From: an uncultured Streptomycetaceae bacterium
GTDB lineage: Bacteria; Pseudomonadota; Gammaproteobacteria; Burkholderiales; SG8-41
NCBI GenBank assembly: GCA_964641785.1
Contig: CAZXNF010000001.1
Coordinates: 8,007 to 35,884 of the forward strand
Length of the DNA: 27,878 bases
Direction: 5' to 3'
Under the pieces are notes generated by a model. That model did not search any database and had not been told where the DNA came from. It saw only the letters and a program-made list of their open reading frames with translations. Made by a program: the position numbers and the translations under genes. Of this stretch, positions 1 through 27,878 are shown one piece after another. The stretch's first letter is position 1. The number at the start of each line of letters is the position of its first letter.

Positions 1-72
1 GCGCAGCTCGGCCTCCATCGCGGTGATCAGGGTCTGGGGAATGACGTGGCTGTGGATGTCGATGACGGGCAT
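1..72 (-). CDS. Amidohydrolase_2 family protein (ACMSD/LigW-like), N-terminal 24 codons only; runs off the window edge
   Basis: Not in the ORF track. Minus strand from ATG at 72 reads MPVIDIHSHVIPQTLITAMEAELR, with the IDxHxH metal motif at the N-terminus typical of amidohydrolase_2. AAAGG lies just upstream. Confidence 0.8.
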   Translation of the reverse strand, partial: MPVIDIHSHVIPQTLITAMEAELR

Positions 73-103
73 GGCTAACCTTTATTTAAAAAATGAATCC
101 CAC

Positions 104-1378
104 TCAGCGGCGATCCGCCGCCGCCAAAAAACCGATGCCCTTGGCCGGCAGCAGCCGGTCCCGCGTCATTTCCGCCAGCGTCGTGATGCCCAGCATCGCC
201 ATGTCGCGCGAGAGCTCATCCTTCAGCAGACGGATCGCATGGTGCAGGCCCTCCGCTCCGGCGACGCTGGCCGCGTAGAGAAACGGGCGGCCCACAAACA
301 CGAACTGCGCGCCCAGCGCGAGCGCCTTCAGGATGTCGGTGCCACGCCGGAAGCCGCTGTCGATCATCACCGCCATGCCGCCGGCTTCGGCAGCAATCGC
401 CGGCAGCACGCGCAGCGGGGACACCACGCCGTCGAGCTGGCGCCCGCCGTGGTTGGAAACGACGATGCCGTCCACCCCGTGCTCGCGCGCGCGGCGGGCG
501 TCGGCCACGTCGAGGATGCCCTTCAGCACGAGCTTGCCCTTCCACAGGCGACGCATCAGCGCCACGTGTTCCCAGTTGAGATGGTCGCGCCGCGCGCGCT
601 CACGGATGGCGGTCCGCGACATCAGCGGCGTGCGCAGCCCCATGTTCTCGTAGTGCGGCATGCCGTGCGTGAGCAGCGTGCGCAGGAACATGCCGCACAG
701 CCAGCGCGGCCGCGTCATGCAGTCCCACGCCATGCGGGCCGTGGGCCGCAGCGGCGCATCGTAGCCGTTGCGCACGTTGTTCTCGCGGTTGGCCTGCACC
801 GGCACGTCCACCGTCAGCACCAGCGTCTCGAAGCCCGCGCGCGTCACGCGCTCGACCAGCGTGGTGATCGCGCCGTCCTCGCCCGGCAGGTAGGCCTGGA
901 ACCACGCGGTGCGCCCGGCCGCCCGCACGTCTTCCAGTCGCATGAGCGATGCGCCGCTCTGGATCATCGGAATGTTGGCTTCCGCCGCGGTACGCGCGAA
1001 CACGAGATCGCCCTGGTAAGCCGCGAGCGAGGTGCCGCCCATCGGCGCAAGGCCGAATGGCAGGTCGTAGGTCTGCCCGAACAACGTCGTTCCCGCCGAA
1101 CGGCCCGCGACATTCACCAGCGTGCGCGGCAACAGCGCGAGTTCGTCGAACACGGAGCGGTTGCCGCGCAACGCGACGTTGTCTTCAACGCCGCCGGAGA
1201 CGTAGCCGAACACCGGGCGCGGCAGGCGGCGGCGCGCGGCCGCTTCGAAATCCTCCAGCGACAGCATTCTGCGGAGCGCTCTGGGTAACGCCGCGACCGG
1301 CCGGGCTTCGTTGAAGGGGCGTGCCGGCGCTTGCGCCGCGGGCGTCGTCGGCGAGCCGGGGCTGGGAATGTCGGGCAT
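104..1378 (-). CDS. FMN-dependent alpha-hydroxy-acid oxidase/dehydrogenase (L-lactate dehydrogenase LldD-like family)
   Basis: Motifs APMG, WFQAY, LTVD, LVLKG, VSNHGGRQLDG and DSGFRRGTDILKALALGA. GAAGGAG SD 8 nt upstream of the ATG. Confidence 0.95.
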   Translation of the reverse strand: MPDIPSPGSPTTPAAQAPARPFNEARPVAALPRALRRMLSLEDFEAAARRRLPRPVFGYVSGGVEDNVALRGNRSVFDELALLPRTLVNVAGRSAGTTLFGQTYDLPFGLAPMGGTSLAAYQGDLVFARTAAEANIPMIQSGASLMRLEDVRAAGRTAWFQAYLPGEDGAITTLVERVTRAGFETLVLTVDVPVQANRENNVRNGYDAPLRPTARMAWDCMTRPRWLCGMFLRTLLTHGMPHYENMGLRTPLMSRTAIRERARRDHLNWEHVALMRRLWKGKLVLKGILDVADARRAREHGVDGIVVSNHGGRQLDGVVSPLRVLPAIAAEAGGMAVMIDSGFRRGTDILKALALGAQFVFVGRPFLYAASVAGAEGLHHAIRLLKDELSRDMAMLGITTLAEMTRDRLLPAKGIGFLAAADRR

Positions 1379-1468
1379 GGCGCAAACTCCTTCGGGACTG
1401 GTCGGGCGGCGCGGAACGAACGCGCCAAGCCCCGGTCATGGTTAAAGACGGGGATTATTCCACGCCGC

Positions 1469-1474
1469 TATACT
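1469..1474 (+). promoter_or_regulatory. Putative sigma70 -10 element (TATACT) for the DUF393 gene, possibly leaderless
   Basis: TATACT ends 7 nt before the ATG at 1482. No SD-like sequence in between. Confidence 0.4.
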
Positions 1475-1481
1475 CCACCGC

Positions 1482-1871
1482 ATGGACAAAACGCCTCCGC
1501 CGGCCGCGCTGGCCGCGCTGGCCGTTTACTACGACGGCACCTGCCCGCTGTGCCAGCGGGAGATCGGCCATTACCGTTCCCTGCAGCCTGCGTGCGCGGT
1601 GCAGTGGGTGGACGTTTCCGCCTCCTCCACCGCGCTGCCGCCGGGAATCAGCCGCGCCGACGCGCTCGCCCGCTTTCATGTCCGGCGGCCCGACAGAACA
1701 GTTCTCTCCGGTGCGCGCGCGTTCATCGAACTGTGGACGCACATGCCCGGCTGGCGGTGGCTCGCCCTGCCGCTCCGGGTAGCGCCCCTGCCGTGGCTTG
1801 CGGAACACGCCTACCGCGCGTTCCTGCGCGTCCGGCCGTGGCTTCAGCGACGCGCCGCCACGCGCCCCTGA
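1482..1871 (+). CDS. DUF393 / DCC1-like thiol-disulfide oxidoreductase family protein
   Basis: N-terminal YYDGTCPLCQREI (DxxCxxC), then 'DALARFHV...GARAFIELW' and 'AEHAYRAF', all typical of the family. Confidence 0.9.
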   Translation: MDKTPPPAALAALAVYYDGTCPLCQREIGHYRSLQPACAVQWVDVSASSTALPPGISRADALARFHVRRPDRTVLSGARAFIELWTHMPGWRWLALPLRVAPLPWLAEHAYRAFLRVRPWLQRRAATRP

Positions 1872-1884
1872 TCCGTCGTTACGC

Positions 1885-2748
1885 TCAGGCGATGAGGTCG
1901 CCGTAAAGCTCCGGCCGCCGGTCGCGCCACCACGGAATCTTCTTCCGCTCGCGGCTCGCCTGATCGAGATCCAGCGTCGCCACCAGCAGTTGCGGCTCAG
2001 TGGTGCCGGCTTCGGCGATGATGGTGCCCGTGGGATCGACGATCATGCTGCGGCCGAGATGGTTGCGCACACTCTCCTGCCCCACGCGGTTCGCGGCGAC
2101 GACGTAGACGCCGTTTTCATAGGCCCGCGCGCGCAGCGCCACGTCCCAGATGCCGGCGCGGTGCTGCGGGTCGCTGTAAGTGGAATAACAGATCGGCATG
2201 AAGATGATCTCCGCGCCGCGGATGGCGAGCACGCGCGAGGGTTCCGGATACAGCCGGTCGTTGCAGATCTGGATGCCGAAACGCGTGCCGCGCCAGTCGA
2301 ACACGGGCAACGCGCCGCCCGGCCGGAAGTACATCCGCTCGTAGCTGCCGGTGCCGCCGGCCTGCTCGTCCGGGAAGTAGGCCGGGATGTGCGTCTTGCG
2401 ATAGGTGCCGATGACTTCGCCGCGCTCGTCGCACACCAGGGCCGAGTTGAAATTGCCTTCAGGCGCGCGCTCAGCGAACGGCCAGATCGCGGCGATGCCG
2501 TGGCGGCGCGACAGCGCGCGCAACTCCTGCATCACCGGTCCGTCCGCCGCAATGAAGAAACGGTCGAAGTCCGGCGTCAGCCGGTTGGGGAAGAACGGCG
2601 CGAGGAACAGCTCGGAGAAGGTCACCAGTTCTACCTGCTGCGCGGCCGCCTGTTTCATCAGCGCCGCCGCGGCGGGCAACATGCCAACCGGATCGTCCGC
2701 GAGCACGGGGCCGGTCTGGGCGGCGGCGACGATGAGGGTTCGGGGCAT
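1885..2748 (-). CDS. Nitrilase-superfamily carbon-nitrogen hydrolase (N-carbamoylase / beta-ureidopropionase-like), paralog 1
   Basis: Catalytic triad E (FSELF), K (YRKTHIP), C (QICNDR); C-terminal WWRDRRPELY. Start moved to 2748 (MPRTLIVAAAQTGP) by comparison with paralog 2 and the family N-terminus. Confidence 0.92.
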   Translation of the reverse strand: MPRTLIVAAAQTGPVLADDPVGMLPAAAALMKQAAAQQVELVTFSELFLAPFFPNRLTPDFDRFFIAADGPVMQELRALSRRHGIAAIWPFAERAPEGNFNSALVCDERGEVIGTYRKTHIPAYFPDEQAGGTGSYERMYFRPGGALPVFDWRGTRFGIQICNDRLYPEPSRVLAIRGAEIIFMPICYSTYSDPQHRAGIWDVALRARAYENGVYVVAANRVGQESVRNHLGRSMIVDPTGTIIAEAGTTEPQLLVATLDLDQASRERKKIPWWRDRRPELYGDLIA

Positions 2749-2799
2749 GATCGAGGGATGCGAAACGAAACGCGAGACCTGCATCGCGCGGGCGTCTGT

Positions 2800-2808
2800 T
2801 GGTACAAT
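2800..2808 (+). promoter_or_regulatory. Extended -10 promoter (TGnTACAAT) for the tctC-amidohydrolase-FAD oxidoreductase-tctC operon
   Basis: TG-G-TACAAT about 60 nt upstream of the ATG at 2870, in a 121-bp divergent intergenic region. Confidence 0.55.
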
Positions 2809-2869
2809 CGTTGCCGCATTGTTGCACGTGACCCCGGTCCGACAAAACCCCTTTCTTCTGGAGTTCTTC

Positions 2870-3838
2870 ATGCATCGCTTCGCCTTGTCCGTGCTGGCCC
2901 TGGGCCTGCTGCCGCTTCCGGCGTGGGCCGCCGATGCGGGCTTTCCCACGCGCCCGATCCGTCTGATCGTCGGCTATCCACCGGGCGGCAGCACCGACAT
3001 CGCGGCGCGCCTCGTCGGGCAGAAACTCGCCCCGGTGTTCGGTCAGACCATCGTCATCGACAACCGCGCCGGTGCGAGCGGCACCATCGGCGCCGGCATT
3101 GTCGTGCGCGCCGAACCCGACGGCTATACGCTTTCGTTCGCCGCTTCGCCTGAAGTGGCGATCTACCGTGCGCTGATGAAGAACCCGCCCTACGATTCGC
3201 TGAAGGACTTCCAGCCGGTCACGCTGGTCGGTCGCGTGCCCTTCATGCTGGTGGTGCATCCGTCCGTGCAGGCCGGCAGCGTCAAGGAACTCATCGCGCT
3301 CGCGAAAGCCAAGCCCGGCGCGCTCAACTTCGCGTCCTTCGGCAACGGCACCTCCAACCATCTGGTCGGCGAAGCCTTCCGTGCCACGACCGGCATCAGC
3401 ATCGTGCACATCCCGTACAAAGGCAGCGCGCCGGCGATGGCCGACCTGCTGGGCGGCCAAGTGCAAATGGCGTTCGACACCATCCCCGTCGTGCTGCCGC
3501 AGGTGCGCGCCGGCAAACTCAAAGCGCTGGCAGTGGCGACGCCCAAGCGTTCCCCGCTCGCGCCCGACGTGCCGACCATGGACGAGGCGGGCGTTGCCGG
3601 CTTCGCGGGCGGCACCTGGTTCGGCATCCTCGCGCCCGCCAAAACGCCGGCTGCCGTGGTGGACCGTCTGGCGAAGGAAGTCACCGCGATCCTGCGCGCG
3701 CCGGACGTCGCGCAGAGCCTCAACGATCGCGGCATCGAGCCCGTCGGCAACACGCCCGCGGAGTTCCGCGCCTTCATCGACGCGGAAACGCGCCGCTGGC
3801 TGAAAGTGGCGCAGGGCGCGGGCATCAACCCCGAATGA
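2870..3838 (+). CDS. Bug/TctC family tripartite tricarboxylate transporter substrate-binding protein
   Basis: Signal peptide; FPTRPIRLIVGYPPGGSTD, DNRAGA, PDGYTL, FGNGTSNHL, HIPYKG motifs. TGGAG SD before the ATG at 2870; the longer track ORF is an upstream extension. Confidence 0.95.
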   Translation: MHRFALSVLALGLLPLPAWAADAGFPTRPIRLIVGYPPGGSTDIAARLVGQKLAPVFGQTIVIDNRAGASGTIGAGIVVRAEPDGYTLSFAASPEVAIYRALMKNPPYDSLKDFQPVTLVGRVPFMLVVHPSVQAGSVKELIALAKAKPGALNFASFGNGTSNHLVGEAFRATTGISIVHIPYKGSAPAMADLLGGQVQMAFDTIPVVLPQVRAGKLKALAVATPKRSPLAPDVPTMDEAGVAGFAGGTWFGILAPAKTPAAVVDRLAKEVTAILRAPDVAQSLNDRGIEPVGNTPAEFRAFIDAETRRWLKVAQGAGINPE

Positions 3839-5049
3839 GCGCCATGCGGACCGTCCTCACCAATGCCACCCTGATCGACTGCGTCAGTCCGCAGCCCGCC
3901 ACCGGCACCTCGGTCGTCATCGAGAAAGGCCGTATCGCCGAGATCCTGCCTGCCGGGAAAAAACCCGCCATCGGCGACAGCGAAGTCATCGACCTCAAGG
4001 GCGCATATCTGCTGCCGGGCCTGTGGGACGTGCACATCCACCCGGACTACCTATCGCTCGCCGACATGCCCCTGCCCGACCAGGTCACGCTGTTCGGCCA
4101 CAAGCTGATGGAGGCACTCACCGAGTCGGGAATCACCGGTTTCCGCTGCGCCGGCGCGCACCACTACATGGACGTGGCGTGGAAGCGTGCTTTCGATTCC
4201 GGCCAGTACGTCGGCCCGCGCCTGTTCGCCGCAGGGCACTTCCTGACGACGACCGCCGGCCACTTCCTCACCTCCGGCCACGCGCTGGAATGCGACGGCC
4301 CCTACGGTTTCGTGAAAGCGATCCGCGAGCAAATCAAGAACGGCGTGGATCACATCAAGCTGAACCTCTCGGGCGGCATCATGGGTCCGGCGTGGGATCT
4401 GCACCAGCATTCCTTCCTGCTCAGCGAGGAACTGAAGGCCGCATTCGACATCTGCCACCTGCGCGAATTCAAGGTCATGGCCCATGCCACCAATCCGGAG
4501 GCCGTGAAAAACGCGATCCGTCACGGCGCGCACAGCGTCGAGCACGGCTACATCATGGACGACGAATGCATCGAGCTCTTCTTGAAGCACGGCACCTGGT
4601 ACGTGCCGACGCTGGCCATCAGCCACCTCACGCCCGAGCAGGTCGACAACGACTGGGAACGCGCGTGGGTGAAACAGCGCGCCATGCACCAGTCGCACTG
4701 CTGCCGTGCCGACGCCGCGTCGGATGTGCATGCGACGTGGTTCCGCAAGGCGCTGGAGGCCGGCGTGAAAATGGCGCTGGGCTCCGACATCCGGCCGCTG
4801 AAGGACGCCGGACTGCTGGAGATGGGCCTGTGGGTGAAGGACGGCGCGACGCCCTGGCAGACCCTGCTGGCGGCCACCCGCGATGCCGCCGCGCTGTGCG
4901 GGGTCGGCGACGAACTCGGCACCGTGGAAACCGGCAAGCTCGCCGACCTGATCGTGGTCGGCGCGAACCCGCTGGATAACATCAACCACGTGCGGCAACT
5001 GCAACTCGTGTTCAAGGAAGGCCGGATCGTTTCGGACAAACGCGCCTGA
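3835..5049 (+). CDS. Binuclear metal-dependent amidohydrolase (imidazolonepropionase / Xaa-Pro dipeptidase-like subgroup)
   Basis: PGLWDVHIH (HxH), DHIK (carbamylated Lys position), MAHA, SVEHG, GSD, and a GKLADL C-terminal motif. ATGA overlap with the upstream stop. Confidence 0.92.
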   Translation: MSAMRTVLTNATLIDCVSPQPATGTSVVIEKGRIAEILPAGKKPAIGDSEVIDLKGAYLLPGLWDVHIHPDYLSLADMPLPDQVTLFGHKLMEALTESGITGFRCAGAHHYMDVAWKRAFDSGQYVGPRLFAAGHFLTTTAGHFLTSGHALECDGPYGFVKAIREQIKNGVDHIKLNLSGGIMGPAWDLHQHSFLLSEELKAAFDICHLREFKVMAHATNPEAVKNAIRHGAHSVEHGYIMDDECIELFLKHGTWYVPTLAISHLTPEQVDNDWERAWVKQRAMHQSHCCRADAASDVHATWFRKALEAGVKMALGSDIRPLKDAGLLEMGLWVKDGATPWQTLLAATRDAAALCGVGDELGTVETGKLADLIVVGANPLDNINHVRQLQLVFKEGRIVSDKRA

Positions 5050-5072
5050 TCCGCCGTGCACACTCCACGGGC

Positions 5073-6428
5073 ATGTACCGCATGAACACCACCGTCACTG
5101 AATCCGCTCGAAAACTGCCGGTCGTCCGCACCCCCGACATACTGGTGGTAGGCGGGGGTGCCGCAGGACTGGCCGCCGCACTCGCCGCCGCGCGCGAAGG
5201 CGCCTCGACGCTGCTCGTGGAACGCTACGGATTTCTGGGAGGAACGCTGTCGGCCGTGACGCTTGGCACTCTCTGTGGCGCATACCTCGTGGACGGCGAC
5301 GAACACGCCCTGATCGTCGGCGGTGTGTACGCCGACCTCGTGGCGCGTCTTACGGCACGCGGCGCTGCCCTGCCGCCACGGCGATGGCTGAAGAACGTGT
5401 CGATTCCCTACGACCCCACCGCGCTGCGTTTGGAAGCGGACCGCATGGCGCAGGCGGCCGGCGTCGAGCTGCTCCTGCATACACTGGTGGTCGACGTCCA
5501 TACCGTCGCAGGACGGGTGAGCGCGGTCATCATCGAGAACAAAGGCGGACGGGCTGCGATCGTGCCGCGCATCGTGATCGATGCCTCCGGCGACGGCGAC
5601 GTGGCGGCCCGAGCCGGCGCCACGTTCACCGTCGGCGAAGCCGGCCAGACGCAGTTTGCGTCCACCATGCTCCGCTTCGGCGGCGTGGACGTGGCACGCT
5701 TCCTCGAGATTCCGCGCGCCGCACGGCTCGAACGGCTGGAACGCGCTGCCGCGGACGGTTACGCCCTGCCCCGCACGTCCGCCGGCCTGCAGGTCCACCC
5801 CAACGAAGGCGTGGTCCACGCCAATGTCACGCGCGTCCGGCAAGTTGACGGCAGCAGCTACGACCTGCTCGACCCGTGGTCGCTGACCGCGGCGGAAATC
5901 GAAGGCCGGCGGCAGGCGTACCTGTACGAGGAAGTACTGCAGCGCTATATGCCCGGCTTCGAGCGGGCGAAGATCGTTGACATGGGTGCGCATCTGGGCG
6001 TCCGCGAGACGCGCCTCGTCGAAGGGAATTACCGTCTGACCGAGGCGGATGTGCGCGGCTGTGCCAAGCCCGAGGACACCATCGCCTGCTGTGCGTGGCC
6101 GATGGAAATGCACGGCGCCGATCGCGGCACGGTCTGGGACTGGCTGCCCGAAGGTGACTGGTTCGGCATCCCCTACCGCTGCCTTACCGCCAGAGGGTTC
6201 GACAACCTGCTGGTTGCCGGCCGCAACCTTTCCGCCACGCATGCCGCGCAGTCGTCGGCACGAGTGGCCGCCACGTGCATGGCCATGGGCGAGGCCGCGG
6301 GCACGGCAGCCGCCCTTTCCCTCAGTGCGCGGGACGACATACGCCAAGTGCCCGCGCCTGCGCTCCGGCAAAGACTCACCGCGCACGGCGGCATACTGGC
6401 ACCTCCGGTTTTGCGCGCCGCAGCCTGA
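5073..6428 (+). CDS. FAD-dependent oxidoreductase (PF12831-like)
   Basis: DILVVGGGAAG dinucleotide motif, LVERYGFLGG, IDASGDGD, GVRETR, IPYRCL and NLLVAGR...SS.RV..TCMAMGEAAG. Start could be 5082. Confidence 0.9.
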   Translation: MYRMNTTVTESARKLPVVRTPDILVVGGGAAGLAAALAAAREGASTLLVERYGFLGGTLSAVTLGTLCGAYLVDGDEHALIVGGVYADLVARLTARGAALPPRRWLKNVSIPYDPTALRLEADRMAQAAGVELLLHTLVVDVHTVAGRVSAVIIENKGGRAAIVPRIVIDASGDGDVAARAGATFTVGEAGQTQFASTMLRFGGVDVARFLEIPRAARLERLERAAADGYALPRTSAGLQVHPNEGVVHANVTRVRQVDGSSYDLLDPWSLTAAEIEGRRQAYLYEEVLQRYMPGFERAKIVDMGAHLGVRETRLVEGNYRLTEADVRGCAKPEDTIACCAWPMEMHGADRGTVWDWLPEGDWFGIPYRCLTARGFDNLLVAGRNLSATHAAQSSARVAATCMAMGEAAGTAAALSLSARDDIRQVPAPALRQRLTAHGGILAPPVLRAAA

Positions 6429-6470
6429 CCGCACAAGGTCGTGTACAGGACCACAAGAGGAGAACCACCG

Positions 6471-7454
6471 ATGCGATTCGATCGTTCCGTATGCCGGCGC
6501 GTGCTGCTGGCCGTTACCGCTATTCTCGTCCCATGGGCCGCACCTGCCGCTGCGCAATCCTATCCCAGCAAACCGATCCGGATGCTCATTCCGTACACGC
6601 CGGGCGGGCCAACCGATCTCGTTGGCCGCGCCATCGCGCAGCGTCTGCAGGCAGCGTTCGGACAACAGGTGGTGGTGGATAACCGGGCCGGTGGCGGCGG
6701 CGTGATCGCCGTCGAGATCGTGGCCAAGTCCGCGCCCGACGGCTACACGATACTCCTCGCGACGCCGGGCCAGCTCGTGATCCTGCCGCTGCTCGCCCCC
6801 CATCTGCCGTTCGACACGCAGCGCGACTTCATGCCTCTCACCAAGCTGGTGGACACCCCGCAGGTGTTGCTCGCCTTCGGCAAGTTTCCACCCGGCACGG
6901 TGGCGGAACTGGTGGCCTATGCCAAGCAGCGCCCCGGGCAGATCAGCTACGGCTCCGTGCAGACGGGCGGGACCGGGCACCTCGGCATGGAACTCCTGAA
7001 GCAGGCCGGCGGCATCGAAATGGTGCACGTACCGTATAAAGGCACCGCGCCCGCGCTCACCGACCTCATCGCCGGGCGCATCCAGATCATGTTTTCCAGC
7101 CTGCCGAGCGTACAGCAGCACGTGCAGGCCGGGCGCGTGAAACTGCTGGCGACCGGTGCGCGCACCCGTACCGACGCGATTCGGGACGTGCCCACAATCA
7201 ACGAAACGATCCTTGGCTTCGATCTCGTGACGTGGTACGGGATCTTCGTGCCGCGCCGCACGCCGGCGCCCGTGATCGGACGCCTGCACGCGGAACTGCT
7301 GACGATCCTGAAAAGCCCGGAGATCGCGCAGACCTTCGCCGCGCAGGGCGTGGAGCCGGCATGGACCACGCCGAAAGAACTGGAAGCCACCATGCAGACG
7401 GAGACCGAGCGCTGGCGCAAAGTCATCAAGGCCGCCGGGATCAGGCTGGAGTAG
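6471..7454 (+). CDS. Bug/TctC family substrate-binding protein
   Basis: YPSKPIRMLIPYTPGGPTD, PDGYTI, HVPYKG. GAGGAG SD before the ATG at 6471. Confidence 0.95.
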   Translation: MRFDRSVCRRVLLAVTAILVPWAAPAAAQSYPSKPIRMLIPYTPGGPTDLVGRAIAQRLQAAFGQQVVVDNRAGGGGVIAVEIVAKSAPDGYTILLATPGQLVILPLLAPHLPFDTQRDFMPLTKLVDTPQVLLAFGKFPPGTVAELVAYAKQRPGQISYGSVQTGGTGHLGMELLKQAGGIEMVHVPYKGTAPALTDLIAGRIQIMFSSLPSVQQHVQAGRVKLLATGARTRTDAIRDVPTINETILGFDLVTWYGIFVPRRTPAPVIGRLHAELLTILKSPEIAQTFAAQGVEPAWTTPKELEATMQTETERWRKVIKAAGIRLE

Positions 7455-7491
7455 CGCCAAGAGCGCCCGGTCGAGCGGAGCGGCGGCAAAC

Positions 7492-8472
7492 TCAGTCGGC
7501 ACGTGCCCCGGAGGCTTTGATCACCTTGCCCCACTTGGCGATTTCGGCCTTGATGAATGCGCCGAGTTCCTCCGGCGTATTCCGGCTGAACTCGCTGCCG
7601 TCACCCGCCAGTTTGTCCTTCACTTCCGGCAAGGGCAGCACGCGCACGACCTCGGCGTTGAGTTTGCCGATGACCGCCTTGGGCGTACCCGCCGGCGCCA
7701 GTAATGCCGTCCAGCCGACCGCGGAAAAACCGGGTACGCCGGATTCCGCCACCGTCGGCAGATCCGGCACGAACGCGAAGCGCCTTGCGCTGCTGACCGC
7801 CAGTCCGCGCAGTTTGCCCGCGCTGATCTGCGGGCCGGCGGCAATGGCATCCCCGAACATCATCGTGATTTGCCCGCCCATGACGTCCGCAAGCGCGGGG
7901 CCGGTGCCCTTGTAGGGAACATGCGTGAGGTCCACGCCGGTCATCGTTTTCAGCAGTTCCCCTGCCAGGTGCCCGGGTGAGCCTACGCCGGAGGACCCGA
8001 AGGTGAGTTTTCCCGGCCGGCTCCTCGCCAGCGCGAGCAATTCCTTAACCGATTTCGCCTCCACCCCGGGATTGACGACCAGGGCATAGACGGTCGTGGC
8101 CACCATCGCTACCGGCGCGAAATCGCGGACCGGATCGAACGGAATCTTGCTGTAGAGAGAAACGTTGATGGCGGTGGGCCCTGCCCCCGTCATGATGAGC
8201 GTGTAGCCGTCCGGCTGCGCCTTCGCCGTCAGGTCCATGGCGATATTGCCGCCCCCGCCGCCGCGGTTGTCGATGATGACCTGCTGTGCGAACGTTTCGG
8301 TGAACTTCTGGCCGATGATGCGTGCGGCGAGGTCCACGCCACCGCCCGGCGGATAGGCGACGAGAATACGGATCGGACGGCTGGGATACGGTTGCGTCTG
8401 CGCCACGGCGCTCAGGCAGACCGGCATGAGAACCAGCGCACCCGCAAGGGATACCACGCGATGCCATTTCAT
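7492..8472 (-). CDS. Bug/TctC family substrate-binding protein
   Basis: YPSRPIRILVAYPPGGGVD, PDGYTL, GSSGVGSPGHL, HVPYKG. GGAGAG SD before the ATG at 8472. Confidence 0.95.
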   Translation of the reverse strand: MKWHRVVSLAGALVLMPVCLSAVAQTQPYPSRPIRILVAYPPGGGVDLAARIIGQKFTETFAQQVIIDNRGGGGGNIAMDLTAKAQPDGYTLIMTGAGPTAINVSLYSKIPFDPVRDFAPVAMVATTVYALVVNPGVEAKSVKELLALARSRPGKLTFGSSGVGSPGHLAGELLKTMTGVDLTHVPYKGTGPALADVMGGQITMMFGDAIAAGPQISAGKLRGLAVSSARRFAFVPDLPTVAESGVPGFSAVGWTALLAPAGTPKAVIGKLNAEVVRVLPLPEVKDKLAGDGSEFSRNTPEELGAFIKAEIAKWGKVIKASGARAD

Positions 8473-8577
8473 CAGTGCTCTCCAAAGTCGGTTGAATCGG
8501 CCGGAGACGGGGTGTTGCCGTCCACGCTTGCACAACAAGCAAATTCAACGCCAGCGGCGCCCGTACGGCTCCGGGGG

Positions 8578-9288
8578 CTAGGCCCGCGGACCCAGCACAG
8601 CGAAATAGTCCACCGCCGCTTTCGTCTCCATGACCTCGCCGTACTTCTGGTGCATGTCGAACAGGTTGATCCAGTGCGACGCCTGGGTCCGGTCGAAACA
8701 GCAGTCCCCGACGATGCCGATGCGGTAGCGATAGGCCTGGCCGTCCAGCACGGACGCCCGCACGCAGCCGCTCGTCGATTCGCCGCAGACGATCAGGGTA
8801 TCGATGCCTGACTGGCGCAGGTAGTGCAGCAGCGGCGTGCCGTTGAATGCACTGGGCGCGGTCTTGCCGATCACGAGATCGCCCGGTTGCGGGGCAACCT
8901 CGGCCACGATCTGATTCGACAGCGCACGAATATCGGGCGGCAGGTGATCGACGCCGCGATTGGCCTTGCCGCCGCGATCCATGACCCGCGTGCGGTCGCT
9001 CGGGAAGCCCTCCAATGCATGCGCATAGATGACCGGAACGCGATGCGCGCGGGCGGCGGCGATGAGCCCCACCATGCGGTCGATGGCCTCCCAGCCCTCG
9101 AGCCCGCAGCTCATCGGCCAGTCCTTGATCGACTCGAGAATGGGCTTGCGTTCGTGCCCGACCGCGCCGTAATACACGTCGATCACGAGCAATGCCGGAC
9201 GCCCGCCCAGTTCGTCCTTCCCCTGCTTGCCCCAGACCGCGAGCAGCTGCTTGTCCCGGTCCGTCAGAAAATCATCCCAGCCTGCCAT
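8578..9288 (-). CDS. Isochorismatase-family cysteine hydrolase (maleamate amidohydrolase / N-carbamoylsarcosine amidase-like)
   Basis: RPALLVID (Asp), IGKTAPSAF (Lys), GESTSGCVRAS (Cys) catalytic triad. Confidence 0.92.
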   Translation of the reverse strand: MAGWDDFLTDRDKQLLAVWGKQGKDELGGRPALLVIDVYYGAVGHERKPILESIKDWPMSCGLEGWEAIDRMVGLIAAARAHRVPVIYAHALEGFPSDRTRVMDRGGKANRGVDHLPPDIRALSNQIVAEVAPQPGDLVIGKTAPSAFNGTPLLHYLRQSGIDTLIVCGESTSGCVRASVLDGQAYRYRIGIVGDCCFDRTQASHWINLFDMHQKYGEVMETKAAVDYFAVLGPRA

Positions 9289-9439
9289 CGTCGCACACCC
9301 CTTCCATCATTCCGCTTCGATCTTAGCCTATCGGCAACGCCCCGCACCAGATATGCGCCTTGCTGTGCGCTCGCGCTGCAAGATAGGATACGTGATGCCG
9401 GATCAGAATTTAGACGACGATGACGAGAGGGCGAACCCG

Positions 9440-10309
9440 ATGGGAAGGATGATCACGCTGGCCGCGGCGCAGACCGGCCCGGTGCTGAGCGATGACTGGC
9501 GCGACAGTATCCCGGCCGCGTGCGGGATGATCGAGGCGGCGGCGCGCCAGCAGGCGGACATCGTATGCTTCAGCGAACTGTTCATGACGCCGTTTTTCCC
9601 GAACCGGCTGACGCATGACTTCGACCGCTACTTCGTTGAACTCCCCGAACCGGCCCTGCAGCCGGTATTCCAGGCGGCCGCGGATCACAAAATAGGCCTG
9701 CTGTTCCCGTTCGGCGAAAAGAGCGGCCGGCATTACTACAACTCATGCTTGGTCGTGGATCGGAACGGCAAGCATCTCGGCCTCTATCGCAAGACGCATA
9801 TTCCCGCGATCCTGCCCTCCGAACTGGCCGGGGGCACCGGCAGTTACGAGAAGTTCTATTTCTCGCCGGGCACGGCGTTTCCGGTTTTCCACCTGTGCGG
9901 CACCAAGGTCGGGGTCCAGATCTGCTATGACCGGAAGTATCCGGAAGGCTCGCGCCTGCTGGCGCTGCAGGGTGCGGAGATCATCTTCATGCCGATCTGT
10001 GCAGCGACCTACGGCGAGACCGCGCTGCGCGGCAATACGTGGGACGTACCGCTGCAGGCGCGCGCCTACGAAAATGGCGTGTTCGTGGTGGCGGTCAACC
10101 GCGCCGGCGACGAACACGGGCGCAAGCACATCGGCCGCAGCATGATCGTTGATCCGGTCGGCGCCGACATGATTGCCATTGCGTCCAATGACAAACCCGA
10201 GCTCCTCGTGGCGACCGTGGATCTCGACCATGTCGCCAAAGCGCAAACCAGCCTGCCGTGGTGGCGCGATCGGCGGCCGGAACTCTACGCGCCGCTCGGA
10301 ACCGTGTAA
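9440..10309 (+). CDS. Nitrilase-superfamily carbon-nitrogen hydrolase (beta-ureidopropionase / N-carbamoylase-like), paralog 2
   Basis: Triad FSELF / YRKTHIP / QICYDR, plus EKFYFSPG and WWRDRRPELY. GAGAGGG SD before the ATG at 9440. Confidence 0.92.
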   Translation: MGRMITLAAAQTGPVLSDDWRDSIPAACGMIEAAARQQADIVCFSELFMTPFFPNRLTHDFDRYFVELPEPALQPVFQAAADHKIGLLFPFGEKSGRHYYNSCLVVDRNGKHLGLYRKTHIPAILPSELAGGTGSYEKFYFSPGTAFPVFHLCGTKVGVQICYDRKYPEGSRLLALQGAEIIFMPICAATYGETALRGNTWDVPLQARAYENGVFVVAVNRAGDEHGRKHIGRSMIVDPVGADMIAIASNDKPELLVATVDLDHVAKAQTSLPWWRDRRPELYAPLGTV

Positions 10310-10318
10310 GGCACCGCG

Positions 10319-11173
10319 CTACAGTCCCGGATTGTCACGCCCGGTGGCCACGCCGCGGTCAGCGGCCTCCGACGCCGCGGGAGTTACGTGCAGTTCGAGT
10401 CCAAGCTCCCGCGCCAGTTCGAGCACCAGATGCAGGTCCTTTTGCAGATTCGACGGCGCGTCGCCGGGGACAGGCGCCTTGAGCATGCCCTTCCAGCGCG
10501 GCCCGAGGTTCTCCCACAGTCGCAGCACGCGGCTGTCGGCGACGCCCTCCCGCAGCACTTGCTTCAAGGCTTCGGGCTCCACACCGCCCGCGACACCCAG
10601 TGCAAGCCCCTCCAGCAGCGTCATCGCGTTCACGCTGCATACGAGCTGGTGAGCCAGCTTCGCGACCTGCCCGGCGCCGACGTCGCCGACGCGGGTGATG
10701 TTCGTCGCAAACGCGCGCAGCACGGGCAGCGCCCTGGCCAGCGTCGTCTGCGCGCCGCCGATCATCAGGCTAAGCGTGCCTTCGGCGGCGGCCAGATAGC
10801 CGCCGGAGATCGGCGCATCCAGCGTTGCGCATCCGTGGGATGCAAGCCGTTCCGCGATGGCGCGCACCGGTGCGGGCCCCAGCGTGCTGCCGGTCGCGAA
10901 AATGGACTCCGGGCGCAGTGCCCCGAGAATGCCGTCGTTGCCGGAAACGACCGCCTCGGTTTGCGCGGCATCCGAGACCAGGCTGATGATCAGCTCACTG
11001 CGCGCGGCCACCGCCGCCGGCGAAGCGCAGGGCACGGCCCCTTCGCGCCGCAAGGCCGCCATCGGCTCGTCGCGCACATCGAACACGGCGACCTCGAATC
11101 CGGCCTTCACGAGACGCGCGGCAATCGGCTGGCCGATGACGCCCAGCCCGAGTACGCCCACGCGCATTGTCAT
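10319..11173 (-). CDS. NAD(P)-dependent beta-hydroxyacid dehydrogenase (3-hydroxyisobutyrate dehydrogenase family)
   Basis: GVLGLGVIG Rossmann motif, DAPISGG, and GQVAKL with the catalytic Lys. Confidence 0.92.
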   Translation of the reverse strand: MTMRVGVLGLGVIGQPIAARLVKAGFEVAVFDVRDEPMAALRREGAVPCASPAAVAARSELIISLVSDAAQTEAVVSGNDGILGALRPESIFATGSTLGPAPVRAIAERLASHGCATLDAPISGGYLAAAEGTLSLMIGGAQTTLARALPVLRAFATNITRVGDVGAGQVAKLAHQLVCSVNAMTLLEGLALGVAGGVEPEALKQVLREGVADSRVLRLWENLGPRWKGMLKAPVPGDAPSNLQKDLHLVLELARELGLELHVTPAASEAADRGVATGRDNPGL

Positions 11174-11176
11174 CGC

Positions 11177-12145
11177 CTATTCCGCCTTGATGTTGGCGTC
11201 CTTGATCACCTTCGCGTAGCGCGGGATCTCGGCGCGCAGCAGCGCGGCGAACTGCTCGGGCGTGTTCGCACTGATGTCGACGCCCATTGCGACCAGCCGC
11301 TCGCGCGTCTCCGGCTGGTTCAGCACCTTGGCCACGTCCTGCTGGATGCGCCTGACGAGGTCCGGCGGCATGCCAGCGGGTCCCAGAAATCCGTACCACG
11401 TCGCGATCGCGAAGTCCTTGAACCCGGACTCCGCGATGGTCGGCACTTCCGGCACCAGCGGCGAGCGGGCCACGCTCGTATTCGCCAGCGCCCGCAGCCT
11501 GCCGTTCTGCACGTGGGGCAGCGCCACCGGCAGGTTGCCGAACATGATCGGGATCTGGCCGCCGACCGTATCCGCGATGGCCGGCCCTTCGCCCTTGTAG
11601 GGCACGTGGTTCATGCGGATGCCGAGCAGCGCGTTGAGCAATTCGCCGGTCATGTGCGGCGTCGAGCCGATACCGCCCGAGCCGTAGGTCAGGGTACTGC
11701 CGCTCTTTTTTGCGAGCGCCACAAATTCGCGGAAGGTCCTGGGCGGGAACGACGGATGCACGATCATCAGCAGCGGCGTCGAGCCGATGAGCGTGATCGG
11801 CGCGAAATCCTTGAGCGTGTCGTACGGCGCCTTGCCGTACAGAGCCGGCGCCACCGCCAGCCCCGACTGGAATCCCGTCATCAGCGTGTAGCCGTCAGGT
11901 ACCGCTTTCGTGAGCAGTTCGCCGGCGATCATGCCCGTCGCGCCGGGACGGTTGTCGACGATAACGGTCTGTCCCCACAGTTCGGTCAGCCGCTGCGCGA
12001 CGATGCGGGTGATGACGTCGGTTGCGCCACCGGGGCTGAGGCCGATCAGGATGCGTACCGGTTTGACAGGATAATTCTGCGCAGCTGCCACACCCGCGCC
12101 CAGCGTGCCCACGACGAACGCCGCGGCGAGAAAAAGTCGTTTCAT
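11177..12145 (-). CDS. Bug/TctC family substrate-binding protein
   Basis: YPVKPVRILIGLSPGGATD, PDGYTL, GSGGIGSTPH, HVPYKG. GAGGAGGGG SD before the ATG at 12145. Confidence 0.95.
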   Translation of the reverse strand: MKRLFLAAAFVVGTLGAGVAAAQNYPVKPVRILIGLSPGGATDVITRIVAQRLTELWGQTVIVDNRPGATGMIAGELLTKAVPDGYTLMTGFQSGLAVAPALYGKAPYDTLKDFAPITLIGSTPLLMIVHPSFPPRTFREFVALAKKSGSTLTYGSGGIGSTPHMTGELLNALLGIRMNHVPYKGEGPAIADTVGGQIPIMFGNLPVALPHVQNGRLRALANTSVARSPLVPEVPTIAESGFKDFAIATWYGFLGPAGMPPDLVRRIQQDVAKVLNQPETRERLVAMGVDISANTPEQFAALLRAEIPRYAKVIKDANIKAE

Positions 12146-12177
12146 GTTTCCCCTCCTCGAAATGATTACAGCGGCCG

Positions 12178-13326
12178 CTAGCGGACCGTCTGCCATGCGT
12201 CCTTGCTACCCGCTTCCCGCACGCCATACTTGCGTACTGCCTTGGCGTCGAAATTGAACCCGATGCCAGGTGTCTGCGGCAGCAGCAAGTTGCCGTCCTT
12301 CGCCACCAGCTGGCGGTCGATCACCCGCCGGAAATTCACGATATGGTCGTCGGGCATGAACTCGACGTAACGCGCGTTGGGCGCCGAGGCCACCAGTTGC
12401 ACGTGCACGTCATGCCAGGCATGCGGCGAGACCGTCACGCCGTAGCTGGCAGCGGTCGCGGCGATGCGCCGCCATTCCGTGATGCCGCCGCACACCGTTG
12501 CATCGGTCTGCAGTATCTCCGCCGCGCGCTTGTCGAGCATCTCCTTGAAACGCCACCGCCCCGCCTCGATCTCGCCGGTGGCCACAATCACCGGCGTCCG
12601 CTCCGCCAGCTTGGCGTGATTGTCCAGATCGTCCGGAGAAAACGGCTCCTCGATCCAGTACGGGTTGTAACGCTCGAAACGTGCCATGTAACGCAGCGCG
12701 GTGGGCAGATCGCGCCACGCGTTGTTCGCGTCCAGCATCAGCAGCACGTCGGGCCCGATGGCCTCCCGCGCTGCCCGCACCCGGGCTTCCTCCTCCTTGG
12801 GGGACAAGCGGCCGGTCTTCATCTTCACCGCCTTGAAACCGTCGCGCACGTGGCCCGCGAGTTCCTTGCCCAGTTTCTGCGGCGTCTTGCCCGGCTGGTA
12901 GTAGCCACCGCTCGCATAGGCCGGCACCCGGTCTTCCACCATCGCACCGAGATACCGGTAGAGCGGAAGCTTCGCGGCGCGCGCGTTGAGATCCCACAGC
13001 GCGGTATCGATGGCCGACAGCGCGCGCATGACGGCGCCCACCCGGCCCTGCAGCAGTGCTTCCTGGTACATCTCCTCCCACAATCCCTCGATGCGCAAGG
13101 ACTCTTGGCCGATCAGGCGCGCGCCCAGCAAGTCCGTCACCGCGACCGACAGCAGCCGCCCCGAACTGTTGACCGCGTAGCAATAGCCGATGCCTTCCAC
13201 GCCGTCTGTCGAGCGAACCTTGACGAGACAGTATTCGCGCGCCGTGACGGTACGCGTGGAGAAGGTGACCGCGTTATCAAGCGGTACGCGTGCGATACAA
13301 ACCGAAACTGAAGCAATTTTTGGCAT
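12178..13326 (-). CDS. Mandelate racemase/muconate lactonizing enzyme family (enolase superfamily, MR subgroup)
   Basis: KxK (KMK), metal ligands in LDAN, IEEP and TGE, then LQTD, SPHAWH and YVE. Start at MPKIASV (13326). Confidence 0.92.
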   Translation of the reverse strand: MPKIASVSVCIARVPLDNAVTFSTRTVTAREYCLVKVRSTDGVEGIGYCYAVNSSGRLLSVAVTDLLGARLIGQESLRIEGLWEEMYQEALLQGRVGAVMRALSAIDTALWDLNARAAKLPLYRYLGAMVEDRVPAYASGGYYQPGKTPQKLGKELAGHVRDGFKAVKMKTGRLSPKEEEARVRAAREAIGPDVLLMLDANNAWRDLPTALRYMARFERYNPYWIEEPFSPDDLDNHAKLAERTPVIVATGEIEAGRWRFKEMLDKRAAEILQTDATVCGGITEWRRIAATAASYGVTVSPHAWHDVHVQLVASAPNARYVEFMPDDHIVNFRRVIDRQLVAKDGNLLLPQTPGIGFNFDAKAVRKYGVREAGSKDAWQTVR

Positions 13327-13399
13327 GGGTGACTCTGCAAATGTTGTAGGCGATCCCGCTCGCGGGACAGGTGTTGCCGCCGGGAACGGCGCGGCCTCG

Positions 13400-14188
13400 T
13401 CAGCGGCCGGTGAACGCCGGCTTGCGCTTCTCCATGAAGGCGCGGCGGCCCTCGACGTAGTCCTGGCTGGCGAAGCAGTCGGCGACCACGCGCTCGGTGA
13501 GCGCGGTGTCGCGCAGGCCGGCATCCTTAACGTATTCATCGATCACGCGCTTGGAAGCGAGGATCGACAGCGGGGCATTGCCGGCTAGCGTCTTCGCGTA
13601 CGTGTCGACGAAAGCCTCGAGCTCGGACGCCAGCTGCACGTAATTGACGATGCCCAGCCGCAGCGCTTCCTGCGCCGTGCAGCGCCGCCCAGTGAACAGC
13701 AGGTCCTTGGCGGCCGACGGCCCGACGAGGTCGACAAGCTGGCCAAGGCGGTCGGCCGCGTAGCCGATCCCCAGCTTGGCGGCGGGGATGCCGAACTGCG
13801 CGTCCTCGGTGCAGATGCGGATGTCGCAGTTCAGCGCGATCGCCATGCCACCGCCCAGGCAGTAGCCACGGATCATGGCGACGGTGGGCTTGGCGCTACC
13901 CCGCAGCAGCTTGCGGAAGCGGTCGCCCGTTTTGTTGTAGTTCTCGACGTCCTCCTTCGTCGCGCGCGCCTGGTCGAACTTGGAGATGTCGCCGCCGGCC
14001 ACGAAGGCCTTGTCGCCGGTTCCGGACAACACGATGACGCGGATCGCAGCATCGGCGAGGAAATCCTCCATCACGTCCGCCGCCGCGAGCGACATGTCGA
14101 GCGAGAACGCGTTGCGCTTCTCGGGATTGTTGAAAACGAGGTGGCCAGTGGCCCCGTTTTTTCTGGATAGTATCTTGTCGGTGCTCAT
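13400..14188 (-). CDS. Enoyl-CoA hydratase/isomerase (crotonase) family protein
   Basis: NNPEKRNA, FVAGGDI, GYCLGGG, CDIRI, FGIPAAKLG, and DYVEGRRAFMEKRKPAFTGR. Confidence 0.93.
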   Translation of the reverse strand: MSTDKILSRKNGATGHLVFNNPEKRNAFSLDMSLAAADVMEDFLADAAIRVIVLSGTGDKAFVAGGDISKFDQARATKEDVENYNKTGDRFRKLLRGSAKPTVAMIRGYCLGGGMAIALNCDIRICTEDAQFGIPAAKLGIGYAADRLGQLVDLVGPSAAKDLLFTGRRCTAQEALRLGIVNYVQLASELEAFVDTYAKTLAGNAPLSILASKRVIDEYVKDAGLRDTALTERVVADCFASQDYVEGRRAFMEKRKPAFTGR

Positions 14189-14255
14189 GGTGCGCGCGTG
14201 CTCCTCATCGCTGGGGCTGGACCGGCAGCATGAACGCCACCGCGTTTATGGAGAG

Positions 14256-14293
14256 ATTATTGCGCCGAACGCGAATGGGCCGCAATGCGGCCC
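14256..14293 (-). promoter_or_regulatory. Putative promoter (TTGCGG-18-AATAAT) overlapped by a perfect 8-1-8 inverted repeat
   Basis: Minus-strand AATAAT at 14256-14261 and TTGCGG at 14280-14285. GGGCCGCA-A-TGCGGCCC at 14277-14293. Confidence 0.4.
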
Positions 14294-14372
14294 GGGAAAA
14301 ACGAAGACGAAGGGATAAAACGGAAAACGCGCGCGCCGCGAAAGCGCGGGATCAGAATCGGGATCGATCAGG

Positions 14373-14405
14373 ACGACGGCGTCCGGGACCGGCCCGGACG
14401 GTCGT
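14373..14405 (-). terminator. GC-rich hairpin right after the small gene stop (terminator or 3' stabiliser)
   Basis: ACGAC..CGTCCGGG-ACCGG-CCCGGACG-GTCGT stem. It has no clean U-tract on the mRNA strand, so termination is uncertain. Confidence 0.35.
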
Positions 14406-14406
14406 T

Positions 14407-14610
14407 TCAGCGGCTGCGGTTCGGCGCCGTCGACACCCGCTTGGCATGCGACGGGTGATAGACGTGCCCCTTGGCCTTGGCGTCGACCAGGCAGGCCTCG
14501 TAGTTCTTGTAGGCCTCGGCCGATTCGCGCAGCACTTCCTTGCTGGCCGAGAGCTGCTGCCACTTCCAGCGCTGGGTCTCGTCCATGTAAAAGCGCCAGA
14601 TGAAGTTCAT
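14407..14610 (-). CDS. Small protein, YegP/DUF1508-like pattern
   Basis: GGAG SD 5 nt upstream and 26 nt downstream of the csp stop. WRFYMDETQRWKWQQLSASKEVLRESAEAYKNYEAC follows the YxD..GxWRW....N.E....S.E.Y.....C pattern of DUF1508, judged by eye. Confidence 0.7.
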   Translation of the reverse strand: MNFIWRFYMDETQRWKWQQLSASKEVLRESAEAYKNYEACLVDAKAKGHVYHPSHAKRVSTAPNRSR

Positions 14611-14636
14611 GAGTGCTCCTGCAGCCGGCGTTGGGG

Positions 14637-14840
14637 TCAGACCGTCTTGAGGTTGTCGGCGGAGGACTTGCCGTCCTTGCCCTTGACCAGTTCGTACTGG
14701 ATTTTCTGGCCGTCGGTCAGGCTGATGCCCGCCTTGTCCACCGCCGAGATGTGCACGAACACGTCTTTCGAACCGTCATCCGGTGCGATGAAGCCGAAAC
14801 CCTTGCCTGCGTTGAACCATTTCACGGTGCCGTTGGCCAT
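14637..14840 (-). CDS. cspA: Cold-shock protein (CspA family)
   Basis: MANGTVKWFNAGKGFGFI (RNP1), DVFVHIS (RNP2); 67 aa. CAGGAG SD. The symbol denotes the family, not orthology. Confidence 0.97.
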   Translation of the reverse strand: MANGTVKWFNAGKGFGFIAPDDGSKDVFVHISAVDKAGISLTDGQKIQYELVKGKDGKSSADNLKTV

Positions 14841-15010
14841 GCCTGTCTCCTGAAGTAGTGGTGCGCGGTTGCGCGGTAGTGAATGCCACTCCGGATAGAC
14901 TGGCAGCATTGGAGTTTACTCTCTATTGGCCCCCGACACCGGACTAAATCGGTCCGCCACAAGGGAGGTAAAACGCTGGCATCGCTGCACGGTAGGCCGC
15001 GTTCCGCGCG

Positions 15011-16300
15011 TCACCTGAGGTTCGCGGGCGCCTCCCGCCGCCACAGATGGACGCGCCAGCGCAGCGCGATGAACAGCGTGAACGCCAGGCCGACGATGCA
15101 GTACAGCGTCGCCATCGCCGGATAGCCGAAGCGCCCGATCAACGGGCCCGACAGCAGCAGCCCGATCGGCAGGCCGTAGATCGCCAGCATCCGGATGCCC
15201 ATCACGCGGCCGCGAAACTGTGGCGCCGCGTTGCGCAGCAGCAGGGTCGCCATGGTGACCTGGCTCAGGCTTTGCACGAAGCCTGCCAGCACCAGTACCG
15301 GGATGCCCGTCGCCGGCTGCGTGAGGTGGGAGTACAGCAGCAACAGCGCGTACCATGCCGCGCACGCGACGAGCATGACGCGCCCCGGCCGCGTGCGGCC
15401 GCCGAGCCGGCTCACGACGATGGAGCCCAGCAGCGCACCAAAAGCCGTGCCCGCCACCATATAGCCGAGGCCCGTCTGATCGGTGTGGTAAATCTCCTTC
15501 GCGACGTACGGCTGCAGGCTGTTCATCAGCGGGAAAGCCGTCAGGTTGACGAGGAAGGCCAGCCCCATCGTCGCCAACAGTTGCGGCGTTCGCCACACGT
15601 ATGCGAGTCCCTCGCGCAAATCACGCCACGATGACGGCGGCACGACGCTGCCGGCCGCGGCCGCGGACCGCGTATTCGCCACCTGCCGCGTCAACAGGAC
15701 ACCGGTGGCATACAACAACGCAATGACCACGTAGACCGGGCCCATGCCCAGCGCCGCGAACAGTCCGGCGCCCAGCAGAGCCCCGGCGATGCGGGCGGTA
15801 TCGACGGTCGTGCGCAAAATGCCCATGCCGCCGATCAGCAGTGCTGGCGTCAGGTTCTCGGCCACCAGCGCGTAGCGTATCGCCATGTCGGACGGGCGCA
15901 CCAGGCCGAAAAGGCCGACGATGACCAGCACGGATACCGGCGTCAGCAGGCCGGCGAATGCGAGGGCCATCAGCGTGGCCGCGAGCACGGCGTATAACGT
16001 CCGCATCCCGCACAGCAGGTTGCGGTGCCCTACCCGGTCGCCGGCCACACCGAACAGCGGCGAAACCAGCGTGCCCATGAACTGCAGCGCGCCGAACAGC
16101 GCGAGCATTTCCACCGAACCGGTCTCGACCAGAATGTACCAGCCGAGCACCAGCGCTTCCATCTCGAAGGCCCAGGAGGTCGTCAGGTCCGCGGTCCACT
16201 GGAAGCGGAAACTGCGGACGCGAAAGGGCGCGAGCACGGAGGATACGGGCGCCGCGCTCATCGCGCGGCGGCCTTGATCCTGCGGTTTCGCCTCATGCAC
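15011..16300 (-). CDS. MFS transporter (H+ antiporter / macrolide efflux-like family)
   Basis: About 12 hydrophobic segments; GVAGDRVGHR motif A; N-terminal 'FRVRSFRFQW'; 'PQFRGRVMG'. Very strong GGAGGAGGGGAG SD before 16300 (alternative start 16261). Confidence 0.9.
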   Translation of the reverse strand: MHEAKPQDQGRRAMSAAPVSSVLAPFRVRSFRFQWTADLTTSWAFEMEALVLGWYILVETGSVEMLALFGALQFMGTLVSPLFGVAGDRVGHRNLLCGMRTLYAVLAATLMALAFAGLLTPVSVLVIVGLFGLVRPSDMAIRYALVAENLTPALLIGGMGILRTTVDTARIAGALLGAGLFAALGMGPVYVVIALLYATGVLLTRQVANTRSAAAAGSVVPPSSWRDLREGLAYVWRTPQLLATMGLAFLVNLTAFPLMNSLQPYVAKEIYHTDQTGLGYMVAGTAFGALLGSIVVSRLGGRTRPGRVMLVACAAWYALLLLYSHLTQPATGIPVLVLAGFVQSLSQVTMATLLLRNAAPQFRGRVMGIRMLAIYGLPIGLLLSGPLIGRFGYPAMATLYCIVGLAFTLFIALRWRVHLWRREAPANLR

Positions 16301-16370
16301 TCCCCTCCTCCGTTCGCCACGGGACTCGCGGCGTTATTGTTGGTCGTTCGACGCTGCAACCGTTGTGATT

Positions 16371-17528
16371 TTACGGGATGCCCGTTCCCGCTTTCCCTTC
16401 CGCCCCTGCGGTCGCACGGCTGAGCATCCCGCCCGCGCCCATCATCGCCGCGCTGGTGAAGAACACGGACATGATGCCAAAGGCCGAGCCGATGCCGCCA
16501 AACACGAAGGGGCCCGCCAGGCGCGCGACGTTGTTCGCGGTCAGCCGCAGCCCCAGCGCCTCGCCCGTGCGCCCATGCGTGGAGCGGCCAAACATCAGCG
16601 TGGTGATCAGCGGCTGGCTGCACCCTGTGCCGAGGCCGAAGATGAACGCGACCACGCCGAGCGCGATCGCGTTCTCGAAAAACGGCATGAGCACGAAACC
16701 GAACGCGCCGATGTAAAACGACCACGCCAGCAGCCGCGCGCCGCCGAAGCGCGCCAGCAGTTGCGACAGCACGAAGCGCGTCACGAAAGAGGCCAGCGCG
16801 AACGCGGCCAGCACGGCCCCTATCGCCGTGGCGGAGAAGCCGAGGCCATAGCCGTAAATCGGGATGTAAAACTGGAACAGGTCGGTGCCGAGTTGCGCGA
16901 AGCTGCTGGTGGCCAGCAGCGGCATGACACCAGGATCGCGCAGCGACTTGAGGATGCTCGCGCCGGGCCCGGTCGGGCGGTTGCCACCCGGCAACAGGCG
17001 GCCCCACCGCCACAGCATCGCGCCGACCACCAGCGTCATGCCCGTCACCACCAGGCAGGCGATCGCATTGCCCCAGCCGTCGATCGAAAAACCGGCGATC
17101 AGCGGCGCGAGGAAGGTCGCCGCGGCGCCGGTCATGCTGAAATTGCTGAAGTTCTGCGCCCGCTGCTCCGACCGGCTCAGGAGGCCGACGAGGTTCTGCA
17201 CGATGCCGAGAAACAGGGCGAACGACAGCCCGCTCAGCGCCGAGGCAACGTACAGCACCGGCATCGTCCCCGCGATGTACGGAATCACCGCGCCCACCGT
17301 GCCGAACAGCACGCTCAACCAGAGCGGCCAGCGCGGCCCGACGCGATCGGTAAAGGCACCGATCGCCCACGACAGGAGCAACGGGCACACGTAGAACACG
17401 CCGGTCAGGATGCCGATCTCGAACGGCTGCGCGCCGAGCGACAGGGCATACAGCGTGAAGACGATGCGGGCCGCGTTGGAGGCGGTAAAGCCGATCAGGG
17501 CGACCGCGAAAGTGAAGTAAAGCGCCAT
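16371..17528 (-). CDS. MFS transporter
   Basis: About 12 TM segments; GAFTDRVGPR motif A; 'GEALGLRLTANNVARLAGP' C-terminal motif. Confidence 0.9.
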   Translation of the reverse strand: MALYFTFAVALIGFTASNAARIVFTLYALSLGAQPFEIGILTGVFYVCPLLLSWAIGAFTDRVGPRWPLWLSVLFGTVGAVIPYIAGTMPVLYVASALSGLSFALFLGIVQNLVGLLSRSEQRAQNFSNFSMTGAAATFLAPLIAGFSIDGWGNAIACLVVTGMTLVVGAMLWRWGRLLPGGNRPTGPGASILKSLRDPGVMPLLATSSFAQLGTDLFQFYIPIYGYGLGFSATAIGAVLAAFALASFVTRFVLSQLLARFGGARLLAWSFYIGAFGFVLMPFFENAIALGVVAFIFGLGTGCSQPLITTLMFGRSTHGRTGEALGLRLTANNVARLAGPFVFGGIGSAFGIMSVFFTSAAMMGAGGMLSRATAGAEGKAGTGIP

Positions 17529-17590
17529 TCAGGCTTTCTTACAGCCGACTCGATGAAGAAGCAAGCAACCGCTTCTTCGGCAATATCCGC

Positions 17591-17623
17591 ACGAACCCCG
17601 CTCCGGCGGGGTTCGTCGTTTCT
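17591..17623 (+). terminator. 11-bp hairpin, terminator-like
   Basis: ACGAACCCCGC-TCCG-GCGGGGTTCGT followed by CGTTTCT on +. It sits between two minus-strand genes, so the functional strand is uncertain. Confidence 0.45.
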
Positions 17624-17640
17624 GCCTTCCCTGCGCCGGC

Positions 17641-18618
17641 TCAGGCCGCCTTGATGGCGTCCGGATTCACCACGTTGGTCGGCTTGCCGTCCGCGTAGGC
17701 CAGGATCTGGTCGAAGATATCGGTGAACTGCAACTCGTATTCCTCGCGCGCCACGTAACCGATGTGCGGGGTGCATACCACGTTGTCCATGTTGAGCAGC
17801 GGATGCGTGGTGTCGAGCAGCGGCTCTTCCTCGAACACATCGATCGCCGCCATGCCGGGGCGGCCGGACTTGAGGGCCGCCACCAGCGCGCCCGGCTCGA
17901 TCAGCGGCGCACGGCTGGTGTTGACGATGAGCGCCGTCGGCTTCATGCGGGCGAGGTCGCTGGCCTTGACGATGCCGCGAGTAGCATCCACCAGTCGCAG
18001 GTGCAGCGAGATCACGTCGCACTCGGCAAAGAAGGCCTCCTTGCTCGCCGAGGGTGTGTAGCCGTCGGCCGCCGCCAGCGCGCGGGACGCTTCGCGCGCC
18101 CAGACTCTTACCTCCATCCCGAAAGCTCTGGCATAACCGGCGACGACTTTTGCGATGCGCCCGTAGCCGTACACGCCGAAGGTTTTGCCGCGCAGCCCAG
18201 TGCCCACGCCGCACTGCCAGCGCCCGGCCCGCAGCGAATTCATCTGCTGCGGGATCTGCCGCACGGCGGCCAGCGTCAGCGCCCAGGTCAGTTCCGCCGT
18301 CGAGTAGGACGGCTTGCCGGGGTGCTGACTGGAGGACAGGATGACGCCGCGACGCGTGCACACGTCCACGTCGATGTGCGGATAGACGCTGCGCTGGCTG
18401 ATCAGCTTCAGCTTCGGCAAGCGCTCGAGCAGAGCGCCGCGGATCGCCGTCCGCTCGCGGATCAGCACCAGGGCTTCGGTATCCTTGAGCCGCTCGGCCA
18501 GGCCATCGGTATCCTGGACATGGTCGTTCCAGATCGTGACTTGATGCCCGGCCAGCTTGGGAAAGCAAGCGAGCGTGCGGACGGTGTCGTGATAGTCGTC
18601 GAGGATGGTGATGTTCAT
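17641..18618 (-). CDS. D-2-hydroxyacid dehydrogenase family protein
   Basis: MNITILDDY start, [31 protein letters not shown]. The longer track ORF is an extension overlapping the cupin gene. Confidence 0.93.
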
Positions 18619-18670
18619 GGTTTCAACAAGATTGGGCTCAGCGCACGGGGATCGCGCCGCCCATCGTGCC

Positions 18671-19228
18671 CTAGGGTGCCGGCGCAGCCGCCGCCGCAGA
18701 AGCGGCGCGCGCAAAGGTTTCGTACAACGTCCAGTCGAGCGGATGCTCGTCGAGCGTCTGCGGATTCCACATCCGCCGCGGCAAGTCGAATATGTCGCCG
18801 CCGTAAACGTGCAGTCCGATCGCGGGGACGCTGCCAAGACACTCCGCAACATGCACCGCGTCCGCCAGCATCGGCAGCACTGACCCGCGCGTGAGCGTTA
18901 CCTCGCCAGCCTTGCGCAGCGTGCCGTGCTCCCGCCGGTACAGCGTGTTCTTTTCCTCGCCGGACAGCAGCAGGATCGTCGCCCAGGTGCCGTGGTCGTG
19001 CGGCGGCGTGCGGCGGCCGGCGGGAAAGCACACCTTCAGCAGCGTCAGATTCGGCGAGCGGTAGAACACCTGCCGCGCATTCCCGCCGACACCTGACACG
19101 AACGCCAGCGCCTGTTCGACCGCGCCGGCATCACCGCGCAGTTCATCCACGACGGCGCGCACCGCTGGCATCGGGTTCGCGGCGTCAGCCGCCCGCGCGA
19201 ATCGCGCGACGAGTTCATGCACTTTCAT
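18671..19228 (-). CDS. Cupin, cysteine dioxygenase / thiol dioxygenase-like
   Basis: TPPHDHGTW (HxH), AVHVAE (third His), GLHVYGG. GGAG SD before the ATG at 19228. Confidence 0.75.
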
Positions 19229-19393
19229 GGTGGTGTCCGCTCCGTTGCCAGACCCCATTTAACCACGCCACCCGCTGCGGCTCCGCAAGCTTGGGGGATG
19301 CTCATAAAGTAGGCCCGACCCCCTGTCCGCGCCAACCTTCGAATCCGCCACCCAGCTCGCCGGGCGCACAACCGGCACGCCCCGGTCCCGCCC

Positions 19394-19434
19394 TTGACGT
19401 GGATCAAACCGTGCGGCTGGGTTTCCCGTACGAT
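19394..19434 (+). promoter_or_regulatory. FNR/Anr-type box with a class II-spaced -10
   Basis: TTGAC-GTGG-ATCAA at 19394-19407 (9/10 match to TTGAT-N4-ATCAA) and TACGAT at 19429-19434, placing the box centre near -41. Confidence 0.7.
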
Positions 19435-19470
19435 ACGAACCATCATCCTTACCGTCAGGCGGAACCTCCC

Positions 19471-19866
19471 ATGACCATACTGACCAAAGCACAGGCCGCC
19501 GGCATCGGCGCGGCGCTGAATGCACGACAGCAGAAACTGCGCGAGGAAATCCGCGGGGCGCTGGTCGCCTCCGGCACCGACGAGCACCAGCAGCTGGCGG
19601 GTGCGGTGCACGACGCCGGCGACGAAGCCGTGGCCAATCTGCTGCACGACGTCACGCTGGAAAGCGTGCACCGCGACGTCCAGGAACTGCGCGCGGTGGA
19701 AGCCGCGCTCGACCGGCTCGCGCAGGGCCAACTCGGCACCTGCACGGACTGCGGCGGGCCGGTCGGCGCCAGGCGCCTGGAAGCGCTTCCCACGGCGACG
19801 CGCTGCATTGCCTGCGAGGAAAGACACGACAAGACCCACGCGCACGCCGCGGCGCCGAAACTCTGA
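19471..19866 (+). CDS. TraR/DksA family C4 zinc-finger protein
   Basis: CTDCG...RRLEALPTATRCIAC zinc finger and a DAGDEA (DxxDxA) coiled-coil tip. Start at MTILTKAQ. Confidence 0.92.
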   Translation: MTILTKAQAAGIGAALNARQQKLREEIRGALVASGTDEHQQLAGAVHDAGDEAVANLLHDVTLESVHRDVQELRAVEAALDRLAQGQLGTCTDCGGPVGARRLEALPTATRCIACEERHDKTHAHAAAPKL

Positions 19867-19876
19867 ACACACTGCG

Positions 19877-21187
19877 TTGAAGCTTACCTTCCACGGCGCC
19901 GCCGGCGAGGTCACCGGATCGTGTTACCGCGTCGAAACCGGCGGGGTGCAGTTCCTGCTGGACTGCGGCATGTTCCAAGGTGGCCGCCTCGCCGAGCGCA
20001 AGAACCGGCGCTTTGCGTTTGAGCCGCGCGAAATCGCGTTCGTGCTGCTGTCGCACGCGCACATCGACCACTCCGGCCTGCTGCCGCGCCTCGCGGCGCA
20101 GGGTTTCCGCGGGCCGGTCTATGCCACCCCGGCCACCTGCGACCTGCTCGGGGTGATGCTGCCGGACAGCGGGCACCTGCAGGAGGTAGAAGCCCGGCGC
20201 GACGGCAGCGTACCGCTCTACACCGAGGCCGAGGCCCGCGCGAGCCTGCAGTTGCTGAAGCCCGTGCCCTACGGTACGCCGCTGGTACCGCACACCGGCG
20301 TGCGCTGCACCTACCGCGATGCCGGCCATATCCTCGGCTCGGCGATCATCGAAGTCGTGGCCGGCGGGCGCACGCTCGTGTTCTCCGGCGACCTCGGCCA
20401 GCCGGACCGCCCGATTGTTGACGATCCCGCGCGCATCACCGCCGCCGACGTTCTTCTCGTCGAATCCACCTACGGCGACCGCTCCCACAAGACCCTCGTG
20501 CAGACGCTGGACGAGTTCGCCTACGCGCTGAATGACACGCTCGCCAGCCGCAAGGGCAACGTCATCATTCCCTCCTTCGCCGTCGGCCGCACGCAGGAGC
20601 TCCTGTACTACATCGCTGAGTTGCAGAAGGCCAAGCGCGTGCCGCGGATGGACGTCTACGTGGACTCGCCGATGGCGACGGCGGCCACCCGCATCACGCT
20701 CAAGTATTCGAAGCTGCCCGACATGGATCATGTGCGCTTCACCGAAAGCGTCGAGGAATCGATGCGCATCAACAAGATCCGCGCTGGCGCAGTGATCATC
20801 TCGGCCAGCGGCATGTGTGATGGCGGACGCATCCGCCATCACCTCCGCCACAACATCGGGCGCCCCGAGTGCGCGATCGTCTTCGTCGGTTTCCAGGCCT
20901 CCGGAACGCTCGGCCGCCGCATCGTGGACGGCGCCAAGTCGGTGCGCATGTTCGGCGAAATCCATCCCGTTCGCGCGAAGGTGTTCACGATCAACGGCCT
21001 CTCGGCGCACGCCGACCAGGCCGCCCTGCTCGGCTGGCTCGACGGCTTCCGCCAGCCGCCGGCGCAGACCTGGGTTGTGCACGGCGAGCCGCTGCCCGCC
21101 CATGCCCTTTGCGACCGCATCCGCGAAGGCGGGTGGAAGGCGGACGTTGCGCAGCCAGGACAGACCATCGATCTCAGCCGGCCATAG
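19877..21187 (+). CDS. MBL-fold beta-CASP ribonuclease (YSH1/COG1236-like), TTG start
   Basis: LKLTFHGAAGEVTGSC N-terminus, HAHIDH, GHILGS, FSGDLG, VESTYG, SAHAD, and VHGE (His at motif C, RNA-type). Confidence 0.93.
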   Translation: MKLTFHGAAGEVTGSCYRVETGGVQFLLDCGMFQGGRLAERKNRRFAFEPREIAFVLLSHAHIDHSGLLPRLAAQGFRGPVYATPATCDLLGVMLPDSGHLQEVEARRDGSVPLYTEAEARASLQLLKPVPYGTPLVPHTGVRCTYRDAGHILGSAIIEVVAGGRTLVFSGDLGQPDRPIVDDPARITAADVLLVESTYGDRSHKTLVQTLDEFAYALNDTLASRKGNVIIPSFAVGRTQELLYYIAELQKAKRVPRMDVYVDSPMATAATRITLKYSKLPDMDHVRFTESVEESMRINKIRAGAVIISASGMCDGGRIRHHLRHNIGRPECAIVFVGFQASGTLGRRIVDGAKSVRMFGEIHPVRAKVFTINGLSAHADQAALLGWLDGFRQPPAQTWVVHGEPLPAHALCDRIREGGWKADVAQPGQTIDLSRP

Positions 21188-21274
21188 CGCGTCGCACAGC
21201 GAGCCCCGCTGCACACTTTGCACCGGTCGTATCGACATCCGCGACCCCGGCACCTTCCCGCCGTCGGGGTAACG

Positions 21275-21290
21275 GAATCACCTATGATTC
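21275..21290 (+). promoter_or_regulatory. Palindrome GAATCA-N4-TGATTC overlapping a TATGAT -10
   Basis: Perfect 6-4-6 inverted repeat; TATGAT at 21283-21288, about 30 nt upstream of the ATG at 21318. Confidence 0.4.
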
Positions 21291-21317
21291 GTTCGCGACA
21301 CCCCAGTGCGAAGGGAA

Positions 21318-21893
21318 ATGATGAAACCATGGCTGATCTGCAGGGCCTGCAGTCTGCTGCCGGCGTCTCCGGTCGCCGTCGCGGCGGCGCCGCCCGTGGC
21401 CTGCGGGGATCGCTGCCTGGCGCTGCAGGGAAGGAAGGGCGCCGATTTCGGACTGGGGTTTGCGGTTGCTTATACGACGACTGCCACGACGCCGGGCTGC
21501 GTCACCGTCAACCGGCTCGCCGGCGTGACCACCCAGCAGACGCGCACCGTCTTCCTGCTGCCCGTGCGCAAGGGTGAGACCTATCGCATCGACCTCCCGC
21601 TCGACACGCACGTGGGCGGCGCGTGCGGGTGGAAACCGGCGGGCGTATTTATCGACGTGGTGAGCGTGGCGCCTCGGCGCGAACCGCCGAAGCCGGGGTA
21701 CACGCTGTTCCTGTTTGGCGACGCGCCGGGAACGCTCCAGCGGCTCGACCTTCTGTGCCGGCGCACCGCGTACCGGCGAGCCTCCGGCGCCGAGCAGGCG
21801 GCCTATCAGTGCCAGACGGAAGGACAGACCGCGATTCCCCCGCTGGGCCCGGGCAGTCACACCGTGGAGCTGAATCTGAAGGCGCGACCGTGA
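21318..21893 (+). CDS. Hypothetical, probably exported, cysteine-containing protein
   Basis: GAAGGGAA SD. Signal-like N-terminus ending VAVAAA and six Cys in the mature part. It fills the gap between two + strand genes. No family recognised; start 21318 or 21321. Confidence 0.65.
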   Translation: MMKPWLICRACSLLPASPVAVAAAPPVACGDRCLALQGRKGADFGLGFAVAYTTTATTPGCVTVNRLAGVTTQQTRTVFLLPVRKGETYRIDLPLDTHVGGACGWKPAGVFIDVVSVAPRREPPKPGYTLFLFGDAPGTLQRLDLLCRRTAYRRASGAEQAAYQCQTEGQTAIPPLGPGSHTVELNLKARP

Positions 21894-21947
21894 CCATCAT
21901 CCTCTAGAATCGCCTCACAACACATCGTCGACAGTCTGGAGGAAGTC

Positions 21948-22922
21948 ATGAACATCACCGCTGTACTCGCGGCGGCTACGATCGCGCTTGCAGCGGCAGC
22001 GCAGGATGCTGCCGCCCAGAACTATCCCGACAAGCCGATCCGCCTGATCATTCCCTACGCGCCGGGCGGCACCACCGACATTCTCGGCCGCGCGATCGCG
22101 CAGAAGCTTACGGAAGCCTTCGGGCAGACCGTGGTGCCGGACAATCGGGCCGGCGCGGGGGGCAATCTCGGCTCGGAGATCGCGGCGAAATCGCCGGGCG
22201 ACGGCTACACGCTGCTGCTGGCGCCCGTGAGCCCGATGGCGATCAACGTCAGCCTCTACGGCGACAAGATGAAGTTCAACCCGGAGAAGGACTTCACCCC
22301 GCTCACGCTGATCGCCAAGGTGCCGCTGCTGCTGGCGGTCCATCCCAGCGTGCCGGCGCGGAACATCAAGCAGTTCATCGCCATCGCCAAGGCGCAGCCC
22401 GGAAAACTGACCTACGGCTCCTCCGGCAACGGCAGCTCCAACCACCTCACCGGCGAGATGTTCAAGTCCGCGGCCGGCATCGACATGCTGCATATTCCCT
22501 ACAAGGGCGGGGCGCCGGCGGCGGTAGCGCTGATGTCGGGAGACATCGACATGGCCGTACTCCAGGTGCCGTCCGCTGGTGTGCTGGTGAAAGCGGGCCG
22601 CCTGCGCGCGCTCGGCGTATCGAGCCCCAAGCGTTCGGTAGCGCTGCCCGAAGTACCGACCATCGCCGAATCCGGACTGCCGGGATTCGAAGCCACATCC
22701 TGGTACTGCATCGTCGCGCCGGCGGGCCTGCCGAAACCGGTCGTCACCAAGCTGCACGCCGCGCTGGTCAAGCTCCTGAATAGCCCCGAGATCCGCGACC
22801 GCCTGGTCGCCGAGGGCGCGGAAGTCGAAACCACCACGCCGGAAGAGTTGATGGTGTTCGTGCGCAGCGAGATCGTGCGCTGGTCGAAAGCTGTCAAGGC
22901 CTCCGGGGCGAAACTCGACTGA
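21948..22922 (+). CDS. Bug/TctC family substrate-binding protein
   Basis: YPDKPIRLIIPYAPGGTTD, GDGYTL, GSSGNGSSNHL, HIPYKG. GGAGG SD. Confidence 0.95.
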   Translation: MNITAVLAAATIALAAAAQDAAAQNYPDKPIRLIIPYAPGGTTDILGRAIAQKLTEAFGQTVVPDNRAGAGGNLGSEIAAKSPGDGYTLLLAPVSPMAINVSLYGDKMKFNPEKDFTPLTLIAKVPLLLAVHPSVPARNIKQFIAIAKAQPGKLTYGSSGNGSSNHLTGEMFKSAAGIDMLHIPYKGGAPAAVALMSGDIDMAVLQVPSAGVLVKAGRLRALGVSSPKRSVALPEVPTIAESGLPGFEATSWYCIVAPAGLPKPVVTKLHAALVKLLNSPEIRDRLVAEGAEVETTTPEELMVFVRSEIVRWSKAVKASGAKLD

Positions 22923-23020
22923 TCCGTGCAGGCATTGATCGTGCTTTCCGTGTGACGGACCGGCCCGGGCTCGCTGCCCCGTCGCCGGACCTCGAAGAAC
23001 CCACGCAAGGATCTGCCGCT

Positions 23021-23986
23021 ATGTCGTTTCGTCCCACACTGCTCGTTCTGCTCTGCGTGTTCAGCGCGCTCGCCACCCACGCGCACGCGCAAACCTACCC
23101 CGCCCGCGCCGTACGCGTCGTCGTGCCCTTCCCACCCGGCGGTACCGATTTCATCGGCCGCGTGGTCTCGCAGAAACTGAGCGAGGCGTGGGGCCAGCCC
23201 GTCGTGGTGGAGAACCGCCCCGGCGGCACCACCGTCATCGGCACTGAAATCGTGGCCAAGGCGCCGCCCGACGGTTACACGCTGCTCGTCACACCCGTGC
23301 CCTTCGCCATCGTGCCGAACATCTCGACCAAGCTGCCCTACGACCCGATCAAGGATTTCGAACCGATCGCACTTTTCAACATCACGCCGCTCGTGTTCGT
23401 GGTGAACCCCACGGTGCCAGCCAAAACGATCAAGGATCTCATCGCCATCGCCAAAGCCAGGCCCGGCCTGCTCAATTTCGCCACTTCCGGCATCGGCAGC
23501 TCCAACCACCTCGCTGGCGAGTTGTTCAATGTCATGGCGGGCGTGAAGATCGAGCACGTGCCCTACAAGGGCAGCGCGCCCGCGATGATCGACCTTGTTG
23601 GCGGCCACGTCGATCTTGCCGTCACCACACTCACCTCCGCGGTGCCGCTGATCAAGGCCGGCAAACTGCGCCCGCTCGCCGTCACCAGCCTACAACGCTC
23701 CCCGGACTATCCGGACATCCCGACGATGAACGAGTCCGGCCTCAAGGGCTTTCAGGCGGTGGCCTGGAACGGGCTCAGCGCGCCGGCACGCACGCCGAAA
23801 GACATCGTCAACAAGATCAACGCGGACGTTGCCACGGCGCTACGCTCGCCCGACGTGATCGAAAAATTCAAGAACGAAGGCGCGCAGCCGCTCAGCATGA
23901 CGCCGCCCGAGTTCAGCGCCTTCATCCGGGACGAGTTGGTCAAGTGGGGTAAAGTCGTGGCCTTCGCCAAGATCAAGTCGCTGTAA
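23021..23986 (+). CDS. Bug/TctC family substrate-binding protein
   Basis: YPARAVRVVVPFPPGGTD, PDGYTL, TSGIGSSNHL, HVPYKG. AAGGA SD before the ATG at 23021. Confidence 0.95.
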   Translation: MSFRPTLLVLLCVFSALATHAHAQTYPARAVRVVVPFPPGGTDFIGRVVSQKLSEAWGQPVVVENRPGGTTVIGTEIVAKAPPDGYTLLVTPVPFAIVPNISTKLPYDPIKDFEPIALFNITPLVFVVNPTVPAKTIKDLIAIAKARPGLLNFATSGIGSSNHLAGELFNVMAGVKIEHVPYKGSAPAMIDLVGGHVDLAVTTLTSAVPLIKAGKLRPLAVTSLQRSPDYPDIPTMNESGLKGFQAVAWNGLSAPARTPKDIVNKINADVATALRSPDVIEKFKNEGAQPLSMTPPEFSAFIRDELVKWGKVVAFAKIKSL

Positions 23987-24014
23987 TCCCCCGCCTCCAT
24001 TTACGGTTCCAGTC

Positions 24015-25148
24015 ATGACCAAGCAGAGAAGTGATGCCATGGGCGATCTCGCCGCGCTCGAGCGCGCGATCGCCGCCAGCCCTTACGACGCGCTCGTCGC
24101 CGTCTCCCCGGAAAACGTGCGTTACGTCGGCGACGTGCACATCGACACCCAGCGCCGCATCCGCGACCGCCTCGCCTTCATCATCTGGCCGAAGCACGGG
24201 CAACCGGTCTTTCTGGTGTGCGAGATGGAGGCGTCCTACGTCCGCGCCAACAGCTGGATCACGGAGGTCCGCACCTACCAGGAGTTCGTCGAGGATCCGA
24301 TGGCCGTGCTGGCCGGCATCCTGCGCGAACTCAAGGCGGATGCCGGACAGGTCGCGGTCGAGACCGCCTACCTCGCCGCCCGCTATTGCGATGAACTCAA
24401 GCGGCAGTGCCCGCAACTCGCCATCAGCCCGGCCGAGCCGCTACTGGCGAAAGTACGCATGTTCAAGACGCCGCGCGAGAAAGCGCAGATCATCTTTGCC
24501 TTCCAGGCCACCGAGAAGGCGTTCCTGCATGCCTTCTCCACCGCCAAGGTCGGCGAGCCGGAACGCGACATGGCCATACGGCTGGCCGAGGCCATCCTGG
24601 CCGAAGGCGCGGACCTGATCAACGCCAACCACTGCAACGCCGGTACTAACACCAGCTTCCCGCACATGGCGCCCTCGGACTACCGCCTGCAGAAGGGCGA
24701 CATCCTGAAGGGAGATTCGGGCGGCTTGTTCAAGCAGTATCTGTCGAACGTTGGCCGCACGGCCAAGCTCGGCAAACCGACGGACGAGGACCTGTCGATC
24801 TGGGGCAAGCTGCGCGAAGTGCATCACAAGGTGATCGATCAGTGCCGGGTGGGCAAGACTGGCCGCGAACTGTTCGAACTGGCCAAAACCACGCAGATCG
24901 GGCTCGGCCTGCCCTTCACCTACTCACACAACGGCCACTCCATCGGTCTGAACGGCCACGAACACCCGATCATCAACCCTCACGAGGAAATCCCGTACGA
25001 GGTGGGCATGCTCACGACGGTGGAAACCCGCGTGCGTTTCGCGGGCAAGGTCGGCTACCACATGGAAGACATCATCGAGATCACCGACGGCCCCCCGATC
25101 TGGCACGCCAAGTACTTCCCGAACGAGGAACTGCTGGTCGTCGACTGA
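24015..25148 (+). CDS. M24 family (Xaa-Pro aminopeptidase / creatinase fold) hydrolase
   Basis: Creatinase_N-like start (SPENVRYV), RMFKTPRE, FPH, GDILKGDSG...SNVGRT, GHSIGLNGHE, TVE, MED. Start may be 24039. Confidence 0.9.
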   Translation: MTKQRSDAMGDLAALERAIAASPYDALVAVSPENVRYVGDVHIDTQRRIRDRLAFIIWPKHGQPVFLVCEMEASYVRANSWITEVRTYQEFVEDPMAVLAGILRELKADAGQVAVETAYLAARYCDELKRQCPQLAISPAEPLLAKVRMFKTPREKAQIIFAFQATEKAFLHAFSTAKVGEPERDMAIRLAEAILAEGADLINANHCNAGTNTSFPHMAPSDYRLQKGDILKGDSGGLFKQYLSNVGRTAKLGKPTDEDLSIWGKLREVHHKVIDQCRVGKTGRELFELAKTTQIGLGLPFTYSHNGHSIGLNGHEHPIINPHEEIPYEVGMLTTVETRVRFAGKVGYHMEDIIEITDGPPIWHAKYFPNEELLVVD

Positions 25149-25171
25149 GCGTCGGCGCCAGCGGGCGCGCC

Positions 25172-25399
25172 TCAGGGGGCGGGCTTGGGCATGCCCCACT
25201 TCATGCGCATGCTGGCGTTCTGGCAAGTGCTGTTGAGATCGTCCCGCAAGGCTTCGTCGGTCAGCACCGCCGGCGCATCGAGGAATCCCTCCTTCACGAG
25301 TTTTTTCTCGATCTCCTGCCAGCCGAAATGCTGGCCTGACTCCGCCATCTGCCGGGCGATCTTGGTGATATCGGCACTGCGATCTGAATCGGGTTCCAT
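25172..25399 (-). CDS. Small hypothetical protein (75 aa)
   Basis: GGAGGT SD 5 nt upstream. Helical-looking sequence (ARQMAESGQHFGWQEIEKKLVKEGF...LRDDLNSTC) with typical GC3-rich codons. Confidence 0.75.
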   Translation of the reverse strand: MEPDSDRSADITKIARQMAESGQHFGWQEIEKKLVKEGFLDAPAVLTDEALRDDLNSTCQNASMRMKWGMPKPAP

Positions 25400-25435
25400 A
25401 GGGCACCTCCACCGGCACGGTAAATCCAGAGAACG

Positions 25436-25663
25436 CTGCAGCTTAGGGCGATATCGTAGCGCCAGCGAAGGTCAAAACGCACGCTCTTCTTCAGCAGCGT
25501 GCGCCGTGTCGCCCCTGTAGGAGAAAGTCAGCCTCACGCTGACAGGTACGCCTGCCGGACAGTGAGACGATGCGGGTGTCGGTTGCGCTTCTCCCTGGGC
25601 GCGCAGATCCGACACTGGCCCGCCGGCTCAAGTCCCCTGTCTTCGCCGGCGGGCTTTTCTTTT
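25436..25663 (+). ncRNA. Candidate structured small RNA; 5' boundary uncertain
   Basis: Four to five hand-paired stems with G-U pairs that work only on +, a gUACGc tetraloop, CU-rich loops, and a 10-bp terminator with a U-tract. No convincing CDS here. Confidence 0.55.
25618..25663 (+). terminator. Rho-independent terminator
   Basis: GCCCGCCGGC / GCCGGCGGGC 10-bp stem followed by TTTTCTTTT. Confidence 0.85.
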
Positions 25664-25851
25664 GCCCCCCTCGCTACGCGCGATCCTGTCGATACCGGCC
25701 GACCTCCTGGCGAAAAATACCGGCAGTAGTAATCCCCATTTCCGTCGCTCCCCTATCCGCGCTGGACGCGCTGAGAGGCAACGACTGGCGGATCCAGATC
25801 GACGACGCGATGAACCGGATCTCGCAGCCGGGCGGCCGGATCTACGTACGT

Positions 25852-25879
25852 AAAAAAGCCCGGTCCGAAAACACCGGGC
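25852..25879 (-). terminator. Rho-independent terminator of the 25906-26232 gene
   Basis: Minus strand GCCCGGT-GTTTTCGG-ACCGGGC followed by TTTTTT, 26 nt after the stop. Confidence 0.85.
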
Positions 25880-25905
25880 CGGGCCTTCCGTCGCGCCGCT
25901 ACCGG

Positions 25906-26232
25906 TTACATCCGGCCGCTAGGGCTCGAATCTCGTGAACCCGCGTACGGCGCGGACGGATCAGCACTCGCGTTCGGATTCTGGTCGTAGCCAGACCGCG
26001 AACGCGCATCGCGGTCGTACTGCGTGCCGGTGTTCGCCTGGTTGAACGCCTTCTGGCGATCCCGGTTGGACAATGCGCCGGGGCCGGGGGCGGACCCTTC
26101 GCTGACGCCGCCGTTCTCGTTGAAGTCATTGGAACTGCGCGACGGCGGCTGGACCATGGTCTGACTGAACGCGAATTGCGCGCCCAGCGTCAGGGTCGAA
26201 GCGAGCAGCAGGGTGGTGAGGGATTTGTGCAT
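25906..26232 (-). CDS. Small secreted, low-complexity (likely disordered) protein
   Basis: GGAG SD. Sec signal MHKSLTTLLLASTLTLGAQFAFS, then a polar S/N/G/D/R-rich mature region. It has its own terminator. Confidence 0.8.
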   Translation of the reverse strand: MHKSLTTLLLASTLTLGAQFAFSQTMVQPPSRSSNDFNENGGVSEGSAPGPGALSNRDRQKAFNQANTGTQYDRDARSRSGYDQNPNASADPSAPYAGSRDSSPSGRM

Positions 26233-26319
26233 GGTGTCTCCGGTTGGCTAACGTACACGCGCATGTTGCGCTGCTGCCCAGGTTCACCCTGTCGGACACT
26301 TCCTCATTTCTGAGTAGGA

Positions 26320-26877
26320 CTAACCCACTCTCCCGGTCGAAAATTCCACGTCCGAAACCACGCCCTTCGTGTCGAAGGTAACTATCAGCACCTTGCGGGA
26401 AACGCGGAGGTTGAACGCCGTGCCCCGCGTCTCGACGTGGGCATAGACCGCCGCTTGCATGCCTGGCGTCTTGATCATCGGATAAACGTAATAGCCGCCC
26501 GGCTTGCCGAACCACTGCAGGACTTCCGCCCGGGTCGTCTTGCCTTTGACGATATACGGCACCCGGCCAGCGTCGAAGTCGGTGCTGTCCGCCGGCCCGG
26601 ACGACGTGAATTCACTGCCGACCAGCAGCTTGTCGTAGAAGGAGTAGGTGGCGGCACGCCCGGCAGTCTCACCATAGGAAATGGTGGTGATGTTCCTGTC
26701 GTTCCTGACGAGCGTGCCGGTCTGGCGCGGCGGCCCCAGCTTTGCCACGACTGCCGAGTAGTTGGTCTGGCCGTACTTAAAGGTGTCCGCATCGGGACGG
26801 ACTAAATCGGTTCCGGCGCAGCCCGCCAGCGCGGATACCGCTACACAGGCCAGCATCCGCCTCAAAGTCGATCCCAT
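26320..26877 (-). CDS. Lipoprotein with two BamE/SmpA-like repeats
   Basis: Lipobox LAGC; repeats KYGQTNYSAVVAKLGPP and VKGKTTRAEVLQWFGKP; C-terminal LIVTFDTKGVV. AGGGAG SD 7 nt before the ATG at 26877. Confidence 0.8.
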   Translation of the reverse strand: MGSTLRRMLACVAVSALAGCAGTDLVRPDADTFKYGQTNYSAVVAKLGPPRQTGTLVRNDRNITTISYGETAGRAATYSFYDKLLVGSEFTSSGPADSTDFDAGRVPYIVKGKTTRAEVLQWFGKPGGYYVYPMIKTPGMQAAVYAHVETRGTAFNLRVSRKVLIVTFDTKGVVSDVEFSTGRVG

Positions 26878-27070
26878 GTGCATACTCCCTGTCTGTCCGC
26901 TCGCGGGCTGCATGCTCGTGGCCGGGACCTCCGATTATCGGTGCCGCCGCTGAAAACAGGCAACTCACATCGCTGTGCGCACAACGCGTGAAGCGGCTGG
27001 CCAGCACCATGCGGTAATATGCGGCCGGCAAAATCCTCCGCCTGCCCGCCACTGATCCCAGGATTCGTGC

Positions 27071-27878
27071 ATGAGCGCCCCGACCCGTTTCGCCCGTTTC
27101 AACACTCCCCGCGCAGTACTTGCAGTGCTGCTGGCGCTGCCGGCCATTTCGGGGGCCGCCTTCGCGCAAGCACCCTACCCCTCGAAAACCATCCGCATCG
27201 TCGTACCGGCCGTTCCCGCCGGCGGCACGGACATCCTGGCGCGGCTGCTCAGCCCGAAGCTGACCGATGCCTTCGGCCAGACCATCGTCGTCGACAACCG
27301 CGGCGGCGCCTTCACCAACATCGGCACCGAGATCGTCGCGCGGTCAGCGCCTGACGGCTACACCGTGCTGATCGCCACCACGCCGCACGCGATCAATCCC
27401 ACGTTGCTGCCCAAGCTGCCCTTCGATCCGATCAATGACTTCACCATGATCAGCCAGCTCGCCCTGACGCAGACCGTGCTGGTGGTGCACCCGTCGCTGC
27501 CGGTCACCAACGTCAAGGAGTTCATTGCGCTGGCCAAAGCCAAACCCGGCTCGCTGACGGCCGGCACCGCGGGCGGCAACTCGGCCTACCTCGCCGTGGA
27601 AATGCTCAAGTCGATGGCCAAAATCGAAGCCGTCAACATCCCCTACAAGGGCGCGGGCCAGGCGCTGAACGACACCGTCGCCGGCCACGTGCAGTTCCAG
27701 GTCAACACGCTGCTCGCCGCGCTGCCCTTCATCCAGAGCGGCCGCCTGCGCGCCATCGGGGTATGCGGCGCCAAGCGGGCAGCCGCCTTGCCCGACGTGC
27801 AGACCGTGGCAGAAACGGTAAAAGGCTTCGAGTCCAGTGGCTGGTACGCGCTGATGGGCCCCGCCGGCATGCAGCGCG
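27071..27878 (+). CDS. Bug/TctC family substrate-binding protein, 3' end beyond the window
   Basis: Not in the ORF track (no stop in the window). Translates as MSAPTRF...AQAPYPSKTIRIVVPAVPAGGTD...PDGYTV...NIPYKG...WYALMGPAG. Confidence 0.93.
   Translation, partial: MSAPTRFARFNTPRAVLAVLLALPAISGAAFAQAPYPSKTIRIVVPAVPAGGTDILARLLSPKLTDAFGQTIVVDNRGGAFTNIGTEIVARSAPDGYTVLIATTPHAINPTLLPKLPFDPINDFTMISQLALTQTVLVVHPSLPVTNVKEFIALAKAKPGSLTAGTAGGNSAYLAVEMLKSMAKIEAVNIPYKGAGQALNDTVAGHVQFQVNTLLAALPFIQSGRLRAIGVCGAKRAAALPDVQTVAETVKGFESSGWYALMGPAGMQR

What the first reader, a model, noticed from the sequence alone, without database searches (positions are those of the whole stretch)
25436..25663. Candidate novel ~230-nt multi-domain small RNA with CU-rich (anti-SD-like) loops and a possible pseudoknot
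Seen on +: (1) a long stem CUGCAG+GGGCGAUAU (25436-25454) pairing with GUGUCGCCC+CUGUAG (25506-25520), with three G-U pairs that would be A-C on the other strand, enclosing an 8-bp hairpin CGCACGCU/AGCGUGCG with loop CUUCUUCAGC; (2) GUCAGC-CUCAC-GCUGAC, whose loop complements GUGAG (25562-25566); (3) CAGG-UACG-CCUG; (4) GUGUCGG/CCGACAC with an inner stem and loop UUCUCCCU; (5) a terminator with loop UCCCCUGU and a U-tract. The terminator loop CCUGUC also complements GACAGG (25541-25546). No gene follows on +, so it looks like a stand-alone RNA rather than a leader. Established: trans-acting sRNAs such as AbcR, cuckoo RNAs and RNAIII use CU-rich loops against SD sequences, often of transporter genes. 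Inference: an undescribed sRNA. UCCCCU matches the AGGGGA in the SD regions at 12145 and 16300, but 6 nt is weak evidence. I could not match it to any family I know.
Basis: partly seen in the sequence, partly recalled or inferred. Interest (0 to 1): 0.72.

Follow-up and report, generated by a model that had tools for sequence, protein, structure and literature searches.

The report
Clade-restricted candidate small RNA, strand unresolved
A structured, non-coding stretch of about 150-190 bases, conserved only in a small group of uncultured Burkholderiales, most likely encodes an ordinary regulatory small RNA that blocks ribosome-binding sites, but no expression data exist and the transcribed strand is not settled.

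Summary
Only part of the region is conserved.

- **Homologues:** I found six distinct full-length copies: the window, one sister species and four metagenome versions. They share a core at 25514-25664, plus a short 5' hairpin and two promoter-like boxes upstream.
- **Loop-2/GUGAG pairing:** it is conserved and covaries, but as a nested helix that competes with hairpin 2.
- **Rfam:** no family reaches threshold. The best resemblance is anti-hemB/ncS04 at 18-26 bits against a cut-off of 49.5. A true anti-hemB copy with the same two-CU-rich-loop design lies elsewhere in this genome.
- **For the + strand:**
  - A perfectly conserved intrinsic terminator and U-tract.
  - Conservation stops right after the terminator.
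  - The flanks beyond the terminator are unrelated, so no conserved minus-strand promoter is visible.
- **For the minus strand:** the same helices pair somewhat better there (94% against 87.5% of cells).
- **Limits:** no RNA data are available, and target matches are exploratory.

Verdict: a plausible new member of the known class of anti-Shine-Dalgarno sRNAs, of modest interest.

The parts
25443..25448 (.). Conserved box 1 (TTAGGG here; TTAGGC or TCAGGC in the relatives). It lies 17-18 nt upstream of box 2 across an unconserved spacer. It could be the -35 of a + strand promoter, the -10 region (TAAGCT on the minus strand) of the 75-aa gene promoter, or both.
   Evidence: Alignment A5; sequences of L078 and L081; spacing measured and by eye. 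The promoter role is inferred; the consensus scan found no sigma-70 site.
25467..25484 (.). Conserved box 2 (GAAGGT CAAAAC GCACGC; TAAGGT or TAAGGC in the relatives). It is a candidate -10 plus start region of the + strand RNA. On the minus strand it reads TTGACC, which is -35-like.
   Evidence: Nearly invariant in all six copies. Function is inferred.
25478..25503 (+). 5' hairpin (8 bp in the window). The core CACGC/GCGUG is kept in 5 of 6 copies, and loop length varies from 3 to 18 nt.
   Evidence: folds of all six copies; absent in L044.
25516..25529 (+). Conserved single-stranded stretch UGUAGGAGAAAGUC (UGUAGGA is invariant). This is the start of the conserved core.
25527..25571 (.). 5' domain. 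It consists of a base (GUC/GAU) plus helix A (25531-37 with 25562-68) enclosing the variable hairpin 3 (25543-46/25551-54).
   Evidence: Three pairs change on both sides. 80% of cells are paired on + and 85% on the minus strand. The hairpin 2 stem that competes with helix A decays in the relatives.
25577..25614 (.). Hairpin 4. The outer stem is GUCGG/CCGAC, the inner stem GCGC/GCGC, and the apical loop 25589-25600 (UUCUCCCUGG) is nearly invariant. On + this loop is anti-Shine-Dalgarno-like.
   Evidence: Two middle pairs change on both sides.
25618..25663 (+). Intrinsic terminator. It has a 10-bp all-G/C stem (25618-27/25645-54), a 17-nt CU-rich loop (13-18 nt in the relatives) and the U-tract UUUUCUUUU (25655-63).
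   Evidence: The stem and U-tract are identical in 6 of 6 copies and sequence similarity ends right after them. The scan tool flags the site on +.
25172..25399 (-). 75-aa ORF, always adjacent to the element and divergent from a + strand RNA. It is a real coding gene.
   Evidence: 84-85% aa identity among copies, GC3 of 0.78-0.86, and most substitutions at codon position 3. No Pfam family.
25700..25853 (+). Remnant of an 84-aa ORF that is intact in G001, L045 and L044. The window copy has internal deletions of roughly 200 nt.

Best explanation
This is most likely a stand-alone sRNA gene on the + strand.

- **Transcript (inferred):** transcription starts near 25478, just after the conserved TAAGGT-like box, or the RNA is processed near 25514. 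It ends at the intrinsic terminator at about 25663. That gives roughly 185 nt, with a conserved core of about 150 nt.
- **Architecture:**
  - A variable 5' hairpin.
  - A long irregular hairpin (helix A domain).
  - Hairpin 4, whose nearly invariant loop is UUCUCCCUGG.
  - A terminator hairpin with an unusually large CU-rich loop.
- **Mechanism (inferred by analogy, not shown):** the two CU-rich loops pair with Shine-Dalgarno regions (GGGAG/AGGGAGA-type) of target mRNAs and block translation initiation, probably with Hfq bound to the U-tail. This is the mode described for Burkholderia ncS04/anti-hemB and the double-hairpin sRNAs.
- **What is shown:** conservation, partial covariation, the terminator, the loop motifs and the absence of coding potential.
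- **What is inferred:** the strand, the start site, the targets and Hfq dependence.
For: 1. The terminator stem and U-tract are identical in six distinct copies, and similarity stops immediately after them.
2. Beyond the U-tract the flanks are unrelated, so a minus-strand RNA has no conserved promoter:
   - In the window and G001 the 84-aa gene's own promoter region lies there.
   - In L045 the 84-aa gene's ATG lies about 24 nt away.
   - In L044 and L078 the stop codon of a 185-aa gene lies 9-20 nt away.
   - In L081 the upstream gene's own intrinsic terminator ends about 33 nt before the element.
3. Upstream on + there are two conserved boxes at a fixed 17-18-nt spacing across a variable spacer.
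4. Both apical loops are CU-rich in every copy. The true anti-hemB of this genome (69 bits; sequence) has the same design.
5. In B. cenocepacia, anti-hemB is the Northern-confirmed, Hfq-bound sRNA ncS04 (PMC5688073).
6. The Rfam anti-hemB model gives its sub-threshold hits in the + orientation in 3 of 4 copies tested.
7. Five pairs change on both sides, against 2.2 +/- 1.1 in shuffles and 0-2 in slid controls.
8. Core z-scores range from -1.4 to -5.0.
9. Two hfq genes are present in the genome.
10. The element stays intact where the downstream + gene is degraded (window) or displaced (L044, L078, L081), so it is not merely that gene's leader.
Against: - No RNA evidence is available at all.
- The same 36 pairs fit the minus strand better:
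  - 94.0% against 87.5% of cells are paired.
  - Shuffles reaching the observed percentage paired were 0/500 on the minus strand and 14/500 on +.
  - Mean energy of the fixed structure is -47.6 against -42.9 kcal/mol.
  - About 19 cells are C.A on + but U.G on the minus strand, against about 5 the other way.
- The putative + promoter is weak. The consensus scan found none, the -10 ends in C in two copies, and the -35 is poor.
- The two boxes can equally be read as the promoter of the 75-aa gene on the minus strand.
- There are only six sequences from one narrow clade, so covariation statistics are thin.
Confidence: 0.5

Rival explanations
1. The functional RNA is on the minus strand. The conserved helices would form a structured leader of the 75-aa gene or an independent minus-strand RNA. 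The GA-rich loops (CCAGGGAGAA, AGAGGGGG) and the CU-rich stretch CUUUCUCCUACA would act as SD/anti-SD-like partners or as protein-binding sites.
For: - The same helix set has more standard pairs and a lower energy on the minus strand.
- Hairpin 3 is 91.7% paired on the minus strand against 62.5% on +.
- The element always sits directly upstream of the 75-aa gene, even where neighbouring genes were inserted or lost.
- The related hemB/anti-hemB motif had the same strand ambiguity (PMC1950547).
Against: - No conserved sequence lies upstream on the minus strand. In L081 the upstream gene's own terminator precedes the element, and in L044 and L078 a stop codon lies 9-20 nt away.
- The conserved run AAGAAAAG before the GC hairpin is unexplained on this strand, but it is a U-tract on +.
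- The minus-strand terminator-like hairpins are weak and not conserved.
- A plausible proximal promoter for the 75-aa gene (TTAGAC-N17-TAATCT type) lies between the element and the gene, so a long leader is not needed.
- Part of the G.U excess rests on all-wobble helices (L081) and on helix ends taken from the minus-strand prediction.
Confidence: 0.22
2. The RNA is on the + strand but is not an independent gene. The terminator would end a long transcript that reads out of the convergent M24 peptidase/TctC operon, antisense through the 75-aa gene. The conserved core would be its structured 3' end, possibly released as a 3'-derived sRNA.
For: - The stop codons of the M24 peptidase and the 75-aa gene are only 8-23 nt apart, with no terminator between them, in all copies.
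- The next + strand terminator is the one at 25618-25663.
- The internal + promoter is weak.
Against: - The region 25400-25442 between the gene and the boxes is poorly conserved.
- The two conserved boxes at fixed spacing look like a local promoter.
- A 500-nt antisense 3' UTR is an unusual arrangement.
- No data are available.
Confidence: 0.1
3. The element is a + strand cis-regulatory leader: an attenuator or riboswitch whose terminator controls the downstream 84-aa gene.
For: - An 84-aa ORF follows on + in G001 (about 90 nt after the U-tract).
- In L045 its ATG lies about 24 nt after the U-tract, with no room for a promoter of its own.
Against: - The element is fully conserved where that gene is internally deleted (window), separated by one to three other genes (L044, L079), or absent from the position (L081).
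- The 84-aa gene carries its own -10-like box (TAGTAT/TAATAT) in the window, G001 and L044.
- No conserved antiterminator pairing was seen.
Confidence: 0.06
4. There is no functional RNA. The region would be a composite of divergent promoters, a terminator and fortuitous GC-rich hairpins, conserved for DNA-level reasons or simply by recent common descent.
For: - All copies come from one narrow clade, with about 15% divergence in the neighbouring gene.
- Most stems are invariant and so uninformative: 25 of 36 pairs never vary.
- Related sequences can exceed the shuffle controls without any structure, as the tool itself warns.
Against: - The flanking non-coding DNA (25400-25442 and beyond 25664) has diverged almost completely, while the core keeps about 86% column identity.
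- Five pairs show double-sided changes and slid controls give 0-2.
- Indels fall in loops.
Confidence: 0.08

Closest known systems
anti-hemB RNA (Rfam RF02837; ncS04 of Burkholderia cenocepacia)
   Same: - It is betaproteobacterial.
- It has a hairpin whose loop carries CUCCCUG, followed by a terminator hairpin with a large CU-rich loop and a U-tract. A shared ACGAUG motif lies just upstream.
- It shows the same strand ambiguity from covariation (PMC1950547).
- The model's sub-threshold hits fall in the same orientation.
   Different: - Scores are 18-26 bits against a gathering score of 49.5. That is within the range of plain terminators in the same genome (17-23 bits).
- The reciprocal search with my model R2 gives the true copies only 13.6-15.6 bits.
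- This element has an extra 5' domain of about 60-100 nt, different stems, a different neighbourhood (a 75-aa ORF and an M24 peptidase), and a range limited to one small clade.
- Both genomes hold a separate true anti-hemB copy.
Double-hairpin 'toxic small RNAs' of Burkholderia (RF02278; ncS03, ncS05, ncS27) and NmsR of Neisseria
   Same: Two CU-rich unpaired stretches are complementary to ribosome-binding sites, and the second hairpin is the terminator. The proposed mode of action is RBS occlusion (PMC5688073).
   Different: - There was no match to RF02278, even at E <= 10.
- This element is two to three times longer, has four helices, and is single-copy in the genome.
Alphaproteobacterial anti-SD sRNAs (AbcR1/2; cuckoo/CcsR RNAs)
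   Same: This is a working analogy only, from my own knowledge: conserved C/U-rich loop motifs that pair with SD regions, often of transporter solute-binding-protein mRNAs.
   Different: There is no sequence or model similarity, the taxon differs, and the element is not in tandem copies.

Membership tests
anti-hemB (RF02837) | Covariance-model score at or above the gathering score of 49.5 bits | tested here: not met
   22.8 bits (window), 26.3 bits (G001) and 18.4 bits (L044); L045 gave no hit at E <= 5. The true copies in the same genomes score 69 and 73 bits.
anti-hemB (RF02837) | A hairpin with a CU-rich (CCUCCCUG-type) loop, followed by a terminator hairpin and U-tract | tested here: met
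   Hairpin 4 has the loop UUCUCCCUGG, and the terminator has a CU-rich loop. Compare the genome's true copy. This is a resemblance in design, not proof of homology.
anti-hemB (RF02837) | Typical location opposite or upstream of hemB | tested here: not met
   The neighbours are a 75-aa ORF with no family and an M24 peptidase. The context of the true copy was not examined.
Double-hairpin / toxic small RNA (RF02278) | Match to the family model | tested here: not met
   Not among the matches at E <= 10 in 25100-26000, nor in the relatives at E <= 5.
Hfq-type trans-acting sRNA (a kind, not a family) | Rho-independent terminator with a U-tail at the 3' end | tested here: met
   A 10-bp GC stem plus UUUUCUUUU, identical in 6 of 6 copies.
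Hfq-type trans-acting sRNA (a kind, not a family) | Conserved, unpaired seed region | tested here: met
   The loop CUCCCUG is invariant apart from its flanking bases, and the terminator loops are CU-rich in all copies. The loops stay mostly open in the MFE folds.
Hfq-type trans-acting sRNA (a kind, not a family) | Own promoter and a discrete transcript | tested here: inconclusive
   Two conserved boxes lie at 17-18-nt spacing, but there is no sigma-70 consensus match. No RNA run holds the locus.
Hfq-type trans-acting sRNA (a kind, not a family) | hfq present in the genome | tested here: met
   Two Hfq-domain ORFs score above the cut-off.
Riboswitch / transcription attenuator (cis leader) | A regulated gene immediately downstream on the same strand in the homologues | tested here: not met
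   On +, the downstream 84-aa gene is deleted, displaced or absent in 4 of 6 contexts. On the minus strand the 75-aa gene always follows, but a proximal promoter-like site lies between the two.

The most novel reading that the evidence does not exclude
The conserved helices are read on the minus strand, or on both strands. On this reading the locus encodes a previously undescribed structured RNA that governs the clade-specific 75-aa protein. Remote relatives of that protein include a small ORF directly behind an ECF sigma factor gene. The + strand terminator would then belong to an overlapping antisense sRNA, giving a two-strand RNA module.
Probability: 0.15. Interest if true: 0.55.

Novelty: new member of a known kind. 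Interest (0 to 1): 0.33.

Why it matters
If it is expressed, this would add a new, lineage-specific family to the anti-Shine-Dalgarno sRNAs of Betaproteobacteria. It may be an enlarged offshoot of anti-hemB/ncS04. These organisms encode very many periplasmic solute-binding proteins, which are the usual targets of such RNAs.

It also illustrates that covariation alone cannot assign the strand for GC-rich hairpin RNAs. The practical value is limited: the hosts are uncultured, the element occurs in only a few closely related genomes, and the mechanism would be a familiar one.

Tried and rejected
**Searches for homologues**
- Rfam at gathering thresholds gave nothing.
- BLAST of the region against 60 relatives found only the sister species.
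- Model R1 against 150 genomes of the family found only G000 and G001.
- The pattern scan of metagenome contigs gave 17 loci, all chance. The best lies inside an AMP-binding enzyme ORF.
- The pattern scan of genome contigs gave only G001 plus chance hits.
- Model R2 against the own genome gave one other hit (22 bits), which lies inside a Cu/Zn superoxide dismutase gene and is therefore chance.
- Four remote relatives of the 75-aa protein (92 clusters at E <= 1e-3) were checked. Their upstream regions are short and hold no match to R2.

**Expression**
- No RNA holder was listed among the public runs.
- Read laying on four DNA runs returned only contigs of the same strain, with one C>T difference at 25436.

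**Promoters**
- I looked by eye for sigma-E, sigma-54 or ECF-type promoters upstream of the element. None was consistent across copies.

**Small ORFs**
- ORFs 25499 and 25570 are rejected. The ATG at 25570 is ATT in L045 and ATA in L081, and indels shift the frame.

**Targets**
- An exploratory scan for 8-10-nt complements of loop 4 at SD distance found genes for SBP_bac_5, SBP_bac_3, TctC and DctP binding proteins, plus FlhD, COX3 and an enoyl-CoA hydratase.
- No enrichment test or conservation check was possible, so this is a list of leads, not evidence.

**Pairing with the 75-aa gene**
- Pairing of the loops with the translation start region of the 75-aa gene is not conserved among copies.

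Full report
**What is in the window**

As a single + strand RNA the 233-nt stretch folds to -104.2 kcal/mol, with z = -2.58 and 4 of 200 dinucleotide shuffles folding as well. The minus strand gives z = -1.73.

The region lies between two landmarks:
- The 5' end of a 75-aa ORF on the minus strand (25172-25399).
- A + strand intrinsic terminator: a 10-bp G/C stem at 25618-27/25645-54, followed by UUUUCUUUU.

The 75-aa ORF is a real gene. Its copies are 84-85% identical, GC3 is about 0.8, and most substitutions fall at codon position 3. It converges on an M24 peptidase gene (24015-25148), and the two stop codons are only 23 nt apart.

**Known families**

No Rfam family reaches its gathering score anywhere in the window. 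A permissive search gives one weak + strand match to anti-hemB (RF02837): 22.8 bits against a gathering score of 49.5. It covers hairpin 4 and the terminator.

**Relatives**

The genome is an 82%-complete MAG of an uncultured Burkholderiales lineage.
- BLAST and a covariance model found the element in only one sister species (G001) among 60 relatives and 150 family genomes.
- Pattern scans of the metagenome and genome collections gave only chance hits.
- The neighbouring 75-aa protein led to further metagenome contigs.

In all there are six distinct full-length copies: the window, G001, L045, L044, L078 (identical to L079 and L080) and L081. A fragment (L082) was also found. All were recognised by model R2 at 145-172 bits. 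They differ by about 15% in the adjacent gene.

**What is conserved**
- The core 25514-25664 is conserved, with about 86% column identity.
- DNA on both sides of the core has diverged beyond alignment.
- Similarity stops exactly after the U-tract.
- Upstream of the core, only two short boxes (25443-48 and 25467-84) are kept. Their spacing is a fixed 17-18 nt across an unconserved spacer.
- A small hairpin follows the boxes. Its core CACGC/GCGUG is kept in 5 of 6 copies, and its loop ranges from 3 to 18 nt.
Its 5' arm overlaps box 1, and its 3' arm lies in a segment that is missing or different elsewhere.
- The complementarity between the terminator loop and GACAGG is also specific to the window.

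**Structure of the core**

Four helices are supported.

1. *Helix A.* This is 25531-37 with 25562-68, extended by GUC/GAU at 25527-29/25569-71.
   - It covaries: C-G to G-C at one position, and U-A, C-G and A-U at another.
   - The stem of hairpin 2, which competes with it, accumulates mismatches.
   - The two are therefore alternatives, not a pseudoknot.
2. *Hairpin 3.* It sits at the tip of this domain and is variable.
3. *Hairpin 4.* It has invariant outer and inner stems, two covarying middle pairs, and a nearly invariant loop UUCUCCCUGG.
4. *The terminator.* Its stem is invariant. Its loop is unusually large (13-18 nt) and is CU-rich in every copy.

Over 36 pairs and six sequences, 5 pairs show changes on both sides. 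Column shuffles give 2.2 +/- 1.1, and slid controls give 0-2. This is real but thin support, because 25 pairs never vary.

**Which strand**

This is the main open point. The same 36 pairs were counted on both strands.

| Measure | + strand | Minus strand |
|---|---|---|
| Cells forming a standard pair | 87.5% | 94.0% |
| Mean energy of the fixed structure (kcal/mol) | -42.9 | -47.6 |
| Structure conservation index (consensus energy / mean MFE) | 0.75 | 0.77 |

- Mean MFE is the same on both strands.
- About 19 cells are C.A on + but U.G on the minus strand. They lie mostly in hairpin 3, at two positions of helix A, and at the base of hairpin 4.
- About 5 cells go the other way, notably G.U becoming A-U at 25527/25571.
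- Counted as events rather than cells, the ratio is roughly 10 to 4, which is suggestive only.

Features other than base pairing favour the + strand:
- The terminator and its U-tract are perfectly conserved and mark the end of similarity.
- In the minus direction the sequence upstream of the element is unrelated among copies. It holds the 84-aa gene's promoter region in the window and G001, that gene's ATG about 24 nt away in L045, a stop codon 9-20 nt away in L044 and L078, and the upstream gene's own strong terminator about 33 nt before the element in L081. A conserved minus-strand promoter therefore has no place.
- Candidate minus-strand terminators are weak and not conserved.
- The two boxes with fixed spacing lie upstream in the + direction. 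However, they can also be read as the promoter of the 75-aa gene (-35 TTAGAC-like, 17-18 nt, -10 TAATCT-like), and the consensus scan calls no sigma-70 site.

**Comparison with anti-hemB**

The genome holds a true anti-hemB copy on another contig (69 bits), and G001 holds one too (73 bits). That RNA has a hairpin with the loop CACCUCCCUGA and a terminator with a 15-nt CU-rich loop, preceded by ACGAUG. This is the same layout as hairpin 4 plus the terminator here.

What the literature says:
- Weinberg et al. (PMC1950547) reported the same strand ambiguity for hemB/anti-hemB. They proposed the terminator-bearing direction as a non-coding RNA.
- Sass et al. (PMC5688073) confirmed it in B. cenocepacia as the 105-nt sRNA ncS04. 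They cite Hfq binding and describe CU-rich unpaired stretches of several sRNAs that cover ribosome-binding sites.

Membership is nevertheless not met:
- The scores (18-26 bits) are no better than those of plain terminators in the same genome.
- The reciprocal search gives only 13.6-15.6 bits.
- The genomic context differs.

I therefore treat anti-hemB as the closest analogue and a possible distant relative, not as the family of this element.

**Other readings**
- *Leader of the downstream 84-aa gene.* This is unlikely. The element is intact where that gene is internally deleted (window), displaced (L044, L079) or absent from the position (L081). The gene also has its own -10-like box.
- *Structured 3' end of a long read-through transcript from the peptidase operon.* This cannot be excluded.
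- *Coding potential.* This is excluded, because start codons and frames are not kept.

**Targets**

AGGGGA occurs at chance frequency in the window. A crude genome scan found perfect 8-10-nt complements of loop 4 at SD distance before genes for four periplasmic binding proteins, and before flhD, cox3 and an enoyl-CoA hydratase. Such genes are very numerous here and no control was possible, so these are leads only.

**Verdict**

- The most likely reading (about 0.5) is a new, clade-restricted member of the known class of anti-SD, terminator-ended sRNAs.
- A minus-strand function remains a serious alternative (about 0.2).
- No expression data could be obtained.

Noticed in passing
window 25700-25853 (+): This is a remnant of an 84-aa ORF that is intact in G001, L045 and L044 (75-79% aa identity among those). 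The window copy has lost about 200 nt internally, so it is a pseudogene here.
   Followed up: partly
L046 1498-1625 (-) = G000:C523:2072-2169; L054 in G001: A true anti-hemB RNA (69 and 73 bits) lies here. It is preceded in both genomes by GGGAACTT-N16-TCATAA, which resembles a sigma-E-type promoter. I do not know of a report linking anti-hemB/ncS04 to sigma-E.
   Followed up: no
L047 1327-1441 (-) = G000:C445: An intergenic stretch with two CCUCC-type motifs (AACUCCUCC, ACCUCCUCCUUUGG) lies directly before a terminator hairpin and a U8 tract. It may be another anti-SD sRNA candidate.
   Followed up: no
window 25172-25399 (-); L085: The 75-aa protein has no Pfam family. It has 92 remote relatives (60-180 aa, E of 1e-9 to 1e-3). 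One of these lies directly downstream of an ECF sigma factor gene, and several are N-terminal parts of proteins of about 175 aa. It may therefore be a small regulatory (anti-sigma-like) domain.
   Followed up: partly
window 25148-25172: The convergent M24 peptidase and 75-aa genes end 8-23 nt apart in all copies, with no terminator between them. Their transcripts must overlap, or must end inside the opposite gene.
   Followed up: no
window 25857-25880 (-): A clean minus-strand intrinsic terminator follows the 108-aa ORF (25906-26232). The equivalent terminator is kept in L081, where it sits about 33 nt before the element.
   Followed up: partly
L044, L078-L081 compared with the window: The gene content next to the U-tract varies among close relatives: an 84-aa gene, a 185-aa BamE-like gene, a 107-aa gene, or three small genes. 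The segment just beyond the terminator is therefore a hotspot for small insertions and deletions.
   Followed up: partly
window 25436: A C>T difference appears in one metagenome run (X15).
   Followed up: no
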